The notes under the pieces: model-generated
Database searches by the model: none
Told to the model about the DNA's origin: nothing
Seen by the model: the letters and a program-made list of their open reading frames with translations, nothing else
Source: Thalia democratica
Taxonomy: Eukaryota
NCBI GenBank assembly: GCA_965202585.1
Contig: OZ241826.1
Coordinates: forward strand, 36,766,001 to 36,830,000
Reading direction: 5' to 3'
DNA: 64,000 nt
Position numbers and translations under genes: made by a program
In this document: one piece after another, positions 1 through 64,000 of the stretch
Layout of the letters: each line of letters begins with the position of its first letter
How positions within the stretch are numbered: the stretch's first letter is position 1

Positions 1-2000
1 TTTATAAGAAATAAAATCAATATTATTTGCCATTAATGAAAGGTAAAATGTTTGCTTATTTAACAAAAATGAATTCAACCTACAACTCTTTGACAAAGTA
101 GAAAATTTGTACAGAAGTGTAAGAATAAAACTTTATTATCGACTGATGTACAGTATGAACTCAATAGAAAACAAACATACATAGTCTAATTTTTTGTCGA
201 AACAAAATGAAGAAATAAGATATTTTGAAAATAAAATGTACAACTAGTTCAATCGGGTAAAATTTAGAAAAAATAATGACAGCTTACAAGATAAACTAGT
301 AAATAATCTAAAAAGAATAAAACTAATCGAAAAATAGTACCTGCTAACAAAACAGCAAACTATTACAATGTCCCAAAACAAGAACATAAAATATATTACT
401 AAAATCTATAAGAGAAGCACATTAAAAAAGAGTGATTAAAATAACAGTAAAAAAATACTAAACCACCTATAAATTAAATGCTACTTAACTTTAAAAGACA
501 AAAAAGAATGGTTTAACAACAACCTAAACACCGGGCTAATTAACCCATTTTTATCTGACATAGAAAAGATAAGCAAGGTTATAATAGTCAAAAAAAACAG
601 TAGTTAAGTAAAAAAAACAATTTAACCAACAGAAAGGTACACAATAAAGTAGTCTAATGGTACAAATATGTAATAAATAAAAATCATTGAAATTCACATG
701 GAAAACTTTTATCCATCAATAAGAGAAAGATCATTAAAAATAGATGCTTTAAATTTTGCAAACAAAACCATAAAAAGAACAAAACAAGGTAAAAAAGATA
801 ATCCTTAACGTATCAGAATCAGTATTATATAAAATAAAAAGAGTAAATACAAATGGCAAAAAGTAAGAAAGATGAAAATTATTTTTTTGATTTCACAACG
901 GGTGGTAAACATGTGGCAAAAAACTGTGAACTAACAGTTTAAACATTCTACAATAACTTAAAAATACCATTTAAAATTTAACAATAGGACTATACAGAGA
1001 CGACGGACTAATAGCTATAGAAAATAAATTAAACAATGTAGAAACAGAAAAAAAAACTCTATAAATTTACTAAAACATCGAAATGAATTTAAAGTAGAAA
1101 AGCTCTTTCGGAAAATTGGCAGCTTAGATCTAAATTTTACCCATGCCGAAAACACAACAACAAAATAAGTTATATTAATTTAAAATCAAACCATCCATTA
1201 ACCATACTAAAACAAATCCCAAAAGTGATAGACACGACTTCCTAAAAATTAAAGTAGCAAAAATATTTCAAGACCATAAAATATACTATAATGGTGCTTT
1301 AAAATTTGTTATTTTCTAAAAAATGAAAGTATAACAAAAATAAGAAACAGAAAAGTTATGTGGTTTAACTCCCAATACTGTAAATCTGTACAAACGAACA
1401 TAGAAAATTTTATCGAAATAGTCAATAAACATTTTGGTAAAACAGCAACCAAAAAGTATTTTAAAAAGAAGAATGTAAAACTAAGTTACAACTGTGTGCT
1501 ATTTTTTAAAACATTCTTTAAAAAAACAGAAAAAACCAAAAAAAAACAATCAAGAAAACTAAAATGAATAATGCAACTGCAGAAAAAAACAAACATGTCC
1601 CCTAGAGGAGAAAAAATAGGGGAAAGAACATTTTAGAAACAAGGCATCAACTAAAACATAAAATGAATCAAAAATACACATCGGAATAAATGCAAACCAC
1701 CTAAAATACGAATTGCAACTTACAAAACTACAATCAACAGTAAACCAGATGAAAGAAATTGCCTTCAATACAAACAACCTAGAGAATATTTAAAAATTAA
1801 ACACAAATTAAAAAAAACAGGTATAATAACTAAAAATTAAATTGTAAAATACAAAATTGAAAAAAAAACTATACCAAAAAAGGAAAATTTCAGGTTTTCC
1901 CAAAGCCTTAATCTAATACGAATTACATCAAAGAATTAACAGAATTAATTAACTTGTACAGAAACAGGAACAAATGTTATATTAAACTGGTAAGAAGATT
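1..2000 (+). mobile_element. Degenerate Penelope-like retroelement (reverse transcriptase plus C-terminal GIY-YIG endonuclease), probably beginning before the window; many stops and frameshifts
   Basis: Ordered motif relics on +: IVPANKTANYY (~335-370), ENFYPSI (701-721), a DFTTGGKHVAKNCEL-like segment (~889-935), catalytic IGLYRDDGLIAI (984-1019), WFNSQYCKSVQTNI...VKLSYNC (ORF 1358-1567), CNCRKKQTCPLE (1572-1607), a KIHIG GIY-YIG-like segment (~1670-1690) and ELINLYRNRNK (~1950-1975). The order matches PLE ORFs with a C-terminal endonuclease. A Naiad-like clade assignment is recalled, not computed. Confidence 0.85.
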
Positions 2001-2362
2001 AGACTTGAAAAATTATACAAATGTGTTTGGATTTTATTGTTTTATTTTTTTGTTAAAACTGGTTTTTTATATAAGTTTTAAAGTTTTGAATATGCAACAC
2101 TTTACTTCATTGTAATGCATCAACAAGTTTTAAACAACATTAGAGGCAAACTAAAAAGCAAAGTTCATTTTCTATTTTACCAATATTTGACAAGGGCGGA
2201 TTTTTTACCCACCAAAACCTGGTATTAGATATATCAGTTCGTTTGCACTTTATTATTATTTGATCAAATTCTTAAAAATTAAACTATTTTTGAATGAAAA
2301 AATTTAAACTTCTTTTCGTTTACATAAAATTTTATTTAAAGACTATATCATTAACAATCAAA

Positions 2363-3230
2363 ATAATAATCTTAATACTACTTATTCGTCTCTTAAACTA
2401 AACCGTTAAGTGATTTAATTAATGCAAAGTTGTTTCTTCTTAGAAGGTAAAAGTATTAATAGTAATTTATTTACAATAACATATTTATAAGAACGACAAA
2501 GTATCAACAAAATAATAATAAATTGTGACTAATATCGAAAAATTTCAGTATGTGGATATACTTTGTAAAAATACAAGCTTTATTTAACATTACTTCTTAT
2601 ATTATTGATATTTCAATGATTTGTATCAAAAATTATTTAGTAAAATCTATGATGATGAACTTACCTTGTCTCATTCAGATAAACTATATCTCTCCAGTTA
2701 TTGAAGATTGTTGCATCTAGCTGTCAGTTCTTTATCCTGTTCGTAAAGTATAAATATGTTGTTTTAAAGTAACAAAATTTCTGAGCATTGATGCTTGCTA
2801 AAGACTATAAAGCTATATATATAATAATCTTAATACTATTTATTCGTCTCTTAAACTAAACCGTTAAGTGATTTAATTAATGCAAAGTTGTTTCTTCTTA
2901 GAAGGTAAAAGTATTAATAGTAATTTATTTACAATAACATATTTATAAGAACGACAAAGTATCAACAAAATAATAATAAATTGTGACTAATATCGAAAAA
3001 TTTCAGTATGTGGATATACTTTGTAAAAATACAAGCTTTATTTAACATTACTTCTTATATTATTGATATTTCAATGATTTGTATCAAAAATTATTTAGTA
3101 AAATCTATGATGATGAACTTACCTTGTCTCATTCAGATAAACTATATCTCTCCAGTTATTGAAGATTGTTGCATCTAGCTGTCAGTTCTTTATCCTGTTC
3201 GTAAAGTATAAATATGTTGTTTTAAAGTAA
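2363..3230. repeat. Near-perfect direct duplication of about 410 bp (2363-2772 and 2821-3230) with a 48-bp spacer
   Basis: Constant offset of 458 bp; I saw one mismatch (cttattc vs tttattc). Confidence 0.95.
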
Positions 3231-4766
3231 AGACAAACCTTTCTTCGTTCCATCCAGACGCATTTTCCTCTTCATGCATATAGCTGTAAACCAATTTTTC
3301 ATTCTGTTTTAAATATTCATATTAAATTTTTCTACGGTAATTACTGTTTTTAAAATTCAATTTTAAATTTTTATGCAAATGATAAGCTTTGAAAATAAAT
3401 AAAGCAGAATAATAAACTATAATTAAAAAACACCGGATTACTAAAAGATTAAAAAAAAAAAAAAGCTAATTGCATCAATTACCATAATAAAAACATTTAT
3501 GAGACACTAATAATACTATTTTAAGTCAGTGTTCAACTGTGGTATAAAAACACTGTATTACTTGTTAAATTCATGCGTAACTTTATGAAGTTTGTTATAC
3601 ATTCATCAGCATACACAAATCAAAACCTTCTAGTAAATGAAATGACCAAGAATGTCTGGAACTAGGAAGTGTGAATTTGCTCTTGTCACAAATCTTCTTC
3701 TTATATGAAAAATCATTAGATTGTAATTTTCTTTTTTACTTTATGAAATAATCTATTCCATTGCTTTTTTAAACGAAAAAATGTTATAGAGCTCCATATT
3801 CACAACAGAAAACATGAAAATATAATTAAAATTTGAAATAATTTCTTTTTATCAGAAACTTTACTATAAACTAAACTATAATAATAACACATACAGATAA
3901 TACAGATTTAACTGTTATGTTTAAGTATTTGTCTTGGATACAAATCAAAAATTATTATCATTATAATTTTTCAAATTATAATGATAATTAAGCTTCAATA
4001 ATTCATAATGCAGATTTTCTTATTATAGATTTTCATTTTTTTTTAATAACTGTCTACAGAGTCGATATGCTTTCAATTAACTAAACTCATCTTTTATATG
4101 TTCGTTGTGTTATTGGCATTAAAAAATTGAAGTTTTAATTCTTAAACTCAATTTTAAAACTACATACATCAAGAGGTTTTTCATAGTTGGCCGAAATTCA
4201 ACACGAAAGTTATTTTACTGTACACAGACGAATGCATAAATTTTTTATTGTGCACAGTAGTTAAGTCTTTTTTTAAGTATATCAATATTATTAATCTAGA
4301 TTTGAAACTATAATTCCTTTTGATAATTATTTCTGATTTACTAAAAAAACATGAAACATTTAAACAAAATTATTCTTATATCGAAAACTTTCTTCAACTA
4401 ATACAGTCACAGTTTCTAGCGTTAACTTGTAAACTGTTTTCTTGTGAAAGCTACAAAAATCTTATATTTAATTATAATTGTATGTATCATTATTTGCTTG
4501 AGATTTAAATAATGATTATGAATAATTTGGTATAATTTAGTGGGTTCGTTTCAATTTTAAATAAAATCATAAAACAAAACAGTACAAATTCTAGTGCTAA
4601 GTTTTAAAAGATTATTAAGTTAAAACGTCAAACAAATTAAGAAGGTTCAAGTATGTGCCAAAAACTGCTCAAGTCCTAAATAAACCTAATAACAGTGTTC
4701 GCTGATTTCAACCACTCACAATTAAACCTTGAATGAACATAAAAATAACTTTTAGCAGTTTACTAT

Positions 4767-5041
4767 GGGTAGCTTCAGATTTCCACTACTTTTCTGAATT
4801 GCTTAAAAATCATGCAAATAATTTACATATTTGCTGAGTTAGCAAATGTTTTTTCATAATATTTTTTATTTTAGTAAAGAACTTTTATATTTTGATTTAT
4901 TTTTTTTTATGTTTGGGTAAGGTGGGTTAGGGATAAGGGTATAAGTATAAAAAAAATTGTTTAGCTGACTCAGTAAATATGCAAATTATTTGCATGATTT
5001 TCAAGCAATTCAAAAACAGTAGTGGAAATTTGAAGCTACCC
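4767..5041. mobile_element. MITE with ~85-bp TIRs, possibly Mutator-like
   Basis: GGGTAGCTTCAGATTTCCACTAC... at 4767 is the reverse complement of ...GTAGTGGAAATTTGAAGCTACCC ending at 5041. The 9-bp flanks GTTTACTAT and ATTTACAAT match at 7/9; an alternative reading is a 2-bp AT TSD. Confidence 0.75.
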
Positions 5042-6288
5042 ATTTACAATTGACAGATTACAGTCCAAGACTGAAAACACCCTATACTGTATAAACTTCA
5101 AGTTTAGTAGAAAGTAAACTAATTTGATAGTGATTAACCAAGTGGTGTTTTAAAGAAAAATATAGCTTTAGAGAAATTTATTTATTTTCAAGAAGTACCT
5201 TTTATTTTAAAAGCAAACAAGGTGTTTTACTAAACACAAATATATTTCAACATTTTTTATAAGGTAATATTTTCTCTTTTAACTCCAAAAATAGGTATAT
5301 ATTAAGTCGTAGTAGAAGTAAAACAACTTTTAAAGTAATCTTATTCAAGGATCTTTGTAAGCTGATATTTGTTTTTAACCATTTTTAAAAATTCCAATTG
5401 TTTTTTGAGATATAAAGGTACAAAGTTGAGAGATTACATGTATTCAAAATGCAATGACAAAAAGTATTTTTTTATTAAAGTTTTAAGTTTTCCTTTAATT
5501 TTTGAACAAATTTTCTAACATGAACTTACTCAAAGGCTATTGCAGAAATTTTGTAAAAATGTCTGCTTCCTCAAAAATGAAAAAACAAAATTACTTTTTA
5601 CTTATAAAATTACTGTTTTTCATTTTGTGCAAGGATCACTTCCAATTTTTTGTAAAATATAATGAGAAGTTAGATTTACTGTGAGTTCTTTGAACCAGAT
5701 TATAAAAGCTTTGATATTAAATTTAACTTGAATTTTTGTAAAAACTTTTTAAACATTATCTACTAGATCTATAAATTAGGTATTCAAATTCAGTTAACTT
5801 AAAGTTTATTATGTCAAATAACTATGGAATTCTATTTGTTTTATACTCTACTATATGGGTGGGCAACAAATGAAGTAGTTTTAAACTTTTATAATCAAAA
5901 GTACAGTAAATCAATTTATTTAGCCAACCTTTTTTCAAAAGCAAGCTTTATTTATAATATTCTCTAATGCTCAGCTGTCTGCAGTCCCTCCACTATAAGA
6001 GCTGCCCTGTTGATCCATGTTTGAAAAAAAAAAGTTCCATGTTGACCACCACTGCAAAATGTAAGATTAAGCCCTAGAGTAATATTAGTTTACACACACT
6101 GTCTTATACTTCCCACTTAAAATTTTAATGGTTTATAGTAGTCTTGCCAAAGTTATATACTTTTTCTCTAAGTTGACAAATTCAGACAAAGTATTTGAAA
6201 AGCTTGTGACTAATCATAGAGTTGCTTTTACATATTTATAACAGCATAAAAAATATAGTAAAAATTGGTCTAATCACTTCGAAATTAA

Positions 6289-6951
6289 GGCCATAGGGGA
6301 GGTCCAACACTTTTTTTTTACAAAAATTAACTTTAGCTTTTATATGAAAGCATTAAAAACAAACTACAAGCCAGTTATTAAAGAATTCAAAAATATTATT
6401 AAACTTTGAAGATATTTTATTTTTTGTAAAAAGTTTCCAATACAAACATATGAACCGCAAATTTTTTGGGGTCAATTTTCTTGGAAATTTCTCCTCCTTC
6501 ACTTCTCAAGCAATTTTCTTAAACTTTGAGGAAATGTTACTTATATTAAAAAAAATAAACACTACTTGTGAATTTTAATAGTTTAAAAAATAAAATTTTA
6601 TCAAAAAAATTAAAATAAGAAGTGTATTTTTTTTCAAAAAAATAATATTTAGAATTTTTTTTTTTAATTCCGAAGTAAAGTTTTTTGTTATTGTATAAAG
6701 ATTAGACTGTGAAAGTTTAAAGAAAAATGCTTGAAAAATGTAGGAGGAGGTAGACTTTAAATAAAATAGTCTCTTTTTGCTTTTTTAGTTTTCCCTACCC
6801 ATGTGGAACATGTTATGCGGCCCGACTTTGACTGATCATATCTCAAAAAATAATTTGAATTTTTTAAAAAGATTAAAAGCATCTTGAAGCTTAGAAAAAT
6901 TATTATAAAATAAGATAAACTTATAAAAAACATGGCTAACCCCCTATGGCC
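6289..6951. mobile_element. Non-autonomous TIR element with TTAA TSD and GG termini (Kolobok-like MITE)
   Basis: TTAA(6285-6288)-GGCCATAGGGG...CCCCTATGGCC-TTAA(6952-6955). The interior resembles the copies at 34960-35275, 35968-36629 and 52830-53495. TTAA with purine-purine termini is the described Kolobok signature; piggyBac ends start CCC. Confidence 0.8.
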
Positions 6952-9739
6952 TTAATCTTTATCTTAATAAATTAAGTCAATTTATCCATTTTTGAACTTT
7001 TTATTACTCAACTAGAACTTATTTATTCCATACTTACCAAAGTGTTCCAACTAGATTTCAGACTGAAAAAGTTTATAGATTTCTGGGTACTTTCCTTGAG
7101 GATGTTGTAGTTAGCTTTTTTGCAAAAACTTCATAAAATAATGTTGCTGGTTCATTGTGGTAACCAACTTTCTGTAACTCAACTTAGTGGATCCTCTTTG
7201 TCAAACACCTAAAAAGTTTATTTACATCTTTTATTCAACTAATGCATATAATTACCATTTTAACCTTTGTTCAAGAGAACTGTACTTTTTTTCATTAAAT
7301 GTTTACAGGGTTCCCAATAAAATTTTATTATAAAATTTTAGAATTAAAAACAAATGTTATAGGAGGTTTTTTATGAATACAAATCAGCAAAAATGACTTT
7401 TATTTAAAAAGTTTTATATCAGAATTCTTTTATTTATTGATAACTATTTTTAAATCTTACTTAACTTGGTATATTTATTAAAACAATTACTGTTAATTGT
7501 TTTACTTAATCATTTGAAGTTCACATAACTTTTTCTTTACTTATTATAAGATTTAAAAGTGCAAATACTTTTAAAAATTACAGAAACACTGAAAAAAAAA
7601 ATTGGTTTATATTTACTTTAAGGTAAATTTAAGGTAAGAAACATGTTCAAATATAAAATTTCGACACAAAAAATATATTGTATAGATAAACATTTCCTGT
7701 CATCATCAAAACAAAAATAAAAAACACATTTTAATTAGCTTTACAATACCTTTTCAATGTTATACTATTTAAAACAGTTTCTAACCTTTAATTTAACTTT
7801 ATTAACTTTAATTTTTATTTAACTATTGTAAAAGTAGTCCCATAAGTGTGTACTTTTAAAATATGTAACCTGGAGGAAATTTTTAAAATATGGACAAAGT
7901 TTGCCATAACCATTTGTCAACCCTGTTTTTAGCCAAAATTGTTTAAGTCCATGTTTTTCAAGGATTCGAGGTTTTTGGGCCACCTAAGTATGGTATTAAA
8001 ATGAGTTTGTCAACATTTTTTATATTTTATAGTATTTATAACAAAATAATGTAAACTATTTTCTCTCATTGATGATAAACTAAGTGCAGGAGCAGAATTG
8101 TAATATATATACCGTACACCATACAAAAAATCTAGTAATTTTTATGTAACTTGATTTCGTTGTAATTGTAGTAGTAATAACTATTTTCATACACACCCAA
8201 AATTATGATGAATGTATGTATGTCTTAGACTTAAAATATGCCTTAAACATAAATTTTCATTTATAGGCATTTTGATTAATTTTGGGCTATATATTGTATT
8301 GATCAGACAAACATGCCAATTTTTTAAAATTTAAGTTGTACTTGGTTATTGTTTGGCTACTAATGGTAGAGCTTTATCTGTAGATATATTAAATTTATTA
8401 AGTATCTTAGTAAAAATAAAGTTTCCTGTAAGAGTGAATGTAATAAAACTTAGTATGTTATGTATCTGGCTTACCAACTAACGAAGTTGATGAAGAAAAA
8501 ATTGGAATAAAGAAATTATATAAAATGATTAATTATTCAACACTTGAAAAGTTCTTAAAAATTTGTTTCGTTAATAAAAATGTTAGTGTATAGAAGGAAG
8601 AAAAACCACTAAAGTTGTCAAAGGCCTTTTGAAAAACATTTCCAGGTTTATGAAAATACAAACTTATTTTATTTTGTAAGTATAAAAAATTTGTCTTATC
8701 AGTAAAAAAATTTGTCAGTATAAAAATATTGGAAAATAATGTAAATTACTTTCAAAAAGTCTTATGATAAAAAAAATTCCTAATACTACCAAAAATGTAT
8801 ATGATAGACTTATTGTATCTAATATAAACTTAATTATTACTGGTAAAAGCTGTTTAAAGTTCTTTACTTTCTTAGGTTTAAATTTTTTTTAATTACTGGT
8901 ATATTTTATTTTAATGTGAAATTCAAGGTTTTCTAGGATTCCAGGTATTTTTGCAACCCTATATGAATCATTCAATTACTATGCATTATTTACTCAAATT
9001 AAAGTAAACATAATCAAAAAAGTTCCATTATAACAGCCAACTTTGTTTCTTTCTTTGAAATTTATTTTTTAATTTCTCCTTACTTTCAAATACCCATTTT
9101 TTATATTTGTTTACCAAGAATAAACATCAATTTTCAAGTGCATTTGATGTGAAATTTTTACTTAACGTGGTGTTTACTTGTATTTTTTAGGCAAAGTTTT
9201 GTGAAGTTTTTGTAAATTCTTAAAATAATCTAAATTTTTCTAAGAAAACTATTAAAATATTATTTAAATTTCATCCAAAATGACTAGTTAGTTAGTTAGT
9301 TAAGAAATAAGTGAAAAAAGTGAGATAAAACAAAACTAGATAAAAATAACTAAAACATATTATTATCTTGGTGAAAGCAAAGTAACTTATTTAGTAATAA
9401 TGAAGTATATATTAATCTTTAAAAAAAGAACTTCAATTTAGAAGCTAAAAGACTTAAAAATTAATTGATGTTTGTTTAGCACACGTACTCACTATTTAAT
9501 CATTTTAAAGTAATAAGTTTTTTTTAAGAGTACAAACTTAGTAGTGGAACAAAAAGAACTACAAAAAAATAAAAAATGTAGGTGTAGTGTGTTGCAACCA
9601 TACTATTTGCATAAATAGTGTTTTTTCAGTAAAAAAATATTGAAAATTAAATCATAAAATTTTTGAGACAAAAATAAAAAAATGTTAATAGAAAAAATGT
9701 TTAAATTATATTTAAAGTTCCAACAAGTAATATTAAACT

Positions 9740-10852
9740 AGCCCGAGTTTACCTGAGATTTCAAATTTTAGACAAGCATGTGTGGGTAGCAATATCAACT
9801 TGGATTTTATTTAGTTGTTTGATAATGGTCTGACTCACCATAACACGCAATACAAAACCTTTAATTTTTTTAAATTCTATTTATGATCACTAAATTTTAA
9901 GAAAAATGTTTATTGATTATACGACTAACATGGTTAATTAAACTATTTTAATGAATATTTTATGTAAATATTATTAATCAAAACCTGATTGTAGTACTCA
10001 AAGCGTGAAAACACAAAACTTGCAACTTTTTAAAACAAAAATTGGCTTGAATAGGTACAGGGCTGCTACTCTTTGGGTCAATAAAAAACCTATCCTGAGT
10101 GATATTAATGTATCATGAGTTTTATAAATCCTTAAAAACGTTTTTCTTCTATGGTGCAAATTGCTTATGCTAGTCATATATGTTTGCTTTTACATTTGAT
10201 GTTAAAAAAATATAACTATTTAAATAACAAAAAGTAAAGACTGGATCAACTGAATCTCATTCATGATCTAAAAAAATATGTCCTAAGTTTAGAAAAAAGT
10301 CTTAAAACTTCCGAGTTTTTTATATAAACTATCCTGAGTTAATTTACAAACATTTTTTACATCTTTAGTTATCCTGAGTCATCATGAGATTTTCTAAAAA
10401 ATTCTAAACATCCTGAGTGTTATCATGAGTATACTGAGTATTCTCAGTGTGTGATAACCCTGTGAGTAACATTAACTATTTCTAAAAAAATTAAATGCAA
10501 TTAATAAAAAATTTTTTTAGAAAGCAAGCTTATGTGACTAGATGATGCAACTGTATCAAGTAGACCACGACCAAAAATTAACTAAATGAATTTTTGTAAC
10601 ATTTGAAAAATCAAAATCTGAATGAAATTACATTTATGAGGCTTAACTTTTTTGTTATGCTGATTTTATAAGGAAATGGTTACAAGAAACTTAAATTAAA
10701 AATTCAAGTCAAAAAATACCCTGAGATTCGATAAAGATATCAAAATTAAACTGAACTAAGAAAATTTCAAACAAGAATGAGTAAGCCTGGTTTTAACATA
10801 ATCTTATTTTAAACTAAGTAATCCTGAGCAGCTTGACTTTGTAGCAACCCTT
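9740..10852. mobile_element. Cluster of decayed or nested CAGGG-type TIR elements with (C)CTGAG(T) subterminal repeats
   Basis: Repeated ATCCTGAGT/CATGAGT motifs (about 10090-10110, 10330-10450, 10720, 10822). TIR-like ends are CAGGGCTGCTAC (10058), GTGATAACCCTG (ends 10462) and GTAGCAACCCTT (ends 10852). No clean TSD. Confidence 0.5.
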
Positions 10853-10911
10853 TTGTAAATATAAGCCATATCAATGAAAAAATTAAAATTTGATACATCT
10901 ATTATTTACAA

Positions 10912-10936
10912 ATATATATATATATATATATATATA
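10912..10936. repeat. (TA)n microsatellite
   Basis: Direct inspection. Confidence 0.95.
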
Positions 10937-10987
10937 GTCTTGAATATTGTTATTAATTAATAATTTTCTATAGAAACTTATATATAT

Positions 10988-11180
10988 AAGCGCAAAAACA
11001 CTGATTTTAAATTAACTTGGGAGGTGATAAAAAAAGCACAGCCAATAGCAGATGGTAATAATTTTGTTTGTTGGATGTGCTTAAAAGAATCAACAGCCGT
11101 TATGTATGCGTTAAAAAAGAAAGGTTGTTTAAATAAGAGCTGTGAATTTATATACATGAAAGACTCCTCTTAAAATACAA
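10988..11180 (+). mobile_element. 3' fragment of a Penelope-like element (end of the GIY-YIG endonuclease region)
   Basis: Reads KRKNTDFKLTWEVIKKAQPIADGNNFVCWMCLKESTAVMYALKKKGCLNKSCEF, then after a frameshift IHERLLLK. This fits the PLE C-terminal W...CxxCLxE...LN.R.E...H pattern. Confidence 0.75.
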
Positions 11181-11360
11181 TAAATGTTGAAGTATTTTAT
11201 AGTCATATAACTGTTGTCTTTGTAAATTTTAGTTGTTTAACTAGTTAGATGCAAGATCGATTTTTGTACTGAGTTTTTGTAATGCACAATATTACGTAAT
11301 ACTGTTTTTTTTTCCATAACTTTTGCTTCTATGTTTAGTAAAGTGCTTTTTATTTTAAAT

Positions 11361-11496
11361 TAAACTGGCTAATGATTAAGACTTTATGAAACATATGTAC
11401 CAGTATTTTAAAAATTTTACATTTCCTATAAATTATTTAAAAGCCCTTCAAGTGGGCTCTGTAGAAGGTGTCCAAATTTGAATAATAACCTTATTT

Positions 11497-11547
<51 letters not shown>

Positions 11548-11677
11548 TGGTTATTAAAATTTAAATACCTTCTACAGAGCTTTGAAGGCCTTTTAAATAG
11601 TTTATTAGAAAAATACTATTTTAAAATACTAGTACATATGTTTCATAAAGGTAAACACTTTGATCATCAGCTAGTTA
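11361..11677. mobile_element. Foldback MITE-like element: ~130-bp imperfect inverted arms around a (TA)n core (~11499-11543)
   Basis: CTTTATGAAACATATGTACCAGTATTTTAAAA (from 11382) pairs with TTTTAAAATACTAGTACATATGTTTCATAAAG (to 11650); CTCTGTAGAAGGT pairs with ACCTTCTACAGAG. A related fragment lies at ~17225-17385. Confidence 0.7.
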
Positions 11678-13159
11678 AATTTTAAATAACTTTATTAAAA
11701 TAACTTATTATTTATTTAATAACGTTATATATATATTACCAGTCTTTATTAAATGAAAGTTTGACTATTAAGCTGAAATAAAAATACCAATGCTCAACTT
11801 GCAGTGCAATATCTTATTATATTATATACATAAAATAAAAAAAATCCATATGATGACATATAACTTATTAGGTATGGTTTTATTCTACAATAATCAGAAT
11901 ACTAAAGCTTTTACTAGGATCTCTTATTTATTCTTTTTTTTAAGTATAGTATGGATATTGATAAAGACACCTTACACCATCAGGACACATACTAGCTATT
12001 ATATTGTGAGAAATGTATTTTTTAAAGTATAAGGTATAAAGTTTTGTCTGGATTTGATACCGTTTCAAATCTCCATATTGTAAAAGATCTCTTGCGTTTT
12101 TAGTAAAATAAAAAATTAAATGATACTAGTTAAATGATACTTTTAATAGTAAATGCTAAAAAATTTACAGATCTGAAAAGATACTGTAATGCTAGTCTAA
12201 ATGATTTTTATAATAAGAAAATTTCAAATAGTCTTAAAATGCTATATTATATATGACAGTTAATTATTACTTAGTTTTTTTTTTTTTTTGGTTTTCAAAT
12301 AAGAATTTTTCAAAATTAAAGTTTTTGCTCAAGTTTTAAATAAACGATTTACAATGTCTTAAAAACCCTATAACTTTAATCTTAATTTTTTAAGGTAAAA
12401 CAGTTACCCTGAATAATAAATAACTCAATATTTACTGTAAAACAAAACACTCAAGTAGTAATTTTTATTTGTAATGTTATTCAACTAAAAGCAGCTCTAA
12501 AAAGTTTGATACCAAATTTTTAATAATGTCTAGAATTATCAAACTGTTCTACAAAAGATTAGTACAAGTCAAATTTTATGATGACTAAATGGTTGAAACT
12601 TAAAAAAAGATATTTTAAAATACTTTTAACTATGAAGTACTGTATAATTTCTTGTTTTAAGTAAAATATATTGAAGTAAAGTGCTTCTTTAATTATACTA
12701 GAAAGAGGCAAATTATTTATTCTATTTATATCAGTTATTATAATTTTATTAATATTCGACAAGGTCAGAAACTTTACCATTTAAGCCATATAAAAAAACA
12801 GTTAATTTGCACATTTGTTTTTAAGATCTTAAATATCAAAATCATAAAAAAAAAACTAGCTAAATTAGTAAGTTGATGTGGCAAATTTTGAAGCTCCTTA
12901 TAATCCTGAACACAAAGTAAACACTTAATGAAAATAAGATATAAAAAAAAACTTACCTTATATAAGGAAGAGTAGATATTAATGTCTTCTACACAAAAGA
13001 TGTATAACTATTTATTATATATAAAGCTATGCAAACAAATAAACTACCAAGGTTCACAATGGTACTATTTTTACGGTTGAGTAAACAAGCTTACATATGC
13101 ACAACCCCATATTCAGCTTCAGACTTATATTGAATATGCACTTAAAAAATAAAGTTTGT

Positions 13160-15582
13160 TAGAGGGTTGTCTTAATCATCCAAAAGTTTGGGATCCGGCT
13201 GTATCCGAATTCAAACTATGTTTTGAAACTCGGATTCGACGGATCTTGATACTTATCTTATTTCGAAATTTGGACCTGGCCGGATTCAAATCCGAATCAA
13301 ATATTTTCGTAATTGGAATCCTAAATATATATTTTGCTTATAATGTTAATTTAATACAGTTTAAAAAAATTAATTATGTGTTATATTATTACCTATTTAG
13401 TAAAAGTAAGTTCAAACAATACTTTTAACATGTTAATTATTCCTTTTGTTTTGTAAAAGTAATTTATCTTTAGTGAAACTAATAAACAAACGTCTTGCTA
13501 AAAAGAATAAAAACATTAAGCTACATACACAAAAACCAAGTTTAAATATGTTTATATGCATGCAAACAACATTAACAACTAACTGTTATTTTGTTCTTTG
13601 TATTATATAAAATGAATAAATTATCGACTTTCATAAATGCTTAAGGCAGAAAAAAAAAACTAAGTTAAAAGATTTTACGTTTCACTTTAAATTAAGTTTT
13701 TACTTTTTTGTACATGAATAAGAACATTAGCTTTCGCAAGTAGTTTTAATTTTAAAACAAAGTACAAACGAAAATGATATTAAGCCATAGTAAATCAAAT
13801 ATAGTATCAAATCAACTATAGTAAAGGCCTACTAAAAGAAAATAAACTACAATTGTAAAAAAAGAATTGAGTTCGACTTTCAGATTACAATTTTATACAA
13901 AAATAATTATAAATTAAGTTAAGAAATTATTTAAAAACACAAAACGAACTACAATCGCAAAAATTATCTGTATATTCTTAGTATACTACAAAATACAGTC
14001 TATCTTTTTTAATTTGTGGCAGAGGTAAAAAAGGTTTTCTCTAGTCTTTGGAAGCAATCAATTTCGCTTTGCGAAAAAAATACCTGCTTCAGAAAAAATC
14101 CTTTCAAAAAAAAAAAAAACAGAAGATTTGGTGCAGAAAGATACTTTCTTTTAAAACTGGCAAGATGTGTGAAAATTGTTTTGTTCACGTTTCACCAATT
14201 TAATACATTAGCCTTCTCAATTTCTGCATTAAAATTTACTTTAGCAAAGGAGCCCTTAATTTCTGCTAAATTCTTGCATCAATAGATTTGTTTTGCTTGT
14301 TTTTCTGTGTAGCTATGTTTTATTTTGTTTTAACTGAAGACTAGTAAGTTGAAAACTTCTTTGGATCAAAATTTCCAGAAGGTTGTAGCTTTGGTTTCTC
14401 TGATTGCATTATAGGAAAATCACCACTTCAATCATTCTCACTATAGATACGCATTTTAACATATGATATTAGCAGATCTTTAGCGATTTTTGTGAGGTAT
14501 GGAGGAAATCAAAAAGTCAATAATTTAGATCAACAGTTTTTTTAATAACAGTAATTTGTTGTTAATCAGGTCTGAGTTGTTATTGTCAAAGAACCTTTAT
14601 TCGCAAGCCTTTAATTTATTTTGAGTAAAGTTTTACGAAAAATTGTACTTCTTCTAAGCTTCCATGTAAGTTGATAAAACTCGTCAGCGATAAAGCATGC
14701 GGTGTAGAATGCTCGAATCTAAAGCTTCGAGCTGTAGAATGATGTGATTAATCTAATACCATTCTTCAGCTGTAATAATCAAACTAAAATCGTATTTTTA
14801 GTTAGCCACATGATGATGGACATTTGATTTTAGCTTTTCTAGCCTTTTCAGCATAAGGTAAGTTGAGTTTTACCTTGTATCCACATCTTGAACAAGAAGT
14901 AAGGCTTTTTGCTTTGTTAGTGCTGAATTAAAATATATTTGGGTTTTTTAGCGTTACACACGTTTTAAAATAGGATTTCCTAAAGTGAGAAAAGGTAATA
15001 AGCAGTAAAAGGGGGCCATAAAGTCATAATTTGAAACTTACACTAGATATTCTGGAAATGATAAACAGCGAAAAAAAAAATCAATGGTCGATTTTGAGAA
15101 ATTTTGTCGGAGGGGGTCATAGCTTTTTTAATTTCTTTTGCTTTAGAAAGGTAGCTGAACGAGCAAACTTTTGTACTTTTGCTACTACCAGATTTATACT
15201 AATATCCACAAATAATGAATATTAATGGCTTGCTGAAGCGTATGGATGGTAGTGCGAGGTTTTTAACATTTTTAGCTTATTATTGAGTGCATTGCTTGAC
15301 AAACACATGAAGAACTTAATAGATGATATTCAAACCGCTCAAACCAAACCGATCAAGGTTATCTTTTAACTTAAAATTTTGTATAATTAAAAAAGCTTAA
15401 AGTTAATTATCCGTTCTAATTTTATTTTAGAATTATCATCATGCCAGATCTAAATCCAAATATTAATTCAAAGCTGTTTCTTTATTATATGAATCTTATT
15501 TTGAAATTAAGATTAGGCCACATCTGATTCTTAATCCAAAAACGGCTTTCAAACCCGAATCTTAGGTTTTGGTAGATCACTA
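13160..15582 (-). mobile_element. Degenerate, internally deleted hAT element of the Ac/ZBED1-ZBED4 type
   Basis: Minus-strand relics in order: HTLQQAIN (15221-15244), LVQDVDTR*NSTYLMLKRL (~14836-14898; the Trp codon is now TAA), and the dimerisation domain LNW*NVNKTIFTHLASFKRKYLSAP...ERIFSEAG...KRN*LLP (~14040-14210). CCGAAT/GGATTC-type subterminal repeats occur at both ends (13190-13320, 15440-15565), with a TAGTGATCTACC-like end at 15582. The left boundary is approximate, and ~14960-15135 looks like an unrelated insertion. Confidence 0.85.
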
Positions 15583-16013
15583 ATTTGTGTGATATAGACA
15601 ACATTTATACGATACAAACTTAAAAATATAATATTTGTATTGTGGTTTATAAAGATAAATAGCTGCTTTCATTATTTTTTTCGATACACATTTTAACTAT
15701 AAAACTTGAGAGATGTTTGTTTAATTTTTATTAGGTTAAAAAGTTCTAGCGTTTTACTGAAGTTTAACCGTTAATAGCATTTTATATTAGAAAAAAAAAT
15801 CTAACATCATTTATCTATATTTAAATTTTGAAGTATACTAGTAATATAACTACTTTTATTCACTCTACTCATTGAAGTGCTTTTAAAAATAAAAACTTTC
15901 TTTTAGCCTAATGCTATTATAGATAGACTATAGAGTCATTTACCTTTGAATTGTACCCCAAAATGCTTGTAAGTCATTGTTTTTTTATTTTAAGCAACAA
16001 ACTCATTTTAGAA

Positions 16014-16276
16014 CAGAGGTTCCGGAACTTTTTTCAAATGGCCCCCTTTAATGGAATCAAAAAAGTCATGGTCTCTCCAACAAAACACGTCAAAAAGTTA
16101 CTTATTTTTTGCTCTTCATTTGCAACAAAAATCTAGTGTAAAATATTCATTAGTCAAAGTAAAACTTTTATGACTGCAAATATGTTAAAACCTACTTCCG
16201 CACCTTTACTAGTTATTGCCCCTGTCTTACTAAAACTGCCCCCAGGGGGCGGTATTGCTCACTTTTTGAAACTTTG
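16014..16276. mobile_element. hAT (Buster/Charlie-type) MITE with perfect 8-bp TSD
   Basis: Starts CAGAGGTTCCGGAACTTTTT and ends ...CACTTTTTGAAACTTTG (degenerate TIR). It is flanked on both sides by TTTTAGAA (16006-16013, 16277-16284); the central TA matches the Buster NNNTANNN preference. Confidence 0.8.
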
Positions 16277-19200
16277 TTTTAGAAGCAATTTTGATTTTAA
16301 TTTATACCGAAATTAAACATACATATATATTTGGTAATAAAGTGTGCTGAGTACAAACTAATGTGAACTTTAGTATTAAAGATTATTGGAGCTTTTTGCT
16401 ATACAGTATAAAAATGAATTAACGGCTTTTAAACGACAGATTTGAAAACTTTCTGAGTTGCTTTTTTAATATCAAAATAGTTTTAGTAGTAATTTGTCTT
16501 AAATGTCAGTAAATACTACACAGATAGAAAACTTAAAATCCTAAAAATAACTATGTCTATACTAATCTTATCAAAATCATTGAAATTTGAAAAAAAAATT
16601 ATTCATAGTTACTAGGGCTTCCTGAAAAGTTTAATTAGTTCTTTTAAAAATCGTAACAAATTAAGATCCTAGTTCATGAACGAGTATTTGTATGTTTTAT
16701 TGATAGCTAGCGCAGGTAAAACTAATAACTAGCAATCTTTCATACAAGAGATTAAATTAAGAGGTTCTAACTGTAAATATAGGTAAAGCTTAAAAATATT
16801 ACTAAAACTCATATATTCAGACATACTTGTAAGCTAAGAATTTTAGCACAGTATGTAACATTCATTTTTAATATTGAATTGTGATATAATAAAATAATTT
16901 TATAAATATAATCTTATTAAAAGCATTCAAGTTTAATTTTAGAGCAAATTAATCTTTAAAATTAGTAATTAGTATGTTTTTCATTTAACAGTGCTTTAAA
17001 AAAAAGTGCAACTTCCAATAAATTTCACTGCTTTTTATTAACTTGAAATTTTTACTATACTTTATGAATAAAATATGAAGTATAAAAAGTATCTATTAAA
17101 AAGGTTTCATAAAAGTTTTCTATTCTAAACAAGGATATTTAGTCCTACCGGGCAACATTGTACCCATTTTAACAATTCAAACAAGTGTTAAATATATACT
17201 TATTTGTATAACTTTTTTTTGCGAATATATGAATTTAAAAAGAACAGTACATATGTTTCATAAAAACTATAAAATTTTAAACTCAAATATTTGCAATAAA
17301 CTATTTAAAAGTCCTTTTAGTGGGTGCAGTGGAAGGTGATTTAGTTTATCTAAACTTTTTATTTTCAATATATATGCATATATAGTATTTTGAACGACAA
17401 AAAAGCGCTCAAAATAGTTTTTACGACCTTAAATCTGAAAAATATTATACTTTATAAAACTCTTATTTAAACTTTTTATAACAAAAAAAAGACATTTCTG
17501 ATAGATTTTAAATGCTGGCCGCGAAGAAAAGTTTTCATTATAAAACGCCCTTAACTCGTTAAAGCCTGCCAAGTCCTGATCAAAGCGTCTTTTATTTTGA
17601 AATTTCATAAAGTTATAAACTAACTTATCTTTTAGAAAATTTGTAGATTTGCTAGTTTAAGAAATGAGAAAACTCCATAAGTTTTATTAATGAAAGCATT
17701 AGGTTTTAAGTTTAGAAACTATAGATTAAAATTGCTTTTGCTAAACAAAAGTTAACGTCTTACAATAAAACTTTTATTGTAGCTTCTTGAATGGTACTTA
17801 AGTGATTTATTGTGAGAGTAAAACTAAATTACTTTAAATAAAATTTAGAGGTAGTTTGACGTTTTTTAATTTATCATACAGAAATTTCATTCAGAACTAG
17901 TCCAAAAAATAATTTTAAGCACAAATTTGTATCTATAAACCTAGCTTAAAAATAATTATTGTACTTAAAAGTTAAGTATTATTCTTTAACGTAACTTCAA
18001 ATCCTTTCAATGCTACTAAAACTAATATACACTAAATTTAATGTATATTTACTTAAATAGCTAGTAAATTCTTCACAGAACTATCAAAAATCCCTTCTGT
18101 AAGTAGAGTCTAAAATACTTAAGGTTTTACTGTTTAACTAGTTCTCTTCTATTAAAACTTATTGATGATCGTTAACTTATAGTATTATAAGCTTAATATT
18201 CAAAAGAGATTCTTTAATTTATGTTATAATTAGTTTTTTAAACTACTGTTTTCTTTATTTTTTAAGTCTCAATGTTCATTAAGATATAGTTGAGAATATT
18301 TTTTTGACAAATTAATTAAATCTTTATTTTTAGATATGAAGTATGAACTCTTTAAATATATTATTAAATTCTAAAGAATTTTTAGTGTGCAATAATTAAT
18401 CATAAGAATTATGTATGAGTAAAACTGTTTAGTTTACTAAATAAAAAAGGTTAATAACATTTACTAAATTATAAAAAGCTTTCAAAATAAATCTTAATTT
18501 AAATAAAATATTAAACGGCTAAAATTGATATAAACATAATGTAACACTAAATATTTACAGTTGTTTACTCTTAAATTTAATAACTATTGTATTTTAGGAT
18601 CTTTTTAGTTTCAAAAAAGTAAAAAAATTATAGAAAAATAAATGGACAGTTCTGAAATGTCTTTTTTATTTGTGCATTTGTGTATTCTAAACATAAATAC
18701 GTAACATTAACTTAGTGTTAAAACTTGAATTGAGTTAACAACTTTTAGCAATTGATCAAATGTATAAAATATAACTTGAAATCCAAATAAATTTAGAATT
18801 TACTACTAAAGAACGAATGTTCTTTGATGTTCAATTATAATGCATTTTACTGCATTGAAGAACAATAGAGAATTTTTATTGAAATTTATTACGATTTTTT
18901 TTAGAACTTCCAGTACGTCATGATAAATAAAAAAACAACTTTGTAAATTGATAATTCTGCAAACTTAAGCTTAAGAGATGAAAAAATTCTAAAACTAGTC
19001 TGCACACTATGCAGTTAATTTTAAATCTGAGGAAAAAGACAATGTAAGATTAACTGCCTTGATAAAAATTACAACATAAATTGCCTACAAAAGACAATTA
19101 ACGTTTTTTTATAGTTATAACTGATAAAAAGAGAGAATTAATTCGTTAACAACTTGAAGAAGGGATTAAAATATAAAGATACTGAAGTTAATAAAATGAA

Positions 19201-20739
19201 CTATAAAACTTTATTTTACTTGGTAACATATATAATATGTTATAGCAAAATTATAGAATTATAAGCAAAATTTTGGTAACAACTATGACCAGCTAGGTAA
19301 CAAACATTTTTAAACTTCACTTTTGGAGTATTCAGAAAATAGAAAAAGCTTTTGTAACTCCATGTATAAAAAATCAGATTTAAGAAATGTAATCTAGTTT
19401 GAACATAAAAAAGGTACTTTCATTAATCAAAGATATTGGTTAATTTGTACAAAAAGGAAGTATATTGGTACTTAAAAACATCTGAGGTTGTTATAGAACT
19501 TTAGTTTTTACTTTTTAATTAGACTTTTATTATTTATAAAATATATACTTCAAATACTTATAAGTTAATAGTTTGACATACCAGCCTTCATGAATCTGTG
19601 TTTGTTAAATTTAGTTTTTGTTTTGTTTTTGAATAACGATAAATGAGCACGAACTAAATTTATTTAAGTACTATATACACTTAATACTAAATTTCTTGTA
19701 TTAAAGTTATAGATTTTAAAGACTTTGGTTTCTTAAACTGTTTTGACTTTAGTGTTGAATAGATTTGAAAACTACTTATCTTTCTTTGTGAAGATCAATA
19801 GCTTTAACATTTTATATATGTCTCATATGTTCATTAATTCCTAATAAAATTAAATCTTAGGTATATATGTTTTGACAAGATTTATATAAAGTTCTCAAAT
19901 CAACCCAGGACACAGTAAATTTTTTACTTGAGGTTTTTCTTCTGCATCAATAGTTAGAAAAAAACTAACTATGGTTTGAAAAATCAAAAAATTCAAAACG
20001 CTTTCAGACAAAAGTCCGTCTTCAGTGAACTTATTATAAACTAGTAGAATGTTTTTAAATGTTATTTTTTCATTAACTTAAAACTAGTTCAAATTTGTTA
20101 TATTAAACGAAATGTATTTTAGTTTAGTATTTTCATTAAATTTTATCATAATTACTATAAGAATTTTCGAAACGTCATAAAGTTACATGCTAGAGTTTTT
20201 GAATTAATATTTTTACAAACTTATAGGGATAACAGGAAGTCTTACTGTTCTACATGTGTAGGCGGTTAGTTTTAAAGTAAAGCGATAAGAGATTATCACT
20301 GTCTCAAAAAATCGAAACGATCTACAAAATATGCTGAAATTAATTGTTGCGAATAATAGATTACTATAGACAAGTTAGAACTTAATTGCTCGGAGAAGAG
20401 GTTACGATATAAAGATACCGAAATAAAAAGTGTTGAGGCTGAATAACTTTGTCTGACTTTGGTTTTTTCAAGTACGCAGTATCTAAATAATAAAATTGGT
20501 AAGGAGGAGATAAATATTTTGAAGATTTTAGAAAAAAGAGAATTTTCATATGTACAAGTAATGAAAAGACACATTAAAAGGTAATTTATTCCATCATAAA
20601 TGAAATGTTATAGCATCATAAAATGCTTTTGGTTACAAAAAAAATCTAATGAGAATATAACTTTGATTTTTCTCTATGATATGGTAAACTAATTTCAACA
20701 AATTTTACCAACAACAAGTGACTACTGATCAGTAGAATA

Positions 20740-21700
20740 TTAATCACTTGCAGAAGGGATTACTGTATATGGGTACTGAAATCATAAGTGTGAATAATTT
20801 GTTTTTATAATGAAAAGTGATTGTTATACAACTTGCTATTTTTTTGCAAGCAATATTTCAATCACAACAACAGTTAACAAAGTGAGAAACAAATTTGCAA
20901 AGCTTTTAAAAAGAAAAGGTTTTTCTATCTGCCTGGATGACAAGTTAAAATTAAAAAAAAATTCCATTATAAACACACAAAAGTTAGTTTGTTGAAAATG
21001 ATGATCTCGGTTTAATTTATTAAAAAAAAAGGAAACTTATAAACTTTTACTGTTTATAAAAGAAGTGCTTCAAATCTCATAATCAAATACTATGTTGACA
21101 TCAACCTTAGTAAGTCTTAGTAAATTTGTCTTTCAATGTTTGGCTTGTTACATTTTTAAAGATATATCAATTTAGAATTTTAAATAAATTTTATCACAAC
21201 TGTTAATTTTTCATTTTGAAACGACATAAAGTAACACATTGAAACTTTTTTACTAATTATTTTTAAAACTTATTAGTTGAAAAAGTTTCAGTATTCTAAA
21301 TGTGTTGATAGTTGTTTTCGCGGACTGATAAAACAATTTTATGCTTAATACAAAAAATGCGATTGGTCGAGAAAATAGTATTAAAATATTTTTTAAAGTA
21401 GATAATAATAATAAATGAAGTACTTGTGGGAAGAATTGGAACATAAAAATAATTGAAAAAGTCTGTTTTATACATGAAAAATGATTATTATACGACTATG
21501 CATGACTTTACATTAATGAATGAATTAGTTACCAAGGTAAAAAAAAACTTTTAAATTCAACTAAACTTGGATTGAATATTTGATTTTGGATGTTTCAGAA
21601 AAAGAAATAGTTTCGTATCCGCAAGTATGACAAGTAAAAATTTTTTAAAGTTGGTCATTATAAAAACATAGAAATCAGCTTCTTAAAAACGATGATTGTG
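20740..21700 (+). mobile_element. Highly degenerate hAT transposase fossil, similar in type to the intact gene at 52498-58555
   Basis: AEGITVY (from 20750), KSDCYTTC (ORF 20810), FSICLDD (20921-20941, first catalytic Asp motif) and IVVFAD (21308-21325, second Asp motif) occur in the correct order and spacing. Many stops. Confidence 0.5.
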
Positions 21701-21783
21701 GATGAATCCACTAGGAAAATCGAAAGAAACTAAAACCTCGATATTTATCTAAAAAGATTTGAATGATTTCAAAGTTATTTTTG

Positions 21784-22174
21784 AAATACGAAATATTTAG
21801 TTAAATTTTTAATAGTCTTTGAAGTAAGAGTTTGAAACATTTTAAAAGTTTTGTACGAAATATTTAGTTAAATTTTTAATAGTCTTTGAAGTAAGAGTTT
21901 GAAACATTTTAAAAGTTTTGTAGATATAATTTTTTGTTATGCTGTATTATTTACTCACAAATTATGTTTCAAAGTTTAAACCTTAGAAAATATAATTTAA
22001 GACTGTTAAAATACGAAATATTTAGTTAAATTTTTAATAGTCTTTGAAGTAAGAGTTTGAAACATTTTAAAAGTTTTGTAGATATAATTTTTTGTTATGC
22101 TGTATTATTTACTCACAAATTATGTTCCAAAGTTTAAACCTTAGAAAATATAATTTAAGACTGTTAAACTACGA
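21784..22174. repeat. Recent compound tandem duplication with A-A-B-A-B structure (A about 67 bp, A+B about 158 bp)
   Basis: TACGAAATATTTAGTTAAATTTTTAATAGTCTTTGAAGTAAGAG begins at 21787, 21854 and 22012. The B unit (TAGATATAATT...GACTGTTAAA) occurs twice with 2-3 differences. Confidence 0.95.
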
Positions 22175-22289
22175 TTGGTTATAAGAATAGTACATTTTGT
22201 TTTAAAGTTTTAAACAGCAAACCTCTTGCTGTCTTCATTAAATTTATGTTTTTAAAACAATTTAAAAAACAAAGGTTATTTCTTTTAAA

Positions 22290-22396
22290 GTCCTGGACAT
22301 GACATTAAACTGTTCTGGTGTACTACTTAATAAACAAACAGTATTTCGTACACTAGGTCTTTGAACCAACTTTTAGCTTATTTTTGCCGTTCAATA
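22290..22396 (+). repeat. ~110-bp dispersed repeat, copy 1 (unassigned, SINE- or LINE-tail-like)
   Basis: GTCCTGGACATGACATTAAACTG...CACTAGGTCTTTGAACCAA...CGTTCAATAAAC; homologous to 25924-26039 (-) and 33018-33127 (+). Confidence 0.7.
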
Positions 22397-23269
22397 AACA
22401 ATACTTTTAAGCATATATATTGAACACACCTAAACAAAATCAACTCTGCGCATTAAAATTTGATATAGTCCAAAAACAAACTCGGTTAATATTGACTAAA
22501 AATAACATTTAAACAACTATATTACGTCTTAGCAAAAGTAGAAAAAGTTAATAAAAAAAGAACTAACTGTATCAAAGTGTAAAAGTTTAGCTAACATTTA
22601 TAAAGTGTTTTTTACCTTCAGAATAAAATTTTTATCAGTTATATATTACTTATTACATTTACTAGGGATCTGCTAACTGCAACTAGCAAGATAAATGCCA
22701 CCCGTCAATAAAATGGTTCAATTTCTAACGTGGTTTCAGCTTTTTTATAGTATAAGTTTACAAATATATACTATTTTGCTTTTGATTGAAACAGTTCAAA
22801 AATATTATGACCCGCAAAAGTTTCTTTTTTCTGCTGGCTGCAAAGAGCTTTTTTTTATCAAAACTGGTTCTTACCTCATTAAATGCTGCCAATTGCTAGT
22901 ACATATCTTTTGTTATTACTGAGAAAATGAGAAAACGACTCAAATTGAAAAAATTATATCAAACTTTACAGACTATTCTCAAATATAAGTGATCCATTAA
23001 TTTTGAAGTAAAAGTATGAAAATAAGTATTTTAATGATATGGTAGTTTTTAGTTTTATTTTAAATCTTACTAAAAATATTTAATTTACAGTACTTAATTT
23101 TCTCTAGTTGCTAGTATATATTTTAGTTTCATACAGAATTGAAAATGTTTGTTTTAAAATAAACGAAAGATCTCTTCAAAGTGCTTATAAAAGACTGTGA
23201 CTGATTTTTTATGATGGTTCTAACCATTTTTTATTTTTGTTTTTCTAAAATTCAATCCTGTCCGGTCTT

Positions 23270-23610
23270 TAAAATCAAAAGAGGAAGACTACCTTCATCT
23301 CATTTTAATTTATTACCAAAAAGCGTATTTAGAGTTTTATGTGCAATTATTGTTCATTTTGTACAACTTTTCACTAAAATCTTTTTAAAAATTTTGAGCA
23401 TATTCAAAACGTCATAAAAAAACAAATTGATATTTTTGTAAACTAAAGAGGTACAAAAAAATCTTGCTGTGGTAAAAGCTGTTTAGTTATAAAAGAGAGC
23501 AATAAGAGATGCTCACTTCATTGTTGCAAACTATGACACAAATGGAGAATAAAGGATTACAAAATGAGACTTTTTACAGATAGCAGATAACTATAGAAGA
23601 GTAAAATAGT
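23270..23610 (+). mobile_element. Possible C-terminal relic of a hATm/hATw-like transposase
   Basis: NLAVVKAV*L*KRAIRDA (from 23460) and FLQIADNYRR (~23570-23600) resemble the VVNDxAERxI...LLQxVExxR motif I recall for this group. Very decayed. Confidence 0.35.
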
Positions 23611-25923
23611 TTATCACTTGGAAATAGGATTAGAATACAAAGATACTGAAATTTAAGAAAAAAAATCATTTCTTGCTAGATCTTTTTCGAGAATGTAAAG
23701 ATTATGTAAAATTGACAAAAGTTTTGCACTTTCGGATTAATCAGAAGATTATTTGTTTTTGTATTCGAATGAATTAAAAATAAAGTTTGAAAAAATTTAA
23801 GTACAAACACAAAAAAGTCAGCTTTTTAGGTTGATAATATATGTTGAAAAAAAATTTAAAGAAACTCTAGAAGGAATTGAAAAGAGTCAGAGGTTATTTT
23901 AGAATTATTGATTCTATACTGAAACTTTGATTAGTTTTGTTTATATTAGTTAAACATCTCTTAAATAAAGAATTTTTCGGTATCAGGTGTTATTGGTCTG
24001 TATTCTTACTTTCTATTTCAATTTTATTTTAAATATAAATGAACACAAACTTAAACTACTAGAGTTTTAGAGATACAAAAGTTTAATGTTTTAACATATA
24101 AATTGCAATTTCAAAATGATTTGGTTTCTAGAGTATGTTTGTAGATTTTAAATAAATTTTAAAAAAATTATCACTTTTTATGAAATTCAAGACTAATATA
24201 ATAGATATACTAGTTCTATTTGTTGTATATTTTTATTAGTTCTTAATTTAATCAAGTCTTTGCTATATTTGTCTATCATTTGCTATATATTTGGCTATAA
24301 GTTTAGTTAAGAGTTTTTAATACGTCATAAATCAACATACCAAAATTTAAATTTAATTTTATTAAAAAATTGAGTTTATAATTTTGGAAAGTTAAAAAAA
24401 TTCCATCTAAATGTGCAGGTAGCTGTTTTATTATTAGGTAAAAAGTTTAGCAATTTGAGAAAGGGTAAATTGGCACTGAAAGCAAAGACGAATTTTGTTT
24501 AAAAATTTAAGTGAAATTATTAAAAGGATAAGTGATAGTTTATTCATACTACCATGCTGATCAATAGTATCTTTAAAGCTAAGCTAGCAAGGCGACAAAA
24601 AACTCTGTAGGTACGTGATTTTTGTCTGAAAAACAAACTGTTTTGTACCTGCAACAATAATAACTAAAAGAATTAAAATCCTCAGTATAAAAATAAAAAA
24701 AGTATATTTTTCAAACAATAATTTTGGATGAATTCATAAAAAAAAAAAAATAAAGCAAAATTTCGATACTTCTCAGGAAAGTATTTAATAAACTTCAAAA
24801 TTATTTTCGAATTCTTTACCATATAATTAAATTTTTAATATTGTTGAAAAAAAATTTGAAATGTTTGAAAAATTTAGGTGGATATAACTTTTAATTTTTC
24901 TATAAATTTTATTTATAAATTATTATTTCAACATTTAAGTTATAATAAAGTTAACTAAATAATGTTAGAATACTAGCGATATCAAAGATCGAATATTTTG
25001 TTTTAAAATTTTAAACAGAAAACCTCTGCCCTCTTTAAAAAGATAAATTTTTTGAAAGGTTAAAAAATAATTGTTGTTCTTTTTTAACTAAAATCAACAC
25101 AGTTATTGAAGAAAAAACCTATTGAGCTCATTAGTTTCCTTTTTAGTTTAAAATATATTCTGTTTATTTTACATTTTTACCAGTTTTTTATAACATTTAA
25201 AGACATTTTAAGTACTGTTTGAAGTATAAAGGTAGCTTTTTAGATTAAACTAGCCTTTTTTAAACCCTATAAAAATGTTAAGTTTTTGAATATATTCTAA
25301 ATATCTAATGAAACCATAAGCCTAATAACACATATGTAAGTAGTTGTTTTTTTGATACCAAAGTTTCTAAGCAAAAACAATAAACGAAGTGAGATTTGTA
25401 ATCGTCATTGATTAAAAAAAAAATATACAAAAATAAAATATTATTTTTTCATCAAACTTATTAAACTTTTAAGGAGTTTTATTATTGATACATTATAAAA
25501 AATTACATTCTCTTCAGCAAGCAATGAATACAAAATTAAAAGTTAGATTATTTTTTTTAATAATAGTGTAGCTACATAATCGTAAAAATGTTTATTAAAC
25601 ATTTTTTAAGATTCCAAACTATTTCAAACCACTGTTAAACATTTTTTTGATATTCTTTAATGTTCAGCTGAAAGTAATTATTTTTTTAAACTTTTGTTGA
25701 TTAGGATAACTCTTATTATTAAAACCTTAATTAAACAATAGAAACATTTTATTCTGTTTAAGGATTATAGGAATGTTTACAGTCGACTGGTTCGTTATGA
25801 ATTAAAATATATTTAAGTTTAAAACAAACATTAAAAGAAGTAGTAGTTACAGATTTTTCAGTATAGTTTAAAGTTTTAAGTAAAATTTTTTAAAGAAATG
25901 CGAATCTAGGATAAGTATTTAGT

Positions 25924-26039
25924 TTATTGAGCGACTAAAAAATCGTTCAAAATATTTTGTCCTAGGACTTGGTGCACAAAGAACCTTTTATGTTATTGAG
26001 TCGCACACCACGGATACCTTTTAACGTCTTGTCCAGAAC
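25924..26039 (-). repeat. ~110-bp dispersed repeat, copy 2
   Basis: Reverse complement reads GTTCTGGACAAGACGTTAAAAGGTATCCGTGGTGTGCGACTCAATAAC...GCACCAAGTCCTAGGACAAAATATTTT...CGCTCAATAAAC. Confidence 0.7.
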
Positions 26040-28025
26040 TGTTCATATTGTGTAAGCACTGTTCATATTGAATTTTTTTGTAAAACTTATTTGTTCTATG
26101 TCGTTAAAGCTGCGATTTGTTCAAAAATGTTAATGAACAAACTGTATTTTAAACATAAAAACAAAAAGTGTAGTTGCTGCTTTTATATTGATATTATGTT
26201 TGTTTCTACTACTGTTATTAACAAATATGTTTTTATTATTTGATTATTATCAATATTGTTAAAGACAATTTCAAGTTATATACTATAACTTTATTAAATA
26301 GTTTAAAGGTAAAAATAAATTTATTAAAATGAAATAACAGACTAAAATTAAGATTAAAATTATACTATTCAAAGAAAAAAATCCAAAATATTTAATTCAG
26401 TGCATAACAGTTCTTTTATTTTCTGTGTTTAACAAAAATTAACGTAAATTAACAAATTTGAATTTAAACTTTTAACAAAAAAAAATTTAGTATTAATTAG
26501 ATAAAAAAGTTTTGATGACCAATTGTTGTTTTACAACCGTACTTTAATGTAAAACAAAAATTAAAAAAGTCTCTAAAATTTGTGTTTATCTTTAGTTTGT
26601 TTTATTAAGTGTTAATACTACTTTATGAAATAAAAAAATTAAAGCTTTTAAAATGTTAGTTTTGTTTTGAGCATAAAATTTATAAATATTTAATCCTGAA
26701 GGGTTAGAAAAGTAATTTAAGCGTTCTGTAGCTATCTTTAGTGAGCGTTTTGCTACAACATTTATACATGTTTTTTTTTTCATTTTATTGTTTTCCTTTG
26801 CTTTCATGTCAGTTAACAAATCAAAAGACTTATGTTAAATAGGTTAGCCAGTTATATATTTTTTTTTAGTAAACATGTTTTGTGCAATACTAGATTTCAA
26901 ATTAGCCTAACAATTATTTTGTGTTTAAGATAATATCAGAACAGTTTGAAAATGGGCTTCTAAAACCATTTTGTTTACTTTTTACTCAATTAATCTAGTA
27001 AACAACTAACTAGTTAGTTTTTATTTTAACTGTCATATGTCATTACTGTTTAGAAAAACTATTAACAATTAATTAAATTTATCACCTTTACATGCTTACA
27101 TATAGTTTTCTTACTTATAAATACTATCTTTAAAACTTTTATAAATATGTTATACAAGTAAAAACTACAAAAGTAAGTTTAAAACATTAAAGGGTACTTA
27201 CCTATTTTTGGAAACAACTTTATAAAATTAAGCCAGTAACGTATCAAAACACGGTTGTATTTTTCTTTAACAGTTAGAGGAATATAAAACTGTTTTTAAT
27301 ATTTTTATATATAGACAAATTGTTAATTTTCTTTTTATTGCTTGCAGTTTTATAACTTGAAAATATGCATGTACTTAGATTGTGTTAGTTTATCCATTGA
27401 ATATTAGTAAAATAAATTTAATTTTTATGTTTATCAGATGCAATTTAGCTTTGTCTGTCTTTAGTATAAAATATAAACTAATTATATTGCTATATTTTCA
27501 TTTTTTTGTTTTATTTTTACGATGGTCAAATGTTGTGCAGTTAGATTATTTTTTATTAAAGCATTTAAACTAAAAATTTTCAAAACATGCTAACTATAGC
27601 TATAAATAGTAAAATTATAACTTTTTACCGCTATAGCTAACTTTTATGATTAATATTTAGAAACTACTATAGGCCATTTCAATATAATTTTTTTCTTACA
27701 AGCTGTTTTATTCAATTTTTGACTTAATAACAATAACAAAAAATGCTTAAAATTTTAACTATATTACACAGACAAAATGTTAAAGAAACGTTTATAAATA
27801 AAGATTCAAAAGTAATTACGGCTTCAAGTTAAGCTTTGATGAGTATATAACTTTAATACTTCTATGTCAAAAAGTTAAAAACTTCCATTTTGGAAACATT
27901 GAAAGTTAGTTCTACTGGCTGATTATCATATCAAGTATTTTTGACCTCCTGTATAATGAAGGAAGCTGAAGTAAGTGGTGGATAATTTATGTCCAATTCA
28001 ACTTGTAAAAAAAAGTTAGCATGTT

Positions 28026-28392
28026 CAGGGTTGCAAAAATACCTGGAATTTGACAATATAGGCTAAAAAAACAAAAAAAAAATCTGATATTTCGAACAAA
28101 AATCACTAAAAAACGTTGTACAAAATTTTTATAAAACCTAGAATTTTTAACACCTTTATATGTTAAGTAGTAAAATTTTTGATTTCCCATTAGATAAAAT
28201 TATTTATCTTCATCAAAAAAATTAATTAAAACAGATTTAAGGAAGCTTTACAGTATTTTTTCAATGTTGTTATACTACCTAACATCAAGCTAATCTTTCA
28301 ATTAAAAATAATCCTAAAAATGTATACTTTTAAAAACCTGAGAGAAATTCAGAAACCTGGAAGTAATTTCTCAGAAAGATTAAGCAACCCTG
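28026..28392 (+). mobile_element. CAGGGTTGC-ended MITE with CCTGGAA subterminal repeats and an apparent 6-bp TSD
   Basis: CAGGGTTGCAAAAATACCTGGAATTTGACAAT...AAGCAACCCTG; flanks CATGTT and CATATT (5/6). Confidence 0.8.
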
Positions 28393-28770
28393 CATATTAA
28401 AAAGTGAATGAAAGTGTTTGGATAAGTTTATTAACTTACTGTATTACTAAGGAGCTTAATATATAAATTCAAACAGTGTTAATAATTCAGTTGAAGAAAG
28501 TAAGTGTTAAATTGGAAATAATTTTGTTATACCCACACTTAGTTCATGTAAGGTAAGCAGTATTTCATTCGATTTTTTTAACTTTTATGTTATAATACCC
28601 CTCATATCTAGTGTTATGTTCTTGTTTTTAAAATTAACTCATTTGAAATTTGACTGTTAAAGTTGTTGGTATCAGTTTTATCTGTAAATATTCACAGTCA
28701 ATTTATGTTAAAATACTTAAGGTCTAAAGTTTGACGATTGTGAGGGATATATATAGTAAAAAAAAATGAA

Positions 28771-28773
<3 letters not shown>

Positions 28774-28805
<32 letters not shown>
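28774..28805. repeat. (TA)n microsatellite
   Basis: Direct inspection. Confidence 0.95.
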
Positions 28806-28806
<1 letters not shown>

Positions 28807-28890
28807 TAAATTCCCAAACTCAATAATATCATGGTCTTTAGATAACTTTTCAGCAGCTTTCTAGCCGTACCTGGACACGCTTGTTGCTAA

Positions 28891-29230
28891 AACAAGGTTG
28901 TACAGTGACTGCTAGTAAGAAATTGAAATTATATTTAAAGATCAATAGTGAATGGGGATGTATTTTAGTTAATAACTTCAACTGCTTTCAAGCAGTAACT
29001 AAATAACCTTATTTATATTTAACAAGGTTATGTAGGTACTGCTACAAAGAAGCTGAAACTAAACTAAATCACCAGCCATATACAGTGGATATCCTGAAAA
29101 GCCAACTTAAATTTGTTATTTCAACTGCTTTTAAGCACGAACTATAGCTAACCTTGTTATTAACATTCAACAAGGTTGTATAGTACTGCTAAAAAGAAGC
29201 TGAAACCCTTTTCAGTTTCTTGTCAGGACC
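28891..29230. repeat. Three diverged tandem units of about 130-150 bp
   Basis: AACAAGGTT..TA..(G)TACTGCTA.AAAGAAGCTGAAAC-like motif at 28891, 29021 and 29169; TTCAACTGCTTT at ~28978 and ~29120. Confidence 0.65.
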
Positions 29231-32200
29231 AGTTGAAAAGGTATTTGATATAAATAGTTGAAAGTTTGAATAAAAATCTTTAAATTTTACAGACTATTTG
29301 TTGATGAAATTTCGATGGTTTTATTTATATTGGAAACCATAGACTTTCATCAACCAATAGTTTGCTATAAAAATATTTCTTTCTCTCATTACTTTGATAT
29401 CTTGAAATACCTGTGGTGGATGATGCAATAACAAAGCATGATAAGTTATCCAATGCTTTGCTAAAGCAAGTACTCCTCTGTCATCCTTACTGTACAATTA
29501 CTAAATGATAAAAGAAGTTATAAAAGTTATACTTACTATTTTTTGATTAACTTTCCTTGGTTTAAGTTAAATTAAAACCATAGATTTTAATCAACCGATA
29601 GTTTGCTATAGAAATTATTCGAGCTTCTAGTTATCTGTTGACGCACCTTTAACACATGCACCTTTATTTGTTGATGCACCTTAAATATCATAGATTTTCT
29701 TGATACTTTAAAGGCTGTGGTGGAATACTTTGTTAAAGCAAATGTTTCAGACTTTTAGGTTACACGAATGCTTACTACTTTAATGACGAATATTGTTTGG
29801 GTGAAATTGTGGAACCAAACAATTTTTTTCATTCAGTAGTTAGCTGTTAAAATCATCGGTTTGCAATTTCAAAAGTTTATAGAAAATAATGATGGTTTTT
29901 TGCTTCAGTTACCTGCGATAGATGGTACAAATACAAAGTATGTTTAGTTATTAGCTAAAGTACATTAGTTACATTTTTAACCATCATTGTTATGCTAATG
30001 CTCACTACTTTAAGGACAAATCTTGACTGGGTGTAATTAATAGAAGCATCAGTCGTTTTTTGTCGTTTGGCAGTTTGATATTAAATTCATCTTTTTGCCA
30101 CTTGGAAATTTTTAAAAGGTAAAAAATTGTATTACTTTGTTAAATTTAGAACATCAATTTTGTGAAAAGAATTTAATTATGTTCAAATTAATAATAAAAT
30201 ACGTTCAAGTAAACACAAAAAGGTTAACTTAATGTAAGCGTTATAAATAAGTTCTTTTTATAAATATCATAGAACTAGAATAAAAATTTATTTAGGATGT
30301 TTGGAAGTAAATAATAATAATAATTATTATTATTATTATCAATTTTATACAGTATAAATTCTAAAACAATATACCTGTTATTGATATTTATTAAATTTTT
30401 TGTAGTATGCTTTAGGTCAATATTGTTGCTTATTTTTACGTTTCTACATTAAATTAAATGTGCATACTATTTTTGATAGGTATTTATTGACTATTAAATA
30501 TTAAAACACTTGTTAATGCTTAACTGTGAACAGTATGGAGCTTATTTATGCAGCTACTTTGGATTTTCCGTCTGGATAAAATTTAACACCAACACACTTA
30601 ACATTAAAAAATTTATTTTGTTGAAGTTTACCATTCTTTTTTAACAAGTTTTTGATATAAAGTTAACTACAAACTTTCTTTTCTTATCATCACAATTATG
30701 TAATGTAGTTTTGTTTTAAATTCAATTGAAAATATGTTTTTCAAAAAGTTTAAAGTTGCATAGCTTTACTTTTCCTGCAACTTTTTTCATTTATTGCTGA
30801 AGTTGCTGTTTTACTTTTACAAATCATCTTCCTACCCTACAGTCTACATCTGAATAGATTTCAAGTTTTGAAAATTATAATCAAACTTGTACTAAGTGTT
30901 GTTACTTCTTTGTTAAAGGCATGTTTTTAGGGATATCAAATGTTTTTGACTCTTAAAACCTTAAACTTGTATTTTTTTTTCAAGTTAGGAAAATAACAAA
31001 GTAATTCAGAAAACTATGTAAGTTAATGACTTTGTATGCAAGTGATCTTTTATATTTTTTATGGTAATATTTTTCTTTTCTGATGCTTTAGAAATATCAG
31101 AAATTTTAATGATCTGATCATCATACATAGTTGCTTGTTTTGAAAATGACCAAGGTTATATTTATAAAAATATTTTTGTAAAGTAACATTTCAAAGTTGA
31201 AAACCTAAAAAAAAGAATATTAATTTTTAAGAAACATTTTTTACCAGAAACCAGTTCCTGACCTTTCAATTTATAACAGCAAACTCATCATTTAAGTTAC
31301 CAAAATAGTATCAAGATAATGATGTAGTATTTTGGTATTTTGCCTAAATACAATAACACTATGCTGGTCTTGTTAAAATTTTTCTATTTCTTTGCAAGTA
31401 CTATGTGAAGGTGTGGAAATACAGCATACTTTTCAACTTGTTGACTTAATTTAAAATATTTTCTTTAAACTTTTATGGTTGTGTAAAGAGCAGTCACAGT
31501 TTATTTCTATAAAACTTGATAGTTTAAAACAAACAAAAGCATAAAGCTGTAAATTTAAAAACAATTTATTATATTTTTAAAAACTAAAGTTAACATGTTG
31601 TAATCACATAATGAAGTATTTTTAACAATAGTGCCAATTGAAATCTTAAAGTTGTGTTGTACATTAATTAATATTTCTTACCTTTAAATCATCAGAAATG
31701 TAAATAGCTATAAATAGAAATTTTTTTTTTTAAATATTAAATCGAAATGATAGACTTTCATCAGACATGAAAAATGAAACTGTATGAGTTTAGGTAGAAT
31801 TTATTATTTCAAATGATGGATTTCCTTACAAACATTCAATAAGTTAACAATTACTGTGGTTTTCCTTTGAAACATAAAGATTAAATTAACAAATTGAATT
31901 TTCTTAACTACTTAATATGAAATAAAGGTTTAACAATTAAGTATATTGTCATTAAAGAAAATATCAATTTTTAAATAAATCAGATACTTTTTATCATTGA
32001 ACACCATTTACCTTAAAAATTAAACAAGGTTTAAAACTTTTGTTTTACTTTTGTTATAAACAAAAACTTTTGTCACCTTTGATTTACTAAACATATCTTC
32101 TTTATGGTAAGTCTAATCAAAGAACAGTTTGGTTTTAGTCAGTAAACTACAGTGATTATAACTTTCAATACTCCACTTTACTTGATAAATTACTCATTAA

Positions 32201-33017
32201 ATTAATCATTATTTTATATAAATCAAGCTTTACTAAAAATAATCATTTTAAGTTCGAAATATAAGTTTTTGACGACTTAAATGTGTACTTCAGTATCAAT
32301 AAAGTTTATTAATTATACTTCAGTACAAAATAAGAATCTTGACTTAAGCTCTTATATCAGAGTTAATTTTGAGTATAAACTGTCAATTATTTAATACAAT
32401 ATGCTATATATAAACAAATTATTGTGTTATGACAGTTAAAACACTGTGACGAACTGACTAAAACCATACATTGATGTAGTTAGACTTTCTTTACAAAAAG
32501 CTTAATGGTATTGAAATCTGTTCGATAAATCTGAAGCACTAAAGTTGGTGTGTCATTTTTTTACTTTAATTTGTCCGTTAGAGAGGGGTGTCAAGGCAAT
32601 TCTAAAGACAGAAACAACAAAGATTTTTAGCCCTCTGATTTATTTTAAAAAGTGGAAAGAAACACTAGACCAATATTTAAACAACAAATTTTTACAATGT
32701 CATTGTGATTTAAAATTGGTTAAGCAAACTTTTAAAAAAGGCCTTTGTCATACATTAAGTTTATGAAAAGTTACAAAGGTCTTCTTTTTAATAAAATCAT
32801 TATTTTATTAATCTTTCCTATTTGACTGTTAGTATTTAAACTGTGTGCAACTAAACAGCTGATGTGGGTTAGTTTAAATGTTTTATTGACTAGAAGTTTT
32901 TATTAACGTTTTATAAGCTTAATTAATATATGAGAAAGGCCTTTATTAGAAGTTGTGCTTAATCAATTTTAAATCATAACATTTTTAAGGATGTGATACT
33001 GAATTTTAACTAATATT

Positions 33018-33127
33018 GTCCTGGACATGACTTTAAACTGTATCTTGGTGTTTGACTCGATAACCGAAAGGTTTTTTACACCAGGTCCTTGGACCAAATA
33101 TTTTAGCGCTTTGTTATTCGTTCAATA
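33018..33127 (+). repeat. ~110-bp dispersed repeat, copy 3
   Basis: GTCCTGGACATGACTTTAAACTGTATCTTGGTGTTTGACTCGATAACC...CACCAGGTCCTTGGACCAAATATTTT...CGTTCAATAGAC. Confidence 0.7.
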
Positions 33128-34239
33128 GACATTAATTAATAATGTTTATTATTTTTAATGGAATTATTTTAACTCTCTATGAATGAGTTCAACATTCAAA
33201 GAAAGTATTTGTGAAAACTTTCAGAAGTATGGATCTGGTGTGGTGACCTTTTGGTAATGGAAAACAATAAACACATAATAACTCAGATAATTACTTAAGC
33301 TTATCCTAATATCTAAAAAATAGACTAAATTGTACTATACTAAGCATCCAAGGTAGAATATAGTGTAAATACTTTACTTAAATGAAACACAACAAAACTA
33401 ACAGAACAACAATTATATTTACATATTCTATTTTCAGTACAGTTATATTAAAAATAATTTATTACAACAGAAAAAAATATCTACATTGTAAGATCTGCTA
33501 ACACGACATGTACATCTTCTTCATCACGCATTGTGTCTTCTATCTGTTTTTGTTAAAACTATTAGTATTGAATATATCAAAATAACTTGAAATTTAGTTA
33601 CTTTTTTAATAGACTGAAAAGTTTCAAAAATTTCGAAGTTCATGCTAATCTTTGAATAATTACAGCTATTTACAGAAACCTGAACATATGAGTTATAATT
33701 AAATATAATAGTTCAATTCGTATCAATGTTAACCAAAAAAGAGTTATAAAGTAGTTATAATATAAATATAATGAGTGCTGTATAAATGTATTTGTGTAAA
33801 CATTTTGTTTGCAAAACATATTTTATAAAATTGTTATATTGCATTAGTTGTACATATATATCAAAAGTTTAAAAAGTTACATATATAAATTAATATTTTT
33901 TACCATTATTTAACTAGAACACACAAAGCGTTAGTTTAATTATTATTCTAATTAGTTTTACTATATAAGAATTTTAAACTTTGACTGTGAAAAAGACAAT
34001 AAAAATATTTTTTGGCTTTTAGTCTATTCACATATTAATTTTATATAGTTTAAATTTTATAATTTATCAAGATAAATTAAAAGCTTAACAAAATATTCAA
34101 GATATTTTGAATTCAGTCAAAACATGCTAATGTAAAAGCAGGACTCTATTCACACAAGGTTTAAAAAAAGACCCTTTAAAAGTATAAAAATTAAGAAATA
34201 CTTAATATATTTTGTGTGTTTATCCTTGACTAAAATTGT

Positions 34240-34780
34240 TTTTAAGAAATGAAAATTATATTGTTTACCTTTAATGAAAAAAAAAAACTTTTGCTTAATT
34301 AACAAAAATGAATTCAACCTACAACTCTTTGATAAAGTCAAAAATTTGTACAGAAGTGTAAGAATAAAAAATTATTATTGTACTGATGAACAGTATGAAT
34401 TCAATAGAAAACAAATATACATAGTCTAAATTTTTGTCAAAAAAAAAAAAGAAGAAGTAAGACACTATGAAAATAAAATGTATAACTAGTTCATATGGGT
34501 TAAATTAAGAAGAATTAATGACAGCTTACAAGATAGTCGATCTAAAAGAATAAAACTAAACGCAAATAGTACCTGCTGACAAAACAAAAAACAATTACAT
34601 ATTTCCAAAACAAAAACATAAAAATCTATAAGAGAAGCATAAAAAAAGTTAATAAGATAAAATGAAAAGTAATAATAAATCACCAACAAAATTAACAATA
34701 CTACATATTTTTGAAATGCCACAAAAAATGCTTTAACAACAATCAAAACACCGGGCAAACAATTTATAAACTTCATTAGA
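34240..34780 (+). mobile_element. Second, shorter copy of the Penelope-like element (region upstream of the RT motifs)
   Basis: Colinear with ~10-530. For example AACAAAAATGAATTCAACCTACAACTCTTTGA occurs at 62 and 34301, and ATAGTACCTGCT-ACAAAAC at ~335 and ~34567. Confidence 0.85.
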
Positions 34781-34959
34781 TTATTACAACAAACTGTATA
34801 ATAAATAGCTTTTTCACTAGAAATTTTTTTTGTAATTCAACCTTAAGTATTGTGAATGATAAGCGTGTTTTTGTTCATGCTACTAAAGACAGTATAATTG
34901 AAAAGTTATACTACCTTGCTACTCATATGTTTAAATAAAATTATAACATATTTTTTGTA

Positions 34960-35275
34960 CAACTTTTGTTTTTTAAAATTTTTTGAACTCCAAAGTAATG
35001 TTTTTTTTTAATAAAGATTAGACTGTGAACGTTTAAAGAAGACTGCTTGTAAATTGTAAAAGGGGATAGATTTTAATAAAATAGTCTTTTTATAGCTGTT
35101 TTACTTTTCACTTCCAATAGGGAACCTTCTATGCAGCCCGACTTTGATTAGTAATATCACAAAAACTAATTTGAATTTTTTAAAACGGTAACAAGCAACT
35201 TAAAGATTAGTAAAAACTCTATAAAATAAGATCAACCTGTAAAAAAGCATGGCTTACCCCCCTCTATGGCCTTTA
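34960..35275. mobile_element. One-ended fragment of the TTAA/Kolobok-like MITE family
   Basis: Colinear with 6640-6955 (AAAGATTAGACTGTGAA...CCGACTTTGA...AAAATAAGAT...CTATGGCCTTTA); no left end found. Confidence 0.75.
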
Positions 35276-35967
35276 TTTATCCAACATAATAAGTCATAGT
35301 TTAAATGGTATGGCCCGTCAAAAAAAAAATCATATGGGCTACAACGTATGTTCTAGCTTCTAAACCACTTGTACTAAATAGTCTAAGCTTCTTCTTAAAT
35401 AATTACTATGTTCTTTCAATTTAAATGCAAGTAGAAGCAATGCCTTTTTAATAATTGTTTTATTACAATTTTACTTTTTAAATATATGGTTAAAACTGAT
35501 TTTACAAAGGAATCTATTTAAGATGAAAATTCTTGTAATAAAATATATTCATTAAAAAATTCAAACATTTACTAAGTTTCAATGCAAACGGATTTTCAAA
35601 CTGTTATTTTGCAATAATAAAATAAAAAAAGACAAACCATTTAAAAGTTGTTAGTAAATCAATAAAAAACTAATTATATGGAAAAGTATATTGTTTATAT
35701 TTTAGTTAATCTTAATTTGGTTTTTATACTGAAACTAAAAATAATTAAGATTATATTTGATTTTGAACTTTTGAAAAGTATATAAACATATCAAAATTTG
35801 TTACACATTGTTTAAAAATTAAGTTATTATAGCTTAATTTTAAATGTTATAACTATTTAGTTTAAAAGTAACTTTATTTGCAAAAGGCTTATTTCTTAAA
35901 ACTAAAACGGTTTATTATACTTAATATATAAATTTGGACAAAAAACAGTAATATAAAAGAAATTTTA

Positions 35968-36629
35968 GGGCATAGGGGTGGTAAACACCCTTTTTTGGTT
36001 TTTGATCTTATTTTATAAAGTTTTTACTAAGCTACAAGATGCTTTTTACAGATTTTAAAAATTCAAAATAATTTTTGAGATATAGCCGGTCAAAGTCCAA
36101 GGCAACAAGAGCTTCCTTATGGGAGGCAAAAACAGACTATTTCACTAAAAATCTATCTCCTCCTACGTTTTTTGAGATAACTACCTCAAACTTTTAGGAA
36201 ATGTTCCTTGATATATTTAGAAAATTCTGTAGGAAGGAATTTTTGAAAAATTAAAAAACAAAACTTTTATATAAAAAATAAACAAAAAAACAGTTTATTT
36301 TTTGTTTTTTTGTTATAAAATTCTTATTTTTTAATTTTTTTGAATCTGTTCAGACAGAGTTTTTTAAATATTGCAAGGAACATTTCCTAAAAATTTGAGG
36401 TAGTTATCTCAAAAAACGTAGGAGGAGATAAATTTTTAGTGATTTCTTGTTATTTGCCATTTTAGTTTGCGCCTCCTATAAGGATCCTATTGTTGCCTCC
36501 GACTTTGACCGGCTATATCTAAAAAATATTTAGAATTTTTTAAATCTGTGAAAAGCATCTTGTAGCTTAGTAAAAACTGTATAAAATAAGATCAAAAACC
36601 AAAAAAGGGTGTTTACCCCCCCTATGCTC
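35968..36629. mobile_element. Kolobok-like foldback MITE with ~300-bp inverted arms
   Basis: TTTA-GGGCATAGGGGTGGTAAACACCCTTTTTTGG... pairs with ...CCAAAAAAGGGTGTTTACCCCCCCTATGCTC-TTAA. The arms stay complementary almost to the centre (GATATAGCCGGTCAAAGTC / GACTTTGACCGGCTATATC). Confidence 0.85.
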
Positions 36630-36769
36630 TTAAATGCTATTTTCATAAATTTAGAAAAAAACATCTAGTAAATGAAAAATTTTTTTTATAGAAATATAAA
36701 ATTCTAATATGGAGAGTCGGTATAAAATTTATTTTTAGTAGTAAATATTTTTAAAATCTATAAAAAGTT

Positions 36770-37330
36770 GTAAAAAACGTGTGGGCACTGAATGATTAGC
36801 TCATTTTTTATCTATGGATATTTTTTAAATCTATAGTGCATAATGGAGTTTTTCCAGGATACATAGGGTGCACATATTGATACGGTTGAAGTTATCAAAA
36901 GTCTCAAATAAAATGTAATCATAGTTCTGCGCAAAACCTTGATTAACTGTTGTTTAAAATTTTAACGATATGTTTTTCCATACAATTTTTTGATGTTTTT
37001 ATTATGAATTTTACTACAATTCTAACATCGTTTGGTACGTGGTGAAACTTAGTATTTGTTTGAATTTTCAATAAATAGTTTAAACTTTATTTTTAATTAG
37101 TACTTTATAGTTTACGTTACAAAACACGACGGGCTGATAATACTTTTTCTAAAGAATATGGACAAAAATGCTTAATATAGAAAATTTTGCCCATTACTTA
37201 TATAAATACCAACCCCTTATTGATACAATAATATTGTCTTTCTTGTATATATTTAATTGTAAATAATGGTAAATAAAACTCAGCGGTTTTTCTTCGTTTC
37301 ATTTCAAAGCTACAATAAGCTGAAGAGAAG
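36770..37330 (-). mobile_element. Degenerate 3' part of another Penelope-like element (GIY-YIG C-terminus)
   Basis: Minus strand gives NMCTLCILEKLHY (~36845-36880) and ELIIQCPH (36780-36803). The upstream limit is approximate. Confidence 0.6.
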
Positions 37331-37389
37331 ATTATCGTAATTGAAATAAAACTACTAAAAGATTTGAAATATTTTTATCATAGTTTTCA

Positions 37390-37811
37390 CAAGGTTGCCA
37401 CTCGTTTTTAAAAGATTTTTTCGAGGTTTTCAAAATTTCTTCCAGATTTTTAAAAGTACATTATTTTTTGGGTCTATTTTTAGTTTTAAGTTCAGTTAAA
37501 TGTAAGAAACTACGTTAAATAATACAAAAACATTGAAATGATACTGTCAAACTACTTTAATTATGTTTTTTAATAAAAAAAAAATTTGATGATGACAGTT
37601 TTTTTTTTTGAGTCAAATCAAAGTTTTACAACTAAATAGATAAAACTTTAAAACTCAAGGTTTTTCCAGGTGTTTTTAGTGATTTTTAATAAAAACTTAA
37701 GGTTTTTTCAAAAAAATTTAAAAAAAAAAACTCTAGGTTTTTACAGGTTTTTTTGCCAAAATTGTCAAATTCAAGGTTTTTCAAGGTTTTCCAGGTAAAA
37801 TGGCAACCCTG
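37390..37811 (-). mobile_element. CAGGGTTGCCA-ended MITE (reverse copy of 59601-59982) with perfect 6-bp TSD
   Basis: CAAGGTTGCCACTCG...AAATGGCAACCCTG; TTTTCA lies immediately on both sides (37384-37389, 37812-37817). The interior is the reverse complement of the 59601 copy (for example TTGGGTCTATTTTTAGTTTTAAG). Confidence 0.85.
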
Positions 37812-39549
37812 TTTTCAATAACAAAAATAAATATCTAACCGCTAACAAGAAGAAAAGTTTAATTTGCATTATTTTAAAAATTTAGTGTGAAATTGAACTA
37901 TAATGGAAACAATAGTGATAAAACAAAAAACACTTTCAAATAAAACTATATAAAAAAGTTAGACCATAGGAATCAACTTTTGGTTAATATTAATAACTTT
38001 TTTTTTTGAGTTTTATTTTTTCTTGTAAAGTTTATTGTAGTTCTAACTACTTAAAAAACTTTAAGTAAGTTCTTCAAGGGATCAATTATAAGGGATCTTT
38101 AGTAAGCTCGTTATGAATAGAGCAAAAAACCACGAAAAAGACTATCTTACAAAAAATTTTTAATGTTAACTTTTATTAAATTTTTTTTAACTTTTACAAT
38201 TAGTCCATTACTGTGTACACTTCTTTATTTCTTTTTTTTATGTTTATTGAGCTAGGGAATATTTATTTTAAAATTTATTTCATAGTACTTTTTTTTCAGA
38301 AAACTATCAAGAAAAAGTTTTTCTAAAGCTCTAAATTTAAAGAAAAAAATGTAAAAATTAAAAAGTTTTGAGTAACTATTTTTATTAAGTAGTCTGTTTA
38401 GTGTCATAAATCTTTTATAAAATTGATTATAATACAAATAAAAATTGATTTTACTTGTTAAACTTTTATAAAAAGAACTGAATTATACTTTATTTATGCG
38501 ACAAAAATAATTTTTCTAAAAAATACTTTGACCTCCCTGCTTCTATAACTTTTTTATTAACAAATATTTTATTTGATTTAGAAAATTATACTTTATTATA
38601 TATATAATTTGTATGATAATTTCTTTAGGTAAAAATACCCAATTTCATTTAACATATAAAAAAAAACTATAAATATCATGCAACTAAGTTCTAAACTTGT
38701 GTATAAGAAATAAAAACTTAAACAAATTTCAACATTTTCTTTGGGGATATGTGATTTATTTAGAGGTTTACAGATAAATATATCTTTATACGAATCTTCT
38801 CAAACTAATTACTTGAAATAAAGTTTAAACTTACCTAAGGTAGGACTGCCCGTTAAAGGTTCTGAAATGTTGATCCGGATCCTACTTGAGGTATTCTGCT
38901 GTGAAATTTAATAACAACTAATAGTAAAAAATGGAATATTTGAGTAAAAAGCTATGTGGTAAAACAAATTACTATAAAATATTTTAGTTGGATCATCAAC
39001 GCTAATTTATCTAATAAAAAAAGTAGTGGTTTTAATCTTTTACTTCAAAACATTTATTGATTACCATTTAATTAAAAATACCAAGTTAATAAAACTCAAA
39101 TTTTTAGCACTTTTAACAATCATAGATAAATTGAAAAGAAAATAGATCAGATCATTTGTTTACTAACATGTTGTAAATGCCTCTTGTGCTATGGAAGAAG
39201 GATTTTTAACCTTTGTGTTCGAAGCCTTTTTCAGGTGTATTCTGTTTCAAGTATAAAAATATAACTATTTTATTATATATTTACTTTGGAGTATTTTAAA
39301 ACTTTCAAATAAATTTGAACACATCAGAACTCTAAAAGCAAAAAAGGTCAAAATAGCTGTGAAATTTCAAAATGTAAGTGTTAGAGTTTAACTTTAAAGC
39401 AGACAATTTTTACGAAACCAAGTATCACTAAAAAGTGTTTATAGTACTATTTAGAACCAAAATGAAATTAATGCACCCTAAATTTATAAACGAAATAAGT
39501 TTTGTGCACCTTTAAAATTTTGTACATTTCATATAATGTTTGTGTACCC

Positions 39550-41170
39550 TAAAAAATTTTGTGCATTCCAAATGAAAAACTGCAGACTAGTGCGCATGAC
39601 CGAGCAAACCATGCAGAATACTGCTATAACTGATCAAATTATGTCCGATGAAATAACAACTTGTTTATTAGTAGAAGGTGCAAAGCAAAACGTATATTTT
39701 GTAGTCTAATTCAATATTTTTTACTTAATATAAACTCTCCATTTAGCTAAGGTAATGGAAAACATATATACGCCTACTAATGAATTCAATGCAGCCGGAT
39801 ATTCACTTTTGTTTAAAATATAAAGTATTAACACTGAACTTTACTAACATCTTACAAAACATCTAATTATAGAGAATAATATAAGACATGGAATTTGATA
39901 TTTGCAGGAATTGTTCTTATTAATATAGGAGAACCTTTTAAGAAGCTAAATTCATTTTTTATATTAAAGTAGAAGAAAAATATTAGTAAAAAAAAAATAC
40001 TGTTCTTTATCAACCTATACAATAAAACAGTATTTTGAAATAGCAACAACTAATCTATAGTTAAATAAAAATTAAAACAATAACTTTACTTAACATATAT
40101 AAAGCCCAATGAACTAAAACGAAAACAGTGAATAAAGTATTGGCTAGTAAGATAAACTCTATTAAGTTGCATCAGTCAGAAAGAGGTTTTTGTTACTGAC
40201 TTTACATAACATTAAAAACTATGGAAAGAGAATTAAAAATTATCTTAATTATCTAGAGTATTAATTTAATTAGTATTTCAGCAAAAACTAATTCAAAACC
40301 AGTAGTATGCTTTTTTGAGTTTTAAAATGATAAAGTTAAAAAAAAAAAATTATGTTCTTTCACTTTTTTTTTACAACACCGCAGGTTTTTCCAGTATTTA
40401 TTTTAATTTTAAATTTCCATGTTTTTTGGCCACACTAACTAACAATAAATTGATGATTACTAAAGCCATGTGTGGATGACAAAATTCTTTTAAATTAACA
40501 AAACTCGTAGTCCACAAGTAGACCTTTGATTATCTTAGCTATCATTTTTTACCGCTTAACACAGAGGTTGGCAGCCTTTATAAAAATTATAAATTTGCTT
40601 AATGGCCTCAATTTGTTTAAAAAAGACTTAAAAAGCCCAAATTTATTTAAAATAATTGTAGTAGTTGATTACCAAAATAAACATCTTAAAAGATAAAACA
40701 TGCAATAATAACTTTTTAGTAACTACTAAGTTTAAAATTAAGAGCCTAACTATGAATTTTTTATTTAACTTTTTTAATGCTTGTAAGAGTAAACTTTTGG
40801 CTAAAAATTCTTTTGTGGTAAGAATACTTTTGCACTGCAAACCGCAATTCGCCAACCCATGGCAAAACAAAATTTAAAGCAGTTTTCAAGGTTTTAGTTA
40901 TCTTTTTAGTGAGTTCATTGAAATTTCATTAAAATTAATTTCAGATTAAAAAATACTTTTAACAAAACATTTATTTTTCTCGAATATTACAATCAATCTT
41001 TGAAAAACACTACAATTAATTTACCATTAATATTGAAACAGTTAAGTAAAAAAATCTGTAAAATTGTGATTTTTATAGCTTAAAATAATGTAATGGGTCT
41101 ACATCAAGAGAGGCAAACTGTGGCAACAAAGCGAACGCGAATGTCTAAGGCTACAGTTTACTTTATGCTA
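39550..41170 (-). mobile_element. Possible very old hAT (Tip100-like) transposase fossil
   Basis: Weak ordered relics on -: IRVRFV (~41130), GLANCGLQCK (~40850), IKQIYNFYK...LKEFCHP (~40460-40610) and KSEYPAAL...RLQNI (~39690-39810). Motifs are only loosely recognisable. Confidence 0.3.
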
Positions 41171-42014
41171 AAAAGTTTTTTTTCAGACCATATAAATTAA
41201 TACTTTTGAAGTAAAACTTAAAATTAGGTTTTCAATTTAAGAGTAAGTAGTAACTAAATGTTTTTTATCGCTAATTAAATTGAATTTACAGTTTAAAAAA
41301 TGACACTTGTATTGATGAGTTCAAATATTAAAAAATCAGAAAATGGCTTTTATCTAAAGAGTACTAGTTTATTTCTCAAATTTGTTTCTAAATAGTTGGA
41401 ACATTACTTGAAATAAGCTCAAAAACCACTGTTCTATAAGGTTGAAACATATTTTTTTTATAAAACACACTATATCTTAAAAGTTATATAGTATTTTCAA
41501 ACTAAATAAATATGTATATATGATTAAATGTTAATTCTTCTAAAAATATATTTTATCCTAATGGACTAAATTAACTTCTGTTTAAGACTTAGGAGTTGAA
41601 CTTTACAAGGGATTGTTTCTAAATTTCGATGGTTACATAACTCCATTAGCCTTTTTTGTTTAAATATTAATAATACAAACTGATAATAAAAGAAATAGAA
41701 AACTGTATTTTAAAAAGTTTTAACAAAAACAAACCATCTGAAGCATAACTCTTCATACTTTTCTGGAATCAAGTTACTCCATTGGTGTTAAGCTTATAAG
41801 AAACATGTTACTGACTTCATATGGGACTGAAACTCTATCTTCCATTGAGAATCTGTAAAATTTGAAGTTAATCAAAACATGTTATTTAAGTATGTTTTAA
41901 GATAAATGGGTATCAGGAAACTAATAAATTATGATTAAGAAAATAAACAAAAATATATTACATGCAACAATTGACAAGAAAAGTACAGCATTTGAACCAT
42001 GTTGGAGATATTTA

Positions 42015-42542
42015 CAGGGTGGCCACTGGTTTTCAGAAATTTTCTCTAGGTCTTAAAAAAAATTTTCTGTGTTTTTTATGACCACTTTTAGTACTAAGTT
42101 AATCTTAAATTGAAAAAAGGTGCTTTTTGATAGATTGAACCTACTTAATTGATATATTAACAGTATGTCGGGGTACAAATATTTTTTGAGAAATTTCTTT
42201 CAGGACTTTTATAGTTATTGTTTTGGGTTTTATTTAGTTTAAAATAAAGTTTAATATAAAAAAATGTATTAAAAAGTATAACAACATTGAAAGATTAAAT
42301 AAAAAAATGACAAAAAACATTCTTGCAGTACTCAAATTTTTTTGTCCTACCAAAGTTTTTTTTTTACTTAACATGTAATAATTGTAAAAAAAATCAAGAT
42401 TTTCCAGGTTTTTGTAGTGATTTTTGCTTAAAAATCCAAGTTTTTTCAAAATTTCTTTAACTCCAGGTTTTTTAAGCCATATTGTTAAATTTTAGGATTT
42501 TCAAGGTTTTTCCAGAACTCCAGGTTTAGTTGCCACTTCATG
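42015..42542 (-). mobile_element. Diverged member of the CAGGGT(T/G)GCCA MITE family
   Basis: CAGGGTGGCCACT at 42015, a decayed right end AGTTGCCACTTCATG and TTCCAGG subterminal repeats; flanks TATTTA and TATTAA (5/6). Confidence 0.65.
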
Positions 42543-44899
42543 TATTAAGTTAAAATTTATTTCTTATCAAAAATAAGTAATATCTACATTCTTCATATTG
42601 GTATAAAAACTTAGTTTCAACTAAAGATTTCTAACTCTGTGAAATTCTTAAAAATCCTTTTACTTTTTGTAAAATAAAAAATATTCATGGACTACTAGTA
42701 TGATACAACTAGATAAAAAAAATGGTTACCAGAACTTTATTATACTTTAAACTGTTTTTTACACACATTTCATGCTATATTTCTGTTAAAGCTTAGTTTT
42801 GTTTAAAATAAAAACCAAAATTATTAATACTTATACTCATGAAGTAAAACAAAACAAAATACAAGTTTAACTGATGCACCGTTCTTTTAGTTTAACTAGT
42901 AACAAAGCTCCACGAATTTTACAAAGGTTTTTCAAACACATAAGGTTTTTCAAAGAACAAAAGGTGAAGTAGAAGATGAATATGCACATCATCTTAATAA
43001 AAATCAAAAATATAAGCAAGTAAAATAACAACCAATCACAATGTATTTTAAACTAAATTTTTTCGTTTATTCTAAAGATTGGAAAAGATTCAATAAAGTT
43101 GTAAAATTACTAAGTGAAGTGGATAGCGCACCAAAATAACTAAAGCTTAAACTAGAAATTAAAAGGATAAAATATGTGCAAAAGTTTCTTAGAATGTGTA
43201 GAAGTTGGGGGCTGTAAGTGAGCTTGATAGAGCTGTGTTCAATTTTAAGTATCATCCTAACCAAGAAGACATAATTTTTGATCAGACTTTAAATACTTTT
43301 AAAGATTCAGACAAATCAGAACTTTTATCTAATCAAATATTTTTCAAGTAAATAATGATGCCAATGAGGACCTACTTTTAAACTCGTGTGTGTAGAGGGG
43401 ATGCCAACTTCTCTTTTAGATCAATTAAAAAAGGTGTTGTGGTTAGGGAATTTTTTGTCACAATAAGTACTAAAGCTATATCATACACGTGGTATACTGC
43501 CATTAGTGAAGGTTGAAACAAATGATGGACCGGCTCATAGGAGCTGTAGCTAGAAACAAATAAAATTGGAAGCAATTGGTAAACTTACATACAATTTCTA
43601 TTCTTCATGTAAAACTGATAAGGAATGAAATGTTTTTAATAAAAAATCTTTTACTTGATTACTAAAAAATCACTACCAATTAGCATTATTAGTAGAAAGG
43701 ACACTTTGTCTTAAAAGTAATTTATTCATAGATTAATTTGTGTTAACCTTATGTTTTTTTAATAAATGTTTTAAATGTATATTAAACCCTTAGCTTTTTT
43801 AAGTTTCAGGTATTTTACATTATTGTTAATGTTTAATAGAGTAAAGTGTTGCTTTGTCAAGCAAACACTATGACTTAAAAGTACTGCTCATTTTTGTATT
43901 AAGACTTAAATAATTACTTTAAATGGTTTTCTGACACTTGTAAATAAATAAACTACTGCATTAAATATTCTGTCAATATACAAACCACAACAACAGCATT
44001 CTAAAGGTAAGTAAATAAAGTTAAAGAATTTCAATTACAATGAAAAATTAAAATTTACATTGAATAACCATATTACATACAAAGTTTGCAAATTTTATGT
44101 GATTATAACATCATAATACTTCAAAAGTTTGTTATAAAAGTATATCTTTATTTGTAAACTTTCATTTAACATATAAACTACAATTCTAAGTCATGTATAA
44201 TTCAACCATAAAACAGTTAAACTATTTGTTAGGTTAATTTTTGTTTTGGGTAAAAAAAAATTAGTAGTATTAAATATTCTTCTTCAAAAATTCAAAACAC
44301 ATCCAATTCCATTCAGTCAATGCTAAATTACAACATGACAACAAAAATTACTCCTCACACTTTAAGTTAAGGATGGAAAATCTTTGATATATGTACACTA
44401 CTTATGCAATGCTTTTGATTATGATAGAAAAGTATGAAAATGAAATTATGAAGTTATTAAATATTATCAGCTGTACTTAAAAAGTAAGATTAACTCTCAA
44501 AGTAGTAATTGAACATACCTTCACAAGATCATTGGGGGGCAGCTAATTCAAGATCTTGGTCCTCATCTTTATTCTCGATTTATGTAAAATTTGTTTTTAT
44601 TTTATAAAATTAACTATGGAAGTAAAATACATCAGTAAAGTTTGACAAAAAGAGTATTTATTTTACTATATATAAGAATACTACAACACTTTTTGTAATA
44701 TAAATAAAATGCTTTCAATCTAGAAACATGCTTCAAGAAAGGACTTAATTTACTGTGTAAAATTTTAATAAATTAATAACTTAATAGTTATAAAAATCTG
44801 TTAAAGAAAAACCTAAAACCAAGTGAACAATTATTTAAAACTTATTGAAACATAAAAAAAATCATTAAAAATATTTTTTAAATATACAAGTTATCAAAG

Positions 44900-45800
44900 T
44901 TTAAACACTTAAAAAGCTTTCAATTCAAAACTAATTTATTCTAATTATAATCAAAATTATTTTACCTAGCTACAATTGTTTACCAAAAAACAATGGGTTT
45001 TTTAAGCTAATCATTATTTAAAAAATTTCTAGTAGCTGACAGTCACACTTTTTGTCAGTTATTATCAACATTGGATACTAAAAACTTCTTTTAAATACAT
45101 TTATTCAAAATCTATGATTTTACAAAGAGTGCTTGACCGCGTTTTTTAAGCATTTTTATAAAATTTCCCAACTTTAGACCTTTGAAAAATCTACTCTGTG
45201 TTAATTTTTATAACTCTATCAGTGGAATTTACCCTTTTGTGATAATCTGAATTAACTAAAGTACTAGCCCTCCAGCTAAAGACTTATATTCATATCAATC
45301 ATAACTTGTGCACTTTAAAGGTAAAATATATACTTATTATTGTCAATATTGTATTAGAAAACTGCTAAAGAAAGTATTTTTAAGTAAGTTACGGTGTTTA
45401 TTAAAAAGAAGTTTATTTATTCATGTTTGTAAATTTTTGAATCATTTTCAAGAGTGTTCCTATTGAATGGTTTTTACCTTTTTGCATGGTTCTCGTATCC
45501 AGAAAGATAAATGACAACTTTCCTTATACGAAATCTGTTTTTTTTTTACATACAAAGTTTTGAATTTAGTTTATCTTAAATTTCTCTATAAATTTTACTA
45601 TGTCAGTTGATTCATCGGTTTGGATGCTGCAATTTTCAACTTATTTTTAAAAACTGTCATTATGACCCCTAAACCGTCAGGACAAGCTTCATTAAATAAT
45701 CTTATATTCAGATTTTTTACTATTAAAACAAAATACTTTTTTTATTCGTCCATATTATCTACTAAAGTTTTTTAAAAGCTTATAAGCACAAAGAACTTGT
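44900..45800 (-). mobile_element. Degenerate hAT (Buster/Charlie/SPIN-type) transposase fossil
   Basis: Minus strand gives NCSIQTDESTD (~45603-45635, first catalytic Asp), VIKLTQSRFF (~45190-45220) and KV*LS (~45037-45051, an EVRWLS-like motif) in the correct order. Multiple stops. Confidence 0.5.
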
Positions 45801-47199
45801 TTACTTTAATTTAAAAAACTCTTTTATTGTGTCTTATTACATTCAGTCACAAATTAAGCTCATTATTTGAATAATTTAATCTTAAAAAAAATTTTTTGAT
45901 TAACATAACTTATAAATCATAATTATTTTGACATGAGTTCAAACAAAAGTTATTTCATAATACTAATACTAATAGTTTTTTTTTTGGTACTAACAGTATC
46001 AAATTACAACATTTTTGTTTGTTTTTGTTGTCTTTAGGTGTATCAATTATTCGTTTTGATTTTTTGTCTGTATCTTAGTAGTAATTATAAATATTACTAT
46101 ACTTAAAGAAAAACTTATTATATTGCTTGAAGTACTTTTAAAACTATTTTCAGCAAGCAAGTTTGAATATAAACTGACAAAACACAACATTATGCATGTA
46201 GCAAATTAAAAAAATAGATAAAAAACAAAATATGAAGTAACTAAACTATTTAATATTGAAGCTTACTTTTAAATAATTGATTTATAGTTTATGATTTCAA
46301 ATCTTGAAAGCTATAAGAAATGAAAGCTAGTTTGTCAAAACTTAAATGTTACAATAGACTAATATTGTATCTTTATTAGAATATAAATCTAGCAAGTATG
46401 CTAGTATTTCCTATTATTAGAATTATTATAAGTTTATAAATAAAAACATTAACCTATGCATCTAATTTGTTGGTCGGTAATTATATAACTTTTGAGTTTT
46501 TGATGAATGGGTTTAAATTTCACATTATAAAATTTTCAGTTTTCAAGTCATCAGAAATTCAAAAAAATTTAGAAAGTAAAAACTTTAGTGTAATTACACA
46601 CTTAGTAACTTTGTCGATAATGTCCCTTTGGGTACAAACTTTCTTTAGAATTCTAGGAATGACAATATAAAACCATATTTTTGCGTTTTGTTTTAACTGT
46701 GTTGCTTTTAGTTTAGTTAAAATAAAAGGTATCTAGTTTTAAAATTCTATAAAGTTATAGCAAACAATTAAATGTTAGTAGATTAATAAAAGTATTAAAA
46801 TTGTGTTTCATATTTTTAATTTTACATCTTTTATCGTAAACAACAGCTAATAAATTTCAGGGTAAATTGTTGTATAAAGATATAATTTATGTAAACTTAT
46901 TTAACTGTATATGTTTAGGCGATAATCGTAAAAATGTTCACTGATTTTGTTAAGAAAATAAATAATATAGATGGGTTTTATATCTCAATCTTTAAAATAT
47001 GTATATTAAGTTATAAGCTAAGTGATTTACTTTTTTTAAGTTGTAATTTTTTAGATTTTGTTCAGCCAAATAAAACTATTTTTAAAACTTAAATCTCCTA
47101 AGTATGTGATAATAATACAATTAGATGTTTAGTTAAAAGATGTAATGTTGATTTATATCTATCATAAAACTGTTAATTAGTGTTCTTTTTGTAATATTT

Positions 47200-47800
47200 A
47201 TAGTTATTTAGGTAGTATTTTATATTTGGTGTATAACATAGAATCGCTAATAATTAGATTTTAATAATATAATGTGTAACCATTATAACTTCTTAAGAGT
47301 TTCATACCGACAAAGAGCGTATTGTAATTTTAGCAAAAACTTTTTAAAACTCGTTTACTTTTATATTCAAGGTAAAACAACTTTTAGAAATAGTTTTCTT
47401 TACAAGCCCAGTTAAAGATGTAACAAATTTACATAATATAAAAAACTGTAGAACTATACAACTATTCTATTTGTGTGCTTTTTTTTATGGTTAACAATAT
47501 GTTTAATGATTCTTAATGCAACAAAATGCTCGAAGTTTTTTCGTTTTATTAGTTTTATTGTCAAAAGAAGTTTTATCGTTTTCCAAAAATAGAGTTTTAG
47601 TAACAAAGCTTCACATGAAATATTTCGAAAAATTCCCGACTGGTAAGATAAGAATAAATATAATTGGTAGTGGTATTTTCAATTTCTTGTATGGTTATGT
47701 ACTGCGTCAAAACACATTATTTTTTTTTTAAGTAGTTATGCTTAAGGTCAGCTTTATAGATTAAAGTCAGCAATAATCGATAAGAAAAACTAAAGATAAA
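47200..47800 (-). mobile_element. Possible Mutator-like transposase relic
   Basis: Minus strand CFDAVHNH...LILPVGNF (~47630-47715) and ALCRYE (~47305-47325) loosely resemble MULE D-x-T-H...PV and C-x-W-H motifs. Confidence 0.3.
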
Positions 47801-49011
47801 AAACACAAGAAGCAACAAATTGGGAAAGTAACTTTACTTTTGAATTGACTATTGTTGAATAACTAATACTTAATAAAGAAAAAAACTTTTTAGAGATTGA
47901 TTGTTTGTATTTTAATCTCAATTTTTCTTTAAGTATCTTGTTTATTGATAATTGAACAAATACCTCATAGTAAATTGAAAACTTCATAATATTTAGACAA
48001 CAGCTTTATTTATATTTTTTTAAATGTTAAGTAAAAAAGCTTTAAAACGTAACTTTTCTTTTTTATTTGTACATTTATTTGCGAACAAAATTTAGTATAA
48101 TTTAAGTAAATAAGTAAAATATTACAATAAAACCTTTATAAAAAGTACAAAGTAAGTAAAATAAAACCTTACAATGTACAATGTTATAATATACTTTGTT
48201 TTCATTGCTGGACTGTTATTATGTCTTTAATAAACCTTTAAAAACGATTACACATATGAATTTTTTGAAAGAACTTAGACGAAAAAACTAATAATAATTG
48301 TTTGTTTTAGTACTAACGGATTGATTATTGTTATATATCGTGTCAACTAAAAATTACATTAAATTGTTTATATTGTACCGCTCGCGCGGTAATTGTCTCT
48401 TTTTTACTTTCTTTTTTTTTTCTCAAGCGATATAAATTCAACAGTCTCGAGTAATTTACGGTTCACTTCTTTTAGTTTCTACTGCATTGAAGCGGTCTGA
48501 ACTCAGTGCAGCTTTTCGCTGCACTTAAGTTTTAATGGTTTCAATCTTGTTGTTGTCGAATTGATTTCGATTTTAGAATACTTTTTGAGTTTGGTTTAAA
48601 CATTTTCTGTTTAGTTTCTTTTATTCGAGATTGTCGTCTTTTAAAAGATTTGATAACTTGGTTTATTAGTGTAATGTTGTGCAGTACTTTATCATCTTTT
48701 CGTTTCGCAAATTCATTGTAAATATAATCATTATCACAAATTCGAACTCAGTTTAAATTAGTATAAGTAACTGATTTATTAAACATTTAGTAAATAGTAA
48801 GTAATTCATATTAGTTTAGTTAAAACAATTATAATTTAAGCGTTATCTTGGGGATTTCTAGTATACAAGTTAGAGCGCACGTTGCGTAATAAATTAGGCC
48901 AATAAAAGTGTATAAGTAGAAACCTTTAGAGATAGCGACAATGTTTTTATCAAAAAAATAAAACTGTTTTTTTTTGTGCTTTGATTTCCAACGTATTTCT
49001 TATGAAGAAAT

Positions 49012-49567
49012 GGGTCAAAATTGCACCAAGACAAATTTACACGAAGGTTCATTTTTGTACAAAAATACTAATGCACGAATACAAACTTGCACGAAGGCAA
49101 TTTTGCACCAAAGGTCAATTTTGCAAAGAGATTCATTTTTTGCACGAGTGTAAAAAAAAACAAAAACAAAAAAAACAGACAAAAAAAAACGATATAAATA
49201 TTATTGACTGAAGGCAACGATTAAGGGTAATAGTGATAGTAAAAATAGATATAAAATTGAAAATTAATACTTAAAAAAAAAAAAATGAAGAAATTAAAAT
49301 AAATTAATTAAATCGAAGAAAAAAAAACTACCGACCGAGGGTATGGGGTAACAGTGATAGTAAAATAAAAAAAATAAAAAGTAAAGTTAATAAAAAAATT
49401 AAAAAATAAAAACAAATAAAAAACACAGCCCGTGCCAAAATGTCCCCGAGCAGAATTTTCTGCTCGTGCAAAAGTGTCTTTGCGCAATTTAGTCCATTCG
49501 TGCAAAAGTGTCTTCGTGCAGTTTTTTCTGCTCGTGCAATTTTGTCTGCTTGTGCAAATTTAACACC
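49012..49567. mobile_element. MITE with imperfect TIRs and arrays of ~17-bp TTGCACGA subterminal repeats
   Basis: Left arm GGGTCAAAATTGCAC... with repeated (T)TGCACGA (49012-49150); right arm with repeated TCGTGCAA ending GTGCAAATTTAACACC (49430-49567). The centre has AGGGTA...AGTGATAGT motifs similar to the centre of 4767-5041. No TSD identified. Confidence 0.75.
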
Positions 49568-52497
49568 TACTATATTCATAAAAACTATTCATTTTTTCAT
49601 CTGCTCAAAAAGGAATTTTATTATAAAGCTACACAGAGAAGCCAAATGTAGCTGAAACGCGGAAAATTAGTTGAAAAATGAGCTATTTTCCACAATAGCT
49701 GTTAGCTTAGCATAAACCTCTTTTAACCTAAATTTTGATTTTTATAGCAGAACGGCCTTGAGGGGCGTCACGTAAACGTAAAGGGGAATCTCGTTGTACT
49801 AAACATTTTGAAAAATAATTTATCAAAGTTTATAAACTGTAGTAACAATGCTTGTAACTACAAGTTGTAAGGCTTAAAATAATAAATTTAAACTGTGACA
49901 AGTTAAAACGTTATAAAAGGTTTTAAAGGAACACTGCTCTTCAAATAAATTAAATTTGGAAATATTTAAAAAATGCTCATGCTCATAACTTTTATAAAAA
50001 AAATCATCAGTATTAAAAAGTATATTCAGTAAATTTCAGTTAGTTATATATATTTTTCATTATTTTAGGTAGAAAATTAGTTATTTAAATGTTAATTTAA
50101 ACTTATACAAACCCTTTAAATTGTTTAACGAAAATAAGACAAATAAGACTTTCAGCAAAATATTAAGCTTAGTAAGTTGTCTATGAAATATTTCCAAATT
50201 CTTAATTACACTGATATTACAAATTTTTAAATTTACAAAGTGTTCAATTTAATGTTAAGAAGCAAAATAGAGGGTGAAGTAAATCTGATGGTTGCTACCA
50301 TAAAAAATTAAAATATCCTAGAAATAAAAAATAAATTGTAATTAAAGTCTTAAAATACTTAAAGATTTTTATCAAAAAGTTTTCTTTTTAGTTTAATTTT
50401 TGTAATCTATGTTATATATTTGAATGTTATAATAAAATTTTAAATGACTTGATTAAGTTTCAAATTACTATTTATTCAAACATAAGTTTATCATTTTTTC
50501 AAAAACAAAAATAAGGTTTAAATTTTTTTTTAATTTTTAGAAATGTCTCTTTGACTTAATTTTTGCACATATTTGCTGGTCACTATTTACTCAAAAAAAA
50601 AAACAACAGATTGAGTCTTAATGAAATGGGTAAATAAGATTTCTTGAAACAACCTATCTGCAAAATTTAATTTAATAATGCCAAGCATTTTTAAAGTCTA
50701 GGACTGTTTGTATAGTAGCCATATACAAAGTAGCCTACAAATGTGCATAACTGTGTTAACCGTTAAAATAATAAAATTGGTTAACATGTGTTATTAAGTT
50801 AGTCCAGTTTTATAAGCTAACTCTTATTTAAAATATCTTTAAAGACTCCCCTTTTGTAACAACTAAATAATTTAACTGTATACTTATTAATTATTCAAGA
50901 ATTTGCTAAATGATTTTAGACTAGTAAAATACATTTTACTTATTATTTTAGAACTTAACAGCTATATAATGTTTTCTTTTTAATATTTAACACTTTATTT
51001 ACTCTATTTAGCTCTTCTTTGACTTCTTAAATAAGTTCTTCTGTTATTCGATAAATATTTTTGTTTCAATTTTGGTTTTGATAAATCATGTTTTTCAAGA
51101 ATTCTAGAAGTTATGATTTTATAGCTTAGTTTGGAAGTGTACAAATTTTTCTAAAAACAGCTGTGTTTAAATCAAAATCTAAACAATGTCTTTTATTCAC
51201 TAAAAAATATTAACAAAGTATAATATAAATAATCCTAAAAATATTAAAAAAAAGTATTGTGTAATAAGTATATTAAAATGGTAGTTAAATAATTGATCTT
51301 AATCATCTAAATGTTACAAAAAGAAATCATTAAGAACAGTTTTAATAAAATATTCATTAAAAAAGTTTGATGGATTTGCTTCATTAAAAAAGTTTTCAGC
51401 TTACATTTCCCATATCCTACATATATGAGCAAAAAATAAAGTTATGTCTTTTAAAGCATTCAAATAGTCAATGAAAATGTACATTAATTTCTTTGGTGGA
51501 CTTAAGATAAAATGATTGTGCTAAAAATTAATGTTTCAGTTTTAAAATTTGTTTGTATCATGTAGAAATTTCACATCAGTAGATTAGTTTTTTTATAGTA
51601 TTATCCATAACTCTATAGTAAGATTTTTTATACAACCAAAAACAGTTTCAATTAACTTTTAAGATATATTCAGTTAAAAAAAAGTTTCAGATACATACTG
51701 TGTTTGGCACTCTTAGGCTAGTATGAACTTTTTTGAAATCTCATGCTAGTGTTGATTTTAAAGTATCTCATACCAGTTTTTATGCCTTAATTATTACTTA
51801 TTTCTTACAAATATTGATTTTTAAAGTTCTTCTGTAATTATTTAGGTATCTTTTTGTATTTAAACTTAATTAGTATTATTTTTATTCAAAAATTTGCTAA
51901 CAAAAACGTTTTGTTTCTATTTTATTATAAACTCTAACTAGTCTATGGTAACACAGGCTGACTATTTTGCCTCAAAGAGTGGCAATTCTGATTGTTATTA
52001 ACTCAGCTAAATTATAACTACTTCAACTTAGTAGTTAGAATAGTTAAAAGCAAAGTATACATTTGTAAGTTGTTTAAAAAGTATAAAAACATCTATCTAA
52101 CTAACTAATGAATTTTTACTAAGTATTAAGTAAAAAAAAATATTTAATATTTATTTTAATACCTTATTACTAACATAACAATGTTTACTCCTATATTTGC
52201 ATATAGGAGATCCTCAGTTGTTGTTAACAAATCTGAAAATAAATTTTGAACAAATAAATGGAAGTAAAATAAAATTAAAAACAAAATATTGAAATAGACC
52301 TTTAATTCAAGAACTTTAAAATGATTAATTTAAAAAAAGGAACAATTTTAGTAAAAAATATATACAATTATGATTCCTAAGATTTATTTAATTCAAAATA
52401 CAAAAAAAATATTATTTGTTATTTTATGATAATTAACTTTATAACAGCCTATTTAATATAAAGCACTAAAACATTTATTTGTCACAGCTGGTTAAAA

Positions 52498-55400
52498 ATG
52501 CTAACAGTCGAAATTGTAGCACCTACTAGGAAGAATAAACAAAAATACACTTCGAAATGGAAATCTGTTCCTGAGTTTAAAGGTAGTTGATTATTACTTT
52601 ACATAAATAAGACTTATCTATTAAATACAGTATATTATTTTACTAATAGACTGGATTATGCCTGATGTTTCTAGTTCATACCATGTAAGATGTAGATATT
52701 GTAAGAAGAGATTACAAGCAAAATGCTCAAGTCTTAAATACCATGCTAATACTAGCCAACATTTGAAAAAAGTTAGTTTTAACAAATCATCCTACCAAAA
52801 ATTTTGAATAACAATTAAAAACATGTTAAGGGCATAGAGATGTAGATAACCATTTTTACAATTTAGTCTTATATATTGATTTTTAAGTAAGCTACAAGTT
52901 GCTTTTTACAAATTTAAAAAAATCAAATTAATTTTTGAGATATAGCAGGTCAAATTGGACGACAACAATAGGTTACTTTTGGGAGGGGCAAACTAAAACA
53001 GCAAAAAAAAGACTACTTCACTATAAATCTATCTTCTACGTTTTTCGAGATAAATGCCACAAACTTTCAGAATATGCTCCTTAGAATTTTTAAAAAATTG
53101 TGTCGGAAGAGAATTTAAACAAATAAATAATTTGTGACAAAAAAAAAAAAAAAAAAAAACTGTTTGTTATTTGTTTATTTTTTTATAATCTTATTTTTTT
53201 AATTTTAAAAACATTCTTTCTGACAAAGTTTTAAAGTACTTTAAACAACATATCCTGAAAGTTTTAGGTATTTATCTCAAAAAACGTAAGAGAATATAGA
53301 TTTTTAGTGAAGTAGTCTTTTTTTGCTGTTTTAGTTTGCCCCTCCCAAAAGGAACCTATTGTTGCCTCCAACTTTGACCTGATATATCTCAAAAGTTGGT
53401 TTTTATTATTAAAATCAGTAAAATCCATCTTGTAGCTTAAAAACTCAATAAAATAAAATCAAAATGTGAAAAAAGTGTTTAACTCCCCTATGCCTTTGAA
53501 ACTTTTATTAAAATTTGTTAGCATTTCTTGGTTTTAAAGATAACTAAGTTAATTTTCATACTGCTCTACTATTTGCATGTAGTTTTTATAGATATTCATG
53601 ATTAAAATTTCAGTAACAGGTTAATTCATTAATTTTTTTATAAATGGGCCTAAATAAGCATGCATGTTTTCTAAAATATTATCATTTTGTATAAACTTTA
53701 CCTGTACACAGTCGTCCATTAAGTATGATGAAATAATCTCGCTGAAAAAAATTTGTACAAAAAGTTAAACATAGTTTAACAAAGTTTGATTTCTTTGTTT
53801 TAAAATTGGTTTTCTTGTTTTTCTGCTTTAAGTATTTAAGAAATTATGTAAGTTTAAATCCAACTAGTTTTTGCCTATACAGTTTGAAAACTACTTTAAA
53901 TTCTTCATAGTTTTGACAAAATTTTCTTGCAGAATGTATTGTTAGAGAAAAGTTTCTGTAAGACTAATTTAAAGAAACTTTTTTAGCATTTTTCTTAAAC
54001 TTTGTTGAAATGTTATTGGGAAATACAATAAGTTATTTAAAAACTTAAAATTTTTAATTTAATTTTTTTAATTGATATTTAAAAAAAAAAGCAAATAGGC
54101 ATCAGGATGTTGTTTGTATAAACCTAAAATTAGTCAATTTCCTATTAACTGTTTTATTTTGTAAAATTGTATATAGAATTCTTATCATATATGCAAAAAC
54201 ATAACAAAATGAAGATATTTCAGCAACAAGCAGTAGAAATATTCTCTTTTAGAAATACTTTGTAGTACATTACCATAAATACATCAATGAAATTTTTAAA
54301 AGAATATCAATTTTTTAATGAGAAAATTTACCCTTTTTTCAAATTTTCAAAGAATTCAGACATTTTTTAACACTAAACCGAAGAAAACAAAATGTCTAAA
54401 AAAATTTGCTATATAAAAGCTTCTAAGGTATTTTTAGTAGTTGCTGTTGGCCTTAATTTTGACATAAATTTGAGGTTTTTTCAACTTATTTTTTATTTTA
54501 AAAAACTAAAAATTTGCTACATTTAAGCTTAAAAAACTTTTATCAAACTTCAAGCAGAATAGAATCAAAGCCAATTTAAAAAAAGGAAGTCTAGCTATAA
54601 ATAACTAACTAAATCTCTGGGTTTAATTTTAAAGTTACTAAAATGTTCATTAGCCATTTGCCAGCCCATGTGCTGAATTTATTTTTTAATTCTAAAATTA
54701 GTATTAAAATTGTAATGATTTTACAACATAAAATAAACATAAACAAGAAGAGTTGATGTTTTCTAATAAGATAGGCATAACCATAAAAATTTAAACTAAA
54801 GAAATATATATATAAAAGAAAAATTAAATGTAAAAATTTATTAAAATCATTTAACTAAGTTTAAATAAATTAACCTACCTGTAAGTAAACAATAAAAATA
54901 GAAAAGATTAATTTTTCAAAATCCCTAAAAAGTTGTCAATTATTTTCATTTGTAAAATCATTTTGACCACAAATGCTTTTTCACAAAATTTATTGTAGTA
55001 TGAATTTTTGTCATTTTAATAGAAATCAGTTTATAAGCAGACTTTTGAAATAGAGTTCTTATTGATTTACAATTAGTTACTTGTATTGGAGCCTTATAAA
55101 CACCAGGTTCCTTCATCTTCTACAACGGCTACAACAAATAAATCAACTCAGGCTAAGCTACTTGAAGCAAAGCTGGCCATGCACTTAGCTATGCATGGTA
55201 CAATGTCCTCAAGTACCTGCTTGCTCAAGTGCTTGAAGGCAAGCATAAGTAATGACGAGATTGAATCAGCAAGTTTGGGGCGTACTAAGTGTACTGCAAT
55301 AGTAAAAAATGTCCTTGGACCAATGTGTAAGGATTTGCTTAAAAAGGACATTGGAAACGGTCCTTTTTCCATATTTGTTGATGAAGCAACAGATAAGGCT

Positions 55401-58400
55401 GGCCACATCAGCTATTTTGGTAAGAATTAAACAAGTAAATCTATATTGTAGATACAACTTTTATCAAAACTTTAAAATATTATATATGTATTTTTTTTTA
55501 GTTAAAGTTTTTTACAAACAAATTAAAATAATTCTTTTAAGGAGCTGCAATAAGGTACGTTAGTATATCTGACAAAACTCTAAAATCATCGTTTCTAGAA
55601 TTAAAATGTATAGAAAAAGGTACAGGACAACTAATGGCCACGGCAGTGGAAAATATTCTACTGAATTTTGATTTAAAATTTCGAAATTTAGTTGGTATAT
55701 GTAAGTTCATTGTTTTTATTCTTAATATGATTTTCTTTACTTATTAGTTGAAAAAAATGAGTTAAATTTAATTTTTTTATTTGCATATATTTTTTTATTG
55801 ATTTCAAAATGCTAGATCAAGAACTTGAGTTTTTGTAAAATAACAAACTTGTGTAATTTGTCTTTTGTATAGCCAAATTTATTTGAAATCGAAATATTGT
55901 ATTAAAGTTTGTAATAACACTAGTTATTGCAAGATCATATAAGTTATAAATAGTCTTCAAAAATATACAAAAAATTTCATTATCAACAAAATTAGCACAA
56001 ACTATAAAAAAAAGGTTCAGACAGAGCTGCTTCCATGGTTGGAAGAAAAAATGGAATGCAGACAGTTTTAAAAGAAAAGTATAAGCATTTAATCTCAATC
56101 AACTGCTGTAATCACGGGATTGAAAATGCGTGTGAAAAGTCGGCGCTGAACTTTTTACCTTTAGAAGTAAAATTATTACCTCTAAAGTACCATTATTATT
56201 TAGTATTAGCTTGTGCAAGTATAAATATAAATTATATCACTTTTGCATACCTTAATAGCTTAAACAAGTTATATATTTTTCCTCTTGTCTTTAACATTTT
56301 ACTTGTTTAAATTTTTTATTAGTTTATTTAATTTAAAGTCATATTAAACTAGAACATCAATAATCATATATTAGTATGATATATTTAGTTTATAATTTTA
56401 TTGCTATTTATTGTACAGTTAATAAATATTAACAGTTATAAAGATTAAAACTATACCATAATTAAATAGTCTTATGATAATCAAATGTATCACCACTTAA
56501 GTAGATATATATTTAAAATATGTAACAGATTCATGACCTTATATCCAGCACCTATAATTGGTTTGCAAATTCTCCCAATAGACGAATTATGTACGAAGAT
56601 ATGTACAAACAAATTTATGGTGGTGTGCCAAAACGGCTTATTTCACCAGGCTCTACTCGCTGGCTGAGTATAGTAGATGCTAGCGAGAGAGTTATAAAAT
56701 ATTGGGATGGCCTAAAATTATTTTTTGATCAGGTGTTTACCGTTTAAAGCATTGTAGAACTATTTAGTCTTGTATGTATTTGAATTTGTAAAGTTCTATA
56801 ACTTTTTTCTAAATATAAATTATATTCTATGATGAAACAGTTTTGTGCACGGGAGAAGTGTTCTACTGCAAAACGGATAGTAGGTCTGCTAAACAACCCA
56901 GAAATATATGTATATATTTCTTTCTTACTGGTGGTGTTACGAAAAGTAGGTGTATGTTCACATAATTAAATGCTGATGAACATGATTTAAGTAGTTTTTT
57001 ATAGGTTAACAAGTGCAACAAACTCTTACAGAAAGATAATATTGAACCTGCAGTACTATATGAACAAATAGAAACATGTATAAGAGAGCTGAAATTTATT
57101 TATATAGATCCCGAAACTGGTAATGTAAACGTTTTGTTTTACATTTTAAAGATTTTGTTTTTTTCTTAATATTAGAAAAAAAAAATTGTTTACCGCCTAA
57201 CTTAAAAATTTATCGCCTAACTTATTTATTAAGGTTTTGAGAGAAGTCAAATAGATTTAAGACAGCCCGCAGAGAGAGAATTGGCTAAGATAGATATAGA
57301 TCATCAAAATACAGTAATTAATTTTGTTTTTTTAATAATAAATTTAATGAGAAATAAATTTTCTGTTGACTTGCAGCAAGTTCTACCATTATCTAACGTT
57401 TGTAATAGATTACTTAATTATTCAATTGTATCTAAGAATTATTTTTTAAACAAATTTAAGAAGTGTTCTTTAGTGTGTAAAGTTTTAGTTTCTTAATGTA
57501 AATTTTTTACACTAGTACCTAAAATAGTATACTAAATATAGATTAGGTCTTCATGCAAAACCTACCTGAAGAATCTTTTAAAAGAGCTAGAAGCACGCAT
57601 ACCAAACTGCTTAAACTTGCTAAAAGGTGTTTCTATTTTTAACAGAGTAAGCATTCTTTTTAACTTCAATGAACATGTCATTTTATATTAAAAATTACAA
57701 AAAATAGGCATTTAACTTTCCGCATCCATCAATCAGCATATTGCTTGAAAGTAATACAATAAAAAATGTGCTTACCCAAGCTGAAAAAGATCTTATCTTG
57801 AATGAGTGGTCATTTTTACCCTCAGAGTGTCGACCACCATTAGGTAGCTTTGCTTATTTATAAACAACTTTTATAAGCCATTTCTGTTATATGCATTATA
57901 ACTTATTTTTAATGTTGAAATAATTACAGATATAACAGGTGTTAAATTTTGGATGAATCACAAGGAAAACGAAAACAGCTCATATCCAACGCTAGCGAGG
58001 TTTGCACTTAGAATGCTTACTCTACCACATTCCAACGCTGCCATAGAACGAATTTTCTCAACAATGGGAGTTGCTAAAGGACGTCTCAAAAACAGGATGG
58101 GTATTGATCTGCTCAACTCGATCTTAATGATTAGGTGAAATTTTTAACATATTATATATCTTGAACAATGATGCTTACATAAGTTTTAGGGAGAGTTTTT
58201 GATGTTTTTCCATAAACTATTTTACACAGAAGTTTAGTTCAGAATACAAACACGTGTTGTCATAGTTTTGAAATAAAAGAAAATTATATTGAAGATATAG
58301 GAAGTTCCTCAATTTACGATTTCACTGAAGAAGTTTTAAGAATTGCAGCTGATATTTCAGACTATGAAGATGTTTATTTAGAACAGGTAATTTACTAACT

Positions 58401-58555
58401 TTTACAAGGTATACATACATTTATAATTTTTTTTGTTTACATAACAAAATTTATCACAGTTTTATTCTTAGTACAAACTTATTATAGGATTTTATGTTTT
58501 AATTTTTTTATAGATGACTGTCAAGTCATTATTTCAAAGGTTTATCAAACGATGA
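52498..58555 (+). CDS. Intact 14-exon gene encoding a predicted 669-aa BED-finger hAT (Blackjack-like / ZNF862-like) transposase or transposase-derived protein
   Basis: Hand-spliced exons, all introns GT-AG and phases consistent: 52498-52582, 52650-52771, 55077-55419, 55542-55700, 56015-56166, 56529-56732, 56841-56945, 57005-57119, 57234-57313, 57542-57646, 57708-57843, 57930-58134, 58230-58386, 58514-58555. The total is 2010 nt with no internal stop. Motifs: BED-like KYTSKW...DWI...CRYC...HANTSQH; SLGRTKCTAIVKNVLGP; FSIFVDEATD (Asp1); LVGICSDRAASMVG (Asp2); CCNH (CxxH); YNWFANSPNRR; TRWLS; FW...YPTLARFALRMLTLPHSNAAIERIFS (Glu, dimerisation domain). The start codon, the exon 3 acceptor (55077, or in-frame 55107) and the last exon are less certain. 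AATAAA at ~58595. Confidence 0.9.
52830..53495. mobile_element. Kolobok-like foldback MITE inserted in intron 2 of the hAT gene
   Basis: TTAA(52826-52829)-GGGCATAGAG...CCCCTATGCCT-TTGA. Long inverted arms homologous to 35968-36629 (GAGATATAGCAGGTCAAATTGG / CCAACTTTGACCTGATATATCTC). Confidence 0.85.
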
Positions 58556-58899
58556 ATTTGTGTAGATTATTATGTAATATATTTTCACTAAAATAATAAA
58601 AGTTCTTAATTAATTGTGCTTTGTTAAGTTTTGTAAAAGAATATAATTAACTTTTTAACTTTTAAATTTTTCTACACTTTAAGTTTTTACATACTGAGGA
58701 ATGTAAGAGTTTAAAAAAATAATAGTTTGAAAAAAACTCTTACAAATTTTTAAATTTATATTAACAACAGCACGTGATAAATAGTTTTTAGCTTTGAAAT
58801 AAAATAACTGATGGTATTTTTAGCACTAAAGAAAGAAGCTGCCTAAACTTTCTCAGAAGGATATCAAAAATGACTTCAATAATTTGAAATTTAAGTTTT

Positions 58900-59330
58900 G
58901 CTTTTTTTATGACTTGTGTCTTGTCGTTTCAACTTGTTTCGATTCGTTTAAAAAAAAAAAAACAAATTTTTGTTTGTTAGAGTAAATGCATGCAAATTAG
59001 AATGTAACAAATAATAGTTTTGTGATAGATTAGCTATCATCCAATATATAGAGCATGAACAAAATAACATACAGTTTTTACGCCTAAATATTTTTATAAT
59101 GCAGTTTATAGAAAACATATTTTCTATATTTTATGACTGTGTTTGTGTTTCAACTTGTTTCGATTCATTATAATTTTTTTTTTGTTTGTTACAGTAAATG
59201 CATGCAAATTAGGATGTAACAAATAATAGTTTATATCTTCTAGATTAGCTGCAATTCAGTATATAAAGCATGAGCATAAAAACATAAACAATTTTTACGC
59301 ATTAAAGTTTTTAGAATGTTGTATGTTAAA
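58900..59330. repeat. Diverged tandem duplication, unit about 224 bp
   Basis: TTTATGACT...GTTTCAACTTGTTTCGATTC...GTAAATGCATGCAAATTAG(A/G)ATGTAACAAATAATAGTTT occurs at ~58907 and ~59131. Confidence 0.85.
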
Positions 59331-59600
59331 CGCAAATTTAAATCTGTAAGTAAATTGTATTTAAAGATTTGTTAATTATAGTTTATGTGCATTAATATAT
59401 TTTGTTTTTAGATTCAAGCATTAAGTTCACATTTGTTTAAGTGCATTCTTTAGTGGCATACAGTTATGGGTAAGTGTTTTTATTTTTGTTTATCTTTTAT
59501 ATAAATCTCATTAACGTCCCTATATGTTGAATTTTTAAATTTAAGTTGTGTGAAGCTAGATAATTACATAGATCTAAAAATACAGTTTTATCACATGTTA

Positions 59601-59982
59601 CAGGGTTGCCACTTTACCTGGAAACCTGGAATTTGACAATTTAGGCTAAAATAACCTAGAAAAACCTGGAATTTGAGAAATTTTGAAAAAAAACCTGGAA
59701 TTTTGATCAAAAAACCTGGAATTTTTAATATTTTTAACATTTTCAGTTGTAAAATTTTGATTTGAGACAAAAAATCTATCATATAATTAAGATTTTTTGT
59801 CATCATTAAAAAAAATTTTTATTTAATAACACATTTAAAGTAACTTTACAGTATTTTTACGATATTTTTTTACTATTTAACACAGTATTTTAAATAGAAA
59901 TTAACTTAAAACTAAAAATAGACCCAAAAGTGTGTACTTTTAAAAACCTGGAAAAAAATTGAAAAAACGAGTGGCAACCCTG
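59601..59982 (+). mobile_element. CAGGGTTGCCAC-ended MITE with AACCTGGAA subterminal repeats
   Basis: Perfect 12-bp TIR CAGGGTTGCCAC / GTGGCAACCCTG. The TSD is not clean (CATGTTA before, CATATAA after). Confidence 0.85.
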
Positions 59983-62900
59983 CATATAAGTTATACTTTC
60001 TAAGATGATGTTGGTTGTTGTAATAAGAACTTACACTTACATAATTTTGTTTTATTCACAGGCCACTAGTAAGATATTTATATAACAATACTTTTTTAAA
60101 TTTTTTTACTGAGAAATTATTTTTCCAAAGTGTATTAAAATCCACAGTTTTCATTTATTAAAATCGTTTCATATTGAAGAATTATGTACCTCAAGTACAT
60201 TTTTTGCATATGAAATCAATTTAAATCTAATTCAATTAACTTCGAAAATTTCATAAACATGATTAACAGTATTATCAATGAATACACAATTTTTTCTAGT
60301 AAAATTTTAAGTTTGATAAAATGTATTTTGTATTTGTATCAAAGTTGTTTTTTTTTTATTTTTTGTTTAACTTTTTAATTGAAGTATTTGTACAAAATTA
60401 TCAATTTTTAATGTTTTATACTTGAATAAATGTTATAGCTTTCTACTGTTAATGATATTTTTTGTTTAGTATTAAATGTGTTTGTTCTAGTTCAACTTAA
60501 TCTATTTTAAAAACCTTTTTGAATTGACAGGAATTCATATCACTTAAAGCGCTGATTTCAGTTAAGCCATTAGCCAACCGCAAAAAGTTGGTTAAGATTT
60601 CGAGAGAATGTTCCAATTTGATAGTGCCTGTCAAAGTTGCAAAACAAATAGGATTTTATTGTCCCAAGAGGACTCATCTCTTCTAGTTAGTCTTTTTTTT
60701 AATATTTCAGTTATTCTAAGTAATTCAGCAATGTTTGTAAGTTATCTATTTAATTATTTTTAGACCATCTTTCCTAAATAAAAAATACTTTGGATTTTAA
60801 GTTAGTTAAAAAAAAGTTTTTTACCTTTCAAAACTTTTATTTTATTTGACAACTTAAATAAAAGTACGATTCCAATTTTTCCACTTAATAATATTTATTT
60901 TCTTTTTCTAACTCTTCGTTTTAAAATGTTTAATAATATTATATTTAACCTCAATGGATTTTCAAATATTATAAAAATTATTTTTGAGTGATAAACAAGT
61001 TTTTGAAATTCAACTTTTTCTGTAAAAGTTTCAAATACAAACATATGTAAAACAAAGCTTTTGTAGTAATATTTCAAAAGTTTTAACTAATTTACACAAC
61101 TTTTCTTATGTTCTTAAGCAAAGAACCTTGAATTAAAAAAAAATTGGCAGTTAAAAAAAAATAATATATATCAATTAAATTTAGATATATTTTTACTAAA
61201 AAGCAAAAGAAAAGCAACAAATTTTAAAATTTTTATATAAAGATTTTTATTTTTATTAGAATGCTAATCCAAGTTTAAGTAAACATTAGAGATTGAAAAT
61301 ACTCAAAATGCTTTATTTTCTGTTATAATTTGCTCTTTTTTTGTGGCATGTAATACAACTTTCTGATCAAAAGCACTGTAACTTTTATTTTTAGTTAACT
61401 TTAATTTTACTTCATGAACACTGTGTCGGTTGAATTGAAGTTTAATAGATGCTAAAGAATTTTGAAAAAATTTATAGCTTGATCTTACTTTGTAGATTTT
61501 TAACTAAATTATATGTTGTTTAATTAAATTATTTAACAAATTTTGAAATATAGCTGTTTAAAGTTGAGAGTACATTTAATTTAAAAAATATTTAACAAAT
61601 GTTAAATTTACAATAATAGACAATAAAATGATTTAGATAATTATTTGAACTAGAAGAAAAAAATTTAAATTGGTTTTATATGTGTTTTGTAACTATAAAT
61701 ATATGAATCTTTGTTATATACCAAGTATTTCATTTCCTAATTGTTTGCAATTTTAATTATAATACATTAAAAATAATATACTTCACTCCTAGGGTAACTT
61801 GAAGTAATTTGTTCTAAATGTTTTTTCAGGTAAACTTTAAAAAAATATTTTTTTTAAAGTTTTTTACCTCTTAATTTTTAATTAGTTCATTTATTACTAA
61901 CAGTTTTATGTAACAAATTTTGCACTAATTAATTTTAGTTGTGTTCAAAAGGTTCACAAAATGTTGTTCTTGTGTTTTTTGAAGATATAGAACTAATAGT
62001 TTCAAAACAACTTAGGTAGTTATATAAACTACTTCTTTTTCAATTAAAGTGTGTTCAAAAAAATCTTTTTTTTTTGTATTATTAAATCTTTTAAATTTAT
62101 TTAATTTTGAACAAAAAAATAAATATTTCTAGTTATTATTTATAGTCATGTTTATTAAAAGATCAAACATTTTAAAAATTATATACTGTAGCAGTTAACT
62201 TTTAAAACTGATGTATGTTAAAAGATTAATAGTTTCAATAAAAAATTCCTCCTTGTATGGTTTTTTTTACATTTTGGTGTTATTTTTTAGATAGAAAAAT
62301 TAATTAAGTGGCTTAAAAATAAAAAACAGTTACTGTTTAAAGCAATTTGTTTTAATTGCTTTGGAGTTTCTTTGTGTTTTAAGCCAACTTTACAATCTAC
62401 AATGTTGTTACTGATGTTTTTTCTACTTATTTTTTATTAGTTAAGAGTTTATTTAGTTTTAGTCTATTTAAACTATTTTTTACATTAAATGTAAAATTTT
62501 ACTAACTTAGTATACAAACTTGTTAAAAAACTTTAGAAATAGTAAACAGTTTATTATTCAGTGTTTCAGCTTATGAATTGTTGGTTTTGTTAAAACTTAT
62601 TTGTCTTGTTGATTTCTGATTTACTAGTTTTTAGAAATGCTTAAACAAATCAGTTGTATAAACCAAGCTTAAATAACATTTTAAAATATTTTTAGATTCA
62701 TATTATATTTTTATTAAACCTCTATTTTCGTTCAGATGTTTAAAAATAATTGAATGTTTAAAACTAAGTTAAATTTTTACCTCGTACGTTGAAAGTTTTG
62801 TTTTTAATAGAACATTTTGATATTTAGTAGTTTTGATCTTAAAATGCACTTTAAGCTGTATTTTTCTATCAATTTTCTTCATACTAAATTTAAAGTTATT

Positions 62901-64000
62901 CATAATTTTTTTATCATAAAAGCTTTTATAGAACTGAAATTTTGAAACTTCAAATGTAAGCTCGACTTTTTATGTGAAAACTACCTTTTAGAAAAAAATA
63001 GTGAAAAACTTTTTTTAAATCCATTTGATTAGTCTTTTTAATTTCACAGTAGATTATTTGATATTTTTTGACCTTTTTCTTATTAATTTTCAAATTAATA
63101 CCTAAAATAATGACAAAATTAAGTTATGAAGCTTAAATAGTATTACCTATTATTTTTATGGTTTAGTTTTAAGGAGTACCAATAGAAGCAATTTAATTCT
63201 AATAGCTTTAATCCATTTGTTTTTCATTATTATGATGAACAAAAAAGATTAAAAGACCAGCTTAAAATTTAAAATAAATTCTTCTAGGTGTTTTATATTG
63301 TAAAATATGTTTTGCTGTTTATAAGATGTGTTTTTTAGTTATGTAAATAGTTTTGCAGGATTTTAGACAGTGAACTATTACCATTTATGCAATTAATATT
63401 TCTGCAATTACTTTGATTTGTTTTTTTTATTTGTATTTTTTATATTTTGACTATGATAAAGCTTTAGTTTTTAATATACTCTTTTTACCTAATTTATCCC
63501 AAATATTTTCAACAAGTTACTTAATATATTTTAAGTATTGGAAAAAATACTTAAATTAGCTACAAAAATTTAACTTTAGGCTAAGGAATTGTTTACATTT
63601 AAAAGTTTTCTGTATCCTAAAGGTAAATGTACTGAATTTGTATACGTCCAATTATTAGAAAAGATATCTTTTTTTTTAAAGTTTATCCATAAATTATATT
63701 CACTGTAGGAATATGTACAAACTAATTGAACTATAGAGTTTTTTGTTTATATAATTTATTATAAAACTGATAAATAACTTTTTCATTAAATACACTTACT
63801 AAACTTCACTTTGTATTCAAAATAAAAGTCTAAAACTATATAAATATTACAGTTCAATACTAACTTGATGTATTTTATAAATTACTCTATTAATAAAAAA
63901 AAAGTTTTTATCCAATATTATAATTAAAATTCAAACCAACTTTTATTACAAAAGGTTACATACTTTGAAGTTACTGTAAATTATAAAAAAAATCATAGTC

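Follow-up and report, generated by a model that had tools for sequence, protein, structure and literature searches.

Here we present a hAT transposase gene of Thalia democratica that is interrupted by 12, possibly 13, introns and occupies positions 52498-58555 of a 64,000-nucleotide stretch of genomic DNA, hereafter the window. The best explanation, which we put at about even chances, is that it is a host-maintained gene, single-copy and immobile, whose catalytic machinery has stayed intact. A preliminary description read the locus as a selected host gene with its catalytic triad retained, and named an intron-rich active element as the alternative. Purifying selection, conserved introns, a single full-length copy and the lack of detectable ends favour that proposal, whereas partial and deleted copies and pseudogenised relatives, such as a transposon family would leave, count against it.

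Joining 14 exons at GT...AG sites only gave a stop-free frame on the forward strand that opens with the ATG at 52498 and closes with the TGA at 58553-58555. Re-splicing thus reproduced the exon count, splice sites and open frame given in the preliminary description, but not its product of 669 aa; the same architecture encodes 659 aa. Retention of any intron introduces an in-frame stop within 1-60 codons, and the lengths of 10 of the 13 introns are not divisible by three. Intron 13 and exon 14 of the earlier model are doubtful, for they lack conservation in the nearest homologue, that of the L009 group on Tara Oceans metagenome contigs. Reading through the exon-13 donor leads after three codons to a TAA in both the window and the L009 lineages. 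Because this stop is conserved and intron 13/exon 14 is not, the likely structure, as judged from sequence comparison, is one of 13 exons, 12 introns and 649 aa. The features of the locus are as follows.

52498..52582, + strand: exon 1 (85 nt), with the ATG start; start and peptide conserved in group-2 contigs and L019
52650..52771, + strand: exon 2, C2H2/BED-like zinc finger Cx2Cx13Hx5H; exon length and phase identical in L003/L004
52772..55106, + strand: intron 2 (2335 nt), swollen by insertions including a foldback MITE
55107..55419, + strand: exon 3, first catalytic Asp, D161, in FVDEATD; 82% aa identity to P0162
55542..55700, + strand: exon 4, from the spliced model and homologue comparison
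56015..56166, + strand: exon 5, second catalytic Asp, D229 (CSDRAAS), and CxxH (C257, H260)
56529..56732, + strand: exon 6, RW motif, R321-W322, in TRWLS
56841..56945, + strand: exon 7, from the spliced model and homologue comparison
57005..57119, + strand: exon 8, on the same basis
57234..57313, + strand: exon 9, on the same basis
57542..57646, + strand: exon 10, on the same basis
57708..57843, + strand: exon 11, on the same basis
57930..58134, + strand: exon 12, hAT dimerisation domain, catalytic Glu, E565, in AAIERIFS; Pfam PF05699 match (E 5.9e-9) and Hermes E572 alignment
58230..58398, + strand: exon 13 with the probable read-through end GTA ATT TAC TAA (58387-58398); TAA conserved in the window, L009, L026, L027 and L028
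58514..58555, + strand: doubtful exon 14 (13 aa) of the preliminary model; the L009 lineage has no acceptor AG here and carries an in-frame stop inside the exon
58556..59436, + strand: 3' flank, non-coding, ~80-84% identity to the L009 lineage
59437..60657, no strand assigned: insertion specific to the window lineage, absent from L009
60658..61029, + strand: homology with L009 (its positions 4349-4737) resumes; the local alignment scores 67, where shuffled sequence averages 27 (sd 4)

The second intron indeed took up a MITE without damage to the frame, as had been reported: a foldback element of ~630 bp (~52848-53479, arms 52848-53037 and 53291-53479), of which further copies lie within the window. 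The homologous intron of L004 is only ~420 nt long. An introner-like origin of the introns was considered and rejected, as, apart from the MITE in intron 2, they show no likeness to one another or to the rest of the window. No second copy of the gene's family was detected by tblastn within the 64-kb window.

The gene model is collinear from end to end with family members of 650 aa (E 5e-92), and it may well descend from a Buster / FAM200-ZBED5-type hAT transposase. All of the motifs listed in the preliminary description were recovered (FVDEATD, CSDRAAS, CCNH, TRWLS and AAIERIFS), and in a 13-sequence family alignment, made up of the window protein, the L009 lineage and 11 relatives at ~30% identity, residues D161, D229, E565, H260, R321 and W322 are invariant. 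The catalytic motifs are likewise retained in group 2. Pfam was searched with single exons, which, being short, mostly drew blanks; exon 12 nevertheless matched Dimer_Tnp_hAT (PF05699) with 36 bits over a cut-off of 21.4 and aligns to Hermes residues 548-599, E565 falling on Hermes E572. The two aspartates we take, from motif order and general knowledge, to be the counterparts of Hermes D180 and D248. DUF4371 (PF14291) and the FAM200-ZBED5 RNase-like domain (PF27073) are found on the nearest relatives and are hinted at by Atlas features for exon 3; the exon-by-exon search of the window gene's short pieces gave no match to either. The BED-like C2H2 finger of the earlier account holds as a Cx2Cx13Hx5H pattern that is conserved in group 2, but its zf-BED match is weak (E 0.07, 13.6 bits, under the 20.6 cut-off), and the relatives match other C2H2-type finger models.

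Alignment of the window with L009 DNA runs from intron 2 to the 3' flank (54866-59436) and resumes at 60658-61029, so that it reaches ~1.25 kb past the stop codon. Within it introns 3-12 occupy identical positions in the two lineages, and a more distant lineage (~58% aa identity) has introns 1-7 in common with the window gene. Introns also persist in the pseudogenised metagenome lineages L020, L021 and P0009. The compact relatives, which have no intron or at most one small one, reach just ~30% identity, and the ancestral state was therefore probably intron-poor. Their compactness, together with the two copies of P0053, the single case looked at, marks the introns as derived. A protein search with exon 12 returned the L009 ORF only, one with exon 2 returned no candidates, and a scan of JGI metagenomes with exon 3 yielded no relative. 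What homology the window and group 2 share upstream is weak and merges with exon 1.

Selection was judged from indels and from counts of synonymous and non-synonymous changes because exon-versus-intron identity (84.4% and 80.8% by substitutions, window against L009) is a poor test here, the introns being 15-27% GC and synonymous sites changing faster than introns. Over 575 codons, dN/dS between the window gene and its L009 homologue is 0.12-0.20 at a dS of ~0.64, so the ratio that the preliminary description had proposed to compute indicates purifying selection and is not near 1. Between the two lineages the exons have two indels of 3 nt each and the introns 231 gap columns, and no frameshift occurs in 1.77 kb of exons. 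Furthermore, polymorphism within the L009 lineage, taken from 17 collinear contigs from several Tara samples, amounts to 23 synonymous SNPs and 12 non-synonymous ones (pN/pS 0.14, p 1.4e-8), and none of those contigs has an indel in an exon. The window branch is not accelerated, having 12 changes where the L009 branch has 14. Every residue of the catalytic set is retained over a dS of 0.64 and beyond, which argues that catalysis itself is under selection.

In the organism's DNA runs, the stretch between intron 5 and exon 13, both included, occurs once at or above 80% identity, its depth equalling that of the 3' flank. X1 gave one contig for intron 5 to exon 13 (depth 113) and X3 one for intron 4 to exon 13 (depth 231); unique pieces of the 3' flank, at depths of 98-241, match these gene contigs, and the summed depth of all contigs at this identity is barely above that of the single contig. 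On the copy number raised in the preliminary description, the runs thus show one full-length copy at that identity. Also, the same 3' junction region lies beside the full-length gene in X1, X3 and X4, which represent two named organisms and one metagenome.

Parts of the gene are more abundant. The depth profile is raised over intron 2 to exon 4, falls to single copy, and rises again from 58300. The exon 3-4 bins stand at 4-8x single-copy depth, contributed by contigs 83-93% identical, and variant-letter depth suggests about one to four extra partial copies of these exons. The partial copies comprise about 54.7-55.8 kb joined to 59.39-60.07 kb. In one marine metagenome, X5, a contig in which 2 filler bases link 55791 to 59386 has 14 times the intact form's depth and looks like an internally deleted, non-autonomous derivative. 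The partial copies, the deleted form and the intron-keeping pseudogenes all count against a simple domestication.

Scans for transposon ends agreed with the earlier report of neither a TIR pair nor an 8-bp TSD around the gene, with no excess over chance. Pairs of TIR plus TSD between 42-52.5 kb and 58.6-64 kb numbered 5, against 7 in a reversed-sequence null; a relaxed TSD gave 11 against a null of 7. Degenerate or very distant ends could escape these scans. The best TIR candidate, 47799/61979 (14-nt core, TSD 7/8), was rejected on account of its lack of extension and a score equal to the shuffle mean. Inverted subterminal k-mers common to both flanks were fewer than in the null; generic inverted-repeat pairs proved to be AT-rich chance pairs and the intron-2 MITE only; and none of the MITE-type ends near the gene (CAGGGTTGCCAC, CCTGGAA clusters) was correctly oriented. 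On the 3' side, homology to the L009 lineage was seen without any neighbouring host gene. A coding neighbour in this conserved flank was rejected, as every frame holds stops, and the homologous flank could sit inside a large element. The flank contains a tandem duplication (58905-59101 and 59129-59318), and the insertion at 59437-60657 carries a hyperabundant MITE (~59598-59986, TIR CAGGGTTGCCAC, joint 59597 to 59987). Because hAT-type MITEs with an 8-bp duplication are both hyperabundant and polymorphic, some hAT transposase must be active now or have been so recently.

What has to be decided is whether the locus is a host gene or a mobile element. It is possible, though we hold it to be somewhat doubtful, that the gene belongs to a low-copy, vertically persisting autonomous hAT with a 12-intron transposase, an element of at least 10 kb whose ends are beyond recognition and whose internally deleted derivatives are the partial copies. 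The intact catalytic residues, the raised depth on either side of a single-copy middle, the X5 deletion joint, the several family lineages, pseudogenes included, with common introns, and the present or recent hAT activity implied by the MITEs would all fit such an element, and an active transposon too is expected to show purifying selection between lineages. However, no TIR, TSD or inverted subterminal repeats were found in the 10 kb before the gene or the 5 kb after it; there is one full-length copy at or above 80% identity, with the same 3' junction in each of the three sources; and a pN/pS of 0.14 at one collinear locus of the sister lineage is unexpected for a fixed insertion. Homology to the sister lineage also carries on beyond the stop for 1.25 kb or more, at an identity like that of neutral sequence, whereas the compact relatives extend ~0.5 kb after their ORF. 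An arrangement between the two, in which the 12-intron architecture would mark a whole pelagic-tunicate hAT lineage that has been mobile with its introns and left several diverged copies, intact and dead, along with deletion derivatives, and the window copy would be a stationary, host-fixed source driving the 8-bp-TSD MITEs in trans, we consider unlikely.

A domesticated gene that only binds DNA in a sequence-specific, regulatory manner, as vertebrate ZBED genes do, with catalytic residues kept for structure and no cleavage, would account for a single, selected copy without ends, and a transcription-factor role is found in many known hAT domestications (PMC3606216, PMC10027918). The invariance of D161, D229, E565, H260, R321 and W322 across the window, the L009 lineage and the 11 relatives speaks against this reading, and we hold it to be distinctly unlikely. 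Very improbable is a recently immobilised, functionless transposon copy that is intact by chance. The decayed repeats around the gene would suit it, but the window and L009 copies are both intact at a dS of ~0.64 with dN/dS of 0.12-0.20, the exons have no frameshift in 1.77 kb against 231 intron gap columns, and the window branch is as slow as the sister branch.

If the gene is host-maintained, it would be transcribed as a host gene is, and splicing would remove the 12 conserved GT-AG introns and perhaps intron 13. The predicted product of ~650 aa would carry at its N-terminus a DNA-binding finger of C2H2/BED-like type, then an RNase-H-like core with the DDE residues D161, D229 and E565 and the CxxH and RW motifs, and at its C-terminus the hAT dimerisation domain. 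Purifying selection has preserved the entire catalytic set, which makes it most likely that the protein can still bind DNA and cut it, and cutting appears likelier than a mere DNA-binding role. Cleavage would follow the hAT mechanism, in which DDE-catalysed nicking precedes hairpin formation on the flanking DNA. One possible role would be to act in trans as the transposase of the many hAT-type MITEs in this genome.

The compact Buster / FAM200-ZBED5-type relatives resemble the gene in size (~650 aa), in domain order and in identical DDE, CxxH and RW columns, are collinear with it at 29-32% identity, and carry Pfam DUF4371, PF27073 and Dimer_Tnp_hAT. They differ from the window gene with its 12-13 introns, single full-length copy and lack of recognisable ends. 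The nearest full-length relatives are P0019, a single unbroken ORF of 1980 nt on a 3.3-kb contig whose two ends show inverted subterminal repeats of the TTAGCAT type, and P0053 (Photinus pyralis XP_031328721), whose gene range is 2038 nt and which has two identical copies at two loci. Intron-containing autonomous hATs, among them Ac and Tol2, are likewise spliced before translation and have an intact catalytic core. They are bounded by clear TIRs and 8-bp TSDs and carry 3-4 introns, whereas the window gene has at least 12 introns and no ends that we could find. Another element of this kind, BuT2 of Drosophila buzzatii, has a five-exon transposase gene (PMC3942097).

Several ZBED genes are without the catalytic residues. 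The vertebrate domesticated hAT genes that have been surveyed, ZBED5, FAM200A/B, ZMYM6, ZNF862 and GTF2IRD2 (PMC3257199, PMC3606216), are comparable in being hAT-derived, fixed and under purifying selection, with introns gained after domestication. In that survey, coding regions have up to 8 de novo introns, and old domesticated genes ~4 introns per kb of CDS (PMC3257199). The window gene differs in having 12-13 introns in 1.95-1.98 kb (~6.2-6.6 per kb), all within the transposase-derived ORF, no fused host domain and a full catalytic set. By analogy, the catalytically active domesticated transposases Kat1 (Kluyveromyces lactis), RAG1, PGBD5 and THAP9, immobile host genes with DDE chemistry, may offer a working model for it.

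Should the locus be a host gene, it would constitute a lineage-specific hAT domestication outside vertebrates and plants with the whole catalytic machinery, a pelagic-tunicate enzyme that might cut DNA in a programmed way, and an unusually clear case of massive intron gain, with 12 introns in a 1.95-kb ORF against at most one small intron in its relatives. If it is mobile, it would be a DNA transposon that needs 12 splicing events, far above the 3-4 introns of the hATs known to us. If an intron-bearing mobile lineage has a fixed source copy here, the transposase would stand between parasite and host gene, and the gene would be the most intron-dense of transposase derivation yet described. Whether host gene or mobile element, it is a plausible transposase source behind the very abundant hAT-type MITEs of this genome, and the Tara Oceans contigs provide ready comparative material for dating its introns.

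Rebuilding the gene model from the sequence yielded 14 exons between 52498 and 58555 of the forward strand, joined at GT...AG junctions throughout into a stop-free frame of 1980 nt, as had been described; the spliced protein, however, is 659 aa, about ten residues shorter than the 669 aa claimed for it. Retention of any one of the 13 introns introduces an in-frame stop within 1-60 codons, and the length of 10 of the 13 is not divisible by three. GC content is 36% in the exons versus 15-27% in the introns, in a window of 24% GC. No second copy of the family was found in the window by tblastn. In the closest lineage among the marine metagenome contigs that carry homologues, the L009 group, the exon-14 acceptor AG is absent and exon 14 contains an internal stop, while, if the exon-13 donor is read through, a TAA appears after three codons in both lineages. 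For these reasons, a predicted structure with 13 exons and 12 introns, coding for 649 aa, is favoured.

Two local features of the coding sequence deserve mention. At the start of exon 5 (56009-56020) there is a tandem acceptor, AG/GTTCAG/, which is kept in L009 and in the homologous contigs L003 and L004; since the second AG belongs to the codons for Ser-Asp in the catalytic CSD motif, coding constraint accounts for its conservation. Also, exon 13 has two private non-synonymous states, L596 (58234-58236) and F625 (58322), where the L009 lineage and three DNA read data sets (X1, X3 and the marine metagenome X5) carry Val and Ser; the window states represent rare alleles, or else errors of the assembly.

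A search with exon 3 led to 650-aa proteins with which residues 15-641 of the spliced product are collinear, the best full-length relatives being P0019 (E 5e-92, 29% identity) and P0053 (Photinus pyralis XP_031328721, 32%). A Pfam Dimer_Tnp_hAT match lies on exon 12 (E 5.9e-9), where the Glu of AAIERIFS aligns with E572 of the Hermes transposase. D161, D229, E565, H260, R321 and W322 show no variation across a 13-sequence alignment, which bears out the catalytic and motif residues first recognized by eye; the BED-like zinc finger reported with them gives no more than a weak Pfam BED match (E 0.07). DUF4371, PF27073 (FAM200-ZBED5 RNase-like) and Dimer_Tnp_hAT are the domains found on the relatives, and the Atlas features for exon 3 agree with their FAM200-ZBED5-type domains; together these suggest that the predicted protein is a hAT of the Buster / FAM200-ZBED5 type. 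By analogy with the hAT family, the N-terminal BED-like finger would bind DNA, the DDE core would cleave it with hairpin formation, and the C-terminal domain would mediate dimerisation.

Homologous contigs were reached through short ORFs of exon size in Tara Oceans and other marine assemblies. One set of them, the L009 group, is made up of 17 collinear contigs, 97.7-99.8% identical, from several Tara samples. At the DNA level the alignment of the window with L009 starts at 54866, inside intron 2, and runs to 59436, ~880 bp beyond the stop; a 1.2-kb block specific to the window (59437-60657) then interrupts the homology, which restarts at 60658-61029 (alignment score 67; shuffle mean 27, sd 4). 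Exons 3-13 of L009 are intact, with GT-AG positions identical to those of the window gene, and the gaps amount to two 3-nt indels in exons versus 231 gap columns in introns. Protein identity is 84% at a dS of ~0.64, and the dN/dS of 0.12-0.20 between the lineages upholds the proposed selection. Within the L009 group, the 35 exon SNPs comprise 23 synonymous and 12 non-synonymous changes (pN/pS 0.14, binomial p 1.4e-8), and there are no exon indels among the 17 contigs. A more distant group 2 (L001-L008, ~58% aa identity to the window protein) matches the phases and lengths of exons 1-8, except that exon 3 is 3 nt shorter, and dN/dS between its sublineages is 0.17-0.39. With L004 as outgroup, private amino-acid changes number 12 on the window branch and 14 on the L009 branch, which argues that the window copy is not decaying.

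Synonymous sites (window 55107-58386 versus L009) are more diverged than introns, with dS ~0.64 against ~19% intron mismatches, and diversity within the L009 lineage is 23 SNPs over ~363 synonymous sites versus 24 over 1777 non-exon sites. The excess synonymous change probably reflects fastest mutation at G/C sites in a 24% GC genome; since synonymous sites change faster than introns, exon-versus-intron identity is misleading here as a test of selection. In the 3' flank, a tandem duplication of ~200 bp (58905-59101 and 59129-59318, copies 78% identical) occurs in contig L026 (2440-2602) as well as in the window but is missing from L009, and is thus a structural polymorphism. A non-coding block of 68 nt (59245-59312) has ~95% identity to L009.

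Four DNA data sets were compared with window positions 54701-60700 at 80% likeness. A single contig spans 56022-58899 in X1 (depth 113, 12 differences from the window) and 55684-58900 in X3 (depth 231, 18 differences). Depths are equal to those of the gene-body contigs, at 98-241, in unique 3'-flank pieces. When everything at or above 80% identity is added up over the exon bins here, the total reaches only 1.1-1.7 times the depth of the one contig, which makes the stretch intron 5-exon 13 effectively single copy. Two named organisms and one metagenome show the same 3' junction region. The stretch that starts at the end of intron 2 and extends through intron 4 has a several-fold surplus of depth, contributed by contigs 83-93% identical, and variant-letter depths give an estimate of ~1-4 extra copies; of the four differences from the window listed for these partial copies in exons 3-4, the three single-base ones are synonymous, the other lying at 55612/55613. 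In X5, a 1356-nt contig fuses 55791 to 59386 through two filler bases, and this deleted form has a depth of 332 versus 24 for the intact form. Contigs of X1 and X3 (depth 500 and 646) link 54992 to 60481, the shorter side being just 27-30 nt; this joint may be an unrelated repeat or another deleted form. The bin 54701-54900 has ~13-21 times the single-copy depth.

The foldback MITE (miniature inverted-repeat element) described in intron 2 was confirmed at 52848-53479, with further copies in the window at ~35065-36633 and 6730-6960 and arms of ~160-190 nt. Its family is common to the window and related-lineage Tara contigs (L003, L010, L019), and the L009 lineage too has one in intron 2, at another place. 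A second element lies beyond the gene:

59598-59986, hyperabundant MITE with perfect 12-nt terminal inverted repeats (TIRs), CAGGGTTGCCAC, at 59601-59612 and 59971-59982

CCTGGAA motifs recur in its subterminal parts. In X1 its depth sums to ~700,000 versus ~113 for single-copy sequence, so the family has thousands of copies. Contigs of X1 and X5 omit exactly 389 nt (381 + 8) here, which implies a hAT-type MITE that made an 8-bp duplication and whose insertion is polymorphic or locus-specific. Within the window, 12 TIR-like matches were found versus 0.32 expected.

Scans for TIRs with an 8-bp duplication around the gene gave 5 pairs versus 7 in the null, and 11 versus 7, in keeping with the earlier failure to see transposon ends. 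The best candidate pair fails to extend. Both flanks were searched for shared inverted subterminal k-mers, with no excess over the null, and no copies of the abundant MITE's terminal motif bracket the gene. Selection on variants at a collinear locus, equal branch rates, single copy, a fixed junction and the lack of termini make host maintenance the best reading, and we put the chance of a host-maintained transposase, predicted to be catalytically competent, at about even. The preliminary description had proposed a host gene under selection with its catalytic triad; selection and the invariant residues speak for this, beside which a domesticated protein with DNA binding only seems improbable and a relic without selection very improbable indeed, while pseudogenes and partial copies point the other way.

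These latter lend some weight to a low-copy, autonomous, intron-rich hAT element, which we consider a real but lesser possibility. Metagenomes contain pseudogenised lineages of the family with introns retained (L020, with an insertion and a stop; L021, with a frameshift; the decayed P0009), and the partial copies in the window's organism and the deleted form in X5 are typical remains of a DNA transposon family. The 3' flank homologous to L009 may belong to a large element; it has no coding sequence, so synteny with a host gene is unprovable from it. Selection between lineages would, by itself, also be compatible with an active element, but such an element sits poorly with the polymorphism data and with a single fixed locus.

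Whether host gene or element, the intron load is extreme for something hAT-derived. P0019 is a single unbroken ORF of 1980 nt whose 3.3-kb contig has TTAGCAT-type inverted repeats at each end, and the P0053 gene is 2038 nt long, with two loci on one firefly chromosome; because these relatives are compact, intron richness in the window gene is probably a derived state. Intron density is 6.2-6.6 per kb, versus ~4 per kb of CDS in a survey of domesticated genes, where at most 8 coding introns had been gained (PMC3257199); BuT2, an intron-containing hAT element, has five exons (PMC3942097). hAT-derived genes and elements are already known, and it is the intron load that distinguishes this one. In salps, hATs are reported to be the most transcribed of the DNA elements (PMC10686999).
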